Source: Candidatus Aegiribacteria sp.
GTDB taxonomy: Bacteria; Fermentibacterota; Fermentibacteria; Fermentibacterales; JCC-6
DNA length: 64,000 nucleotides
Assembly (NCBI GenBank): GCA_023138735.1
Contig: JAGLOY010000013.1
Coordinates: forward strand, 14,139-78,138
Reading direction: 5' to 3'
The notes under the pieces are model-generated. The model was not told where the DNA came from and searched no databases. It was given only the letters and a program-made list of their open reading frames with translations. The translations under genes and the position numbers were made by a program. Below are positions 1 to 64,000 of this stretch, in pieces; position 1 is the first letter of the stretch, and each line of letters begins with the position of its first letter.

Positions 1-318
1 CGTCATGAGGCCTGTCTGCACCGGGTAAAGGAAATACTTGCCCCGAAGCGTATCCCAGGTGACGGATACGATCTCAATTTCGGCTATCCTGGTATCGGGA
101 GGAAGGAGAAAGGTTGAAACAGAGGAAGGTAATGAAGGGTAACCCAGACTCTGAAATCCATGCATCGAGCTGGAAATACCATCTATTGAAATCAGATGGT
201 ATTCAGCCCCGTCAACCGTAACAGTATCAACTGATACATCACTGACCGAAGCAGCAGGCTCGAACACGATATCATCGGATACCGTTCCCAGAATAGCCAG
301 AATGATAAGTACTATCAT
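1..318 (-). CDS. Secreted protein, C25 (gingipain-like) propeptide N-terminus; partial, runs off the window
   Basis: Manual translation from ATG 318: MIVLIILAILGTVSDD...GYPSLPSSVSTFLLPPDTRIAEIEIVSVTWDTLRGKYFLYPVQ. Signal peptide plus a Propeptide_C25-like G-x-P-x-LP...LLPP...YP-x-Q pattern; AAGGAG upstream. Confidence 0.6.
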   Translation of the reverse strand, partial: MIVLIILAILGTVSDDIVFEPAASVSDVSVDTVTVDGAEYHLISIDGISSSMHGFQSLGYPSLPSSVSTFLLPPDTRIAEIEIVSVTWDTLRGKYFLYPVQTGLMT

Positions 319-364
319 AAAATCGTTAAACGTCTCCTTTTATACTGCAGGTTCACGCTAGAAT

Positions 365-886
365 CTAAAACAGTTTTCTGGCAAGCGATAGTATAGCATC
401 AAGACCAGAAACCCGATCCGTACGGAGGAGTTCCTTAAGGAAGTTCCCGTCATCTGCTGACACCGCTGTTCCTTCGTCCTCCTTCTCAATAGTGCCCAGA
501 GTAGCAGCAGCAACCGCGGGAAGCATCTTCTTGATCGTTTCGGTGTCTATTCCTGTTTTACTCGAAACAAAACCTGCAACTTCCCGGCTCACATCCTTGT
601 TGCCGAAAATGTGGCCGAGTATGGCGTTACCGTCGGCAAGGGTTTCGCTGCTGCTGAGGGTTTCCGGATTATCCACGTATTCCCGGTGGTTACCTGATCT
701 GACTACACTGAGGAGAGATTCGAGACCGTTACGATCGGCAGTGTTCCGGTCCAGTCCCTTTGATAATGCAGGTACAAGGAGACTTAATGCACTGATGGCT
801 TGATCATCACTGAGCCCGACCAGCTTTGCAAGTTCCTTGACCAATACACCCTTACCAGCACTGACCACGTCACTAAGTAAACTCAT
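365..886 (-). CDS. DUF937-like protein
   Basis: DGNAILGHIFG and TGID...IKKMLP motifs; GGAG RBS. Confidence 0.7.
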   Translation of the reverse strand: MSLLSDVVSAGKGVLVKELAKLVGLSDDQAISALSLLVPALSKGLDRNTADRNGLESLLSVVRSGNHREYVDNPETLSSSETLADGNAILGHIFGNKDVSREVAGFVSSKTGIDTETIKKMLPAVAAATLGTIEKEDEGTAVSADDGNFLKELLRTDRVSGLDAILSLARKLF

Positions 887-1008
887 TTCATCTCCCTTGA
901 CCCGCCTGTATTCTATAATCAGTCAGTTATACAAAATAAACAATACGATGATCTGCATGATCATGTCAATTCAGTACCAGATCCCGCGCTGACACAACGG
1001 GATAATGC

Positions 1009-1038
1009 TTTACATGGACAAGTCTGTCCCGATATAAT
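1009..1038 (+). promoter_or_regulatory. Putative sigma70 promoter of the MFS gene, with a palindrome in the spacer
   Basis: TTTACA (1009)-18 nt-TATAAT (1033). GGACA-agtc-TGTCC at 1016-1029. ATG lies only 7 nt after the -10 box, so the mRNA may be leaderless. Confidence 0.45.
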
Positions 1039-1045
1039 CGTTCCC

Positions 1046-2299
1046 ATGATATTCACCCACCATTGCACACCCGAAACCGGAAAATTAGATCGAGATCAGA
1101 CAAGGATTTTCTGGCTTGTCTTCTCTCTTGTAATACTCAGCTGGATATCGATCAAAATCACGCTGCCGGCCCTGCCGGGTTTCCCGGAGGCTTTCGGATG
1201 CTCCTCAAGCGGAGTGAAAACGTCCGTTTCTCTCTACCTTCTATTCTTTGCCTTCTCGCAGCCTTTCTGGGGAGGAGTTGTTCAGAAGAGCGGATACAGA
1301 AGGGCAGTAGTCCTCAGTTTTATCGTGGCAATGACCGGTAGTATTGTAGCAATGCTGTCATCAAGTTTGCCCGTGTACATTGTTGGAAGAAGTCTTGAGG
1401 GGATCGGTATTGGAGCCGCCTCTCCAGTAGGCCGGACCCTTCTGGTGGATTCATTCGAACGAGCAAAACTGACCTCCAGAATTGGCCTTATCAGCGGCGT
1501 TGCAGCCGTTATGCCCGCTCTTGCACCTATCCTCGGAGTGTACTTGATGATGGTGCTGGGGTGGCGAGCCATTTTTGGCCTGCTTTTCGTTTTGACTCTG
1601 GCGTGGTTCTGTGGAGCGCTAAGATGGCTTCCCCGGTCACACACGAAATCATCGGAAGAAATTCCAGTAATGCATAAAAGTCTACTGAAAATCAACATGA
1701 GCATACTGAAGAATACAGGCTTCTGGGGATTTGCCATCGCGTATGCTTCAATGCTCGGAGGTCTGCTAGGTTACTATTCTGCCATACCATACTGGCTTCA
1801 TGCACAACTTGGAGTGTCTCCCAGTGTATATCCATATCTGGTAATTCCAACTGTGCTCCTGTTTTTAGGAGGTCTGTCTGTTTCGAGTGTTCTGACAAGG
1901 AAGCGAAGGACTGAGGATATACTGTTCGGCGGTCTGCTGAGTTCGTTATTAGCAGCTTCAGCGGCAATCGGACTTATGATCCTTGGTCTGAGAGGAGTAT
2001 GGAGCATAGTTAGTATTATGAGCTTGTACGGCTTCGCGGTAGGGATAGTAACACCACAGGCAAATGCCGGAGTCCTTATCAGGTTCAAGTATGCGGCTGC
2101 CCCGGCGTCAGCTTTGCTTAGTCTGATCATATTTGGTTCGGCCTCACTCACTTCTGCAATCGCCATGAGGTTGACGGTAAGCGGTGCTCTATGGCAGCTT
2201 ACTCTATACATCTGCCTTCTTTCGGTAACTGGTTTACTGGCAGGTTACTTCTGGATATGGCGCCCATCCCGGGCTTCAACCACTTCCTTAGCGCGATGA
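1046..2299 (+). CDS. MFS drug efflux transporter, Bcr/CflA-like
   Basis: About 12 hydrophobic segments; LPALP, GRSLEGIG and APILG motifs. Confidence 0.85.
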   Translation: MIFTHHCTPETGKLDRDQTRIFWLVFSLVILSWISIKITLPALPGFPEAFGCSSSGVKTSVSLYLLFFAFSQPFWGGVVQKSGYRRAVVLSFIVAMTGSIVAMLSSSLPVYIVGRSLEGIGIGAASPVGRTLLVDSFERAKLTSRIGLISGVAAVMPALAPILGVYLMMVLGWRAIFGLLFVLTLAWFCGALRWLPRSHTKSSEEIPVMHKSLLKINMSILKNTGFWGFAIAYASMLGGLLGYYSAIPYWLHAQLGVSPSVYPYLVIPTVLLFLGGLSVSSVLTRKRRTEDILFGGLLSSLLAASAAIGLMILGLRGVWSIVSIMSLYGFAVGIVTPQANAGVLIRFKYAAAPASALLSLIIFGSASLTSAIAMRLTVSGALWQLTLYICLLSVTGLLAGYFWIWRPSRASTTSLAR

Positions 2300-2367
2300 G
2301 CGTGTGGTTTTTATCATCACTCATTAACTGAACAGCATTCTGAATTCGTCGTCAGTATTTCAATGAC

Positions 2368-2396
2368 TTGACACAAGTAGACGACCGGTCTATTAT
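2368..2396 (+). promoter_or_regulatory. Sigma70 promoter containing a NemR-like operator
   Basis: TTGACA (2368)-17 nt-TATTAT (2391). Palindrome TAGAC-gaccg-GTCTA at 2378-2392 resembles the NemR box TAGACC-N4-GGTCTA. Confidence 0.75.
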
Positions 2397-2425
2397 TAAC
2401 ATTGCTTTGGAAAGAGGTTTTCTGA

Positions 2426-3085
2426 ATGACGATAGACACGGAACGGTACATACTTGAAAAGGGTGCCGAGTTAATCAGACGGAACGGCTTCAATAATACG
2501 GGATTGAGTATGATCCTTAAAGCAGCAGGTGTCCCGAGAGGTTCCTTTTACTACTACTTCAAAAACAAGGTGGATTTTGGACTCAGGCTGATCGAATATC
2601 TCCATGACTCAATAAAACCGGTGCTCTACGGGTTCCTGACAGGAGAGTGTGATACCCCGCCTCTGGAAAGATTAAGAGAATTCTTCGCGTACTTCAGGCG
2701 AATCTTCACCAATGAGGAAATCATGTCCGGATGTCCAATAGGCAACATATCTCAGGAGATGGCAGCCTCGAATCCCAGATTCAGGGAGAAGCTTGCCGAT
2801 GTATTCGACAACATTACGAACCCGGTTGTTATTTGCCTCAAGCATGCAGTCGAGAAGGGGGAATTATCCGGGGAAGAGGATGTGCTCTCGCTGGCGAAGT
2901 TCATTGTAAACAGCTGGCAGGGCGCTCTTATCGCACTGAAGGTTAGCGGTACTGCTGAACCGCTGATGATCTTCGAGAGGTTTGTCTTCGATGAGCTGCT
3001 CAGATTCAGAGCGACTGGTGTTCAGGTACCGGAAACTGAAAGAACTAATCTGATGTCATGGGAGTTAACCCGTACAACACCCTAG
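2426..3085 (+). CDS. TetR/AcrR family regulator, NemR-like
   Basis: HTH GFNNTGLSMILKAAGVPRGSFYYYFKNK; GCPIGN and WQGA motifs. Confidence 0.9.
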   Translation: MTIDTERYILEKGAELIRRNGFNNTGLSMILKAAGVPRGSFYYYFKNKVDFGLRLIEYLHDSIKPVLYGFLTGECDTPPLERLREFFAYFRRIFTNEEIMSGCPIGNISQEMAASNPRFREKLADVFDNITNPVVICLKHAVEKGELSGEEDVLSLAKFIVNSWQGALIALKVSGTAEPLMIFERFVFDELLRFRATGVQVPETERTNLMSWELTRTTP

Positions 3086-3135
3086 CAGGAACGAATATGC
3101 GATAGATTGTAAAAACACTATACAGGAGGTTAAAT

Positions 3136-3834
3136 GTGAAAATAACACTTATGACAATGCTGCTTGTAACGAGCTTCATGGTCAATGCCGCTGTCCTCTT
3201 CGAGGATGATTTCAGCGACGGTGATGCTGACGGCTGGCTGGAATGGACCGCTGGATATGCAGTAAATGCACAGTACAATGTGATCGCTGAGGAATACGTA
3301 CTCTCGAACGGCGGGACTGGATGGATACCGGCGGCCTCACATAACGGAGACCAGAGCGGACTGATGAGCACACCGGACTACTCGATAGTTGCCCAGATCA
3401 CGCCTGTGAGCTGTTTTCGGGCAGGGATACTGGCCAGGGGATACATACCTACATTTACCGGGTATCTACTTGTTATCATACCCAGCACTAACACCTTCGG
3501 TATATCAAGACTTACTTCTTCCGGACCGGAGTCGATAACCTCGCTTACTATGCCGCTCTACCATAATCAGACCTACTGGGTGCGATTTCAGGTCGAAGGA
3601 ACCACCATATCAGGCAAGATCTGGCAGGGTACCGCAGGGGACGAGCCAGCGGACTGGCAGCTGACATGTTCGAACTCGCAGTATACCACCGCAGGTAGAA
3701 TGGGCTTCTTCTGCTGCAACTTCGGAACAGAGAAGGCTGTCCTGAATGTGCGATACGACAATGTGTCGATCTCGAACCTCACTACAAATCTCGACTCGAG
3801 CACGTGGGCTTCCATCAAAAGTTCATCGATCTGA
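3136..3834 (+). CDS. Secreted beta-sandwich protein with C-terminal TWxxIK tail
   Basis: Signal peptide; LFEDDFSDG start; ends LDSSTWASIKSSSI; AGGAGG RBS. Confidence 0.8.
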   Translation: MKITLMTMLLVTSFMVNAAVLFEDDFSDGDADGWLEWTAGYAVNAQYNVIAEEYVLSNGGTGWIPAASHNGDQSGLMSTPDYSIVAQITPVSCFRAGILARGYIPTFTGYLLVIIPSTNTFGISRLTSSGPESITSLTMPLYHNQTYWVRFQVEGTTISGKIWQGTAGDEPADWQLTCSNSQYTTAGRMGFFCCNFGTEKAVLNVRYDNVSISNLTTNLDSSTWASIKSSSI

Positions 3835-3856
3835 GTCGTTAACACTGGTTGATCCC

Positions 3857-3883
3857 GGGGGCCTGGCAGTTCTGCCCGGCCCC
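3857..3883 (+). other. GC-rich intergenic hairpin
   Basis: GGGGCCTGGCAG-TT-CTGCCCGGCCCC between co-directional genes; no strong U-tract. Confidence 0.45.
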
Positions 3884-3900
3884 GACTTAAAAGGAGAACA

Positions 3901-4626
3901 ATGCGATTGCATATAGTAACTCTCATAGCTGTAACTGCTTGCCTGGCTTCCTCGGGAGGTCCTGATGGGGGAGGTTACTTCTGGTTCGACAGAGAAGAGA
4001 ATCCGGATTTCTTTAACGATAACTGGATCGATATATCCTCAAGCGGAACGTATATGGGGCCTGGAGACGATACTTACTGGTTCGCCGGAACACTGAGTTT
4101 CGACTTCGTATTCTACGGTGATCTTTCGAACGATATATACATCAGCTCGAACGGTACGATCGTCTTTCGGGATGTATACCTTGGCTGGGGTTTCACTCAC
4201 TTACCTTCCACCAACTCCTGCTGGGTTGATGCGCTCGCAGCGCCCTGGTGGTGCGATCTTGATGCGTCCGAGGAGGGCGGGATCTACTTCCAGGAGTTCA
4301 GCGACCGTTTCATCGTAATGTGGGATGCCGTTCCTCCATGGGTGGAGAGTGGGGCTCCACCTTACTACGTCACATTCATGATGATTGGATGGAATTCACC
4401 AGATGGCGTATCGAATTCCGATATAGCGTTTCTGTATAACTCTTCGTGCAACGAGCCGGAGGGTTCGGGCGGCATGCAGGGTGACCCTGACAACGGGACG
4501 GAGCTTCAATACATGCCCCTGGTCTGCGAGCCGGAAGACTGGTATCTGCTGACCCCGAACCCGGACCCGTTCGGGACAAGCTCTCTGGAAATAACGACCT
4601 GGGCTTCGATAAAGAGCGTCCTGTAG
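3901..4626 (+). CDS. Secreted nidogen/NIDO-like protein with C-terminal TWxxIK tail
   Basis: GGPDGGGY, FDFVFYG, YISSNG and APWWCDL patterns; ends LEITTWASIKSVL. Confidence 0.8.
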   Translation: MRLHIVTLIAVTACLASSGGPDGGGYFWFDREENPDFFNDNWIDISSSGTYMGPGDDTYWFAGTLSFDFVFYGDLSNDIYISSNGTIVFRDVYLGWGFTHLPSTNSCWVDALAAPWWCDLDASEEGGIYFQEFSDRFIVMWDAVPPWVESGAPPYYVTFMMIGWNSPDGVSNSDIAFLYNSSCNEPEGSGGMQGDPDNGTELQYMPLVCEPEDWYLLTPNPDPFGTSSLEITTWASIKSVL

Positions 4627-4658
4627 GCTGAAACTCTATCAATAAGGGGAATTTACTC

Positions 4659-5285
4659 ATGAGTAAAACCATGCTGCTGTTATGTATTATCACACCCGTA
4701 CTTCTTCTTGCGCAGGAAATCAACATTCTACCTGCGCAGGATGCCTATACCTGCGACTGTGCGCCAAACAGTACGAATCCCAATGGCGGGTTCACATATC
4801 TGTATCAGGGACGGGTTGGAAACTGCTACTGCAACTATTACATCGAATGGGATCTCTCCTTCATCGAGCCGGGAACAATTATAGATTCGGCAGAGATCTG
4901 GATATACTGCAAGAGCTTCACAGGAAGCCCGGGAGGGGGGAATCCAGTTTACTACCTGATCAGCGAGTCGTGGGATGAGAACACGATAACGTACAACACT
5001 ATGCCATCCTGGATCGATAGCATCAGCGTTACGACCGACTGGCCAACCTCGTCATCATGGCAAGTCATCGACGTGACAGGATTCGTGCAGGGATGGGTGG
5101 ATGGTACGTTCGAGAACCATGGGATATTCGCGCATGTGGAGGACACGCCTGGTACTTCCTGTCCTGGTTTCTTCTCATCGAATTACTCAATAGCCGATCG
5201 AAAACCCTACCTCCTGGTCACCGGCACCGGCCTCTCTTTTGAACAGATCACCTGGGGTAATGTAAAGGTCCGGGAGAAGCTATAA
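4659..5285 (+). CDS. Secreted DNRLRE/CBM96-like protein with C-terminal TWGxVK tail
   Basis: QDAY..., WDENTITYN, DVTGFVQGWV...NHG and RKPYL patterns; ends FEQITWGNVKVREKL. Confidence 0.8.
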   Translation: MSKTMLLLCIITPVLLLAQEINILPAQDAYTCDCAPNSTNPNGGFTYLYQGRVGNCYCNYYIEWDLSFIEPGTIIDSAEIWIYCKSFTGSPGGGNPVYYLISESWDENTITYNTMPSWIDSISVTTDWPTSSSWQVIDVTGFVQGWVDGTFENHGIFAHVEDTPGTSCPGFFSSNYSIADRKPYLLVTGTGLSFEQITWGNVKVREKL

Positions 5286-5299
5286 ATCCTGGTTTCTCT

Positions 5300-5535
5300 C
5301 CGCATCCACGCGGAAAAATATAAGTATCACTTCTGAAGAGGACTGATAAGTAAAAGGCTGCCGGTGTAAGGGCGATCCCGTCCGAATGTACATCCGGAAG
5401 AACTCCCGCGAAATTCCACGAAACTCCATCGATCTCGATGAGTGTACCCTCCGACATACAGGCGGGGTGATCATCAAGAAGTCTTCTGAACTCCCCGGAG
5501 TAGAGGTTGATTACCATAAGTGCCACCGCGTTTGA
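5300..5535 (-). pseudogene. Fragment of a major royal jelly protein / L-dopachrome tautomerase-related gene
   Basis: ALMVINLYSGEFRRLLDDHP...EIDG..W...VHSDGIALTP, then the frame degrades; no intact start or end. Confidence 0.55.
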
Positions 5536-5714
5536 ATTAGAGAATGAAAAATGGTATAACGATACTAATAATAGACTCACTCAACTTAATTGGAATCGCC
5601 GATTATGAAACTATGTCGTGCTTTATGATAAATATTGACATATTGGTATTAATGTACTAGTTTAAGATCATAGTAAATTGAAAGAATACCCATCGAACTT
5701 ACAAGGAGAGTAAA

Positions 5715-6455
5715 ATGGGCAGGATCACAAGGAAGATAATCAGGATAGATGAGGAAAAATGTGACGGTTGCGGGATCTGCGCTGACGCGTGTCACGAGGG
5801 AGCCATTCAGATAATCGATGGCAAGGCCAAACTTGTTAAGGATTCATATTGCGACGGTCTTGGAGATTGCATCGGTCCATGTCCTCAGGATGCTATAACC
5901 ATTGAGGAGCGTTTCGCTGATGAGTACGATGAAGCTGCCGTACAGAAACACCTTGAGGAGCGGGATTCATCTTCTGCACCTGCGAAGCCTGTTGTATGCG
6001 CATGCCCCGGATCGGCAGTAAGAGAACTCACGCATCCTGCTGAACCTGTAGAAACAACCGTTTCAGCTGACGTACAGTCCCGTTTATCGACATGGCCGGT
6101 ACAGATAACTCTTGTTCCTCCGAACGCGCCGTTCCTCAGCGATTCAGATCTTCTGATCGCTGCTGACTGTGTTCCCTTTGCCTTTCCCGACTTCCATAAC
6201 CGTTTCATTAAGGGGAGGGTCGCTCTTGTGGGGTGTCCCAAACTTGATGATGCGGGATACTACACCGATAAGTTAACGGAGATTTTCAAAATGAACACGA
6301 TCAATTCCATAACGGTTGTGTATATGGAAGTCCCCTGCTGCGGTGGTCTTGTTCAGGTTGTGCACAAAGCCCTCATTCAGTCAGGGAAGCAGATCCCCCT
6401 TTCCTTCCTGAAGATTGGTATCAAAGGTGATATTCTGGACGAAATGAATCTCTAG
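5715..6455 (+). CDS. 4Fe-4S dicluster protein with C-terminal Cys-rich domain
   Basis: CDGCGICADACHEGAI, CDGLGDCIGPCP, CPGS, AADC, GCPKLDD, MEVPCCGG. Confidence 0.9.
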   Translation: MGRITRKIIRIDEEKCDGCGICADACHEGAIQIIDGKAKLVKDSYCDGLGDCIGPCPQDAITIEERFADEYDEAAVQKHLEERDSSSAPAKPVVCACPGSAVRELTHPAEPVETTVSADVQSRLSTWPVQITLVPPNAPFLSDSDLLIAADCVPFAFPDFHNRFIKGRVALVGCPKLDDAGYYTDKLTEIFKMNTINSITVVYMEVPCCGGLVQVVHKALIQSGKQIPLSFLKIGIKGDILDEMNL

Positions 6456-6581
6456 ATAATAATGTATATAGATACATGATAAGGATATGTACAATATTTG
6501 GGAACTATTTCCTAGTAAATTGGTATATAATTATCGGTTCCCATTTTTAATGATGGAAGTTAAAAGAATCAGGGAGGAACC

Positions 6582-7850
6582 GTGCGAATAACTGTCATAA
6601 CTATCCTGCTTGTATCAGCCGCTATGGCTTTAGGCGAAGAGAGTCTTGAAGCCAGCCCGGGAGTGTTGTGGGAATACGCTCTTGCTCATTCAGACATGAT
6701 GCATTCGATGGATAACCTTATCGTCAGTTCGACCATGATCCGGGAAGCTTCCGGTCGCCTGCCCGATCCATCTGCAAGGTTTGGATGGTCGCCTCTTCCA
6801 CTGGAGACGAGGAACGGACCTGTGCTTTTCTCGCTCACATTCATGCAGAGGATTCCATGGCCCGGGTTTCTTTCCCGGGAACGATCTCTCGCTTCGACAG
6901 GTGTTGACCTGGCCACTTTGAACCGGGATCTGACTGCTCTTGAATTGCGATCATCAACAGCTGAACTATGGTCGGAGATGTACCTGGTGCGAAGCAGGAT
7001 GGAGTTTCTGGAAGGAGAATTGGCAAGGCTCCAGATTCTTCTTGCGGCAGCATCCGCAAAATACGAAACAGGGGTAGTAAGTCTCTCAGATCTGCTCCGG
7101 CTGGAAAACAGGCTAGCAATGCTGGAAGCGGATCAATATCGGATGGATCTCGATATGGAATCGCTCAACAACGAAATGAACAGTCTTCTCGGCCGATCTA
7201 TGGGTGAAGGTTTCCGCTGGACAGAATCGCTTCCCGGTGTTGAAAATTTCATGCAATACAACTATTCCGCTGTCGACGTAACCGATTTCCCGCTTGCGAG
7301 GAAAAGCGCAATTGAGGTTGAGATAGCAAGGTCCGCTGAAGAACTGAGCGCAGAGCGCCTGCGTCCTTCATTTGAGGTTGGGGTTACCTGGTCGGTGATT
7401 GACAAGCCGGTGATCGAAATGGGAGCGGTTGAAGAGGGAGGCGATGGACTGATGATCTTTGCCGGCCTCAGCCTTCCGCTCGGTTACAGCGGAAATAGCT
7501 ACAGACACAGAGCAGCACAATCCTCTTCATCGGCAGCCCTGCTGCTTCATTCGCAGAAGCTCGCCGACCTTGCTTCCAGGAGGGCGGACCTGATGGCAAC
7601 TGTTGAGGGGCTGATAAACATGTACTCTACGTATGAGACCGATATATTGCCGAACCTTGAGATGATCCTGTCTCTTACTGAAAGAGAATGGATGACAGGT
7701 GCAAAGAGTTTGATAGATGTGATCGAAGTACTAAGTGAATCCAGGACCGCTCATCTTGAAATGAACAGGATCTATTCACAAATCGTTGTCTCTGCAGCAA
7801 AGTTGAAAGAACTGACAGGGGACACAACAGAGAGAGGTGAATTTCTATGA
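6582..7850 (+). CDS. TolC/CusC-family outer membrane efflux protein
   Basis: Signal peptide; LPDP, QRIPWPG and helical repeats; first gene of an RND cluster. Confidence 0.8.
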   Translation: MRITVITILLVSAAMALGEESLEASPGVLWEYALAHSDMMHSMDNLIVSSTMIREASGRLPDPSARFGWSPLPLETRNGPVLFSLTFMQRIPWPGFLSRERSLASTGVDLATLNRDLTALELRSSTAELWSEMYLVRSRMEFLEGELARLQILLAAASAKYETGVVSLSDLLRLENRLAMLEADQYRMDLDMESLNNEMNSLLGRSMGEGFRWTESLPGVENFMQYNYSAVDVTDFPLARKSAIEVEIARSAEELSAERLRPSFEVGVTWSVIDKPVIEMGAVEEGGDGLMIFAGLSLPLGYSGNSYRHRAAQSSSSAALLLHSQKLADLASRRADLMATVEGLINMYSTYETDILPNLEMILSLTEREWMTGAKSLIDVIEVLSESRTAHLEMNRIYSQIVVSAAKLKELTGDTTERGEFL

Positions 7851-8293
7851 AAAAGATAGCAACGAAGTTCGGAACCGCCATCCTCATCGGGATTATTGCG
7901 GCGATATTCATAAGGGGTGTTGCAGGAAATGAAGCAAGCCACGAAGATGAGATTGATATCTCACAGGCCGCAGCGGGTGTTGTTACCGCAGAGAGTCCGG
8001 AAGAGGTAGAAGAGAGTACTCCGGAAGACGTGATCGACCTGAATAATACACTCTGTCCTGTTATGGGCGGAGAAGTAATGGATGGTCAGTATGTCGACTG
8101 GGAAGGATTCCGTGTGCATTTCTGCTGCGGTGGGTGCGATGCTCGGTTCCTCGCTGAACCGGAGAAATACCTGCCCATTCTGGCGGAGGAGGCTGCGGTT
8201 GCTGAATTGCTTGGTATCGAATGCGGGAGCTGCTACCCCGAAGACTGCAGCTGCGAACAGCCCCAATCCTCAAGCAGCGGCAGCTGTCACTAA
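7847..8293 (+). CDS. YHS-like metal-binding protein
   Basis: NTLCPVMG...VHFCCGGCDARF..EPEKY; Cys-rich tail; ATGA overlap with the upstream gene. Confidence 0.8.
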   Translation: MKKIATKFGTAILIGIIAAIFIRGVAGNEASHEDEIDISQAAAGVVTAESPEEVEESTPEDVIDLNNTLCPVMGGEVMDGQYVDWEGFRVHFCCGGCDARFLAEPEKYLPILAEEAAVAELLGIECGSCYPEDCSCEQPQSSSSGSCH

Positions 8294-8321
8294 CTGCTTA
8301 GTAACAGAAAGCGGGTGAGAT

Positions 8322-9617
8322 GTGTTTTTAAATGCCGGCAGTAGGAGGATGCTATCGATCATGATCACCGGGGTGATAATCGGTCTGCTCTTCGGATTCC
8401 TGCTGCCATGGGGGTGGCTGTTCCAGAGCCCTGAAGAAGAACATGATCACCAGGGAAGTGCAGACCTGCCGGAAAGCTGGGCCTGCCCAATGCTCTGCGT
8501 TGTCCTTGATCATCCCGGTACATGCCCGGTATGCGGCATGGAACTCGAAGCGTTCATCAGTACCGGAGATGAAGTTGTTCTTTCAAGGCATGATCAGGCA
8601 ATGCTCGATCTTACGATCGGGGTAACAACAGTCAGGGATCTCACCACCCGATTTACAGCTCCCGGACTCATAGAGTTTGACGGGACAGGACTCTACTCCG
8701 TAACAGCCTGGACAGGGGGCAGGATCGAAAACCTGTATGTGGATTCCCAGGGAGAGCATATTTCGGGCGGCGCAGTCATTGCCGGCATCTACTCTCCGGA
8801 ACTCTATGCTGCCAAGCAGGAGCTGCTTGTATTATCTCAAGCCGGAAAAACATTTGAAGACTTCGGTGTGACCCTTGCAGCTGAAAAACTCCGGCTTCTT
8901 GGAGCGCCGGAATACGTGATCAGGCAGATTATCGAAAGAGGAGATGTAAGTACGGTATCTAATGTGATCTCACCTGTTTCAGGAACTGTTACCGCAATTC
9001 ATGTTCGAGAAGGAGAATATGTTTCGACAGGACACATCCTGCTGGAGCTGGCGGACATTTCAACGGTCTGGCTCACGGTCTATCTGACCGAGGAGCAATC
9101 CGGCCTTGTCAGTACAGGGCATGAACTGGAATTCTCGATCGACTCCGAGCCTGCAAAAATCTTCTCCGCTGTAATCGATTCAGTTGATCCCTTTCTGGAT
9201 CAGCCTGGCGGCGGTTTTGAAGCAAGAATCATACTGGATAACGCTTCGGGGGAATTCCTTCCCGGTCAGTCGGCAGCTGCAACTATCATTAATGGAGAGC
9301 ATCCCGGGACTGTTCTCTCGGTTCCAAGAGGAAGCGTTCTCGCTCTGGGTTCGCGATCAGTTGTTTATGTGATGACTGGGCCAACCACTTACGTGGAAGG
9401 CGACAACGGATCCCTCCGTATCGAAGAGGCCAGGTTCGAACCCGTGCAAATCACAGTCGGCCCTCTCGCTGCTGACAGCACGGGGGAAGTTTTCTATCCC
9501 GTCTATGCCGGTCTTTCGGAGGGTGACGTTGTTGCTCTGAAAGGTGCTTTTCTGATCGACTCTCAGGCAGAACTGCTCGGACTCCCATCTCTATTCAACT
9601 CTGAAATGGCAGAGTAG
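8322..9617 (+). CDS. cusB: CusB-like RND periplasmic adaptor with N-terminal heavy-metal-binding motif
   Basis: WACPM...PGTCPVCGMEL, YSPEL, FLIDSQ. Confidence 0.85.
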   Translation: MFLNAGSRRMLSIMITGVIIGLLFGFLLPWGWLFQSPEEEHDHQGSADLPESWACPMLCVVLDHPGTCPVCGMELEAFISTGDEVVLSRHDQAMLDLTIGVTTVRDLTTRFTAPGLIEFDGTGLYSVTAWTGGRIENLYVDSQGEHISGGAVIAGIYSPELYAAKQELLVLSQAGKTFEDFGVTLAAEKLRLLGAPEYVIRQIIERGDVSTVSNVISPVSGTVTAIHVREGEYVSTGHILLELADISTVWLTVYLTEEQSGLVSTGHELEFSIDSEPAKIFSAVIDSVDPFLDQPGGGFEARIILDNASGEFLPGQSAAATIINGEHPGTVLSVPRGSVLALGSRSVVYVMTGPTTYVEGDNGSLRIEEARFEPVQITVGPLAADSTGEVFYPVYAGLSEGDVVALKGAFLIDSQAELLGLPSLFNSEMAE

Positions 9618-9626
9618 TAGAATGTT

Positions 9627-12600
9627 ATGATAAGACGAATAGTCGAATTCTGTCTGAAGAATCCTGCCGCAGTGATCATGATCGCAGCGCTGGCAGGCGG
9701 TACGGGCATATGGGCACTGAGGACCACTCCCGTGGACGCTTTCCCGGACATATCCGAAAATCAGGTTATCGTTTCAACACAATGGGCGGGGAGGAGCCCC
9801 GATGATGTTCAGGATCAGATAACCTACCCGCTCTCAGTCGAACTTCAGGGCATTCCCGGCGTCAAACAGGTAAGAGGTATGTCCGGGTTCGGATTCAGCC
9901 GTGTATATGTCGTTTTCGATGATAATATAGATTTCTACTGGGCACGAACCCGTGTTCTCGAGCGTCTGGGCGGCCTTGGTGATCTTCTTCCGTACGATGC
10001 TCTGCCCCAGCTGGGTCCGGATGCCACACCTCTCGGACAGATATACTGGTATACGGTTGAAGGTCCGCAGGATCTTGGTTCGCTTCGGACTCTGCAGGAT
10101 TACACCATCAAGTACGCGCTCCAGAGTATCCCCGGAGTTTCCGAAGTCGCAAGCATCGGTGGATTTGTAACGGAGTATCAGGTTGATGTCGATCCGAACC
10201 TTCTGTTCAACTACGGATTGGATATTCAGCAGGTTTCAGAGGCGATCTCCAGGTCAAACATCGATGTGGGTGCAAGAACAATTGAATCGTCCGGAATGGA
10301 GTATATCGTCAGAGGGACAGGGTTCCTGGAGGGGATAGAGGACCTTGAGCAAGTTCTCGTTGCAAGCGTTGATGGAGTTCCTGTCATGCTTGGAGACATC
10401 TCTACGATCGAAACCGGTCCTGCGTTCCGCAGAGGAGCACTTGCGGATCACAACGGTGAGATCGCCGGGGGGATTGTCGTCATGAGAAAGGATGCCAATC
10501 CCGTGCTCGTTATAGATGCAGTGGAGGAAAGACTGGCTGAAATCGCCCCGGCTCTTCCTGAAGGTGTTTCAATCACTCCTTATTACGATCGAAGAGAACT
10601 CGTCCTTGAAACAGTCGAAACCCTATCAGGCGTCATTGCGATGGAAATGCTGATTACGCTGATAGTTATTCTGATATTCCTGGTTCACCTCAGAAGCTCT
10701 CTTATTGTGACCGCTACCTTGCCGTACGCTGTGCTGCTCTGTTTTGCGGCAATGAAAGTTATTGGCATCTCGGCCAATATCATGAGCTTCGCGGGGATTG
10801 CGATCGCCATCGGCACACTGGTTGATATGGGAATAGTTGTTACGGAGAATATCCATCTCTCTCTAGCACGTGATAGTTTTAAAAATACACTTGTAAGCAT
10901 ACGTGATGCGGTTGCAGAGGTAGCTCCCGCGATACTTACATCGCTCGGGACAACTGTAATCAGTTTCGTGCCGGTATTCTTCCTCTCAGGGCAGAGCGGC
11001 AGGCTTTTCATACCTCTTGCCTGGACCAAAACCCTTGTTCTGACTGCTGCAGGCATTGTAGCAATCACGGTTGTACCGGTCCTGTCCCTGATTTTCATCG
11101 CAAAGGAACCAGGCGAGCGTAAACGGCTCAGAACACTACTGGCAATACTCGGTGCAAGCGCCCTCGCGGCATGGACAGCGTGGTCGCTCGGTCCGCCTTC
11201 ATGGCTTCCTCTCCAGAGGTGGCTTCTTTCTACACTGGTCTTCGGAGGATCGGCATTTCTCTTCTGGCACCTTGCGGGTGAGCGGTTGCATACTGGAAAG
11301 CAGGACAGAATTACCCGTCGCATAACATCGGTATACGAACCGGTACTGAGATGGTGCCTTACTCACCGCAAAACTTTTCTTGCCATGCCCGTAATCATTA
11401 TTTTTCTGGGACTTATGTCAATTACAGGAGCAAAAGTTTTTCTGAGCCCTCTTGATTCAATAGGATTCAACACCGAAGAATTCAGATTGACGGCTCTGAT
11501 TTCAGATCTTTTCCCGGGTATAGGCAGCGAGTTCATGCCGCCACTGGATGAGGGAAGTTTCCTCTTCATGCCTTCACTTCTTAACCAGGCAAGTCTTGGA
11601 CAAACCGTAGAGACGATGATCACTCAGAATGAAATGATGATTGGCGTCCCGGAAGTTGACAGAGTAGTCGGTAAGGCTGGCAGGGCTGATTCACCACTTG
11701 ACCCAGCTCCTGCAGGCATGATAGAGACCGTTATTACCCTGCTTCCCGAGGATGAGTGGAGAGAGGGCGTTACCTCGGCGGATATACTGAACGAACTCAG
11801 GGAAGCCACATCAATGCCTGGTATTGCACCCTCCTGGCTGCAGCCGATTGAAACCAGGATAGTTATGCTCCAGTCCGGGATCAGAAGCAATATCGGATGC
11901 GAAATACATGGTTCCGATTATCTGGAAATCGAAAGAATAGCTCTTGAAATAGAAAAAATTCTGGCGGAGATACCGGGTGCCGCTGACGTTTCAGCTCTCA
12001 GAACCGGCCGCAGACCTTACATTGAATTCACTGTGGACAGGCTAGTGGCTGCAAGATACGGTGTTTCTGTCGAACGGGTCCAGAGGACATTAGCTGCCGC
12101 AATAGGCGGCACATCAGCAACAACTGTGCTCTCGGGCAGAGAAAGGACCGATGTTCGTCTTCGATACGCCAGAGATTTCAGGAACGAGATATCCGACCTT
12201 GGTAGAATATTCGTGCGTACCATGTCCGGTTCGATGATCCCGGTTTCCCTGGTTGCCTCTATAGAAACCGTTACCGGTCCTGCTATGATCAGGTCGGTCA
12301 ATGGTGAGCTGGTCGGTTATGTCATGCTGAGTGCCGATGGCAGGGACGAAGGAGGGCTTGTTGAGGAAGCGGATGAAATCCTTAGAAACATAATCACAAC
12401 CGAAGCTTCACTCTCACCGGAGGAACGAACCATAAACCTTCCGGACGGTTACTACTTCAGATGGGTGGGAAACTACCTGAACCAGATGGAAGCGAAGAGA
12501 AGGTTCTCTCTGCTTATCCCTATCTGTCTTGCGGCGATCTTCGGGATCATGTACCTGCAGTTCAAAACTATTGCAGTCCCGGTGATAATCTTCCTCGGAG

Positions 12601-13070
12601 CGGTTCCGCTTGCAATTGCCGGTGGGTTTCTCTTCATACAGGTATGGCCATTTCTTCAGAACCTTCTTTTCGGGGTGGGATTAATGGCTTCCCCTTCGTT
12701 CGGCCCCATCTATCTAACGGTCGCGGTTGTAGTTGGCTTTATAGCTCTTCTCGGTATCTGCGTGGATGACGGTGTGCTGATGACCACATACATCAACCAG
12801 CTGATAAAGAAAGAGAAACCCTCCTCTAAACGCGAATTGAGAGAGCTTGTTCTGATCGCCGGGAAACGGCGTATCCGACCCGCGGTGATGACAACAGTAA
12901 CAACACTCATAGCTCTGATCCCGGTAATCCTTGTATCCGGAAGAGGTTCGGAACTTTCCAGACCTATGGCACTTCCGGTATTCGGAGGGATGCTGATAGA
13001 GTTCATGACAATGCTTATAGTACCGGTAGCCTACAGCTGGTGGCTCGAAAGGAAATTCCGTGGCAGCTAA
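9627..13070 (+). CDS. cusA: CusA/CzcA heavy-metal RND permease, Cu/Ag type
   Basis: PVDAFPDISENQVIV, DIDFYWARTRVLE, GSEFMPPLDEGSFLFMP, RIRPAVMT. Confidence 0.95.
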   Translation: MIRRIVEFCLKNPAAVIMIAALAGGTGIWALRTTPVDAFPDISENQVIVSTQWAGRSPDDVQDQITYPLSVELQGIPGVKQVRGMSGFGFSRVYVVFDDNIDFYWARTRVLERLGGLGDLLPYDALPQLGPDATPLGQIYWYTVEGPQDLGSLRTLQDYTIKYALQSIPGVSEVASIGGFVTEYQVDVDPNLLFNYGLDIQQVSEAISRSNIDVGARTIESSGMEYIVRGTGFLEGIEDLEQVLVASVDGVPVMLGDISTIETGPAFRRGALADHNGEIAGGIVVMRKDANPVLVIDAVEERLAEIAPALPEGVSITPYYDRRELVLETVETLSGVIAMEMLITLIVILIFLVHLRSSLIVTATLPYAVLLCFAAMKVIGISANIMSFAGIAIAIGTLVDMGIVVTENIHLSLARDSFKNTLVSIRDAVAEVAPAILTSLGTTVISFVPVFFLSGQSGRLFIPLAWTKTLVLTAAGIVAITVVPVLSLIFIAKEPGERKRLRTLLAILGASALAAWTAWSLGPPSWLPLQRWLLSTLVFGGSAFLFWHLAGERLHTGKQDRITRRITSVYEPVLRWCLTHRKTFLAMPVIIIFLGLMSITGAKVFLSPLDSIGFNTEEFRLTALISDLFPGIGSEFMPPLDEGSFLFMPSLLNQASLGQTVETMITQNEMMIGVPEVDRVVGKAGRADSPLDPAPAGMIETVITLLPEDEWREGVTSADILNELREATSMPGIAPSWLQPIETRIVMLQSGIRSNIGCEIHGSDYLEIERIALEIEKILAEIPGAADVSALRTGRRPYIEFTVDRLVAARYGVSVERVQRTLAAAIGGTSATTVLSGRERTDVRLRYARDFRNEISDLGRIFVRTMSGSMIPVSLVASIETVTGPAMIRSVNGELVGYVMLSADGRDEGGLVEEADEILRNIITTEASLSPEERTINLPDGYYFRWVGNYLNQMEAKRRFSLLIPICLAAIFGIMYLQFKTIAVPVIIFLGAVPLAIAGGFLFIQVWPFLQNLLFGVGLMASPSFGPIYLTVAVVVGFIALLGICVDDGVLMTTYINQLIKKEKPSSKRELRELVLIAGKRRIRPAVMTTVTTLIALIPVILVSGRGSELSRPMALPVFGGMLIEFMTMLIVPVAYSWWLERKFRGS

Positions 13071-13521
13071 TAGAAATTACAGGATAACTGTAGAGACAGT
13101 GAACATTTCGATGAAAAAGGGAACGGCAAAGCATCCCGTATCTGTAATAGAACTGGACAGTGAGGGAGTGCTCGGAGATGCGCACCGAGGAACCCCGGGA
13201 AGGAATGTAAGCCTTCTGGACAGGGCTCTGGTCGATGAGCTTACGGTTTCATCCGGCAGCGAAAGAATTCCTGAAGGCGCAATGGGCGAGAACATAACCT
13301 TCAGGATAAGCGGACCTGACACTCCAAGGGTGGGCGACAGGATACAGGTAGGTGAAGTCCTGATGCGAGTAGAAAAGATCGGCAAGGAGTGTCATGGAGA
13401 TGGCTGCGAGATCTTCAGGAGAATCGGCAGATGCGTCATGCCCGCCTCAGGGATATTCTGCTCGGTGATCAGAGGCGGGATGATTCAGCCCGGCATGACC
13501 GGTGAACTTATCCGCGTTTGA
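13060..13521 (+). CDS. MOSC domain protein
   Basis: GDAH.G...RNVSLL, GENIT, IGKECH..CEIF...GRCVMP..GIFC. Confidence 0.85.
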   Translation: MAANRNYRITVETVNISMKKGTAKHPVSVIELDSEGVLGDAHRGTPGRNVSLLDRALVDELTVSSGSERIPEGAMGENITFRISGPDTPRVGDRIQVGEVLMRVEKIGKECHGDGCEIFRRIGRCVMPASGIFCSVIRGGMIQPGMTGELIRV

Positions 13522-13541
13522 ACTGACTTTCAGTCAGATAT

Positions 13542-14324
13542 TTACATCTCCCGGACGATCACAAAATCAGCCTGATCGGCTTCCCATGATTCATCCTCAC
13601 CAATGACACTGACGGTCAGATACGAAACACCCGGTTCCAGCTGATCCGGTATTCCCGAGCGGTAATCGCTGTGAAAACTCCCGCATACGAATACACAGCT
13701 TATTCCTTCGATAGATGATGCCATTACTGCGTCCTTGAGGAGCTGAGCTCTGTACATGTTGACAGGGTCCATGGGCATGGATTGCATCTGACCGCTCAGG
13801 GCTTCCATTGTAGCGAGGAATTGCTGCCGGTAGAAAACACTCGAGGAGTCTACGCTTATGTACTCAAAGAACTCGGAACCTTCCGTATCCCCGAGACCCT
13901 CCCATCCTCTTCTTGCCACAGCAGAGGCAAAATGACGGGGTACGTTTGCGGCAATAACACTGTAGCCGTTCTGGGCGGCATACTCCACCATGGGATGGTA
14001 GTCCTCCAGATAATTGCTCCAGGGTCTTGCGGATTCGAGAAGCTCATCCAGGCTTAGGTCTCCCGAAAGGTACGAGTCAAGCAGCCCCTGCACATCGGTC
14101 TCGAACATCTCAAGGGCAAGGCACCGCTCATCGGACGCAAGGTTCGTCCAGATGTAGAGTTCCCACATATGCGCGAGCGCGTCATCATGCTTCTCCCCGA
14201 TGAATACTACAGGGACTTCTTCAAGAATAGTTATCATTTCATCGGAGGTTACGGTATCTCCTCCATGATGGATTATTCCCTGGGGAAATGTAAGCACGAG
14301 CATTGCAGTAATTAGTATTCCCAA
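13542..14324 (-). CDS. ChaN/PhuW-like (DUF399) protein
   Basis: VFIGEKHDD..H, LALEMF, W.NY..DY.P, AANVP, AQLLKDAVMA, GSFHS. Confidence 0.85.
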   Translation of the reverse strand: MGILITAMLVLTFPQGIIHHGGDTVTSDEMITILEEVPVVFIGEKHDDALAHMWELYIWTNLASDERCLALEMFETDVQGLLDSYLSGDLSLDELLESARPWSNYLEDYHPMVEYAAQNGYSVIAANVPRHFASAVARRGWEGLGDTEGSEFFEYISVDSSSVFYRQQFLATMEALSGQMQSMPMDPVNMYRAQLLKDAVMASSIEGISCVFVCGSFHSDYRSGIPDQLEPGVSYLTVSVIGEDESWEADQADFVIVREM

Positions 14325-14402
14325 AGTCCACTTCCTTCTTAAGAGTATTGATCAATTTGATGAAAACATGCGCAAACCGGGCTGCTCGGGCAAGCCTGCA
14401 CA

Positions 14403-14486
14403 GTCTCCACTTCACATGTGGTTAAGGGAATGGAACCAAGGTTTTCGAGCTGGCAAGCACCAGTTCGAATCCCATTGGGGGTACCA
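14403..14486 (+). pseudogene. Degenerate tRNA-like sequence, Glu-like
   Basis: Ends GTTCGAATCCCATTGGGGGTACCA. TGGTTAAGG and CCAAGGTTTTCGAGCTGG resemble D and anticodon arms, but the T-stem does not pair. Confidence 0.35.
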
Positions 14487-14554
14487 AATAGCAGAATTTA
14501 GAACTCATTCCCATCCATTGCGACAGTTCGAAATACCTCCACCAGGGGGTACTA
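14463..14554 (+). repeat. tRNA-3'-end-like repeat cluster 1 (2 units)
   Basis: GTTCGAA...GGGGGTAC units at 14463 and 14526, separated by CAGAATTTAGAA. Confidence 0.7.
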
Positions 14555-14625
14555 GATATCAAGTTTATCGAACTTGTTGACATCTGCATAAATACTTAAG
14601 ATTCTATAATTGACTAAATAGAAGG

Positions 14626-16035
14626 ATGGTAATCATGCGTTATTTATTGAGCATAATGATTCTTTTGGTACTAGATGCGTTCGCATACGTCGATGTTGTT
14701 GGCTGTTCTTCGGGAAACTTCGTGGTCTGGGACAATGGTGTGGGAGCAGTGCGTCTGGCCGAGATAGAGGGTTCCCAGGACACACTTGAGTTCGGGCTGA
14801 ATAACCCATCGCTGGGTTATACTGTCATTGACGGAGAGCCTCGTCTAGTACTGACAACATATTCCTATAATCAGTTGGTTGCTGACTCCCTTTTCCTGAT
14901 AGATCCTCTTCCCCTGTTCGTTGTGGGATCAAGGAGCGTTGCTTCATCTGACCTCTGCTGGCTCAGTATGCCAAGTATCGTTGAGGGCAGTATTAAGACT
15001 GCAAGGCATCAGAACGAGGAAGATGCCTTCTACATATCTGCTGACGCCTACCTGCCCATAAGCGGAGCTGGGGAAGGCAACGTCATATCAGCCCGTTTCC
15101 AGTGCGACACTTCGGGAGAACTTTACATTACAGACACTCTGGGAGTCAGCATAGACTCTTATTCCGGAGGGATCAACTCCTACAGCAGTCCGGTAAGCTG
15201 CAGCTCATCAAACCCGAGCCAGCTATGGAGTTACATTAACTCATACATGTTCCCTTCATACGCAGTTTATGCAGGTGTTCACCAGATCGACGGAGACCCT
15301 GTCCCGGGGGACTTCGAGCCGATGCTTCATGATTGCTTTTATAGTACTGACTACGGTGGGGAAGTAAGGGCGGTTGGTTCCTGCGCCACGGAGGTGCTGG
15401 GATTCTGGACTACGAACGGCAACACCGAACTCTGGTACTCCGTTATCCAGCCCGGAGCAGTGGAACCGGACTCCTCCGAGCCTGCTCCCTATGGAATACC
15501 TGTACAGTCTGCAATAGCTATGAGTGCGAACCCCGATGATGACGGCCTGCTTCTGGTGTGGCAGCAAGGGAACGAGTTGAGGTGTGCCCACTGGGATGGC
15601 GAGTGGAACTCCTTCAACCATGTGGTGGAGACCGGCCTACCGGGTCTTTGCAACGGTAATCTGGCGGTCTGCAGCGTTGACTCGGGCTACATCGTCGTAT
15701 GGGATTCGTACCCGGTACCTGAGACAAGGTTCATAGCCAGGGACATGGTGACCTCCATCGTCGGATCCCAGGGAGATCCCTTACAGGATGATATCCAGGT
15801 GTCACCCAATCCGGTCCTATCGGGACAGACTGCCATGATCAGTTTGGGTTCCGCCTCGAACGTTGGCTCAATAGAAGTCTACGACCTTAACGGAAGGCTG
15901 ATAAGGGAACTGGAACCGGATGAGTCTGGAAATGCTTCTTTCGATACATCCGGCATTCCTCAGGGAACCTACTTCGTAAGAAGTATGACTGCCGGAGACG
16001 CGAGCACCCGAAAGATCCTTCTCCTTAGCGAATGA
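14626..16035 (+). CDS. Secreted protein with T9SS-type C-terminal domain
   Basis: Signal peptide; VSPNP...IEVYDLNGRLI...GTYFVR...RKILLL. Confidence 0.85.
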   Translation: MVIMRYLLSIMILLVLDAFAYVDVVGCSSGNFVVWDNGVGAVRLAEIEGSQDTLEFGLNNPSLGYTVIDGEPRLVLTTYSYNQLVADSLFLIDPLPLFVVGSRSVASSDLCWLSMPSIVEGSIKTARHQNEEDAFYISADAYLPISGAGEGNVISARFQCDTSGELYITDTLGVSIDSYSGGINSYSSPVSCSSSNPSQLWSYINSYMFPSYAVYAGVHQIDGDPVPGDFEPMLHDCFYSTDYGGEVRAVGSCATEVLGFWTTNGNTELWYSVIQPGAVEPDSSEPAPYGIPVQSAIAMSANPDDDGLLLVWQQGNELRCAHWDGEWNSFNHVVETGLPGLCNGNLAVCSVDSGYIVVWDSYPVPETRFIARDMVTSIVGSQGDPLQDDIQVSPNPVLSGQTAMISLGSASNVGSIEVYDLNGRLIRELEPDESGNASFDTSGIPQGTYFVRSMTAGDASTRKILLLSE

Positions 16036-16386
16036 AGCAGTCCAGTGAATTGAGAGTCTGAGGAAATCAGGAAGTATCGAGATCCAACCGAAAGGAGCAA
16101 GCTCTTCTGCAAAACGGTGGTGAACAATAGGAATCTTGATTTCAAACCGCTCCGGGAGTCTTTCCCGAGACAGCATATTTTCACAATAAACCACGGATTC
16201 CTGCTTGAAACTCGCATACTGTACTGAACCATCTACCGTCAAAGAAATGACCAACCTACAATCCCTCGATACACCACATAAGGACACAACTGTTCCCTGA
16301 AGGCGGATCACGGAGATTTTAACCGACTTATATCTCGGGCACGTTATCTTGCCACGGAACGTAGTCGGCGCAGACTTCGCAAACAG

Positions 16387-16462
16387 ATTCAAGAGGTTCA
16401 GCTGGATAGATCATCGGCTTTGGTAGCCGGAAGCATGGATTCGAATCCCGTTGGGAGTACCA
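16387..16462 (+). pseudogene. Degenerate tRNA-like cloverleaf with Arg-like D-loop
   Basis: D arm GTTC-AGCTGGATA-GATC; anticodon arm TCGGC-TTTGGTA-GCCGG; T arm ATGGA-TTCGAAT-CCCGT; 3' ACCA; acceptor stem has 2 mismatches. Confidence 0.45.
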
Positions 16463-16596
16463 GATATCAGAATTTAGAACTCACTCCCAACAGTGATATA
16501 GTTCGAAATGCGTCCAGCACGGGGTACCAGTTTTCAGAATTTAGAATCCATTTCCAACCATGACAGGAGTTCGAAATACCTCTACCAGGGGGTACC
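16440..16596 (+). repeat. tRNA-3'-end-like repeat cluster 2 (3 units, about 61-68 bp period)
   Basis: TTCGAA...GGGRGTACC at 16440, 16501 and 16569 with CAGAATTTAGAA linkers; the unit at 16569 nearly matches 14526. Confidence 0.75.
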
Positions 16597-16628
16597 GCCC
16601 GGGACTCATACGGTTTGTTCACAGCAAA

Positions 16629-17396
16629 TTATTTACCGTTTCCAAGGACGACTATCCTGGTAGAAGAATTGACCACATCCGATCTACAGGTGTAAAGACC
16701 TGGAGTGAGACCGTTAATGCTTCCATCTCCACTGGAGACCACCACAAGTCTGCCTTGCATGTCATAGACCCTTATCTCTGTTCCCTCAGCCCATTGAGGC
16801 AGCGAAACGGCGAAGGAACCGTTTGACGGATTCGGAAAGACACTGAGGTTATCCTGCGTAACGGAAGGGTCTTCCTCGTGGATCGAGCCTGGATGATTAG
16901 CTTCAATGGTCAGCTCTTCAAGAACGGGAGTTGAATCAGGGTTCGAAGTCAAAAAGACAACCTTATACTGCAGGTAGTCCACATTATCCGGCATTGAGTC
17001 AGAAATATCCGTGTACGAAACCGTAAAGGGGCCGTACCATTCACCCATCTGGCGGTGATCCAGGGAAGCTCTCACATAAAATTCCAGAGCCGTTTCCGAT
17101 GGAGTGCTTGCATCCCAATAAATCAACCCCCACATTACAGCATCAGTTGGCTGGGGAATGGTCAGTATTGATGAAACAAGTACTCCGTACGTGCGGTAGC
17201 CTGATGAACCATCCTCCAGCGTAAGCTGATAAGGAGTCTGCCAGTTAACGGAATCTGAAATCAGAAAGTGATCGTCAAAATTCCAGACGGGATCCCTAAC
17301 AATTGGACCTCCACTCCAGTCATACTGTGTGTTTGGAATCTGTGCTGTGGATTGCCCGGCTAAACTAAGAACAAAAACTGTGAATAGAATTCTCAT
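16629..17396 (-). CDS. Secreted QxDWSGG-scaffold protein with T9SS-type CTD
   Basis: QYDWSGG N-terminus; YLQYKV..TPVLEE; VFPNPSNG...VYDMQGR; GGAGG RBS. Confidence 0.85.
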   Translation of the reverse strand: MRILFTVFVLSLAGQSTAQIPNTQYDWSGGPIVRDPVWNFDDHFLISDSVNWQTPYQLTLEDGSSGYRTYGVLVSSILTIPQPTDAVMWGLIYWDASTPSETALEFYVRASLDHRQMGEWYGPFTVSYTDISDSMPDNVDYLQYKVVFLTSNPDSTPVLEELTIEANHPGSIHEEDPSVTQDNLSVFPNPSNGSFAVSLPQWAEGTEIRVYDMQGRLVVVSSGDGSINGLTPGLYTCRSDVVNSSTRIVVLGNGK

Positions 17397-17597
17397 GAGA
17401 CCTCCAATAGAATAGCATCCAGCACATGGTTATAACTTGTATTACATCAATCAGCTATCTAATTAATAATAACGTCTTTAATTCACTCAGGTCAATCCCA
17501 TGGAATGAGTTAGCCGATTCCTTATTGAGCAGTGGGGAGTGAGTACGAATAGAATTGAATTCTAGACCGGTTTACGGGGATTCGCTCGGAAGCAGGG

Positions 17598-17649
17598 TTG
17601 ACTGTAAAAATGATGATTTATAGATTTGTGAAAGTTCGAACTATCACAA
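17598..17649 (+). promoter_or_regulatory. rex promoter and Rex-like operator with extended spacer
   Basis: TTGACT (17598)-17 nt-TAGATT (17621); 24-bp near-palindrome TTGTGAAAGTTCGAACTATCACAA at 17626-17649. Confidence 0.65.
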
Positions 17650-17650
17650 T

Positions 17651-18301
17651 ATGTACGGAGATGAAATGCCCGGAAGGAAAGTGTCCGAAAAAACTATAAG
17701 AAGGCTCAGCCACTATGCAAGGTGCCTCAGGAGAGCCAGAACCGACGGAGTACCGCTGGTTACTTCCAAACATCTCTCTGAAAGATGCGGCATCTCATCC
17801 GCAGCCGTAAGGAAAGACCTTGCGTTTTTCGGAGAATTCGGGAAGCAGGGATCCGGGTATGGTGTATCGGACCTTCTTGAGAATATTGAAAGAATACTTG
17901 GTACCTGTGAACCTCCGGCTGTGATTGTGGTCGGAGCTGGGAACATCGGCAGTGTTCTACTGGAATCGGTACTTGATGGAACCGGCGGATACAGTTATTC
18001 CGCGCTTTTTGACAGCGATCCGAATATTATCGGCACAACGATTGCGGGAGTCACCGTTCAGCCACTTGCTGAACTCAGGGAGGCTTTGGGCGAGCATGGT
18101 GATGTTATTGCCATATTGGCAGTCCCTCCCGGAGAGGGACAGAATGCCGTCGATAATCTGGTAAGCACCGGATGCATCTCCATACTCAGCTTTACGCTCG
18201 AACCCCTCGAAGTTCCAGACGGAGTTGTTCTGCGATATGTCGAGGTGTCTACAGAGCTTGATATTCTTACACATTCGATGAAATGCAGGGATCGTTCATG
18301 A
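17651..18301 (+). CDS. rex: Redox-sensing transcriptional repressor Rex (start may be 17666)
   Basis: TIRRL..Y, VRKDLAFFGEFGKQGSGY, VVGAGNIG. Confidence 0.93.
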   Translation: MYGDEMPGRKVSEKTIRRLSHYARCLRRARTDGVPLVTSKHLSERCGISSAAVRKDLAFFGEFGKQGSGYGVSDLLENIERILGTCEPPAVIVVGAGNIGSVLLESVLDGTGGYSYSALFDSDPNIIGTTIAGVTVQPLAELREALGEHGDVIAILAVPPGEGQNAVDNLVSTGCISILSFTLEPLEVPDGVVLRYVEVSTELDILTHSMKCRDRS

Positions 18302-18347
18302 TGAGCACCAGTATACCGGAGTGATGAATATTTGCGCCGGAGGGTAT

Positions 18348-19277
18348 TTAATCTTCCTGAAATCTTCTCACTCTTGTATGGCACGAGGTCCCGATTCCGT
18401 TCTTATCATAATAGTTCTGGTGGTACTCCTCCGCAGACCAGAAATCACCTGCAGGGACCAGCTCTGTGACAACTTCATATCCCCGGTTTCTGAGAATCTG
18501 AACCAGCTCTTCCAGCACAGCGAGCTGTTCGTCTGTTGTATAGAATACTGCTGATCTGTATTGGGTTCCCGTATCTACGCCCTGGCGATTGACCTGGGTC
18601 GGGTCATGAATCTCGAAGAAGATCATAGCCAGTTCATTGAATGAAACAATCGAAGTATCGTAGATCACCCTAACTGTTTCAGCGTGTCCTGTGGCTCCCG
18701 AACACACTTCACTGTAGGAGGGATTATCGGTTGTTCCTCCCATATACCCGGACCGGGCTTCAAGAACTCCCGATGTCTGTTCGAAAGCACTTTCCATTCC
18801 CCAGAAACAACCGCCTGCAAAGAAGATCGTCTCTATTCTGTCAGCAGAGATAAAATCCATGGAAATGGAGTTAACACAGTGCCGCGTGTCTGTTTCCGTG
18901 TAACCCTCACCTGTAAATACATGCCCTAGATGACCGCCGCATGAAGCGCAGAGTATCTCGGTTCTCTCGCCGTCCTGATCTACCCTGACTTCAACAGCCC
19001 CTTCTATGGCCAGATCGAAGGCGGGCCAACCGCAGTGTGCAGGGAATTTAGTTTCGGACATGAAAAGGGGGCTTCCACATCTTTTGCAGGTGTATACACC
19101 ATCTTCATACGTGTCTAGATATTCACCGCTGAAGGGGATTTCCGTGCCTCCGTGAACTATAACGTACTCCTCCTCTGAAGTGAGATTTCTGTATTCCATA
19201 TCATCTCCATCCACTCGGGAACCGGTCACACTTATCACTCCGGTCACAATCAGTAGATATGATGCAATTTTCCACAT
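18348..19277 (-). CDS. msrAB: Bifunctional MsrB-MsrA methionine sulfoxide reductase with N-terminal hydrophobic leader
   Basis: CGWPAF, HLGHVF and RHCVNS (MsrB); AGGCFWG, GTQYRS and AEEYHQNY (MsrA); GGAGG before ATG 19277. Confidence 0.95.
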   Translation of the reverse strand: MWKIASYLLIVTGVISVTGSRVDGDDMEYRNLTSEEEYVIVHGGTEIPFSGEYLDTYEDGVYTCKRCGSPLFMSETKFPAHCGWPAFDLAIEGAVEVRVDQDGERTEILCASCGGHLGHVFTGEGYTETDTRHCVNSISMDFISADRIETIFFAGGCFWGMESAFEQTSGVLEARSGYMGGTTDNPSYSEVCSGATGHAETVRVIYDTSIVSFNELAMIFFEIHDPTQVNRQGVDTGTQYRSAVFYTTDEQLAVLEELVQILRNRGYEVVTELVPAGDFWSAEEYHQNYYDKNGIGTSCHTRVRRFQED

Positions 19278-19685
19278 TTTGCTACCTCCATTTCCTATAC
19301 AACACGAATGAGAAGCAGAGGTTCCGCGTGTCATATTTGCTGGAACAGCTTGATTGTTTGCCAATTATGGGACTATTGCTATAATTAATAAATGAGTACG
19401 AAAAGAAGTATCAATTCCGTATTTTTGCAGTGTATGGTTTCCTTCTCGGTCCTGTTGTTTTTCTCTTCATACGGAGATGGGTCCACTGCTCCCGATGAGG
19501 GTTACGAAGTACTACCGGCCCAATCTCCGCAGCCTTCGAGTGAGCGGTTGGTCGGCATCGGAATCACGGCAAGTGAAGATGGTTTCACGAGTTCTTTACC
19601 GACTGGCTCCAGCTGCTTGAGGAAACCGGGGTAAGGGGCTGGTAGATTATTGATCTCATTTAACGTTATCAGATCGGGGAAAATA

Positions 19686-20945
19686 ATGAAAACATTATCG
19701 AATCTGTCAGTGACGGCTGTCATCCTTCTCGCAACGGCCATTTCCTGTTCAGCCCAGGAAAACCTGTCCGTACCTGAAGATTACTCTGTACCGGATACAG
19801 ATGTTGTTGGGGCGCTTGTTCTGGGCAACAATGAGTTTGCTCTGGATCTCTATGAAAAAGTCTGCGACAAACAGGAATCGGACAACATCTTCTTTTCTCC
19901 TTACAGTATTTCTTCAGCCCTTGGTATGACCTACGTCGGAGCCAGAGGACAGACAGCAACAGAAATGGCGGGTGTGCTGCATTTTACACTCCCGGTTGCA
20001 GCAACCAACAGTGCTTTCCATTCATTGACTGAACTTCTCAGCTCAGGTGATCTATCCAGTGCCGGGTCCGGAGACTCCTTCACACTTTCAATATCAAACG
20101 GCCTCTGGGTCCAGGATGGTTTCCACCTGCTGGATGAATACGTATCGGAAGTTACCAGATACTACAGCGCCGCTGTGAGAAATCTTGATTTCATCGATGA
20201 TTCCGAAGGTTCGCGGGAAACCATCAACGAATGGGTTGCCCAAAGTACTCTTAACAGAATACTGGATCTGATACCCCCGGGTTCGCTGGACGAAGATACA
20301 AGAGTTGTGTTGACGAATGCGGTTTACTTCAAAGCATCCTGGAGAAAACCATTCGATGAACGATCCACAGAGGATGCGCCGTTCGCTCTTGTCGGGGGCT
20401 CAACAATAGACGTCCCGATGATGAACCAGACAGATTTCTTCAATTACGTTGCCACTGAAGGATGTGAAGCTGTTGAGCTTGATTATGCCGCGGGTAATGC
20501 CAGTATGCTCATACTGCTACCCGATGGTGACATGGCCGAATTCCAGCAGGGATTCAACGCTGACATGCTGGAGACGATAAGAAGAAGGCTTTCCTCCTGT
20601 AATGTCTCTCTGTCCATGCCGAAGTTCGAATTCTCGCGAAGTATGCAGCTGAGCGATTTACTCCAGGATCTTGGAATGGAATCTGCCTTCGGAAGTGCCG
20701 CCGACTTCAGCGGGTTTACAGGCAGCCCTGATCTTTTCATATCGAAGGTTCTGCATAAGGCGTTCGTTAAGGTTGATGAAGCCGGTACGGAAGCTGCTGC
20801 AGCTACCGCAGTTATAATGGGACTTACAGCAATACCGGATCAACCTGTTCAGATGAACATTGACTCCCCGTTCATGTTCTTCATACTGGATAGGGCATCC
20901 GGTTCAATAGTGTTCATGGGAAGGGTTATGGATCCTTCATCCTGA
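19686..20945 (+). CDS. Serpin, probably a lipoprotein
   Basis: NIFFSPYSI, LTNAVYFKASW, hinge VDEAGTEAAAAT, PFMFFI...FMGRV.DP; AISC lipobox-like site. Confidence 0.95.
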   Translation: MKTLSNLSVTAVILLATAISCSAQENLSVPEDYSVPDTDVVGALVLGNNEFALDLYEKVCDKQESDNIFFSPYSISSALGMTYVGARGQTATEMAGVLHFTLPVAATNSAFHSLTELLSSGDLSSAGSGDSFTLSISNGLWVQDGFHLLDEYVSEVTRYYSAAVRNLDFIDDSEGSRETINEWVAQSTLNRILDLIPPGSLDEDTRVVLTNAVYFKASWRKPFDERSTEDAPFALVGGSTIDVPMMNQTDFFNYVATEGCEAVELDYAAGNASMLILLPDGDMAEFQQGFNADMLETIRRRLSSCNVSLSMPKFEFSRSMQLSDLLQDLGMESAFGSAADFSGFTGSPDLFISKVLHKAFVKVDEAGTEAAAATAVIMGLTAIPDQPVQMNIDSPFMFFILDRASGSIVFMGRVMDPSS

Positions 20946-20985
20946 GTAAGATATCCAGCGAGCCAGACTCAGGCTTCCTCTGTCT

Positions 20986-21687
20986 TTATCTGCCTTCCTG
21001 CGGTGCGTGGTGTTCGGGGCTCGGGTGGCTTAGCATGTACTCCACAATCTGCTCTGCATGGGCAAGCTGCTCGGAGGAAAGCATATCATGGATCTCGCTC
21101 ATTGCGTCTGCTAAGAGATCATGCAAATCGCTCTGATACCAGTTTCTCTCCTCCCATAAGAAATAAGTACCGACCGGCATGTAGAAATCCTCAACGAACC
21201 CTTCGAAGAAAGAGCAGCGGATATCGTCAATTTCATGGTAATCCTGCAGCTGATTCACTTCATATTCCACCCAGAGTGAAAGGGCATCAAGATATGTTAT
21301 CTGCATCATTGACAGTTCTATCTGTTTCAGCATCCATGTAAAACCACTGATGTCCGGGATCTCATCTTCCCACAGGTAGATTCTCCTGACCCAGTCATCG
21401 TAACTGCTGCTGGAGGGATACAGGACACTGGACTGCAATTCAGGGTCATCAGAGTAGTAACTGCCGTAATCATTCATGTAATCCGTGAAGTCCGAGAAAG
21501 ACATTCCCCCCGATGCAATGAAGGCTTCATGAACATCATCCAGAGGGGATTCATACTCTTCTTCACAAGCTGATTCATCTGACCAGCCTTCCCAGTCCGG
21601 CATCGTGTTTTCCGAGTCCTTGAATCCGTGATCCCATTTCTGCGCGTGAGAAGGGATAGCAGCAACCGTCAGAAGCAGAACGATCAT
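20986..21687 (-). CDS. Secreted acidic hypothetical protein (start uncertain)
   Basis: Signal peptide MIVLLLTVAAIPSHA after AAGGAG; long open frame. Confidence 0.65.
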   Translation of the reverse strand: MIVLLLTVAAIPSHAQKWDHGFKDSENTMPDWEGWSDESACEEEYESPLDDVHEAFIASGGMSFSDFTDYMNDYGSYYSDDPELQSSVLYPSSSSYDDWVRRIYLWEDEIPDISGFTWMLKQIELSMMQITYLDALSLWVEYEVNQLQDYHEIDDIRCSFFEGFVEDFYMPVGTYFLWEERNWYQSDLHDLLADAMSEIHDMLSSEQLAHAEQIVEYMLSHPSPEHHAPQEGR

Positions 21688-21941
21688 GTATTTCAAATCA
21701 GATCTCCTTTCTTTATAACCGATAAGAGTTCTGACTTCTTTACCTCGATACGGCATGACTGTTCCACTGTATACCCGGAGACCCGATTGAGTAACTTGAT
21801 GAGACGCTCTTTGCGTGACAGAATTTTGCATAACAAATTAATATACATAATTACTTCAAGTTGTCAAGATCAATTTGACATACTATAGAATTGATCTTAT
21901 ATCTTGTTTTTAGAGAGCAATTTCTTTGAAAGGAGTCAGTC

Positions 21942-22724
21942 ATGAAATGTAGTCTGTACTGTTTGAGTGTCTGTCTTGTTCTGGTTTCCGGTGTTTATGC
22001 CGGAGAAGTTATAACAGAGGAGATTATTACAATAGGAGTTTCATCTGGAGACCCGGTTGAGATGTTTTCTATAAACGGAGATGTCATTGTTTCTGAATGG
22101 TCTTCCGATCAGGTGGAGGTTGTCTACATAATCACCTGTGACAGTGAAGAAGAGCTGGATTTCATTACCGTCGAGTGCAACACTTCAAGCGGTATCATCT
22201 GCCAAGTTGAGTACGATGAGGACTGGGAAGAATCGCACAGCGGCATCGTGGATTTCGAAGTTCAAATACCTTCGGGTATCTACCTTGAGATTGAGCTTGC
22301 TTCTGTCAATGGAAACGTATCCATTGATGGAGGAGAAGGTAATGCACTCCTTGAGGTTGTAAATGGAAATATTGAGGCAGAAGGCTTCAATGGTGAACTT
22401 GTTGTTCATTCCGTTAATGGTAACATAGATATCAGTGAATCCCCGGGAATCACGGTCGCTGAGCTTGTAAACGGAAATATCGAGTGCGTTGTTAATGCTC
22501 TTGATGACGATCTGGAACTGGCATCTGTGAACGGGTGCATAACACTTTATCTGGGTGTTGATGCAGAAGTCGAAGTTGAAACAATCACAGGAATAATAGA
22601 AATTGCGAATACTTTTAACGCTCACATTACTGAAAATATCGTTGGCAGCTCATCGGATTTCGGCGAGGGTGAATTCTCTATCGAGATCAGTACCGTATCA
22701 GGAAATATTATCATAGATAATTGA
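21942..22724 (+). CDS. DUF4097 beta-strand repeat protein
   Basis: Repeated SVNGxI motifs; ends STVSGNI; signal peptide. Confidence 0.85.
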   Translation: MKCSLYCLSVCLVLVSGVYAGEVITEEIITIGVSSGDPVEMFSINGDVIVSEWSSDQVEVVYIITCDSEEELDFITVECNTSSGIICQVEYDEDWEESHSGIVDFEVQIPSGIYLEIELASVNGNVSIDGGEGNALLEVVNGNIEAEGFNGELVVHSVNGNIDISESPGITVAELVNGNIECVVNALDDDLELASVNGCITLYLGVDAEVEVETITGIIEIANTFNAHITENIVGSSSDFGEGEFSIEISTVSGNIIIDN

Positions 22725-22881
22725 TTCGTAACTTCCCCTTTGGGATCGGTGCACAGATAGGTTCGCACGGTAAACATTAACATCCTCTGCGAGTATTCCT
22801 GTATGTTTGATGACTTAGTACTCATTAATGTCATCTTTCACATACAGCTGCTGTCAGCACTATTCCATAAGGCGGATTCAG

Positions 22882-24267
22882 ATGGCTGAGCGTTCTCCTG
22901 ATTCCTACAGGGAAATAATAGCAATCTCCTTTCCCATAATTGCAGCTATGGCAGGCAGAACGATAATGATGTTCTGCGATAGACTGTTCCTCGCCCAGCA
23001 CAGCCAGCTTGAGCTTCAGGCCGCTCTTCCTGCCGGTATTCTGAGCTTCACACTGCTCTGTATCTTTTATGGTACAGTTTCATACTCAGGTACATTTATC
23101 GCTCAATATTTTGGTGCAGACGATAAGGAGGGATGTTCAAGATCCCTGGCACAGGGTCTGTTCCTCACAATGCTGTCCGCTCCGATTCTTGCTGCTCTCG
23201 CAGTCCCGGGAAGCCTTCTTTTCGATCTTTCCGGCCATGCTTCTGAAATAGTCGCGCTTGAGAAGATATACTTTCAGATTCTCATGTTTTCCGCGGCAGG
23301 ACCTGTTTTCACTGCAGCGGCATCATCCTTCTGGAACGGTCGCGGGAAAACAGTTCCTACAATGCTTGCTGTCATAACTGGAGCGGGGATCAATATTCTT
23401 CTTGATTACCTGATGATCTTCGGGAAATTTGGTTTTCCAGAAATGGGTATAAAGGGCGCGGCCATTGCAACAGCCATCTCATCATTTATCCCTGGTACTA
23501 TACTGACAATCGCTGCCTTCACAGGGAAAACCGCTGTTGAATACAGGACCAGGGAGAACTTCAGATTCTCGAAAAGGCTTACCGGAAGAATAATCAGATT
23601 CGGGTTCCCGGCAGGTCTTCAGATATTCATGGATGTCGCAAGTTTTACAATTTTCATATTCCTCGCAGGAAGGCTTGGAGCCATCGATTTTACAGCGAAT
23701 AACCTCGCTTTCAGCGTAAACAATCTGGCATTCAATCCTCTGCTGGGGTTCGGCTTCGCTACAACGGTAATCGTTGGCAGGTGTATAGGAATGGGAAGAA
23801 ATGATATGGCTGTGAAAGTCGTCCGGCGGACCCTGCTGCTTGCCATATGCTACTTTGTCCCTCTGGCCGCTACTTTTGTTCTTTTTCCCGGCTTTTATAC
23901 GCGGCTGTTTTTCAGTCCGGATTCCGCATGTACAATTGAAGAGCTGATATCCACTTCAGGTAAACTTCTTGCGATCATAGCCGCCTGGGGTATTTTCGAT
24001 GCTGTCACCCTCATGTATAGCGGAGCCCTCAGAGGAGCTGGAGACACGAAGTTCGTTATGTGGGTTTCCGGCCTGCTTGCGTGGCTCTTCTGGATACCCG
24101 GAGTTATATACCTTTACGCCGTTCAGAACGCGGGGATAGTTACCCTCTGGCTTTTCACCAGTTTTTACGTGGCCATCTTCGCCCTGGCGTTCTTCCTCCG
24201 GTTCAGAACCGGCAAATGGAAACGCATTGATCTCCTCGGGAGAACGGAGAAGAGATGTATCGAGTAG
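22882..24267 (+). CDS. MATE family efflux transporter
   Basis: NILLDYLMIFGKFGFPEMGIKGAAIAT, GALRGAGDT, RFRTGKWK. Confidence 0.93.
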   Translation: MAERSPDSYREIIAISFPIIAAMAGRTIMMFCDRLFLAQHSQLELQAALPAGILSFTLLCIFYGTVSYSGTFIAQYFGADDKEGCSRSLAQGLFLTMLSAPILAALAVPGSLLFDLSGHASEIVALEKIYFQILMFSAAGPVFTAAASSFWNGRGKTVPTMLAVITGAGINILLDYLMIFGKFGFPEMGIKGAAIATAISSFIPGTILTIAAFTGKTAVEYRTRENFRFSKRLTGRIIRFGFPAGLQIFMDVASFTIFIFLAGRLGAIDFTANNLAFSVNNLAFNPLLGFGFATTVIVGRCIGMGRNDMAVKVVRRTLLLAICYFVPLAATFVLFPGFYTRLFFSPDSACTIEELISTSGKLLAIIAAWGIFDAVTLMYSGALRGAGDTKFVMWVSGLLAWLFWIPGVIYLYAVQNAGIVTLWLFTSFYVAIFALAFFLRFRTGKWKRIDLLGRTEKRCIE

Positions 24268-24854
24268 TTGTCTCTATATCAATGTTTCTCATTCTTGCCT
24301 GCTCTGACCCTACCGGCCCATCATTCCTTCAGTATTCACTGGTCTCTGTAATCGAGACATCCACCGGTTCAATTATCGCAAACATCGAATTGTCTCCCGC
24401 TTTCTCTGAAACGGGGAACGAGCTCTATATCTCTGACTATACACAGCTTATCTGTCTTGATCCGGACACCGATAAGGAAATCGCTTCTGCAGACCTTGGC
24501 AAAATGATTACTGATATATGTATAGTACCCGGGTCTAACACAATGTATGTATCGTGGGAAACCCTTTGGGTTGAGGGAGGAGTAATAGCACTGGACAGGA
24601 CTACTCTGGCAGTCACGAATTCTATCGATCTGGCCTTCGAAGTAGACAACCTCTGTTATGTACCAGTGCTGGATATCCTGTATGTCGGGTATAGAGCAGA
24701 CTTCCACGATGATAGGATTATGGTGGTAGACCTGCCGGGTCTCGATCCGCTTGATGATATCCAGATAAACCCGAATCTCGTGAATATGGTTTCGGATCCA
24801 TCAGGTGATCACGTTTACTGTAACATTTACATGGACAACCGAACCGGTTCATAG
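24255..24854 (+). CDS. Short YncE-like beta-propeller lipoprotein; internally deleted paralog of 27261-28256
   Basis: LAC lipobox; shares N- and C-terminal blocks with 27261-28256. Confidence 0.6.
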   Translation: MYRVVVSISMFLILACSDPTGPSFLQYSLVSVIETSTGSIIANIELSPAFSETGNELYISDYTQLICLDPDTDKEIASADLGKMITDICIVPGSNTMYVSWETLWVEGGVIALDRTTLAVTNSIDLAFEVDNLCYVPVLDILYVGYRADFHDDRIMVVDLPGLDPLDDIQINPNLVNMVSDPSGDHVYCNIYMDNRTGS

Positions 24855-24864
24855 TGGAGGACTT

Positions 24865-26013
24865 ATGAGAGCAGCCAACGTATCTGACAGCAATACTTAC
24901 CGTTTACTTCAGAAGCATCTTGACAAGCAGGCGGTTGGTTTTCCTGCAACCAGATCAGGAGCGGAGATTCGCTTTCTGAATAGAATGTTCACTCCTGAGG
25001 AAGCGGGGCTCGCATTGCATCTTTCCTACCGTCCCTCGTCTCTTGGGACGATCATGCTGACCGCTTCTGGTGAATTCGAAGAAGAAAGAGCTCTCAAATT
25101 GCTTGACAGCATGTCGATGAAGGGTGCGATAGGATTCAAGGAAAGGGAGAACGAGGATAACTGGTTTGTCATTCCGATGGTGATAGGAATGTTCGAAGCA
25201 CAGGACGGTTGTCCGACAGAGGATTTCCTGAAAGATGCTGGTGAGTACATGAAGACCATCGCTTTCAGTAAATCCATCCTTGCTACTGAACCCTCCCAGA
25301 TGAGAACAATTCCAATAAACGTCAGCATCTCTCCAGAGCATACCGTAGCTACTTACAATCAGATCAATCTGCTTATCGAGAGTTCTGACGGACCATTCGT
25401 GGTACTCCCCTGTATCTGCCGGGAAAGCCGGGCAATTCAGGGAGAGGTATGCGAAGTGACATCCCGAACTGAAACCTGCTTTGGAATGGGGAGTATGGCA
25501 GCAATGGTTCTCCGTCGTGGTCATGGGCGGGAGGTGAGCCGGGAAGAGGCTCTCAGCATGCTGCAGCAGAACCAGGATGACGGTCTGGTTCTGCAGCCTT
25601 CAAATGCGCAGCAGGCCGAATTCGTCTGCTCATGCTGCGGCTGCTGCTGTGGTATGCTGAGGATGCAGAAGATGCTGCCTCATCCGGTAGATTTCTGGGT
25701 AACCAGCTTTCAAGCGGAAATTAACAGCGATATCTGTACAGGGTGCGGTATCTGCGTGAAGAGATGCCAGGTGAACGCTGTCGTCCTGAAGGGCTCTCCC
25801 GCAAAAGCGGTAATCGGCAGGACCCGATGCATCGGATGCGGTCTCTGCGTTCCAACCTGCCCGGCGGATGCGATACGTCTCATTTCCACAGAACTGGAGA
25901 CCGTGCCACCGATGAACGAGGAGGAACTCAACGATACGATCATGTCGAACAAGAAAGGTGCGATGGGCAGGTTCCTCATGTTCCTGAAAATCATACTCAG
26001 GATGAGGAAATAA
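24865..26013 (+). CDS. 4Fe-4S dicluster-domain protein
   Basis: CICR, CSCCGCCCG, CTGCGICVKRC, CIGCGLCVPTCP; GGAGG RBS. Confidence 0.88.
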   Translation: MRAANVSDSNTYRLLQKHLDKQAVGFPATRSGAEIRFLNRMFTPEEAGLALHLSYRPSSLGTIMLTASGEFEEERALKLLDSMSMKGAIGFKERENEDNWFVIPMVIGMFEAQDGCPTEDFLKDAGEYMKTIAFSKSILATEPSQMRTIPINVSISPEHTVATYNQINLLIESSDGPFVVLPCICRESRAIQGEVCEVTSRTETCFGMGSMAAMVLRRGHGREVSREEALSMLQQNQDDGLVLQPSNAQQAEFVCSCCGCCCGMLRMQKMLPHPVDFWVTSFQAEINSDICTGCGICVKRCQVNAVVLKGSPAKAVIGRTRCIGCGLCVPTCPADAIRLISTELETVPPMNEEELNDTIMSNKKGAMGRFLMFLKIILRMRK

Positions 26014-26014
26014 A

Positions 26015-27058
26015 CTAAATCATTCGGTATTTGTAGATAATTCCATCATCGTACGCAACGGTGTAGATATCATCACCATCAACGTTGATGAACATATTTC
26101 TTTCAGCTTCCGAAGGGGTCCGGGTGTAGAAGTAACCAGCCGGTTCGCCGTCATCGGTACTGAACACATCAACCCTGTACCCTCTTTCGTCTCCCCCCTG
26201 GGCCCAGAGCACATATACTCGATCACCTTCAACATCCAGATCCCAGATAACCGGAGTAATCGTTGAGCCTTCATTACTGTCGGTGAAGTAGGCTTCGAAG
26301 GGGCAGGGACCGTCAACCGACCACACGAACACCCCGGTAGAATCGTATTTATTTACCCTGTAGTCTCCAGCACTTGAGTAATACAAAGCGAGATCGTCGT
26401 CCGTGTCAATAACGCATGACATTAGCACCATCTTCTCTCCATAGCTCATATTTTTCATATCAGCATCAAAATGCCCGATCTCCCTTATAACTTCACCATT
26501 CACATCTATCAAAGTTACAGCCGGAGATTCAGTAGAGTTAATCAAGCCCACTCCCCATGGAAATCCATTGATGTAAATCCGATTTGTGTCGACGGCTGCT
26601 ATATCGAAAATCTGTCCCATATCCGTGGTTATTCCTGCGAAGTAACTGCCATCGTTATGAAATATCTCGATCCGGTCAGGGTGGTTTATTGTGTAAACAT
26701 GCCCGGATTCATCGATATCGAAGTTGAAATACAGCATATGGAATTCACCAGGGCCCTCGCCTGGTCTCCCGAACTCGTAAAGGAAATCACCTTCTGAGCT
26801 GAAAACAAGGATCTTCATACTGACAAAGTCCAGTACGAAGAGCTTTCCCTCGCTGTCAACAGACAGATTAATCGGGGTGAAGCAATGATTGAGATCGGCG
26901 TTCCCGTCGATTACCATGGTCTGTTCAAGGGTTATAATTGTCTCAACAGGATCGGAGCCTCCGCATGATATGCTTGAGATCGTTATAGCTGCCACAGCAC
27001 AATTGCGAATGGCTATATATCCATCGGGAAGAGGTTTTCTCAATTTACTGAACATCAA
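26015..27058 (-). CDS. 6-bladed beta-propeller lipoprotein
   Basis: ISCGG; FGRPGEGPGEF; YRVDVFS. Confidence 0.8.
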   Translation of the reverse strand: MMFSKLRKPLPDGYIAIRNCAVAAITISSISCGGSDPVETIITLEQTMVIDGNADLNHCFTPINLSVDSEGKLFVLDFVSMKILVFSSEGDFLYEFGRPGEGPGEFHMLYFNFDIDESGHVYTINHPDRIEIFHNDGSYFAGITTDMGQIFDIAAVDTNRIYINGFPWGVGLINSTESPAVTLIDVNGEVIREIGHFDADMKNMSYGEKMVLMSCVIDTDDDLALYYSSAGDYRVNKYDSTGVFVWSVDGPCPFEAYFTDSNEGSTITPVIWDLDVEGDRVYVLWAQGGDERGYRVDVFSTDDGEPAGYFYTRTPSEAERNMFINVDGDDIYTVAYDDGIIYKYRMI

Positions 27059-27260
27059 ACCCCCATTTCAACTAAAAACACGATAAGAAACTCTTTGCTA
27101 CCTACCTTCAATCTGTATAATCAGACAGGTATAGTCAAACGACATCCCGGACCTGATACTGCGTTATAACTCAGCTTGCTTGCAATGATTTAAATATGTA
27201 GAATATAATCGGTTGTGAGTATGCTTCTGAAGTTTATGCGTATTTACGAGGGGAGATAAT

Positions 27261-28256
27261 ATGCTGCGTGTCAGCTTGATTTCTATAGTTGTATTTATGC
27301 TCGCATGTTCAGATTCAACTGGACCATCACACATCGAATATTCCATGATATCCATTATCGATACCAGTAGCGGAGCCATATCCGATGAAATAGTTATGGA
27401 CGGTAGCTCAAGGATGTGCATTTCCCCAGATGGCAGTTACCTGTACATCGCTCAGTATTGGGGGGATGATATAGTACAGGTAGACTGTCTTACACATTCC
27501 GTGAGTGGAAGCCTGAATTTTTTAGAACCATACGATTTTTGCAGTGATCTCTGTCTGAATGATCAGGGAAATGAACTCTATGCCCGTTGCGGCAGTAGGA
27601 TATTCATTATTGATGTGCAATCACTAACTGTCAGAGATTCCATTTATTCTGATATTCCGGGCATTGGCAGAATCACACACAGGCCCGGAACAGACCTGAT
27701 TTACGCATCCTTTTACATCTCAAATAGCCTTACAGGGATTTATGTAATCGACGTTGTTCAATGCGAGGTTGTTGATACATTTGATTACTGGACATCGAAT
27801 CTAGCTTTTTCTGAAACCGGAAACGATCTCTATATTTCCGATGGACAAACAATCAAACGTCTGGATCCAGACCTCGGCACCCAGCTTGCATCTTACAATG
27901 TGAATGAAAATGTCAGCGGGATATGTCTCGATCCCGTTTCAAATACCGTATATGCTTCCTGGCATGGCTTCAACAGTATAGGAGGGGGTGTAGTCTCCAT
28001 GGATGGGAATTCCCTGTCATTACAGGATTCAGTGACTATCGATTATGGTGCAAGTTTCTTGTGCCATCTTCCGGTGAAGGATAACCTATACCTTGGAATC
28101 CGAAGTACCTTGAACGGCGATAAGGTAATGGTGCTTGACCTGCCCGGTCTGGATATAGTCAATGAGATCAGTATTCCGGAAGGTCTGCAGCATATGGTAG
28201 CTGATCCGTCGGGCGATTACGTTTACTGCAGCATTGAGTACGCAGTGGATCGTTAA
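27261..28256 (+). CDS. YncE-like beta-propeller lipoprotein
   Basis: LAC lipobox; SPDGSYLY, NDQGNELY, SETGNDLY and DPSGDYVY blades. Confidence 0.8.
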   Translation: MLRVSLISIVVFMLACSDSTGPSHIEYSMISIIDTSSGAISDEIVMDGSSRMCISPDGSYLYIAQYWGDDIVQVDCLTHSVSGSLNFLEPYDFCSDLCLNDQGNELYARCGSRIFIIDVQSLTVRDSIYSDIPGIGRITHRPGTDLIYASFYISNSLTGIYVIDVVQCEVVDTFDYWTSNLAFSETGNDLYISDGQTIKRLDPDLGTQLASYNVNENVSGICLDPVSNTVYASWHGFNSIGGGVVSMDGNSLSLQDSVTIDYGASFLCHLPVKDNLYLGIRSTLNGDKVMVLDLPGLDIVNEISIPEGLQHMVADPSGDYVYCSIEYAVDR

Positions 28257-28420
28257 CTGAAATCTATCAGTCCTGTACTAGCAATGTATGAACCACTCAC
28301 CATTGCATATGTTGGCTGAAGAGAAGCGTTTGTCATATCTTCATTGAGATAAGAACTTCAGTACTGATTGGAAAGGCTCGGTGTGCTGGTCGATCATATC
28401 TGGAGCTGAGAGGAGTAGAA

Positions 28421-28636
28421 ATGGCAATGGTAAAGTGTGCCTGGTGTGACGGAAAGGGAATTGACGACTTTCGGCTCACCTCCCCCTGTAATGTATGCGA
28501 CGGTGATGGTTACGTTAACGTTCCCGATCCTCCAACAGAGTGCGGACGATGCAGTGGTACAGGGAAGATAAGGGACAGTTTCAATAATGAATTCGTAAAA
28601 TGCTCCGGATGCAGAGGATCCGGTTGGGCCAGATGA
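28421..28636 (+). CDS. Small DnaJ-type zinc-finger protein
   Basis: Four CxxCxGxG motifs; AGGAG RBS. Confidence 0.8.
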   Translation: MAMVKCAWCDGKGIDDFRLTSPCNVCDGDGYVNVPDPPTECGRCSGTGKIRDSFNNEFVKCSGCRGSGWAR

Positions 28637-28643
28637 GAGGGAT

Positions 28644-29039
28644 TTGATGAATCACAGAAGATTACTGATGCTGATAGTCGCTTGTGTGGCAGCAGGCTTC
28701 ATGGCCTGCGGGGGAGAAGAACCCCAGGCTGAACAGCAGGTCGAGGAACAGGTTGCAGAAGAGGTCGAAGAACAGGTTGAGGTAATTGAGCCGGAAATGA
28801 CCGAAGAAGAGATGGTAGCCTGGGTAATGGAGAACTGCATCTGCCCTCAGTGCCCCAGCTGGATTCCCGAAGCCGCTGAGAAAGGCGAGGGTGGCTACTG
28901 TGCTGTTGGTATAAGCGCCTGTATCGTCGAAGAGGCTGGCTGTATCTGCCCTGAATGCCCTGTAACCCTTGAGAAGGATTTATTGTGGGGTTACTACTGC
29001 ACTCGTGGTTCTGCTGAGGAGATGATGGCACAGGACTAG
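28644..29039 (+). CDS. Lipoprotein with DUF2769-like Cys-rich domain
   Basis: MAC lipobox; acidic linker; CICPQCPSW...YC..G.S.CI....CICPECPV...YYC.RGS. Confidence 0.75.
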   Translation: MMNHRRLLMLIVACVAAGFMACGGEEPQAEQQVEEQVAEEVEEQVEVIEPEMTEEEMVAWVMENCICPQCPSWIPEAAEKGEGGYCAVGISACIVEEAGCICPECPVTLEKDLLWGYYCTRGSAEEMMAQD

Positions 29040-29262
29040 TAAGTACCGATTCGACTAACTATACTGCTCCGATACACAATTTGAGAAGAAATGGCTGACC
29101 TTCTGATTTCGTTCTAAACCCGCATACCGAATAGCCTGAAGGTTATGATTTCTCTCTCAATCGCTGGGAAACCTCCAGAAACCTTTAGTCTTTTTACTCG
29201 GGTGCCGTTGGAGAGCGTCGCATACCCTGGCTGTTAGCATACCACAGATAAAGGAGCGAATC

Positions 29263-29565
29263 ATGATTCTACTGAGGAAGCTGCATCGTTACACCGGCAT
29301 CACTATCGCCCCTCTGGTGCTAGTGCAGGTGGTGACCGGGTTCCTGCTGCAGATGGACAGCCTTAACCGTAATGCGCGCCTGCTGCACAACTGGTCGCAG
29401 GTCAGCAAATTCGTCGCATTCGCGCTTGCAATCGGGCTCGCATTCATGGTGGTCACTGGCAGCATCATCTTCATTCAAATGTGGCTCCAGCGTCGAAAGC
29501 GCGCCGCCCGTAAGCGGCGGGCAGTGATGACCAGTAACCCTTCAAGCAGAGAAGACACTGAGTAA
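29263..29565 (+). CDS. Small PepSY-TM-like membrane protein
   Basis: LRKLHRYTG...VTG, LHNW; AAGGAG RBS. Confidence 0.7.
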   Translation: MILLRKLHRYTGITIAPLVLVQVVTGFLLQMDSLNRNARLLHNWSQVSKFVAFALAIGLAFMVVTGSIIFIQMWLQRRKRAARKRRAVMTSNPSSREDTE

Positions 29566-29674
29566 ACCAGACGATCCTCCCTTTCTCCTTTTCATTCGGA
29601 GGAGGAAAGCGCTTCACAATACTCTATTTCCTATGGATAGTTAAGCATCCAGGGATCAGATAATAATTAATTTT

Positions 29675-29693
29675 CAGGTGGAACCTCCACCTG
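29675..29693 (-). promoter_or_regulatory. SECIS-like hairpin for gene B U81
   Basis: CAGGTGGA-GGT-TCCACCTG, 12 nt after the UGA; followed by AAAA, not a U-tract. Confidence 0.7.
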
Positions 29694-29702
29694 TGTTCTG
29701 CT

Positions 29703-29948
29703 CTATCAACTGTCAGATCCGCAGAATCCTTCTGAATCGGCTACAGCAACCCGAACGGTAGGGCATGTCGCTTTGCTCATATTTCCAGGATCACAAGTAA
29801 AACAGAATCCTGTGAAGTCTTCCTCCCTGTTTTCCGCTTTATCACTCCGGGAATCCCGTTCATCAGCTTTTTTCTGAGGGAACCTTCCCTTTCCTCGCAT
29901 CATCGCCATTCAACCGCCCATCATTCCCATGGGCATCTTAACCTGCAT
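29703..29948 (-). CDS. Candidate selenoprotein B (81 aa; U13 and C-terminal U81)
   Basis: AAGGAG RBS; MQVKMPMGMMGG-TGA(29910-12)-MAMM...FCFTC...FCGSDS-TGA(29706-08)-TAG; a hairpin follows each TGA. Confidence 0.7.
29877..29890 (-). promoter_or_regulatory. SECIS-like hairpin for gene B U13
   Basis: AGGGA-AGGT-TCCCT, 19 nt after the UGA. Confidence 0.55.
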
Positions 29949-30262
29949 TATATCTCCTTCTCTTCGGGCCGGTCCCCGGCCTCCTTAAGTCCTCCTCAAC
30001 CACCACCGGGAGCTGTTGGATCACACTTCCCGGGGCATTCAGTTTCCTCCAGTGCCTGCTCAACCAAATTGTCCACCAAAGAACCAATCTCATCCGCTAT
30101 TTCAGCGTATTCCTCTTCAAATCCTATCTCCAGGAAGAGCTTGATCATCTTTCCTGAAAAGGAGATTCTTTCTCTCCGGGAAACTCCCGGAAGTATCTTG
30201 GTTATTCAACATGGAAGCATTGACAGCATTCGATCAAAGCAAATATCCATTGGGATCTCCAT
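29948..30262 (-). CDS. Candidate selenoprotein A (104 aa; U19 and U89)
   Basis: AGGAGG 7 nt before ATG 30262; ...MLPC-TGA(30206-08)-ITKILP...CPGKC..GGG-TGA(29996-98)-GGLKE...EI-TAA, whose TAA overlaps gene B's ATG. Confidence 0.7.
29967..29981 (-). promoter_or_regulatory. SECIS-like hairpin for gene A U89
   Basis: GGCCGG-GGA-CCGGCC, 14 nt after the UGA. Confidence 0.6.
30174..30192 (-). promoter_or_regulatory. SECIS-like hairpin for gene A U19
   Basis: TTCCGGGA-GTT-TCCCGGAG, 13 nt after the UGA. Confidence 0.65.
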
Positions 30263-30429
30263 TACTATACCTCCTACATTGGATTAATATGCTGATTTCC
30301 ATCATCGGATGCTAATGATGAGATTCACCTCAATGCACATGAGAGGATTCCAGGATTCTCTCACTGCGATGGAGCGGGTGAATAGTGACTCTAGCTCTTA
30401 GATCAAAAGTCCGAATCGTGGATTCATCA

Positions 30430-30500
30430 AAAGAGCAAAAACCCCCTTGAAGGGGGCATTCACGATTTGGCTGGATGCTTGTCTGAGAGATGGAACACTT
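30430..30500. repeat. Outermost att-like junction (hairpin + core + P-arm)
   Basis: CCCCCTTGAAGGGGGCATTCAC...TGGCTGG..GTCTGAGAGATGGAACACTT; the left flank matches the sequence next to the tRNA (about 46250-46318). Confidence 0.75.
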
Positions 30501-30816
30501 CCAGCACCTGATTAGATAATACGGTGCTAAAAAGTAGTGACAGGTCAATCCGTACCTGCCCCGCCACCGGCCGCGAGCACAACATCATAGGTGCTCTGAT
30601 ACACGCCTGAATTACTGTTGACCCGTCGAAACAGGCGGAGTATGATGTAAATGATTGCTGACAATGAGGATTTGGGTCACATAATAGTTTTCAATGAGGT
30701 TCCAGGCGATGATGTGTATTCCAGTATCCCATAGCCAGATCTGTGAATCTGTAAGCAGGAAGAGAATCATACTGGGTTACAGATCATCCGAACACAAACC
30801 GGGAGGGATTGAACAG

Positions 30817-31284
30817 ATGAGGAAGTCTACTTTAGTATTCGTGGCAGCCTTCGTACTTGCGATCGCCTGTGGTGGTGCTTCCACTCCTGACACCGTAGTG
30901 AGACAAGCAATAGACGCCGTGGTGAGCGGTGATGGAGAAGCGCTTGTCGGCTACCTTTCCTCTGATGGCATTGAGGCTCTCAATGGTCAGGTCGAAGAAT
31001 TGAAAGCCAATCCGGAGGAAAGTGCCTCTTTCCTGGCAATGATGGGCATCGATGTCACTGCCGAAGAGGTCGAGAATATGGATGCCGGTGACATGATCAC
31101 ATGGATGCTCCAGAGTGAACTCATGCAGGCTGAATTGCCTGACTTCAGCACCATCGAGATCGGAGAGCCTGTAATCGAGGGCGAAGATGCCCTTGTTCCC
31201 ATTGTTCTTGAAGGGGAAAGCGAAGAGGTCGAACTCGTTCTTGAGGACGGAGAATGGAAACTCAGCGAAATGATGGGAATGTAG
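30817..31284 (+). CDS. Lipoprotein, NTF2/DUF4878-like
   Basis: IAC lipobox; TPDTVV...; ends LVLEDGEWKL. Confidence 0.75.
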   Translation: MRKSTLVFVAAFVLAIACGGASTPDTVVRQAIDAVVSGDGEALVGYLSSDGIEALNGQVEELKANPEESASFLAMMGIDVTAEEVENMDAGDMITWMLQSELMQAELPDFSTIEIGEPVIEGEDALVPIVLEGESEEVELVLEDGEWKLSEMMGM

Positions 31285-31295
31285 GAATTGTCATA

Positions 31296-31375
31296 AAGGG
31301 CGCCTAATAAGCGCCCTTCTTTATATCCATGGCTGGCCATCTGTATGAGAGTTGGAACACTTTTGCTATTTGGTT
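31296..31375. repeat. att-like junction with terminator-like hairpin
   Basis: AAGGGCGC-N7-GCGCCCTT, then TGGCTGGCCATCTGTATGAGAGTTGGAACACTTT. Confidence 0.75.
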
Positions 31376-31800
31376 ACAGGGAATGGCTCAATAAAAGACC
31401 GTAGAGAAAGGAATTGTATTCCGAGCACTGCGCCATTGCCACTAATCCTGATTACGCGAGTCATGAACCTCAATGCGAATACCATAGATCTAGCGACGCT
31501 CCTTTGCATGCCTGTACGTATTTGGCAAAAAATAATCATATATATGAAATCGAACTCTTACAGAGGTGAAGGGACTGATCAAGACAGAGTCTTCGGGATT
31601 CTACTATGTGGGCTGATCACGCAAACCTGGGCAGAAATGCTTGGAATGTGATGGTTACATCTTTATCCTGGAGGGCAACTGGAGGGGTCTGAGTCATTGA
31701 CAAGAGTACTGCGCTACAGCACATTATGCTAGGTTGTGTTGTGGATAGACACCAACTATTCATTCACAGAAACAGTAACCGTTTATCGAAGGAGGGGAAG

Positions 31801-33111
31801 ATGAAGAGAGTACAGTCAATTCCATCCATCCTGATGGCTGCATTTTTGATAGCCGTTACAGGAGGCTTCATAGCCTGCGGTGGGTCACAAGAAGAAGAGA
31901 TTTTACACCAACCGATTACACCACAGGAAGAGACCACACACCAACCGATAACTTTGCAGCTGAAAACTTTAATCGAAAACAATCCTGAAATCGGGGAGTT
32001 ATTGGAAGAGTCCATCGCGAAGGCAAAAGAAGCCAATCCCGATCCTGCAACAAATCCGGTTCAGAGTTTGGATGACTACTACGCGTACATAGACAGGGCT
32101 TCGCAGAGCCTGCCATTTAATATGTGGGACATTTCGACGGAATTATCGATGCGTGATCAGATGCTGCAGGGTATCTGTTACCACTATTTCCTGGTAAGCC
32201 ACCCTTTGCCTGAGCTGGAGAACAAGGGAATGTTCTCCAATTCCCTGCAGTACTACGAACCCTTTGCTTCCTGGATGCGGGATTTCACCGTAGTCCAGGG
32301 GCAGTACATGGATACCGAGGATTCCTGGAGTGAAGAGATCTACCAGAAGATATATGCCGATGCTGATTTCGGTCTGCAGACAGACTGGTACGAAGATCCG
32401 TCCAACTGGAACACCTTCAACAGGTTCTTCTCCAAGTACCTGTCGTCCCCTGACGTACGCCCCCTTGCATTCCCTGACGATGCATCTGTAGTCGTATCAC
32501 CGGCGGACTGTGTTCCCCAGGGTGTCTGGAGCATAAGTGCCGATTCCGATATCGAGGTCGAAGAAGGCCTTGAGGTCAAGCTGTTGACTTATTACAGTAT
32601 CCACGATCTTCTGAAGTCCGACAGCGAATACAGGGATGCCTTTGTAGGCGGCGTACTCACTCATGTATTCCTGAACGTCTACGACTACCATCGCTACCAC
32701 TTCGCAGTAGGAGGGGAGATCGTAGAGAAAGCGAGCCTTACAAGGAACGTAGCTCTGGAGGTGTCGTGGGATGAAGAGCAGGATAAATACATCCCTCTCG
32801 ATACCACCGGATGGCAGTTCTCTCAGACTCTGGGTTACGTAATTGTAGATACCGGGGAATACGGACTTGTTGCACTGATTCCTATGGGCATGGCCATGGT
32901 ATCATCGGTCAATTTCGAGGATGATGTCACCGTGGGCAGTACCCTGGAAAAGGGTGACATGCTAGGTACCTTCATGTTCGGAGGGTCCGACTTCATAATC
33001 CTCTTCCAGGAAGAAGCCGGCTTCGAGATCACTGCGCCTATGTCAAACGATACTGTGTATACGCATATCCATATGGGTGAGGAATACGGTCGAATGGGTG
33101 GTGCGGAATAG
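31801..33111 (+). CDS. Phosphatidylserine decarboxylase family protein with lipoprotein signal
   Basis: TFNRFF, SPAD, DYHRYH, F.FGGSD self-cleavage motif; FIAC lipobox. Confidence 0.88.
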   Translation: MKRVQSIPSILMAAFLIAVTGGFIACGGSQEEEILHQPITPQEETTHQPITLQLKTLIENNPEIGELLEESIAKAKEANPDPATNPVQSLDDYYAYIDRASQSLPFNMWDISTELSMRDQMLQGICYHYFLVSHPLPELENKGMFSNSLQYYEPFASWMRDFTVVQGQYMDTEDSWSEEIYQKIYADADFGLQTDWYEDPSNWNTFNRFFSKYLSSPDVRPLAFPDDASVVVSPADCVPQGVWSISADSDIEVEEGLEVKLLTYYSIHDLLKSDSEYRDAFVGGVLTHVFLNVYDYHRYHFAVGGEIVEKASLTRNVALEVSWDEEQDKYIPLDTTGWQFSQTLGYVIVDTGEYGLVALIPMGMAMVSSVNFEDDVTVGSTLEKGDMLGTFMFGGSDFIILFQEEAGFEITAPMSNDTVYTHIHMGEEYGRMGGAE

Positions 33112-33189
33112 TCTAAGACTCTTCACGAGAATTTGCCCGAGCAGTGCCGGGTCTGATAATCTGACATCCTCGGTTCCAGTATGTCCAGA

Positions 33190-33408
33190 ATTGTGGGTAA
33201 ACGGCGATCTGGAGGGCAAACGGCGACTCCAACAGGCGCTGTTTCCAGAGGATTTGAAGTACTCTCCCGAGAAGGGATATTAGAATCCTGTAAAGCAAAA
33301 ACCTTCAACATCTTAGAGACATCAAAGGCTTCACCATCAAATATGGCTGGCCACCTGTCTGAGAGTTGGAACACTTTTTGTGCTTGGTTATGCGAAATAG
33401 TGAAATAA
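33190..33408 (+). pseudogene. C-terminal stump of a probable large serine recombinase spanning an att core
   Basis: LWVNGDLEGKRRLQQALFPEDLKYSPEKGY*, then a frameshift to AKTFNILETSKASPSNMAGHLSESWNTFCAWLCEIVK*; the core at 33344 lies inside the coding frame. Confidence 0.55.
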
Positions 33409-33645
33409 ATATGCCATATTTACAGATGTATGATCTTCTGTGATGTTTCTGAGGAATTCCCCAGCTTGAGCGATTATGATGAAAAAGCCTGAATAGCTGA
33501 AGAAGTATACGTCATTCATTCTTTCAATACCGAGTAGTATTTAGAACTACATATGATTCATCTCAGATAATATTGACCTGCTATATGGGAAATAGTATAA
33601 ACTTACCAGTAAGATTGTTGATCTGTACATGATTGGATTGAAGAA

Positions 33646-33918
33646 ATGAATACTGTAGCCACAACAAAAATGTCATCCAAAGGGCAAATTGTTATCCCTG
33701 AAGAGATCCGAAAAGCTCTCCATTTGAAGGCCGGGACAAGATTTGTTGTACTGGGTGAGGGAGATGTAGTTGTTCTTAAAACAATAACTCCACCCTCTTC
33801 CGATGAGTTTAAAGAAATAATACTGCGTGCCAGGCAGGCTGCGTATGAATCAGAAATGAAACCTGAGAATATACTCGAAACCATTAAAGAAACACGATCC
33901 GATAAATACGAGTCGTAG
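33646..33918 (+). CDS. AbrB/MazE-type antitoxin
   Basis: TTKMSSKGQIVIPEEIRKALHLKAG. Confidence 0.9.
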   Translation: MNTVATTKMSSKGQIVIPEEIRKALHLKAGTRFVVLGEGDVVVLKTITPPSSDEFKEIILRARQAAYESEMKPENILETIKETRSDKYES

Positions 33919-34313
33919 TTGACACAAATGTCTTAATATCTGCCATGTTCTTCGGATGTAAACCAGGGCAAATTCTTGATGCATGGCAAAAGAAGAAAAT
34001 AGAATTGGTGATCTCGACGGAAATACTCGCTGAGTATGTCGATGTTCTACATCGAATTGCAGCGAAGTATTCAAAGGTTGATGTTTCCCAGATAATCACT
34101 TTGATTACAAGCTTCGGACTCATTATAGAAGCTCGTGATCTTGAAGAACAAGTCTGTGCGGATCCTGATGATGACAAATTCATTGCTGCGGCCCTTGAAA
34201 GCTCATCAAAGGTAATATTAACAGGAGACAGTCATTTGCTGGATGTTTCGGGTTATTCAGGTATTGAAATGATTCAACCAGCGGAATTTATTGAGAAATA
34301 TTTGAGTGAATAA
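33906..34313 (+). CDS. PIN-domain (VapC-like) toxin; apparent ATA start
   Basis: In-frame extension IRVVVDTNVLISA upstream of Met 33945; DPDDDKF, TGDSHLL. Confidence 0.8.
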   Translation: MRVVVDTNVLISAMFFGCKPGQILDAWQKKKIELVISTEILAEYVDVLHRIAAKYSKVDVSQIITLITSFGLIIEARDLEEQVCADPDDDKFIAAALESSSKVILTGDSHLLDVSGYSGIEMIQPAEFIEKYLSE

Positions 34314-34358
34314 ACAAAATTCAGCAGAACGGTGACCAAGGATCTGAAGGAGAAATCT

Positions 34359-35795
34359 CTAGAGTTTCACGCACCTTCTGACAATTCGATCTTCACTGGT
34401 ATTTAGTACTACTATATAGCAACCTTCAGGAATCGATTCTTCTGGAGTCCATGTGGTTGTATGAGTTCCAGCAGTCTTCCAGCAGCTTTCAACTAATCCC
34501 ATGCACCTCCCTGAGAGGTCATAGATACTCAACTCAACATGACCGGATTCAGGAAGGCTGTATGTGATGCCCAAACTAGAAGAAAAAGGAGAGGGTGAAG
34601 CGAAGAGTCCTATGGAGTTGACAGTTTCCTCCGAACCCTCAATCCCCTGCGGGTTCAGCTTGTTTAGATGGACATGGATATAAAAGTTCGGCACATTTCC
34701 ACTTACATAAGCGAAGTCGAAATCACCATCGTTGTCGAAGTCAGCTACTGCGCCCTGTCGTGATGATGGTATAGCCCCAATAACGAACTCCAGAGGGTCA
34801 TCAATCAGTAATCCGTTTCCTGAATTGAGCATGGTTATAAGTAACCCCTCACTTCCACAAAAAAACGCATCGTTGTAACCATCAAGGTCGAAATCCACGG
34901 ATATGACATGATTAAATGCACAACCACCAATCCATCCTGAACCTGTGATATCAAAGCTACCGTCACCGTTGCCGAGGAAAGTCCAGACAGTGTTCGATCC
35001 CATTCCTTCACCAGCAGTCAATGCTACATCAAGGAACTCATCGTTATCAAGATGAGCTAATGTGATGTGTCCTCCTGGAATACCGGGACCTGAATAGTAG
35101 CCATAGTACCCTCCCCAGGTGACAGTTCCGTCTCCATCGTTGAATAGAACAGACAAGCGTTCCCAGGCGAGAAGCACGATGTCCAGGTCACCATCAGAAT
35201 CAAGGTCGGCAATATCAAGAGCACAGGCTCCACAAATCTCCTCATAGATTTTCTCGGCTTCCTCGAATGTTCCATCACCGTTACCATGGGAATAGTAAAC
35301 ATTCCCCGGACCATTTCCAAGCACGATATCAGGTAAAGTGTCAGCATCGAATAATGCGACAACGAAGTTCTCTCCACCGGCATCAATGTTGCTGGTAATT
35401 GGTGTTGAAAGATTACCTATTCCATCATTCAACAGTGTATAAATAGAGAGAGAATTCTCACGCATTACAACAACATCTTGATCTCCATCCAGATCAACAT
35501 CGCTGGTTTCAAGCCATATTGGGTTAGTTAGCGGTATGGATTGGAACAGATCGAAGGACCCGTCTCCGTTACCGATGAAGGTTTGTATCTGGTCTTTTGA
35601 GAGATCTCCCAGTACCATATCTGGAATAGAATCAGTATTGAAGTTTGCCGAAATCAAGTTACACCACCAGCTTGCGGACAGCTTATACACCCAGTCTGGA
35701 TCCTGGTCGAACAACCCTGAGGCAAAGACTGAGTGGGATGACAGGATAAGCGGGAGCAGTATTACCACTGCTCCCGCTATCGTTGATCGCTTCAT
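34359..35795 (-). CDS. FG-GAP/VCBS repeat protein with T9SS-type CTD
   Basis: DxDxDGDxD repeats, GNGDGSF; SPSPF...IYDLSGR. Confidence 0.88.
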   Translation of the reverse strand: MKRSTIAGAVVILLPLILSSHSVFASGLFDQDPDWVYKLSASWWCNLISANFNTDSIPDMVLGDLSKDQIQTFIGNGDGSFDLFQSIPLTNPIWLETSDVDLDGDQDVVVMRENSLSIYTLLNDGIGNLSTPITSNIDAGGENFVVALFDADTLPDIVLGNGPGNVYYSHGNGDGTFEEAEKIYEEICGACALDIADLDSDGDLDIVLLAWERLSVLFNDGDGTVTWGGYYGYYSGPGIPGGHITLAHLDNDEFLDVALTAGEGMGSNTVWTFLGNGDGSFDITGSGWIGGCAFNHVISVDFDLDGYNDAFFCGSEGLLITMLNSGNGLLIDDPLEFVIGAIPSSRQGAVADFDNDGDFDFAYVSGNVPNFYIHVHLNKLNPQGIEGSEETVNSIGLFASPSPFSSSLGITYSLPESGHVELSIYDLSGRCMGLVESCWKTAGTHTTTWTPEESIPEGCYIVVLNTSEDRIVRRCVKL

Positions 35796-35920
35796 CGGAG
35801 CACCAGCACCTTCCGAGTCATGTACATATCATCTCCATCATTATAGTAAGTATATGATATCCGGAGAGTGATCGAAAGACAAATGAAAATTGTTTGGTGT
35901 TGGTAAGCAGGATTTTTGTA

Positions 35921-36200
35921 TTTATAACCGAGCTTTCTCTCTCTTATGCACACTATAAAGCAAAACGACCCTCAAAGGACCGTTTTAACTAAAAAGTGGC
36001 TGGCAGGTAGGGATTCCCTTCGACTCACTGTGCTTGCTCAGGGTAAACTCACCATCTCGGTCTTTGACCGAGGGTCCGGATCATGAACTTCAGTATAAAA
36101 GCAAAATCCCCTTGAAGGGGGCATTCACTTTTATGGCTGGCCACCTGTCTGAGAGTTGGAACACTTTTCGTGCTTGGTTATGCGAAATAGTGCAATAAAT
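35921..36200. repeat. Double att junction with 137-bp mini-unit
   Basis: Cores at 35997 (tRNA-type arm) and 36134 (P-arm). Confidence 0.8.
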
Positions 36201-36364
36201 AGTCTATATTTTGAATATGAGACATTCAGTAGAGTTTTTGCGAGAATCTAACATTTGGATTGAACCCACTGAAATGACCACGAATGGGTGAAAATCCAGT
36301 ATCCTATTTGTTATAGATACGACCCGAGTATGACCTCAGTCAGGGCACTACCGTTAATTCAGGG

Positions 36365-36991
36365 TCAGTAAGAAGATCCGGTGAGTTCATAGATAATATT
36401 GAACTTCGTGCTGTCGGACCACGGAAAAGCATCCAGTTCACACTTCTCGATCATACCGGTACCTGGACTGTAGAAATAATGGGTATAACAGTTGTGTTGT
36501 TCGCTATATGTGGAGATATGGGCACAACCCTCAAACAGTCCTGCCGGAGTAACCACATCGGTATCCATGTCCACAACTGTCCAGTCATCCCAGGTTTTAC
36601 CCAATTCAAGGGGAAAATCCAGGTACTTATGACTGACGGTGTCAGGCGACAAAATTGCCACAGAGTCGGTGTTGACCAGGTAAGTCAGCGTACTCACCAT
36701 CACCAACGTATCCACCTGCACCTGACCGAAGGCTACCCACAGGGATGAGGTTTTCTCAACAATGCACGTATCACCTGATATGGAGATCACTTCATTGTGC
36801 TCTGAACCCTCCTCCCACAGGATTGAATCAGGCTCAATCTGCATGGCTGAGTGGGCATATTCCCACCAGTCTCCAAGGGCCATGGGGAAGTAGTCACCCG
36901 GAGGTGGCGTGATGGTAACGGGGTTATTCCCGCAACTCACTAACACCAGTGTCAGAACCAGACAGCAACCCGCACTTACTTTGCTTAGCAT
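36365..36991 (-). CDS. Lipoprotein, hypothetical
   Basis: VSC lipobox; DYFPMALGDWWEY, VTPAGLFEGC, FYSPGTG. Confidence 0.8.
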   Translation of the reverse strand: MLSKVSAGCCLVLTLVLVSCGNNPVTITPPPGDYFPMALGDWWEYAHSAMQIEPDSILWEEGSEHNEVISISGDTCIVEKTSSLWVAFGQVQVDTLVMVSTLTYLVNTDSVAILSPDTVSHKYLDFPLELGKTWDDWTVVDMDTDVVTPAGLFEGCAHISTYSEQHNCYTHYFYSPGTGMIEKCELDAFPWSDSTKFNIIYELTGSSY

Positions 36992-37137
36992 AATGTTATC
37001 CCCTCAGACTCAATTGTGATACATCTATTATTTATTCTATTTTGTTAGATAAGTTCCAATATGCAACTTAGTGTTAAATATTCCAGCGAGTATTGGGAGC
37101 TTCAAGCTGGAGATCACCGCACTGGAATAATTAAGAA

Positions 37138-37290
37138 AAAACGACCCTCAAAGGGCCGTTTTAACAAAACTGGCTGGCCTACTGTCTGAGAGTTGGAACA
37201 CTTTTCGTGCTTGGTTATGCGATATTGTGCAATAAATATGCTATATTTGCAGATGTTTGGTCTTCTGTGATGTCTCAGAGATCATTTCCA
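37138..37290. repeat. att-like junction (hairpin + core + long P-arm)
   Basis: AAAACGACCCTCAAAGGGCCGTTTT; core at 37171; arm similar to those at 33344 and 44126. Confidence 0.8.
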
Positions 37291-37460
37291 ACTTTGGGCT
37301 AATCCCTGAAAGTACTCAAGTGAAGGAAGAAGCTCTCTGTGCCCTTTGTAGTAATGCCGAGTAGTAGTTGGAACTTTAGTAAGCTGGACATACAGATTGA
37401 TTCTTTTTGAGTCTTACAAGCCGAACAAACTATCAATCAGGCTTGCTGTTTCGGAAGAAA

Positions 37461-39293
37461 CTACTCAATAACCACGAAGCTTTGTACGGATTCAGAATCA
37501 GCAGTCTGCATGCGTACGAAGTATATACCCGATCCATAATTTTCAAGTGCCATACTGTGATGACCTTCCATATATTCGCTTCCAGTAGAATACATTATCC
37601 TGCCAGACAGATCGTAGACAGTAAGAGATACGAAGGACGGTTCGGGAATAGCGAATTGCAGGACCGGTGAAGCGGTTGTCGGGTTTGGGGCAACTGCATA
37701 CAGGAGATATGTATCGATTCCACCTTCCAATTCAATCCCTGTTGGATCCCACGACACAATTACATCTTCAAGAACAGGAGTAGTATATAGATTGTAAGTA
37801 GTTAGCCAAGTACGGTACTGCAGCAAGTAATCGCCATCAGATACAATATCTGAGATACAACAAGGATCTGTTAGGATTTCAGACCATTCACCCATGTCGC
37901 CTGGATCACTTGAGGTTCTTACTTGGAATAGAAGATAAGCCCCAGATGGTTCATTACAGTTCCAATTGATATCAAGCCACTCCGGGTGTTCCTGAAGATC
38001 AAGAATACTCGATTCCAGATTTCCTGTTGCTTGATAACGGTTGACGTCCCACCAGGCTATTTGGTCACTATTGAGAGCTGCTCCCAGCACATCTACATAA
38101 CCGTCGCCATTCATATCTTCAGCATAGACGGACATGGGAGCGCTGACATAGCCATCAACAAGATGCTCAGCCCAGGTGGTCCCTGCCCCGTCAATGTTCT
38201 CCCACCAGTCGATCTTGTAGGCATCCTTACCCGCACCCACTACATCGATGTCGCCGTCACCGTCAATATCAGTAGCATATACCGTGCAAGCCCAATCCAT
38301 ATTGTTATCAATTGTATGTTCGGTCCATGTGGTTCCAGAACCACCTTCGTTCTCCCACCAGGTGATCTCGTCGTCATACCTAGCCGCTCCCAGCACATCG
38401 ATATCTCCATCACCGTCAACATCAGCGGCATGGACCGAACAGGCACCGTTGAAGTGGTCATTAATGGTATGTTCCATCCAACTGGTACCGGAGCCGTTAT
38501 AGTTCTCCCACCAGGCGATCTCGTCGGCCACGGACGCCGCACCAAGTACATCGATATCCCCATCACCGTCAACATCCTTTGCGAAGACGGATCTAGCAGT
38601 ATTGAAATTACCATCAATAGTGCGCTCTATCCAGCTAGTACCGATCCCATTCAAATTTTCCCACCAGGTGATGTCATCAGTGAGATAAGCCGCTGCCAGC
38701 ACATCTACATCCCCATCACTGTCAACATCAGCGGCATAAACAGAATTAACCGAATAAAAATTGTTGTCAACCACATGCGCTGTCCATGAGGTTCCTGATC
38801 CGTCATTGTTCTCCCACCACGTAATCTCTTCCATCGCATCAATGCTGCCAGAACACGATCCCAGAACATCGATATCGCCATCTCCGTCAATATCCTCAGC
38901 GTAGACAGAGTTTGCAAAGTAGAAGAAAGTATAAATGGTATGCTGAGTCCAGAGAGTGCCGGACCCATCCAAGTTTTCCCACCAAATGATATCGTCATCA
39001 TAATGTGCCGCACTCAGTAGATCCATATCATCGTCACCGTCGATGTCAGCGGCGTGCACTGAGCAAGGACCATTAGAATTGTCATCAACTATATACTTGA
39101 TCGGATCATATTCCAGTTGTAAAGAACCTGGATAACTGGAGAATTGAATATCGGAATAAGAGAAGAATTTATTTAGCCAGTTGGTGACTGGACCGGGGAC
39201 ACCATCACCACCAGACCAGTCAGTCTGGTAGGCTGTGCCTGCAAGGGAAAGAGAAGAAAGAGTAAGAACTGAAACAACTTTTAATAAATTCAT
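37461..39293 (-). CDS. QTDWSGG-scaffold FG-GAP repeat protein with T9SS-type CTD
   Basis: About 7 repeats of DxDGDGDxDVLGA...IxWWEN; APNP...VYDLSGR. Confidence 0.9.
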   Translation of the reverse strand: MNLLKVVSVLTLSSLSLAGTAYQTDWSGGDGVPGPVTNWLNKFFSYSDIQFSSYPGSLQLEYDPIKYIVDDNSNGPCSVHAADIDGDDDMDLLSAAHYDDDIIWWENLDGSGTLWTQHTIYTFFYFANSVYAEDIDGDGDIDVLGSCSGSIDAMEEITWWENNDGSGTSWTAHVVDNNFYSVNSVYAADVDSDGDVDVLAAAYLTDDITWWENLNGIGTSWIERTIDGNFNTARSVFAKDVDGDGDIDVLGAASVADEIAWWENYNGSGTSWMEHTINDHFNGACSVHAADVDGDGDIDVLGAARYDDEITWWENEGGSGTTWTEHTIDNNMDWACTVYATDIDGDGDIDVVGAGKDAYKIDWWENIDGAGTTWAEHLVDGYVSAPMSVYAEDMNGDGYVDVLGAALNSDQIAWWDVNRYQATGNLESSILDLQEHPEWLDINWNCNEPSGAYLLFQVRTSSDPGDMGEWSEILTDPCCISDIVSDGDYLLQYRTWLTTYNLYTTPVLEDVIVSWDPTGIELEGGIDTYLLYAVAPNPTTASPVLQFAIPEPSFVSLTVYDLSGRIMYSTGSEYMEGHHSMALENYGSGIYFVRMQTADSESVQSFVVIE

Positions 39294-39430
39294 TAGTATT
39301 CTTTCTTTCTCTGAAAGGAAACCTATCATCATAGGTTCAAGTGGTCGAAGATTCTCTTCTACGGGCTCCTTTCGAAAAATATCCTATATACTCTATAATG
39401 AGAGAAGTTAACCTCTGTCAATATCAATGT

Positions 39431-39655
39431 AAAAGCATAAGCTCCCTCAAGGGGGGCATTCACTTTTGTGGCTGGCAGGTAGGGATTCCCTTCGACTCGC
39501 AAAGCTCGCTCAGTGTAAACTCACTATCTCGATTTATAACTGAGCTTTCTCTCTCTTATGCACACTATACAGCAAAACGACCCTCAAGGGGCCGTTTTAG
39601 CTAAAATGGCTGGCCATCTGTCTGAGAGTTGGAACACTTTTGCCGTTTGGTTATG
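39431..39655. repeat. Double att junction with 138-bp mini-unit
   Basis: Cores at 39469 (tRNA-type arm) and 39607 (P-arm). Confidence 0.8.
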
Positions 39656-40043
39656 CCGTATTACTAATTAAAGTGAGGGATTCCCAGAGTTCTTTGTAAT
39701 AACTCCCAACATACGTTTTCAGGTATTCATCCCATACATCAGGAGGCAGGAGAGTTTCCAGGTTCCTGCCTTTGGGTCCTGGGGATCTCTCCCATCCGGT
39801 GCGAAACCCAATCTCCCATCCGAACATCATCAGTACGGTCTCCCGAAGCCAGCACTCAATGTAGAACTTGAGCAGGGGCATCTGCTTTCGCCAGAGCGGT
39901 TTTGGAATGTGAGAACCAAGTGCGAAGTAGAAGCTGGTGCAGCACCTATAGTAGAGATCGGCCGTAGGTCGAGAGGGGATGTAGCCGCTTTCATTGGCGG
40001 GAGGGAGGTAAGGAACACGATCATCCTTATGTAATGCCTCCAT
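39651..40043 (-). pseudogene. Aminoglycoside 6-adenylyltransferase (AadK/AadE-like) C-terminal fragment
   Basis: PT...Y..CC..F...K.LWR...LMMFGWEIG..TG...S.G.KG..L...L....W..YLKTY; no N-terminal domain. Confidence 0.6.
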
Positions 40044-49419: not shown

Positions 49420-50175
49420 TTATCGGATAGGGTGGTTGCCTAGTCTGAAAAGTATTTCTGACTCGGCGCCATCCTGTACGAAGTAATCAAGATAGAGGTT
49501 CTTTTCTTCAGCAAGATGGATGCACGCAAGGAGGCCCATTCCGCCTCCTCCCGTAAATGACGGCATATGATAGATGCCTTCTTTATCTTCAAAAGGTTTT
49601 CTCTCTTCCCGGATCCGTCTGGAAGTTTCATCGGTGGACTCAAAACGGCAACGTATCGCTTCTATATCCCCCTTCAATGGTGGAAACGCCGAAACAACAG
49701 AAATACAGAAACTTTTCCGCTGCACATCAATCCTTACGCTTATCTGCACCCAGTTGCTTGCGGGAGTTAATCCAAGGAAAATAATTCGATCTTTCACTTG
49801 CCTGGACAGCCACTCAGGAATGCTGATGCGAAGAAATTGTTCAATACGGATGACAGATTCCTGCGAGGATCTGAAAGAATTTCTCATGCTTAAATCCGGC
49901 CACAGAGCACTTGTTCCAATTGCCGAAAGCATCTCATCCCTGGTGAGTCCGGTTTCTCTGCCAAGCATATAGCCGATAGGAGTGGTGACGGCGTTGGCAG
50001 TAAGCTCCATCAGTATCCATTTTACGTTATCTTGATCACTTATTACCAGATGGCAGCTGAGAAATTCCATTACGGGATCCAGTTCACCCAGTATAGCCAT
50101 AGCGAAGGCTTCGGGGTTCGTGCTGTGGTTGAAAACAGTCTTGAGATCCGGACAGAAATCCTGTGTTAAATACAT
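49420..50175 (-). CDS. Hypothetical protein with GHKL/RsbW-like ATPase boxes
   Basis: ILMELTANA (N-box-like) and GGGGMGL (G2-box-like). Confidence 0.5.
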   Translation of the reverse strand: MYLTQDFCPDLKTVFNHSTNPEAFAMAILGELDPVMEFLSCHLVISDQDNVKWILMELTANAVTTPIGYMLGRETGLTRDEMLSAIGTSALWPDLSMRNSFRSSQESVIRIEQFLRISIPEWLSRQVKDRIIFLGLTPASNWVQISVRIDVQRKSFCISVVSAFPPLKGDIEAIRCRFESTDETSRRIREERKPFEDKEGIYHMPSFTGGGGMGLLACIHLAEEKNLYLDYFVQDGAESEILFRLGNHPIR

Positions 50176-50181
50176 ACCGAT

Positions 50182-50868
50182 CTACATTTTTCGGATTATT
50201 CCAACCGGTGTGCTTGCAGTTCCCTGACCGAGGGGATTATCGCTGAGAATCTCAACAAGCAGGTCTATGTCAAGCTCGGGAGGATATACTCCCAGAATGT
50301 TGCCACCGAGGTCATTTACATCAACAACTGCAGCCTTGCAATTAAAATGCTCCGCAATCGTTCGGGAGACTCCGTCGGGATCCTCAGGGGCAAGGCTTAC
50401 TGCTCTGTTGAAAGGTGGTATTGTCCCGCTGGTCGGTCCGTCAATTGATCTGGCCTTCGTCCCGGCTATACGATAGAAGTCTCCTTTCCTGCCGAATAGT
50501 TTTCCAAGCGCGCTGATGAAGGCTGCAATTAGTATCCTTGGTGTTCCACACTCAGTAAGTGCGCATTCCATCGTCTCGGGTATTCCGAGCCCGATACCAC
50601 CGGGTGTTTTTGTAACGAATCTGCTTAGCAGTACGGCAAGGCGGCGTGGCTTCAGAGAGCCGTCATCCAGCAGGTAATAGCGTCCCTGACTGGCGCCCAC
50701 AGCCTTTTCACTTACAAACAGAATATCATCAGGCAGGAGGTCTGCATCAGCTTCTTCGAGACCATCCTCAATGGCCATGAGCAGGTTATCTCCCTTAAGT
50801 ATAAGCCTGGTCTTAATGGAAATACGTTCCCACTCAACACCTCTTGCAAATATAATTTTCTGGTTCAT
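50182..50868 (-). CDS. F420-0:gamma-glutamyl ligase-like protein
   Basis: VSEKAV..SQGR, IDGP, VDVNDLGG, DNPLGQG...TP. Confidence 0.85.
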   Translation of the reverse strand: MNQKIIFARGVEWERISIKTRLILKGDNLLMAIEDGLEEADADLLPDDILFVSEKAVGASQGRYYLLDDGSLKPRRLAVLLSRFVTKTPGGIGLGIPETMECALTECGTPRILIAAFISALGKLFGRKGDFYRIAGTKARSIDGPTSGTIPPFNRAVSLAPEDPDGVSRTIAEHFNCKAAVVDVNDLGGNILGVYPPELDIDLLVEILSDNPLGQGTASTPVGIIRKM

Positions 50869-50935
50869 AATTTACCGTACCCTTCTGGCGAAGTATGCAG
50901 GAGGAGAGAGTATTGAACAAGAGGAGGAATAGGGT

Positions 50936-51664
50936 ATGAATCTTGCAGGAGCCCTGACACAGGAAGTTGGAGAATATCTCAAGAACAGGAATACTGTAAT
51001 GGTTCCGGTAGGATCGCTTGAACAGCATGGTGATGCCGCCCCCCTGGCGTGTGATACGATCATTCCAGTAAGGCTCTGTGCTGCTGCCGGAATGAAAACC
51101 GGTACCGCAGTTACGCCGGCTGTTACATTCGGAATGTCCGAAAATCATATGGGGTTCCCAGGAACGGTCACTCTCCAGTCAAGCACCCTTTCTGCTGTTG
51201 CAAGGGATATTTCAGTATCCCTCTATACTCATGGTTTCAGGAAGATAATTTTTCTCAGTGGTCATGGTGGAAACAGAAGCCCCATTACAGATGGTTTGAA
51301 CAAGGCTTCTGAAGACTGTCCAGAAGCGGATCTCAGATACCTTCTATACGGGGAACTGCCAGGTGTGACTGCGAAGCAGAAGAGACTATTCTGTCCTGAT
51401 CCCGGATATCATGTAACCGTTACTGAAGTTTCCATGGTATGGCATCTGATGGGCAGGGAAATGCCTGAGTTCGAGAGAGTCAAGTTTCCCGCTGAACCTC
51501 CTATAGGAGCGGTCATATCCAGAGAAAAATGGAAGGAACTATATCCTGATGGCGGAGCAGGTTCCAATCTGGAATTTGTATCTGAGGAAAAGGGAAAAGA
51601 GTTCTTTGATTTTCTTGTAAACAGTCTGTGTCTCTATATTGAAGCGCTGAAAAAAAACGGATAG
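50936..51664 (+). CDS. Creatininase family amidohydrolase
   Basis: PVGSLEQHG, D, GMSENHMGFPGT, GHGGN, H...E.S. Confidence 0.9.
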   Translation: MNLAGALTQEVGEYLKNRNTVMVPVGSLEQHGDAAPLACDTIIPVRLCAAAGMKTGTAVTPAVTFGMSENHMGFPGTVTLQSSTLSAVARDISVSLYTHGFRKIIFLSGHGGNRSPITDGLNKASEDCPEADLRYLLYGELPGVTAKQKRLFCPDPGYHVTVTEVSMVWHLMGREMPEFERVKFPAEPPIGAVISREKWKELYPDGGAGSNLEFVSEEKGKEFFDFLVNSLCLYIEALKKNG

Positions 51665-51689
51665 TCGATCCTACCCCGGTTGGAGAATT

Positions 51690-52019
51690 ATGATGAGCGA
51701 AGTTCCCGTGGTTCAGATCACAACAACGGTTAATTCAGAGGAAGAAGCCTGTAGAATAGCCGAAGCAGTCGTTAATAAAAAGCTTGCTGCTTGTGCCCAG
51801 GTTACCGGTCCCATAATAAGTTACTACACCTGGAAAGGTGAGCAATGCAGGGAGAAGGAGTGGCACGTTTCGATGAAAACGGTGAAAAGCCTTGAATTGC
51901 GTCTTATGGATTTCATCACCGAACTCCATACCTACGAAACCCCCGAATTAATATCCGTTCTGGTGGAGTCAGTATCGGAAGCTTACTTTGAGTGGATGCT
52001 TCAGGTTCTTGAAGAGTGA
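51690..52019 (+). CDS. cutA: Divalent-cation tolerance protein CutA
   Basis: LAACAQ, SYYTWKG, HTYETPE, YFEW. Confidence 0.92.
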   Translation: MMSEVPVVQITTTVNSEEEACRIAEAVVNKKLAACAQVTGPIISYYTWKGEQCREKEWHVSMKTVKSLELRLMDFITELHTYETPELISVLVESVSEAYFEWMLQVLEE

Positions 52020-52044
52020 TTCAGTCAAATCAGAATATTGGCAA

Positions 52045-52082
52045 ATAACATATGTTATCATATATATGTCATATGACATATG
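52045..52082. promoter_or_regulatory. Palindromic operator cluster upstream of a wHTH regulator
   Basis: ATAACATATGTTAT (52045-58) and ATATGTCATATGACATAT (52064-81); shared CATATG core. Confidence 0.55.
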
Positions 52083-52094
52083 ATAGAGGTCGTT

Positions 52095-52463
52095 ATGCTT
52101 GAATCCCTCCTTGGCTCCCTTGTGCGTGAGCAGGTTCTCCTCTTTATTCATGCCAATGGAGAAGGATATGCAAGGGAAATCTCCAGATATTACGATGCAT
52201 CGCTCGATTCAGTTCAGAAACAGCTGAAAAGGCTGGAAAAAGGTTCTGTACTTAAATGCGAAAAAAAAGGCAGGACTATGGTATACAGGTTCAATAAGGA
52301 TTATCCTTTCTTGAATGAACTTGACAGAATACTCGACAGAGTCAGCTGTTACACTCCCTCGGAATTGAAGGATAGTACTGCTCAAAGAGGGTGCTATCCA
52401 AGAAAACCAAGGGAGACGGGGGGAGCTCGAGTTACCGTAAAGAGATATGGAGAAGTAAGATAG
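52095..52463 (+). CDS. Winged-helix (ArsR-like) regulator
   Basis: MLESLLGS..RE.VL, EGYAREI, VQKQLKRLE, GRT..Y.FN..YPF..EL; GAGG RBS. Confidence 0.8.
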   Translation: MLESLLGSLVREQVLLFIHANGEGYAREISRYYDASLDSVQKQLKRLEKGSVLKCEKKGRTMVYRFNKDYPFLNELDRILDRVSCYTPSELKDSTAQRGCYPRKPRETGGARVTVKRYGEVR

Positions 52464-52529
52464 GACAGAACAACTTACCATCCGTAAAAAAGTTCGTATA
52501 TTAGAAGAGATCAATCAAGGGGAGTTCAC

Positions 52530-55040
52530 ATGAAGAGAGTCGTTCTGTGCCTAATGATAATTGCATCTGTAGTTGTTATAGGATTCTCTTCAGTCTATAT
52601 GGTCAGAGAATTTTCAAAAGTAATAAATCTTTCCAGCATGGGAGATATGTGGAGCTTCCTCTGGCTTAATGATTATTCTCCATATGCGGAATTCGCTGAA
52701 GTTGACGAGAACGATTTCAGGGAACCGCCCATACCTGTGGAGGGTGATGTCCTTGTAGAAATTGATGGTCTTCCGTCCACCCAGACCAACTATTTCAGTG
52801 TATTCAATGTTGATACGCCTGCCGGTGAAGAGATAGATATCAAATTCATTCATGATTTCGAAACATTCGAAACAACTGTTGTCACCCGTTCAATCCCGCT
52901 GATTATGCAGATTCAGGTCTGGGTTCTCGTAATACTGCGAGCTCTTATTATTATAGGTCTTATACTTGTGGGGCTATGGGGTCTTGTTAAAAGACCGTAC
53001 TCATCCCCCGTAAGATCACTCACTCTGTTCTGTTTCACACTTGCTCTGGGCATGAACATCACTGCCCCTGCTATAGCGGATGTATATGCTGCTTTCAGCC
53101 TGCCGGTCTTTGTCTACTATCTATTTGGTGCTATAGCAATTTTCTGGTCTGCATTCTGGCTCAAACTGCAGATGCTTTTTCCTGTTCGACAGAAATGGTA
53201 CACGAAGCACAGACTGTTTATCAATATCCTTCTGTTCATCCCCGGGACCATCTTCGGTATTGCTGCAGTTGTCTGGCACAAGAGCATGGATCTGGAAGTT
53301 GCAATACTCTCTACTCTCTTCATCAGTCTCGGGTACATGTTCCTGCTTAGAAACTATCGCAGGACTGATAATTTTATAGAAAAAAGACAGACGAGGCTTG
53401 TGCTGCTTGGATCGGCTCCCGGACTTATCTTCAGCCTCTTATTCAGCTGGTTCACCCAGATCGCTCCTAAGGTGTATGCAAGCATGACGTTTATCACAAA
53501 AATGATGATAACCAACTTCATGTTCCTGATGCTGCTTGCGATACCCGTATCTCTTGCCTATGCCTTTGGACGCTACAAACTACTTTCTGTTGAGGCGAAG
53601 CTTAAGCGGGGTACAAGATTCGTTGCAGTAAACCTCTTTGTGCTTCTGCTGTTTCTAGGTTTTCTGTATGTTTTCGGTGAGCTGATACTGAAGCAGTTTG
53701 TAATCAACAGTCGTACCCCAACGTTCATACTCGGTCTGCTTCTGGCATTTATTTTTATGCCGACACAGAGATTAATCCGAAAAAGACTTGAGAAATACTT
53801 CTACCCTGAGAGGGTCAGATTAAGGGAGCTTCTGAAGAATTTTCTGGCATCGAATATCGTTCGCACTGAAAGTAAAATCTTCTGGAAGGAACTTGAGGAC
53901 AAACTGGCTGATGGATTGTCCGCTAAAAGAATATATCCTGTGCTCAGGATGGCAGATAAGGACAGTTTCGCTGTGGAGCATGAGGAACCAGCCCCCTTTG
54001 ATATAAGGGATGAAATAGTGAAACGTCTGCAGATTAAGGGTGACCCCATTCTTTATGACGAACTGCTGGCAAGCGGCAGGATCACCCTCTCGAAGGAGCA
54101 GGAGGAATGGTTCCTTCAGAGGAAAAGCGCAATACTCCTCCCCCTGACGACAAATACCGGACTTGTAGGTTTTCTTGTTATAAGCAGCAAGACAAATGGA
54201 GAAGACTTCACGGCAGAAGAGCTGGAATTACTATCAACTCTCTCAGCTCAGACGGCGCTTGTTGTGGAGAATTTCGAGCTTCTGGACGAGAAACTGATCA
54301 AGCAGAAACTGGAAGAGCAGATCAAAGTGGCAAGGGACATTCAGAAAGGGTTGCTGCCCGGTGAAATTCCCACGAGACAGTGTCTTGAAGTTGAAGCTCT
54401 CATTAGATTCTGTCTGGAGGTTGCAGGTGATTATTACGATGTGATACCTATTGATGATCACCGCACAGTGCTTTCAATTGGTGATGTTGCCGGGAAGGGT
54501 ATTGGACCTGCCATGCTAATGGCCAACCTTCAGGCCTCCCTGAGAACTACTCAGGCTATGGGTGTTTCTCTGAAGGACTCAGCATTTCAGATAAACAGGA
54601 TTGTCTACGATAATACCTCACCTGAGCTATTCATATCGTTTTTCATGGTATTGATAGATGTGAAGGAAAGAAGCATAAAATACGTGAATGCCGGTCATAA
54701 CCCGCCCTTCATCGTCGGGCAGGATGGTCGCTTGACGATGCTTTCCGAAGGGGGTCTCCTCCTGGGCGTGAAGGCTGATGAGGAGTACGAAGAAGGAGAA
54801 GTTTCACTGAATCCCGGAGACATTCTTTTTATGTACACCGATGGTGTTTGCGAGGCGATGAACTGCTCCGAAGAGGAGTTCGGAGAGAATAGACTGGTGA
54901 AGCTTGTATCAACAAACAGAAGGCTTCCTCTCACTGATCTTGTTTATCTTGTTGAAAAAGAGGTTGAAGTGCATCACGGATCTAGCGATTACGAAGATGA
55001 TTTTACAATTCTGGTCGCACGATTAAAACCCGATGCATAA
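52530..55040 (+). CDS. Membrane SpoIIE/RsbU PP2C phosphatase (PDZ-like, TM, GAF-like, PP2C)
   Basis: VAGDYYD, IGDVAGKG, NAGHNP, YTDG..EA, DDFT. Confidence 0.92.
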   Translation: MKRVVLCLMIIASVVVIGFSSVYMVREFSKVINLSSMGDMWSFLWLNDYSPYAEFAEVDENDFREPPIPVEGDVLVEIDGLPSTQTNYFSVFNVDTPAGEEIDIKFIHDFETFETTVVTRSIPLIMQIQVWVLVILRALIIIGLILVGLWGLVKRPYSSPVRSLTLFCFTLALGMNITAPAIADVYAAFSLPVFVYYLFGAIAIFWSAFWLKLQMLFPVRQKWYTKHRLFINILLFIPGTIFGIAAVVWHKSMDLEVAILSTLFISLGYMFLLRNYRRTDNFIEKRQTRLVLLGSAPGLIFSLLFSWFTQIAPKVYASMTFITKMMITNFMFLMLLAIPVSLAYAFGRYKLLSVEAKLKRGTRFVAVNLFVLLLFLGFLYVFGELILKQFVINSRTPTFILGLLLAFIFMPTQRLIRKRLEKYFYPERVRLRELLKNFLASNIVRTESKIFWKELEDKLADGLSAKRIYPVLRMADKDSFAVEHEEPAPFDIRDEIVKRLQIKGDPILYDELLASGRITLSKEQEEWFLQRKSAILLPLTTNTGLVGFLVISSKTNGEDFTAEELELLSTLSAQTALVVENFELLDEKLIKQKLEEQIKVARDIQKGLLPGEIPTRQCLEVEALIRFCLEVAGDYYDVIPIDDHRTVLSIGDVAGKGIGPAMLMANLQASLRTTQAMGVSLKDSAFQINRIVYDNTSPELFISFFMVLIDVKERSIKYVNAGHNPPFIVGQDGRLTMLSEGGLLLGVKADEEYEEGEVSLNPGDILFMYTDGVCEAMNCSEEEFGENRLVKLVSTNRRLPLTDLVYLVEKEVEVHHGSSDYEDDFTILVARLKPDA

Positions 55041-55087
55041 TTGGTGATTGCTTCTCAGATACAGTATTCTATTAAGGGGAGATTCCA

Positions 55088-55705
55088 ATGATCTGGTCCA
55101 TGATTGAAATGACTATTAAGTGTCCCGAATGTGATGCACCCGTTCATGTCGATGGCCCATACAGGAAGGTATTCTGCAGAACATGCCAGTCTGATATAGA
55201 ATTTCCCGAGGAGGTCTGGGGAGATCTTGTTGGGGATATAAAGGAGGATATCGCTGGATTCGAACCCGGTGAGGGTTCCAATAGTAACATCTTCGGTCAT
55301 TTCAACATGACCATGGCCTACGGGAATCTTGCCCCCTATTGCAGCAAGTGCAAGCGGACTTTCAACATTCAAGAGGATTACAACGGTACCGATAAGCTAA
55401 CCTGTCCTGACTGCGGTACGAAGAAGCCTGCATTTGATGCACCGCAATGGCTTAAAAATGCTATCAAGGGAGCGGCTCTTATTGCTGGTGCGTGGCCGGA
55501 ATTGAATGATGACAAGGAGCACAAGACAGTTTCAGAGCCCGTTGCTTTCAGCTGCCCCCAGTGTGCCGGATCACTGATGATAGACGGGAATGAACGTTTG
55601 ATTCAGTGTGAATATTGCGAGACCAGGGTTTATCTGCCTGATGATCTGTGGCTGAAGCTGCACCCTGCTAAGAAGAAGGGTAGATGGTTCATCGGCTTCG
55701 AGTAA
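55088..55705 (+). CDS. Triple zinc-ribbon protein
   Basis: Six CxxC motifs; YLPDDLWLKLHP. Confidence 0.75.
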   Translation: MIWSMIEMTIKCPECDAPVHVDGPYRKVFCRTCQSDIEFPEEVWGDLVGDIKEDIAGFEPGEGSNSNIFGHFNMTMAYGNLAPYCSKCKRTFNIQEDYNGTDKLTCPDCGTKKPAFDAPQWLKNAIKGAALIAGAWPELNDDKEHKTVSEPVAFSCPQCAGSLMIDGNERLIQCEYCETRVYLPDDLWLKLHPAKKKGRWFIGFE

Positions 55706-55713
55706 CGGAGCTG

Positions 55714-56853
55714 TCAGTACATCTCGTACAGAACAAGCCTGCCATCCAGTTTGCCGTTATGTAGAGGGATCTTGATCGAGGATCTCAGTCCCATACTTTT
55801 AATCAATTCTCTTTTTCCGAAGTAGATCCATGCCCCCGAACCGGAGCAGCGCTGCTTGAGGAAATCACCGAATTCTTTCATGAACACTTCCATATTTTCG
55901 TTCTTTCTCAGCCGTAATCCGTAAGGAGGATTTGAAACTATAGTCATGTTATTCAATTCATCGATGTTTGAATATGGTTTGGTTTTAAGGGTAATTCTGT
56001 CTCCTGAAGGCAGCAGGCTGCAGTTTCCGGATGCAGCTCTAACAGCTTCCCTTGAGATATCAGAACCTGCGATTAATCCTTCGGGGAGCTCTCTGATTCC
56101 GGAATTGATGGATTTTTTCAGATTCATCCATTGTTCTCTGTCAAATTCAGGAAGATTTTCAAATCCGAATCTTTTACGGAGATAACCGGACGGTATTCGG
56201 CAGTACTTCATCAGTGCTTCGCAGAGGATGGTGCCGGATCCGCAGAAAGGATCGTAGAGGGGTGCTTCTCCGTCCCATCCGGAGAACTCAACGATGGCTG
56301 CAGCAAGTGTTTCCTGCATCGGAGCTTCTACAGATTGCTTCCGGTAACCACGCCGATGCATAGATCCTCCTGAAGTATCGAGCCTGATATAGGCCCGGTT
56401 CTTCTGTATCCGGAGGCCGATCCACAGGTCGGGAGCGATAGTATCAACATTCGGCCTTCTGCCATAGCTGTCCATGAACCAGTCGGCAATGGCATCCTTA
56501 AGTTTTAGAGCAGCGTACTGCGAGTGACTGATATTCGAACCGTGCACAGAGGAGAAAATTGCGAAAGTGCTGTCAGGTGTAAGGAATTGAGACCAGTCAA
56601 TAGATTTTGCTGTACTGTAGAGATATCTGTCGCTGTGGCAATCAAAGGTAATAACGGGAGCTAGAATCCTTGAAAAGAATCTGGACTGGTAGTTGATTCT
56701 ATACAGGGCCTCGAAATCGCATTGAAAAAATATTCCGCGGTATGCCATTTTAAGTTCGGAGGCTCCTAGACTGAGAAGCTCCTGTTCACCGATAGACTTG
56801 AGGTCTTCTGCTATCATACCGAAGAATCGACCGGTTTTCTGATATTCGACCAC
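55714..56853 (-). CDS. THUMP-domain RNA methyltransferase, RlmL-like
   Basis: SMHRRGYR, APMQETLAAA, DPFCGSGT, NPPYG. Confidence 0.92.
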   Translation of the reverse strand: MVEYQKTGRFFGMIAEDLKSIGEQELLSLGASELKMAYRGIFFQCDFEALYRINYQSRFFSRILAPVITFDCHSDRYLYSTAKSIDWSQFLTPDSTFAIFSSVHGSNISHSQYAALKLKDAIADWFMDSYGRRPNVDTIAPDLWIGLRIQKNRAYIRLDTSGGSMHRRGYRKQSVEAPMQETLAAAIVEFSGWDGEAPLYDPFCGSGTILCEALMKYCRIPSGYLRKRFGFENLPEFDREQWMNLKKSINSGIRELPEGLIAGSDISREAVRAASGNCSLLPSGDRITLKTKPYSNIDELNNMTIVSNPPYGLRLRKNENMEVFMKEFGDFLKQRCSGSGAWIYFGKRELIKSMGLRSSIKIPLHNGKLDGRLVLYEMY

Positions 56854-57031
56854 TCAAACCTCCATTGATTGGCCAGACTTTTTCAACTTATACGACGAAA
56901 TATACAACATATTTTCAAGTGACTGGAGATAGATAATAATTTACTCTACTATTGATAATCAACGGTTTTAAGCATATCTTACATAGACGAGAATATTCGT
57001 TGCTCACTGTGCATTATCTGGGGGGATAATA

Positions 57032-59623
57032 ATGATACACTTTCTGTTATTTTTGCTTGCCGTGTCACAGCCAGCGTCAACAACAGGCTCATCACCTGAA
57101 GGATACATCAGCGACGATAGCAGTGATGTTTCAATTGAAAACGAGTTATGCCTTTTCAACTCTGATACACTCATGTCCTTGCCGGTTTCAGATATAATTG
57201 ATCTGGTGAAAAGAGAACCAGGCATATTGAATAGCGGATTAAGATGCGGCAGTATCAAATTCTTTTCGGGCGGAACACGGAGTATATACTACAGCAAATT
57301 ATCAACACTGAATGCTGGCATTGAAAGCAATCTCCACATGCGCGGAGGCCGCAGTGATGAGGTAGCTTACCTTGTTGACGGTTTTATTCTGCGTAACCCG
57401 CTAACCGGCGGATTCATCAGCAGTATTCCGCTTTCATCCATACGTGAAGCCTCGGCAGTCAGAGGGAATTTCGACGTTCGATATGGAAACGCCCAGTCTG
57501 GAATTGTTGAGATCGAAACCTTTGAGGGCGGCAGCAGTTACCACGGCGGTATCAGCATCAGCGGGAACGACTGGCAGGCACTTGGCCTTGCGGATGACTG
57601 GACCTGGGGAGGAACCAGCCCAGATGATCCAACCGTATGGAAATGGAGTAATGTCTCTTCCTCTTCAGAAGCCAGGCTGGAATTCGGAGCGCGTATTGGC
57701 GGCCCTGAACCTATTACCAGCTATCTCCTGCCTGAGATAGGCATTCAAATTCCTGGTGAACTGAGGATCTTTGCCGATGGTGAATTCCTGCAGACAGGGG
57801 GGGGAGAAGACGGACGGTACGGGTACGGATTTGACGAATGGGAATCAACATATAAAGGCATTATCAAGCTGACTTACAACCCTTCAGCATCAACTGAAAT
57901 TGACCTTTCAACTTCATTCCTGAACAGGGCTTCCGGATGGTTCGGCGTTGGGGATTACTGGGCCTGGTGCAGATACGAAGTACCGTATATCGATATTGAT
58001 CCCCTGTCTCCCGCTTTCGGTGATACTCTCGCCTGGGGGCGGAACATCCTTTACGGCCTACCAACCAGGTTCTGGAATAACAGCAGTATCGGTTTGCGCA
58101 TAAGCCATGAAGTAAGTGAAGAGACTTCAATTCAGCTGGGCATTGGCCAGTACAGAACATCCTTCGACTTCAAAATACGGAACGATCCTGCATCCCTCGA
58201 TCCGATGCGCCAGACGGAATGGCTTGGTGAGGGCTGGAGCCTGAATGACTGGCAGCAATACGAGACAGACCTTTACACTGATGCTGACGGTTTCAGGCGA
58301 TCAGGTACAAGCCGTTTTCCCTGGAGTGAATCCAGCAGTACAACAACCACAGCGCAGGCTGACGTAACGACCAGAATCGGCAGAGAGCATGAGTTGAGTG
58401 CCGGAATAGATGGATCATATTACGATATCTTCAGCTTCGATGTAATTGGGGACTCCGGTAGCGTTAATCTGAACAGGTACAGTGCGTTTCCAAATTCCGG
58501 AGGTGTTTATCTGCAGGACAGGATTGAACTGGACGACGGATTTGTAATGAATGCCGGGGTAAGGCTTGACTATTTCGATGCGAACTACGATAGAGCCGAT
58601 GGACCTCTTGATATACCTCCCCCTCCATCTTTTCAACGCGATGTTCTGAACCTGATAGAAGCCCCGGTGAAATATTCCATTAATCCCCGTTTGTCTTTTC
58701 TGTGCCCTGTAACAGATAGAGATTTTCTTCATTTTACATATGGAGTACATTCACAGATTCCTGCTTTGCGGCAGATGTACAGGCAGGCTGATTACAGTTT
58801 TTCCGAAGATACACCTCTGGGGGGTAACCCGGACCTGGATTTCGAAAGAACCGTCCAGTACGAAATAGGCATTACACACAAGATATCTGATATGTGCATG
58901 ATCGATATGACAGGTTACGTGAAGAATTTTTCTAATATGATTGAAACGGATGTGTACAGCCTTTCTCCCATCGGAGATTATGCGCTTTATACCAATGGCG
59001 GTTACGGCGAATCGAAAGGTCTTGAGATCACTTTCAACGGAAATCCGGACGGTTTCTTCTCCTGGAACGTCAGCTACATCCTGTCGAGATCTACCGGAAC
59101 ATCGTCCCATGCGCTTCAGAATTATCTGTATAGCCTGTATTATGGATTTTCCAATGCGGACACCGATCAGTACCTGGATTGGGACCAGCGTCATACAGTT
59201 TATGCGGATCTGGACCTTTACGTGCCAAGGGGCAGAGGATTCAGGATCGCTGGTGTACCTGTTTTCCAGGGACTGGGAGTCCATCTTGCATGGGATTTCG
59301 GCAGCGGATTTCCCTATACGAATTCCAACCAGGGTACATACGAACCGCAGGTTAACACGGCTAGATATCCTGCGACCTGCACAGTTGCACTCAAGATAAA
59401 TAAAGCTATCTGGTTCTCGGATATGACTCTTAACGCATGGTGCGAAGTAACAAACCTCTTCAGCAAACAGAATATTAATAATATTGAGGATATCGACTGG
59501 TACACAGATTGGGGGCATGATGATTGTGGTGACCCCGACTATGATCCAAAGGGTCAACTCGATAATTACTATGCATACAGCCAGCCAAGGATGATAAGGT
59601 TCGGCCTGGGGCTTAACTGGTAG
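57032..59623 (+). CDS. TonB-dependent receptor
   Basis: HMRGGRSDEVAYLVDG, YLQDRIE, GNPDL..ERT.QYE.G, WDQRH, PRMIRFGL.L.W. Confidence 0.9.
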   Translation: MIHFLLFLLAVSQPASTTGSSPEGYISDDSSDVSIENELCLFNSDTLMSLPVSDIIDLVKREPGILNSGLRCGSIKFFSGGTRSIYYSKLSTLNAGIESNLHMRGGRSDEVAYLVDGFILRNPLTGGFISSIPLSSIREASAVRGNFDVRYGNAQSGIVEIETFEGGSSYHGGISISGNDWQALGLADDWTWGGTSPDDPTVWKWSNVSSSSEARLEFGARIGGPEPITSYLLPEIGIQIPGELRIFADGEFLQTGGGEDGRYGYGFDEWESTYKGIIKLTYNPSASTEIDLSTSFLNRASGWFGVGDYWAWCRYEVPYIDIDPLSPAFGDTLAWGRNILYGLPTRFWNNSSIGLRISHEVSEETSIQLGIGQYRTSFDFKIRNDPASLDPMRQTEWLGEGWSLNDWQQYETDLYTDADGFRRSGTSRFPWSESSSTTTTAQADVTTRIGREHELSAGIDGSYYDIFSFDVIGDSGSVNLNRYSAFPNSGGVYLQDRIELDDGFVMNAGVRLDYFDANYDRADGPLDIPPPPSFQRDVLNLIEAPVKYSINPRLSFLCPVTDRDFLHFTYGVHSQIPALRQMYRQADYSFSEDTPLGGNPDLDFERTVQYEIGITHKISDMCMIDMTGYVKNFSNMIETDVYSLSPIGDYALYTNGGYGESKGLEITFNGNPDGFFSWNVSYILSRSTGTSSHALQNYLYSLYYGFSNADTDQYLDWDQRHTVYADLDLYVPRGRGFRIAGVPVFQGLGVHLAWDFGSGFPYTNSNQGTYEPQVNTARYPATCTVALKINKAIWFSDMTLNAWCEVTNLFSKQNINNIEDIDWYTDWGHDDCGDPDYDPKGQLDNYYAYSQPRMIRFGLGLNW

Positions 59624-59691
59624 GGGAACGCATCTGAGGGCAGGATAGATTCCAGATTCCACTTGACCAGGTCTGAACAAACAGCTATTCC

Positions 59692-59713
59692 TTGTTGCAA
59701 ACGTTCGCAACAA
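59692..59713. promoter_or_regulatory. Palindromic operator upstream of the Fur-family gene
   Basis: TTGTTGCAAACGTTCGCAACAA, abutting the RBS. Confidence 0.65.
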
Positions 59714-59723
59714 AGGAGTCAGA

Positions 59724-60158
59724 ATGCCCCATTGTCATACTTACTTGAAAAGGCTTCGTGATCACGGCTACAGAATCACTCCGCAGAGGGAAATGATCAT
59801 ACAGATCATTGCCCATTGCGGTAGACATATGTCCGCTGAAGAAGTTATGGAGAAAGTAAGAGCAAAAACCAGTTCCATTAATATTGCAACCGTATACAGG
59901 ACACTGGATCTACTCGTCGAGAACGGATTGGCAAGCCGGTTTGATTTAGGCAACGGAAATACAGCATACGCCACCAGTGAGCACGGTCCCCATATTCACC
60001 TGGTATGCAAACATTGCGGTTCGGTAACTGAAATAACTGAAAGCGATATTTCCGCATCTCTTGATAGAATTGAAGATCTCTACGATTTCGATTGCCGTCC
60101 GTATCATTTTTCTGTACACGGCCTTTGCAGGGATTGCAGAGATACCAGGACCGATTGA
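59724..60158 (+). CDS. Fur-family metalloregulator
   Basis: RITPQR, ATVYRTL, HIHLVCKHCG, GLCRDC. Confidence 0.93.
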   Translation: MPHCHTYLKRLRDHGYRITPQREMIIQIIAHCGRHMSAEEVMEKVRAKTSSINIATVYRTLDLLVENGLASRFDLGNGNTAYATSEHGPHIHLVCKHCGSVTEITESDISASLDRIEDLYDFDCRPYHFSVHGLCRDCRDTRTD

Positions 60159-60186
60159 CATTTTCCATTTATCATTTCCCGTAGCA

Positions 60187-60246
60187 TTGACAGAAAGAAT
60201 CGGGATTTGAATAATTGCGAGTATTCGTTAATGCGACTATTCGCAA
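60187..60246 (+). promoter_or_regulatory. Promoter plus tandem operators of the Ni/Co uptake operon
   Basis: TTGACA (60187)-17 nt-AATAAT; TTGCGAGTATTCGTTA (60215) and ATGCGACTATTCGCAA (60231). Confidence 0.65.
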
Positions 60247-60262
60247 TAGGAAGAGGGGGAAA

Positions 60263-61111
60263 ATGAAAAAATTGACAATACTTTCATCGGTAATGCTGCT
60301 TCTATCACTTACAGCTATTTCCTGCGGGGGGGAAGAAGCGGATCAGGTTGAACAGGAAACAACTGAAGAGACAATACAGGAAAACACTGGTGACTTGAGG
60401 TTCATTGCTAACGGTGAGGATTTCGTCCGGTCAGGTTTCATATCCTCTGATGGATGGCATATCACATTCAGGCACCTTTACGTTACAATCACGGACATTA
60501 CAGCTTACAAGACCGATCCTTCGTACGATCCTCACTCAGGTGATGAGATAATCGGGAATATCGTGGTTGAGTTGAACGGTGTTTTCACAATTGATCTTGC
60601 TGAGGATGATGAGAATACGGAACCGATTCTCATTGGTTCTCTTGATGACGTTCCTACAGGACATTACAATGCCATTTCGTGGAGTATGGTACCTTCCATC
60701 GATGGACCCTCCGAGGGTTACAGCATCTATATTGATGCCCAGGCGGAAAAGGGAAACCAATCCTATAACGTACGTCTTGGATTTGAAACAGGTTACAGGT
60801 ATTCCGCGGGTGATTATGTGGGTGATGTGAGGAAAGGCTTCGTGAATGCAGGAGTGCCCGGCGAACTCGAAATGACATTCCATTTCGATCACATATTCGG
60901 CGATATAGATCAACCAGCAGAATGTGATCTTAACATGATGGCTATAGGGTTTGAGCCTTTCGCCGCACTGATGGGGGAGGGTACGGTAGAAGAAGATCTG
61001 ACGACCCTTGAGCGGAAATTACCCGAGGAGACATATGCTAAGCTTCTAGAAGTTCTCACTACACTTGGTCACACGGGAGAAGGGCACTGTTATTGCACGG
61101 TAATCCAATGA
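60263..61111 (+). CDS. DUF4382-like lipoprotein associated with the Ni/Co ECF transporter
   Basis: ISC lipobox; ANGEDFVR.GF...DGW.I.F, TFHFDHIFGD, LGHTGEGHC. Confidence 0.75.
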   Translation: MKKLTILSSVMLLLSLTAISCGGEEADQVEQETTEETIQENTGDLRFIANGEDFVRSGFISSDGWHITFRHLYVTITDITAYKTDPSYDPHSGDEIIGNIVVELNGVFTIDLAEDDENTEPILIGSLDDVPTGHYNAISWSMVPSIDGPSEGYSIYIDAQAEKGNQSYNVRLGFETGYRYSAGDYVGDVRKGFVNAGVPGELEMTFHFDHIFGDIDQPAECDLNMMAIGFEPFAALMGEGTVEEDLTTLERKLPEETYAKLLEVLTTLGHTGEGHCYCTVIQ

Positions 61112-61542
61112 AGATCCTTCTATCATCTGCTGCTCTTTTAATGCTTACCGCTCCAGTCTTCGGTCATGGAGCCAGGGTTGTCTGGGAAATGCAGGACGAT
61201 TCAGTGCATATTTCAGCTTCATTTGATGATGGGCAGCCTCTGGCCAGAGCACAGGTTACAGTGTTCTCGGGAGCTGCCCCATCAGTGCCGTACATCGTTG
61301 GAATGACGGATGAAAATGGAGAATTCTCTTTTCTGCCCGATAAGGAGAAATCACTGAACTGGGATGTGCAGGTCCGCAGTGCTGGGCACGGGGATATAGT
61401 GAACCTATCATTGACTGAGGAATCTACGGTCAAGAATGAGCAGGGCAAATTTACCACACTTCAGATAGTCCTAATGTCAGCCTGCGTTGTATGGGGTTTC
61501 ATTGGAACCGCTTTTTTCTTTGCCTCGCGACGGAGAAGGTAA
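61108..61542 (+). CDS. NikL/CbiL-like accessory protein
   Basis: Signal peptide then His; TDENGEFSF.P; AGHG; C-terminal TM segment; ATGA overlap. Confidence 0.7.
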   Translation: MKILLSSAALLMLTAPVFGHGARVVWEMQDDSVHISASFDDGQPLARAQVTVFSGAAPSVPYIVGMTDENGEFSFLPDKEKSLNWDVQVRSAGHGDIVNLSLTEESTVKNEQGKFTTLQIVLMSACVVWGFIGTAFFFASRRRR

Positions 61543-61543
61543 A

Positions 61544-62176
61544 ATGCACATTCCTGACGGAATGCTCCCGGGGGAAATATGTGCTGCCGGATATGCCGGT
61601 TCTGCAGTTCTGACATGGATCTGTATTAAAAAAGCGCGCAGCAGCAGTGAAGATCCGGCTGGAATCGTTTCAAGAGCATCGGTCATGGCGGCAGCTTTCT
61701 TTGTTGTATCCTGGATTCATATTCCCCTGCCCCCGGTCAGCGTTCACCCCATTCTGGCAGGCCTGATGGGGATTCTACTCGGTTGGTTATCTTTCCCGGC
61801 AATCCTTGTTGGGTTGTTTTTCCAGGCAGCGATGTTCGGTCATGGGGGTTTTACAACTCTCGGAGTAAATGCTCTTTCCATGGGGGGAGCCGCGCTGCTT
61901 GCCTGGGCTCTGTACCGAATGCTAAGAGGAAAGTCGGGAGAAAGAGCTATCCTCATATCAGGATTTGCGGCCGGGTTTGCAGGAGTGTCGTTCGCGGTGA
62001 TTGCTGTTGGTACTGTTCTGATCCTGACGATACCTGCATACATCAATACCGGAGCAGAAGTATCTGCTGTACTCGCCATGGCTGCGGCACACCTCCCGCT
62101 GGCCCTGGCAGAGGGGATATTCACAGCTCTTGTAGCCCGGTTCCTTCTTAGAGTTAAACCTGATATGCTGATGTAA
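61544..62176 (+). CDS. cbiM: Ni/Co ECF S component, CbiM/NikM family
   Basis: N-terminal MHIPDG; FGHGGFTTLGVN; HLPLALAEG. Confidence 0.92.
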   Translation: MHIPDGMLPGEICAAGYAGSAVLTWICIKKARSSSEDPAGIVSRASVMAAAFFVVSWIHIPLPPVSVHPILAGLMGILLGWLSFPAILVGLFFQAAMFGHGGFTTLGVNALSMGGAALLAWALYRMLRGKSGERAILISGFAAGFAGVSFAVIAVGTVLILTIPAYINTGAEVSAVLAMAAAHLPLALAEGIFTALVARFLLRVKPDMLM

Positions 62177-62177
62177 C

Positions 62178-62948
62178 ATGCTGCCGCAAACACATCGAAT
62201 GAGAGCGTTTGAGAACTGGGATACATCCTTGAAAATTCCCAGCCTTTTTCTTCTAATGATGTCTATGGCATTGATCAGGGACCAGCATCTGATTCCCCTT
62301 CTGCCGTGCATCGCCGCGGTCCTGTTCATTGCATCAGGAATTCCTCTGTCGCTGCTTCTGACACGGCTTCGTGCTCCGGTTGTATTTCTTCTGTTCGTCA
62401 GTGTATTCCTTGTACTCTTTTCAGAAGGAGAAACTCTTGCCAGAATAGGTCCTTTCGATCTGAAATCGCTGGGAGCCATTCTCGCGTTGAATACATGGGT
62501 GCGGGTTTTGAGTGTTATTTCCGTAGGAATAGTTATGATCCAGACCACACCTCTTTCAGGTTTGTCAGGTAAACTGAAAAGGATGCTGATTCCGCACATT
62601 CTTATTGATATCGGTATTATGACCGGAAGGTATATAATGGTCATTGGAGAAGATTACAGTAAGATGAAAAACGCCAGAAAACTGAGAGGTTATGCACCCG
62701 GGAGAAGTTTGACTCGAAGACTCGGTGTTATCGTGCCAACAGCGGCAACATTACTTATTAAAGGATTTCAGCAGTCCGAGAGGGTTTTTCATGCGATGCG
62801 AATGAGAGGTTATGGAAGCAATTTCACTGGTGATGACAGAAGTCGTGCATTAGAACGGCCTTCAACTTTAAGTATTCTGCTGTCTTTTGCGACTATAGCT
62901 GTATCTCTCCTTCTGATAGTTCTGGAGATAACTGTTGAAACCGCGTAA
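62178..62948 (+). CDS. cbiQ: ECF T component CbiQ/NikQ
   Basis: RYI, ARKLRGY, SERVFHAMRMRGY. Confidence 0.9.
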   Translation: MLPQTHRMRAFENWDTSLKIPSLFLLMMSMALIRDQHLIPLLPCIAAVLFIASGIPLSLLLTRLRAPVVFLLFVSVFLVLFSEGETLARIGPFDLKSLGAILALNTWVRVLSVISVGIVMIQTTPLSGLSGKLKRMLIPHILIDIGIMTGRYIMVIGEDYSKMKNARKLRGYAPGRSLTRRLGVIVPTAATLLIKGFQQSERVFHAMRMRGYGSNFTGDDRSRALERPSTLSILLSFATIAVSLLLIVLEITVETA

Positions 62949-63711
62949 ACTGGAGAATAGAATGCAGAATGGTTTTCATGTTAACGTTAAGGATCTGAAA
63001 TTTTCCTTCCCACTGCAGGAGCCTGTTCTCCAAGGAGTTGACATTGAGGTGAACCCTGGAGAAAAGGTGGGAATAATCGGACCGAACGGATCGGGTAAAA
63101 CTACACTATTTCTGCTTCTGGCGGGGATGCTTGCCCCTGATTCAGGGTCATTGTCTGTTCTTGATTCCCCGGTAAAGACGGGTAGTTTTAACAGGAACCT
63201 CGGTTTTGTATTTCAGAATCCCGATGATCAGCTCTTCTGCCCTACCGTAAGGGACGATCTGGCATTTGGCCTTCTTAATCTTGGCTATTCCAGAGGTGAA
63301 GCTGATTCAATGATAGATTCATACCTGACCCGTCTGGAGATGTCCGATCTGGCCGGCAGACCTCCCCACAATCTCTCCGGTGGTGAGAAAAGAATGGTAT
63401 CAATAGCCGGAGTTATCATTATGAACCCGACTGTTGTGTTGCTTGATGAACCGGAATCCAGTCTTGACAGCAGGGCAAGGAGGCAGCTCATAGAGTTCCT
63501 CCGGAATTCAAACGAAACGTTGCTGATAGCTTCTCATGACCTCGAGTTTCTCCTTGAAACCTGCGAAAGAACGGTTGTGCTTGATAACGGCAGAATATGT
63601 GCTGACGGGGCATCAAGGGAGATAATGGGCAATGAACCGCTGGTGAATTCCCACGGCTTTGAAAAGCCGCATTCTCTCGTTCCCCATGCTGAACAACATC
63701 ACAGCATCTAA
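62935..63711 (+). CDS. cbiO: ECF ATPase CbiO/NikO (start may be 62962)
   Basis: GPNGSGKT, FQNPDDQLF, LSGGEK, LLDEP, SHD. Confidence 0.93.
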   Translation: MKPRKLENRMQNGFHVNVKDLKFSFPLQEPVLQGVDIEVNPGEKVGIIGPNGSGKTTLFLLLAGMLAPDSGSLSVLDSPVKTGSFNRNLGFVFQNPDDQLFCPTVRDDLAFGLLNLGYSRGEADSMIDSYLTRLEMSDLAGRPPHNLSGGEKRMVSIAGVIIMNPTVVLLDEPESSLDSRARRQLIEFLRNSNETLLIASHDLEFLLETCERTVVLDNGRICADGASREIMGNEPLVNSHGFEKPHSLVPHAEQHHSI

Positions 63712-64000
63712 CTGAATCAAGATTATCCCTGGTATGTTCTTGAAGTCGTATGTATTGCAAGTGAAGTTCGGCCCCAAGAGGAATGCATCCTGTTGTTGAA
63801 ACCATTGCGAGAATTACCGAAATGGTTCCGTCGAAGGATTTATTTCGATGTCCTCCAGCGAATCAGCATCATTTCAGTTATACAATTTACTTTTCTCTGA
63901 TGAAAGGAGTTCTACAATCATCTAGAGTAACCCGGTTCTGATGTATCCTATTATGAACTGTCCTCTTAACAGGGGGGCTTACATAATAGCAAATATATCA

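Follow-up and report, generated by a model that had tools for sequence, protein, structure and literature searches.

The Cys-Sec dyad is a relatively rare motif that has been linked to mercury and organometal chemistry, according to 10.1101/2022.07.06.499078. SaoC carries such a dyad, and for this protein the same text (Haft and Gwadz) describes a signal or lipoprotein peptide, an average length of 158 residues and a nine-gene ABC-transport neighbourhood, with Sec forms in which the terminal UGA-UAG precedes a 7-bp stem with a GGU loop. Other described proteins include KCU-star / DUF466 (NF033934) of Campylobacter and Helicobacter, small proteins in which the dyad lies at the extreme C-terminus; the selenobacteriocin or selenobiotic precursors (TIGR04081), credited in a review with two Sec and the motif SGUG; and MbdU (NF045648), which appears in a review table as a metal-binding double selenoprotein.

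Here, we analysed a 640-base, two-gene unit on the minus strand of a 64,000-nucleotide stretch of DNA (hereafter the window), which encodes two small proteins, A and B, with four in-frame UGA codons. MbdU, for which the original paper is reportedly Haft and Tolstoy 2025, shares with the unit the presence of two Sec per protein and a CU motif, but its model covers 468 positions and so describes a far larger protein than A or B; in this genome the model gave weak matches on other contigs (best E 8e-4) and none at the locus. The likeness to SaoC lies in the small size, the otherwise unknown fold and the Cys-Sec dyad, in the end of gene B, where UGA-UAG is likewise followed by a short perfect stem with a GGU loop, and in the terminal Cys-Cys of several A proteins from a sister genus. 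In contrast to SaoC, neither A nor B, when the sequence is read by eye, has a hydrophobic N-terminus or an apparent signal peptide, and no SAO ABC-transporter neighbours were seen at the unit, the neighbours of which are unrelated. The SaoC model NF040734 had no match at the locus, and comparison of A, B and four sister-genus A proteins with the SaoC family HMM returned nothing at E up to 10. KCU-star resembles the unit as a small protein with a Cys-Sec dyad, but A and B have no NCBIfam match to it, B ends in Ser-Sec or Gly-Sec and the dyads of A are internal. Likewise, the selenobacteriocin precursors are small peptides with two Sec, one beside Gly, but neither A nor B matched TIGR04081, and no radical SAM gene was found in the 13 ORFs scanned (window 18348-41091) or in the seven ORFs adjoining the unit.

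Mammalian thioredoxin reductase has a flexible C-terminal arm, Gly-Cys-Sec-Gly, and most A orthologs carry G-C-U-G-G on a tail that is disordered in the AlphaFold2 model. Unlike thioredoxin reductase, A is a helical protein of ~100 residues without a flavoprotein domain and has a further CU dyad near the N-terminus; moreover, A of the window reads G-G-U-G-G, with no Cys before the Sec. In Pfam, A gave only a sub-threshold EGF-like match and neither gene matched a family, and NCBIfam, the SaoC and MbdU models included, gave no meaningful match for A or B, in agreement with a sequence-only reading of this DNA that could assign neither protein to a known family. On this comparative evidence, gene A founds a conserved two-Sec family that matches no curated protein family, and both of its Sec would usually stand in Cys-Sec dyads, a motif described as relatively rare.

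Layout of the two-gene unit

Pairwise alignment with the metagenome contig L012 (~75% identity) revealed homology on the minus strand from ~30315 down to ~29672, and upstream of ~30315 the two sequences are unrelated. The features of the unit are as follows.

30276..30315, minus strand: conserved upstream region (5' leader or promoter); homology with L012 starts here
30270..30275, minus strand: putative Shine-Dalgarno of gene A, AGGAGG, 7 nt spacer to the ATG at 30262, read from the sequence
29948..30262, minus strand: gene A, 104 codons plus TAA (translation, orthologs, pN/pS, AlphaFold2 model)
30206..30208, minus strand: UGA codon 19 of gene A, predicted Sec in the motif LPCU
30174..30192, minus strand: candidate SECIS 1, 8-bp stem, loop GUU; stem 13 nt and loop 21 nt after UGA codon 19
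29996..29998, minus strand: UGA codon 89 of gene A, predicted Sec
29967..29981, minus strand: candidate SECIS 2, 6-bp G+C stem, loop GGA; spacer 14 nt, loop 20 nt after the UGA
29954..29959, minus strand: putative Shine-Dalgarno of gene B, AAGGAG, 5 nt before its ATG and within the last codons of gene A
29950-29948, minus strand: stop TAA of gene A, overlapping the gene B ATG (29948-29946) as TAATG
29703..29948, minus strand: gene B, 81 codons then TAG (translation, L012 copy, protein-only relatives P0004 and P0011)
29910..29912, minus strand: UGA codon 13 of gene B, in the Met-rich motif MGMMGG-U-MAMM; kept in L012
29877..29890, minus strand: candidate SECIS 3, 5-bp stem, loop AGGU; spacer 19 nt, loop 24 nt after the UGA
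29706..29708, minus strand: UGA codon 81 of gene B, candidate C-terminal Sec, with TAG (29705-29703) directly after; TGA-TAG kept in L012
29675..29693, minus strand: candidate SECIS 4, 8-bp stem, loop GGU, in the 3' untranslated region; spacer 12 nt, loop 20 nt after the UGA

Ribosomes can start at the strong Shine-Dalgarno and ATG of gene A, and gene B would be translationally coupled to A via the TAATG overlap, which requires read-through of UGA codon 89. The AGGAGG of gene A is kept in L012 and appears as AGGAG or GGAGG in the sister-genus copies, and gene B of L012 has AAGGA 6-7 nt before its ATG. No internal TAA or TAG occurs in either frame. A simple sigma-70 scan called no promoter for the unit on the minus strand. 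On re-check, the starts, stops, UGAs, TAATG overlap and absence of frame breaks given in the sequence-only reading all proved correct, the four hairpins lie at the positions and spacers that it gave, and Logan contigs of run X1, assembled independently and probably from the same sample, reproduce the stretch with 0 differences across all four TGAs. The four in-frame UGAs very probably specify selenocysteine, gene B being a probable rather than a proven case, and the two genes quite probably form a self-contained transcription unit whose products are small cytoplasmic selenoproteins.

Variant contigs in runs X1, X2, X3 and X5 span parts of the unit; among the 40 differing places listed (78 more lie beyond those), none is in a TGA triplet.

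Gene A in two genera

A single-sequence search in 41 related genomes found no ortholog of A, returning two weak matches (E about 0.002), and the sister-genus A genes were recovered by profile search only. The latter detected A in 9 of the 19 sister-genus genomes, with eight copies intact and one broken (L042); all eight intact copies carry TGA at both sites, and conserved sequence flanks the first TGA. Together with the window and L012, which aligned to A residues 1-101 straight across both TGAs, this yielded ten intact A genes with DNA, and TGA is found at codon 19 and at codon 89 in 10/10 of them. The unit is absent from 25 genomes of the same genus and is therefore an accessory one.

The sequence-only reading had looked to homologs with Cys or a conserved TGA at A19, A89, B13 and B81 for support. 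The TGA part of this expectation held, in nine further intact orthologs for the A sites and in L012 for the B sites, whereas the Cys part did not: a Cys-bearing homolog was confirmed for none of the four sites in the databases searched (1.84 billion cluster representatives, 5.8 billion clusters) or in 70 related genomes and contig collections. The genome contig collection yielded nothing for A and, for B, one spurious 21-residue match to a Muribaculaceae record. One candidate Cys form, P0007 (469 residues), has a Cys opposite U19 in the alignment; it was rejected, since its E-value is inflated by its seven repeats; a single repeat reached only 27-31 bits and the hhalign probability was 3.9%. 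Because no Cys-form homolog was found, the usual Sec/Cys-pair argument is not usable for A or B. According to a review, Cys homologs exist for nearly all selenoproteins. Tools for selenoprotein discovery rely mostly on Sec/Cys pairs; the deep-Sep paper points out that methods of this kind may miss families without Cys homologs. Family A is such a case. Gene callers annotate the family as proteins of 63-67 residues, all of its database entries are truncated fragments of 50-67 residues, and with correct annotation the gene models of 10 or more species-level genomes would change.

Comparison of the window with L012 gave a pN/pS of 0.06 for A codons 1-18 (four synonymous changes and one non-synonymous change), 0.38 for codons 20-88 and 0.30, from nine changes, for the tail (codons 90-101). 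In the other two frames pN/pS ranged from 0.44 to 2.44 where defined, the tail in frame +1 having no synonymous change and hence no defined value. In the sister genus, codons 1-21 gave 0.18, compared with 1.62 and 1.21 in the other frames. These ratios argue that the peptide before the first TGA of A is under strong purifying selection. Same-frame protein conservation on both sides of the TGA is clear at site 1 and weaker at site 2, where the tail past the UGA is short and variable (4 to 23 residues among orthologs) and its best conserved piece, GQVT, is encoded by the hairpin itself. In most orthologs a Cys directly precedes the UGA at both sites, codon 89 standing in GGGUGG in the window and mostly in G-C-U-G-G elsewhere.

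These data bear on the possibility that no UGA is recoded, so that the unit would consist of four short ORFs of 18, 50-67, 12 and 67 residues and the hairpins would serve in pausing, attenuation or RNA stability. All members of the family are read in this way by automatic annotation, no Cys-form homolog is known, and codon 22, 6 nt past the UGA, is ATG in nine of the ten A genes, which would allow termination followed by re-initiation. The A gene of the window, in which codon 22 is AAG, speaks against this: from UGA19 to codon 39 it contains no ATG, GTG or TTG, so residues 23-38, which are nevertheless kept, need read-through of the UGA. Same-frame purifying selection on both sides of both A UGAs and the Cys before each of them in most orthologs point the same way, and we regard the absence of any recoding as very improbable. 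Judged by sequence comparison, gene A is a true two-Sec selenoprotein, and our confidence that both of its sites are Sec is high.

The AlphaFold2 model of A consists of three helices followed by a disordered tail, and none of the matches from a Foldseek search of the PDB improved on E 1.7; the fold is a generic helical bundle. The product of A would comprise ~104 residues: a three-helix core, a Cys-Sec dyad (LPCU) near the N-terminus and a disordered C-terminal arm that bears the other Sec, placed in G-C-U-G-G in most orthologs.

Hairpins and selenocysteine machinery

As a control for the hairpins, we used 38,300 TGAs that lie out of frame within long ORFs of this genome and scored perfect stems with a 3-4-nt loop that starts 17-25 nt after the TGA. 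A stem of at least 8 bp with an early loop G, the class of SECIS 1, follows 0.41% of these TGAs; at least 6 bp with loop GG (SECIS 2) follows 0.73%, at least 5 bp with loop GG (SECIS 3) 2.0%, and at least 8 bp with loop GG (SECIS 4) 0.11%. The joint chance of all four is of the order of 1e-9 if they are independent, and the four hairpins after the UGAs exceed chance, a further point against the absence of recoding.

SECIS 1 is present in all ten A orthologs, with 93.8% of cells paired and three pairs changed on both sides, and its covariation score was equalled by 1 of 500 shuffles. The sister-genus counterpart of SECIS 2 is equally far from the UGA but differs in sequence, and one of its pairs divides AU:4/GC:4. 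This second hairpin lies beyond a TAG stop in L035 and L038, so its conservation is not merely that of coding sequence. Both A hairpins are supported by covariation in these alignments. Within gene B, SECIS 3 is the weakest of the four; its L012 version has 6 bp, with one A-U pair turned into G-U, and its AGGU loop is common to several reference SECIS of this genome. SECIS 4 is also kept in L012, again with one A-U pair changed to G-U. An assignment of SECIS 4 as an intrinsic terminator was rejected, as it lacks a T-run and a terminator scan did not call it.

We compared these elements with those after the UGAs of 20 other candidate selenoprotein genes of the same genome. The loop contains GG in 20/20 of this reference set, which was chosen by a hairpin filter requiring an early loop G, though not GG, and starts 17-23 nt after the UGA; in selD, a gene identified by homology and not through its hairpin, a GGC loop starts 22 nt after the UGA. 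The GUU loop of SECIS 1 departs from the GG of all 20. Overall, the hairpins of the unit match the genome's own SECIS in geometry and in their G-containing loops, as the sequence-only reading would lead one to expect.

The genes selA, selB, selC and selD, named in that reading as the machinery on which its proposal depends, were all found in the genome: selA adjoins selB on contig C188, a tRNA-Sec with anticodon tca lies on contig C40, and selD contains an in-frame TGA of its own. Moreover, of the 70 genomes of this phylum, 67 encode SelA, among them 19/19 of the sister genus that carries A, and this universal Sec machinery is also at odds with the view that no UGA is recoded. SelB with Sec-tRNA(Sec) would bind the hairpins of A and insert selenocysteine, and B would be read likewise, with one Sec in the Met-rich motif and one as the last residue.

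One could also argue that the frames are chance or decayed sequence (non-coding DNA or a pseudogene), or that TGA is a sense codon for Gly or Trp. The genes are short, 25 genomes of the same genus lack the unit and the L042 copy is broken, but conservation is frame-specific across two genera; with respect to a sense codon, a tRNA-Sec with the matching anticodon is present and long ORFs of this genome end in TGA more often than in any other stop (697/1,478), on which ground we rejected an altered genetic code. We consider chance, decay or a sense TGA extremely improbable.

Gene B and the possible function of the pair

For gene B, a single-sequence search in 70 related genomes found no ortholog and returned a single match (E 0.009), the viral contig collection that was searched yielded nothing, and B is absent from every sister-genus locus that carries A. 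The DNA comparison therefore comprises two genes, the window and L012, and both TGAs are kept in both. Codon 13 lies in a 35-nt block with one synonymous difference, the 12 codons before it are kept together with a proper Shine-Dalgarno, and elsewhere the L012 copy differs by an in-frame 3-nt indel. Codon 13 is the only UGA in the genome with at least six Met within 12 residues on either side (four matches at threshold). Of the protein-only relatives, P0011 begins at the very residue that follows the first TGA, and in both P0004 and P0011 the last residue is the one directly before the final TGA, which we count in favour of B as a selenoprotein gene. The in-frame pN/pS of 0.61 compares with 0.56-0.61 in the other frames over most of the length. 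B is Met- and Cys-rich and predicted to be disordered (model pLDDT 47), and it would end in Ser-Sec or Gly-Sec, the terminal Sec being directed by the hairpin in the 3' untranslated region, which would make B a further example of a C-terminal Sec specified in this way.

An alternative that we consider unlikely accepts A as a true two-Sec selenoprotein and takes the UGAs of B as ordinary stops: a 12-codon leader ORF would end at UGA13, re-initiation at the adjacent ATG would give a protein of 65-67 residues that ends at the last UGA, the TAG would be a back-up stop and the 3' hairpin would be stabilising. The ATG indeed directly follows the first UGA (TGAATG), and database entries begin there. 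In addition, pN/pS fails to single out the frame, the first B hairpin has only 5 bp against a background of 2.0%, tandem stops arise by chance, and B is missing at the sister-genus loci. However, it is the 12 codons before the UGA that have a conserved Shine-Dalgarno, whereas the inner ATG has none of its own, and Met-richness spans the UGA in a context unique in the genome. Both hairpins have GG loops at the 20-24-nt spacing of the genome's SECIS and are kept in L012, the terminal one has a background of 0.11% and no T-run, and UGA-UAG with a GGU-loop hairpin is a C-terminal Sec signature described in 10.1101/2022.07.06.499078.

We therefore favour Sec at both sites of gene B as the likely reading, and B, with its weak coding signal and DNA from two lineages, is a probable selenoprotein. 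With regard to the earlier proposal of two selenoproteins, the part concerning A is upheld by nine orthologs, selection and covariation, whereas B is probable, its frame signal being weak.

From their composition, A and B might act in selenenylsulfide redox chemistry or in the binding and hand-over of soft metals or metalloids such as Cu(I), Hg(II) or As(III), a possible rather than a probable function in which the ligands would be the Met-rich stretch, the Cys-Sec dyads and the Cys-Cys end that several orthologs have. A joint reading, more speculative and in our view unlikely, is that A and B form a selenium-obligate relay that has no sulfur-only version in the databases searched. In such a relay, the three helices of A would serve as a scaffold for two mobile selenenylsulfide centres, each a Cys-Sec pair (the N-terminal LPCU and the thioredoxin-reductase-like G-C-U-G arm); A would pass electrons, or a soft metal or metalloid such as Hg, Cu or As, to or from B, and B would be a disordered Met/Cys/Sec peptide with its Met-flanked Sec and C-terminal Sec as ligands. 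The pair would then make up the cytoplasmic share of a selenoproteome that is unusually large, mostly secreted and typical of this small sediment phylum. Dozens more genes of the host genome appear to encode secreted selenoproteins that have escaped annotation; the record selenoproteome cited in the deep-Sep paper has 46 genes, and if the further genes are confirmed, the phylum would be among the most selenium-dependent bacteria known.

Conservation and translation of gene A

Gene A stands as a new conserved selenoprotein family with two selenocysteine (Sec) residues. It forms the first part of a two-gene unit with four in-frame TGAs, which direct reading of the sequence resolves as follows:

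ATG 30262, minus strand: gene A, 104 codons, TGA at codons 19 and 89
7-nt gap to ATG 30262, minus strand: AGGAGG, Shine-Dalgarno sequence of gene A
downstream of gene A, minus strand: gene B, TGA at codon 13 and codon 81, TAG directly after codon 81

The final A of gene A's TAA doubles as the A of gene B's ATG. The sequence-only reading had placed a hairpin after each TGA, and all four were found where it had put them. Logan contigs of run X1, an independent assembly that probably derives from the same sample, showed no difference across all four TGAs.

A search of 1.84 billion representatives with gene A returned six matches. The 50-residue fragment of the window itself is one of them, and four are proteins of 63-67 residues that start at A residue 22 and end at residues 87-89, and hence span the interval between the two TGAs. 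The sixth, repeat protein P0007, was discounted because a single repeat is not significant alone. Encoded on a 1,506-nt contig, P0007 has 469 residues arranged in seven tandem repeats of ~67 residues, each of which resembles A residues 9-58 and has Cys at the U19 position.

The whole unit is present at ~75% identity on a 1,439-nt metagenome contig (L012), with the four hairpins and the two TGAs of each gene kept. In a profile search of 70 genomes of the phylum, gene A was detected in 9 of 19 genomes of the sister genus and in none of the 25 further genomes of the genus to which the window belongs. In all eight intact sister-genus copies, the N-terminal peptide is conserved, 21 residues long, and has Cys as its last residue (one copy has Gly); it is followed by TGA and a conserved L-P-G-V-P-R, with a second TGA downstream that usually has G-C before and G-G after it. 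The ninth copy (L042, in genome G055), broken by a frameshift and by TAG at codon 16, is a pseudogene or the product of an assembly error. Both sites are TGA in L012 and in the eight intact copies, the kind of conservation that had been named as support for Sec. Cys-containing homologues had been named as well; none is known, the Cys of P0007 being discounted, and A is a family without known Cys forms.

Comparison of the window with L012 revealed four synonymous and one non-synonymous change in the 18 codons before A's first TGA (pN/pS 0.06), with ratios of 0.38 in the middle of the gene and 0.30 in the tail after the second TGA; the other two frames gave 0.44-2.44 where defined, the tail being undefined in frame +1. 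Among sister-genus copies, the 21 codons preceding the first TGA had pS 0.74 and pN 0.135 (ratio 0.18), and the same codons in shifted frames gave 1.62 and 1.21. This frame specificity in both comparisons indicates that one frame is translated on both sides of A's first TGA. A short upstream ORF followed by re-initiation would draw on the ATG that lies three codons past this TGA in 9 of 10 A genes, but the window has AAG at that codon and lacks an ATG, GTG or TTG ahead of codon 39, and the conserved residues 23-38 are nonetheless kept; we therefore regard re-initiation as very improbable and favour read-through. The ATG at codon 22 may encode a conserved Met or serve as a fallback start that gives a Sec-free short form under selenium scarcity. 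Variant contigs from runs X1, X2 and X5 have ATG in place of the window's AAG at 30197-30199 (codon 22).

Hairpins and the selenocysteine machinery

The hairpin after A's first TGA has a 6-8-bp stem and a GUU loop in all 10 genes, with 93.8% of alignment cells paired and changes on both sides of three pairs; its covariation score was equalled by 1 of 500 shuffles. After the second TGA, sister-genus genes have a hairpin of different sequence at the same distance, in which the five core pairs form in every gene and one pair is AU in four genes and GC in four. In two sister-genus loci (L035 and L038) this hairpin sits past the gene-ending TAG, so its conservation is not a by-product of coding.

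As a reference, we scanned the window's genome (G000) for TGAs with an open frame on either side, a nearby Cys and a downstream hairpin, and 20 candidates were retrieved and run against Pfam:

L013-L032, contigs C3, C13, C14, C22, C53, C63, C68, C79, C110, C113, C122, C137, C139, C152, C154, C168, C177: candidate selenoprotein loci

These form paralogous groups with a common TGA position and hairpin. Seven matched Pfam families (FG-GAP_3 in five, Por_Secre_tail in three, FlgD_ig in one), and 13 had no Pfam match at 1e-5. Loop GG is invariant in their alignment (20/20), and the loop starts 17-23 nt past the UGA; the loop of selD, a gene identified by homology, is GGC and starts at 22 nt. The four loops of the unit, GUU, GGA, AGGU and GGU, start at 21, 20, 24 and 20 nt, and this comparison with the genome's own elements, which had been suggested beforehand, bears out the proposal. 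Among 38,300 out-of-frame TGAs used as background, the four hairpin classes occur at rates of 0.41%, 0.73%, 2.0% and 0.11%, respectively. The unit hairpins behave as SECIS elements.

The genome assembly (3.22 Mb, 192 contigs, completeness 91%, G+C 47.8%) contains the Sec machinery that the sequence-only reading had called for: adjoining selA and selB, one tRNA-Sec (anticodon tca) and selD, which itself has an in-frame TGA. SelA is encoded in 67 of the 70 phylum genomes examined. As TGA is the commonest stop of long ORFs (697 of 1,478), the genetic code is standard. The mechanism is ordinary bacterial SECIS-directed recoding. At the selD locus (L003, contig C162, 13869-14792, minus strand), the Sec site reads C-A-G-U-A-G, and the open frame extends upstream into a Cys-rich stretch.

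Gene B and the surrounding locus

Gene B is known from three lineages, namely the window, L012 and a protein-only pair (P0004/P0011); no convincing relative was found in the 70 phylum genomes, genome_contigs or viral_contigs. Both B TGAs, whose conservation had been proposed as a check, are kept in L012 together with the TGA-TAG ending and both hairpins, whose stems differ solely by A-U to G-U changes. The 35-nt block around the first TGA has one synonymous difference, and the indel that separates the two copies is in frame. The Met-rich setting of this TGA is unique in the genome, and the terminal hairpin is not terminator-like. The SaoC preprint (10.1101/2022.07.06.499078) provides a precedent, in which a C-terminal Sec is encoded by UGA-UAG followed by a stem with a GGU loop. 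Three points count against Sec in B: a pN/pS of 0.61 fails to distinguish its reading frame, the first hairpin has 5 bp only, and an ATG directly follows the first TGA. In favour of Sec, a Shine-Dalgarno sequence precedes B's first ATG and is absent before this inner ATG. We consider it rather likely that both B TGAs encode Sec, and B is probably a companion of A that contributes two more Sec residues.

The window and L012 resemble each other only from ~30315 to ~29672, with unrelated sequence on either side. Among same-genus genomes, the left flank is homologous up to about 29624 (in G020) and the right flank from about 30599 onwards (in G024 and G003), and the unit was matched in none of 25; it is an accessory cassette. 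Two small Cys-rich genes converge on it:

28421-28636, plus strand: DnaJ-type CXXCXGXG zinc-finger protein, 71 residues
28644-29039, plus strand: DUF2769 protein with a probable signal peptide

The left-flank block with both genes is kept in cassette-less G020, and other same-genus genomes match parts of it. Further neighbours encode cytochrome-b561-like membrane and phosphatidylserine-decarboxylase-like proteins and lipoproteins; the window neighbours offered no functional link, and no radical SAM gene occurs among the neighbouring ORFs scanned. Sister-genus copies of A have no B beside them and lie downstream of a large ORF (by eye, a peptidase) or a 254-residue ORF (by eye, formylglycine-generating-enzyme-like) and upstream of a convergent three-gene cluster read by eye as TonB, ExbD and ExbB. 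Intergenic elements of ~50-110 nt at 30396-30500, which includes a terminator-like hairpin (30457-30441), and at 31329-31396 recur several times on the contig and in other genomes of the genus. About 10 kb from the unit is a gene (18348-19364, minus strand) for a fused MsrB-MsrA methionine sulfoxide reductase.

Family assignment and candidate selenoproteome

According to a 2026 review, prokaryotic selenoproteins comprise 119 families or subfamilies, the majority of them with one Sec. Nearest in kind to A and B are SaoC, KCU-star, MbdU, UXX-star and selenobacteriocin, but neither A, B nor the sister-genus A proteins matched the models of these families or any other NCBIfam or Pfam model, in agreement with the earlier failure to assign A and B to a known family. 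An AlphaFold2 model of A (13-row alignment) has helices at residues 5-23, 29-48 and 53-72, with pLDDT ~90 over residues 30-70 and a disordered tail from residue 77 that bears the second Sec; Foldseek returned nothing significant with it. B is predicted to be disordered (pLDDT 47). Among candidate functions of A and B, redox chemistry or the handling of soft metals ranks as most likely, a tentative and unproven assignment. A literature search for selenoproteins of cold-seep phyla or secreted FG-GAP/T9SS selenoproteins yielded nothing relevant.

G000 seems to hold many unannotated candidate selenoprotein genes for secreted proteins, the support among the 20 inspected being paralogue conservation and Pfam matches. 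At least eight FG-GAP paralogues have a common G-U-C-T-G site and a near-identical hairpin, two candidate families (~200 and ~250-350 residues) have Sec beside Cys, and several candidates combine signal-peptide-like N-termini with T9SS sorting tails.
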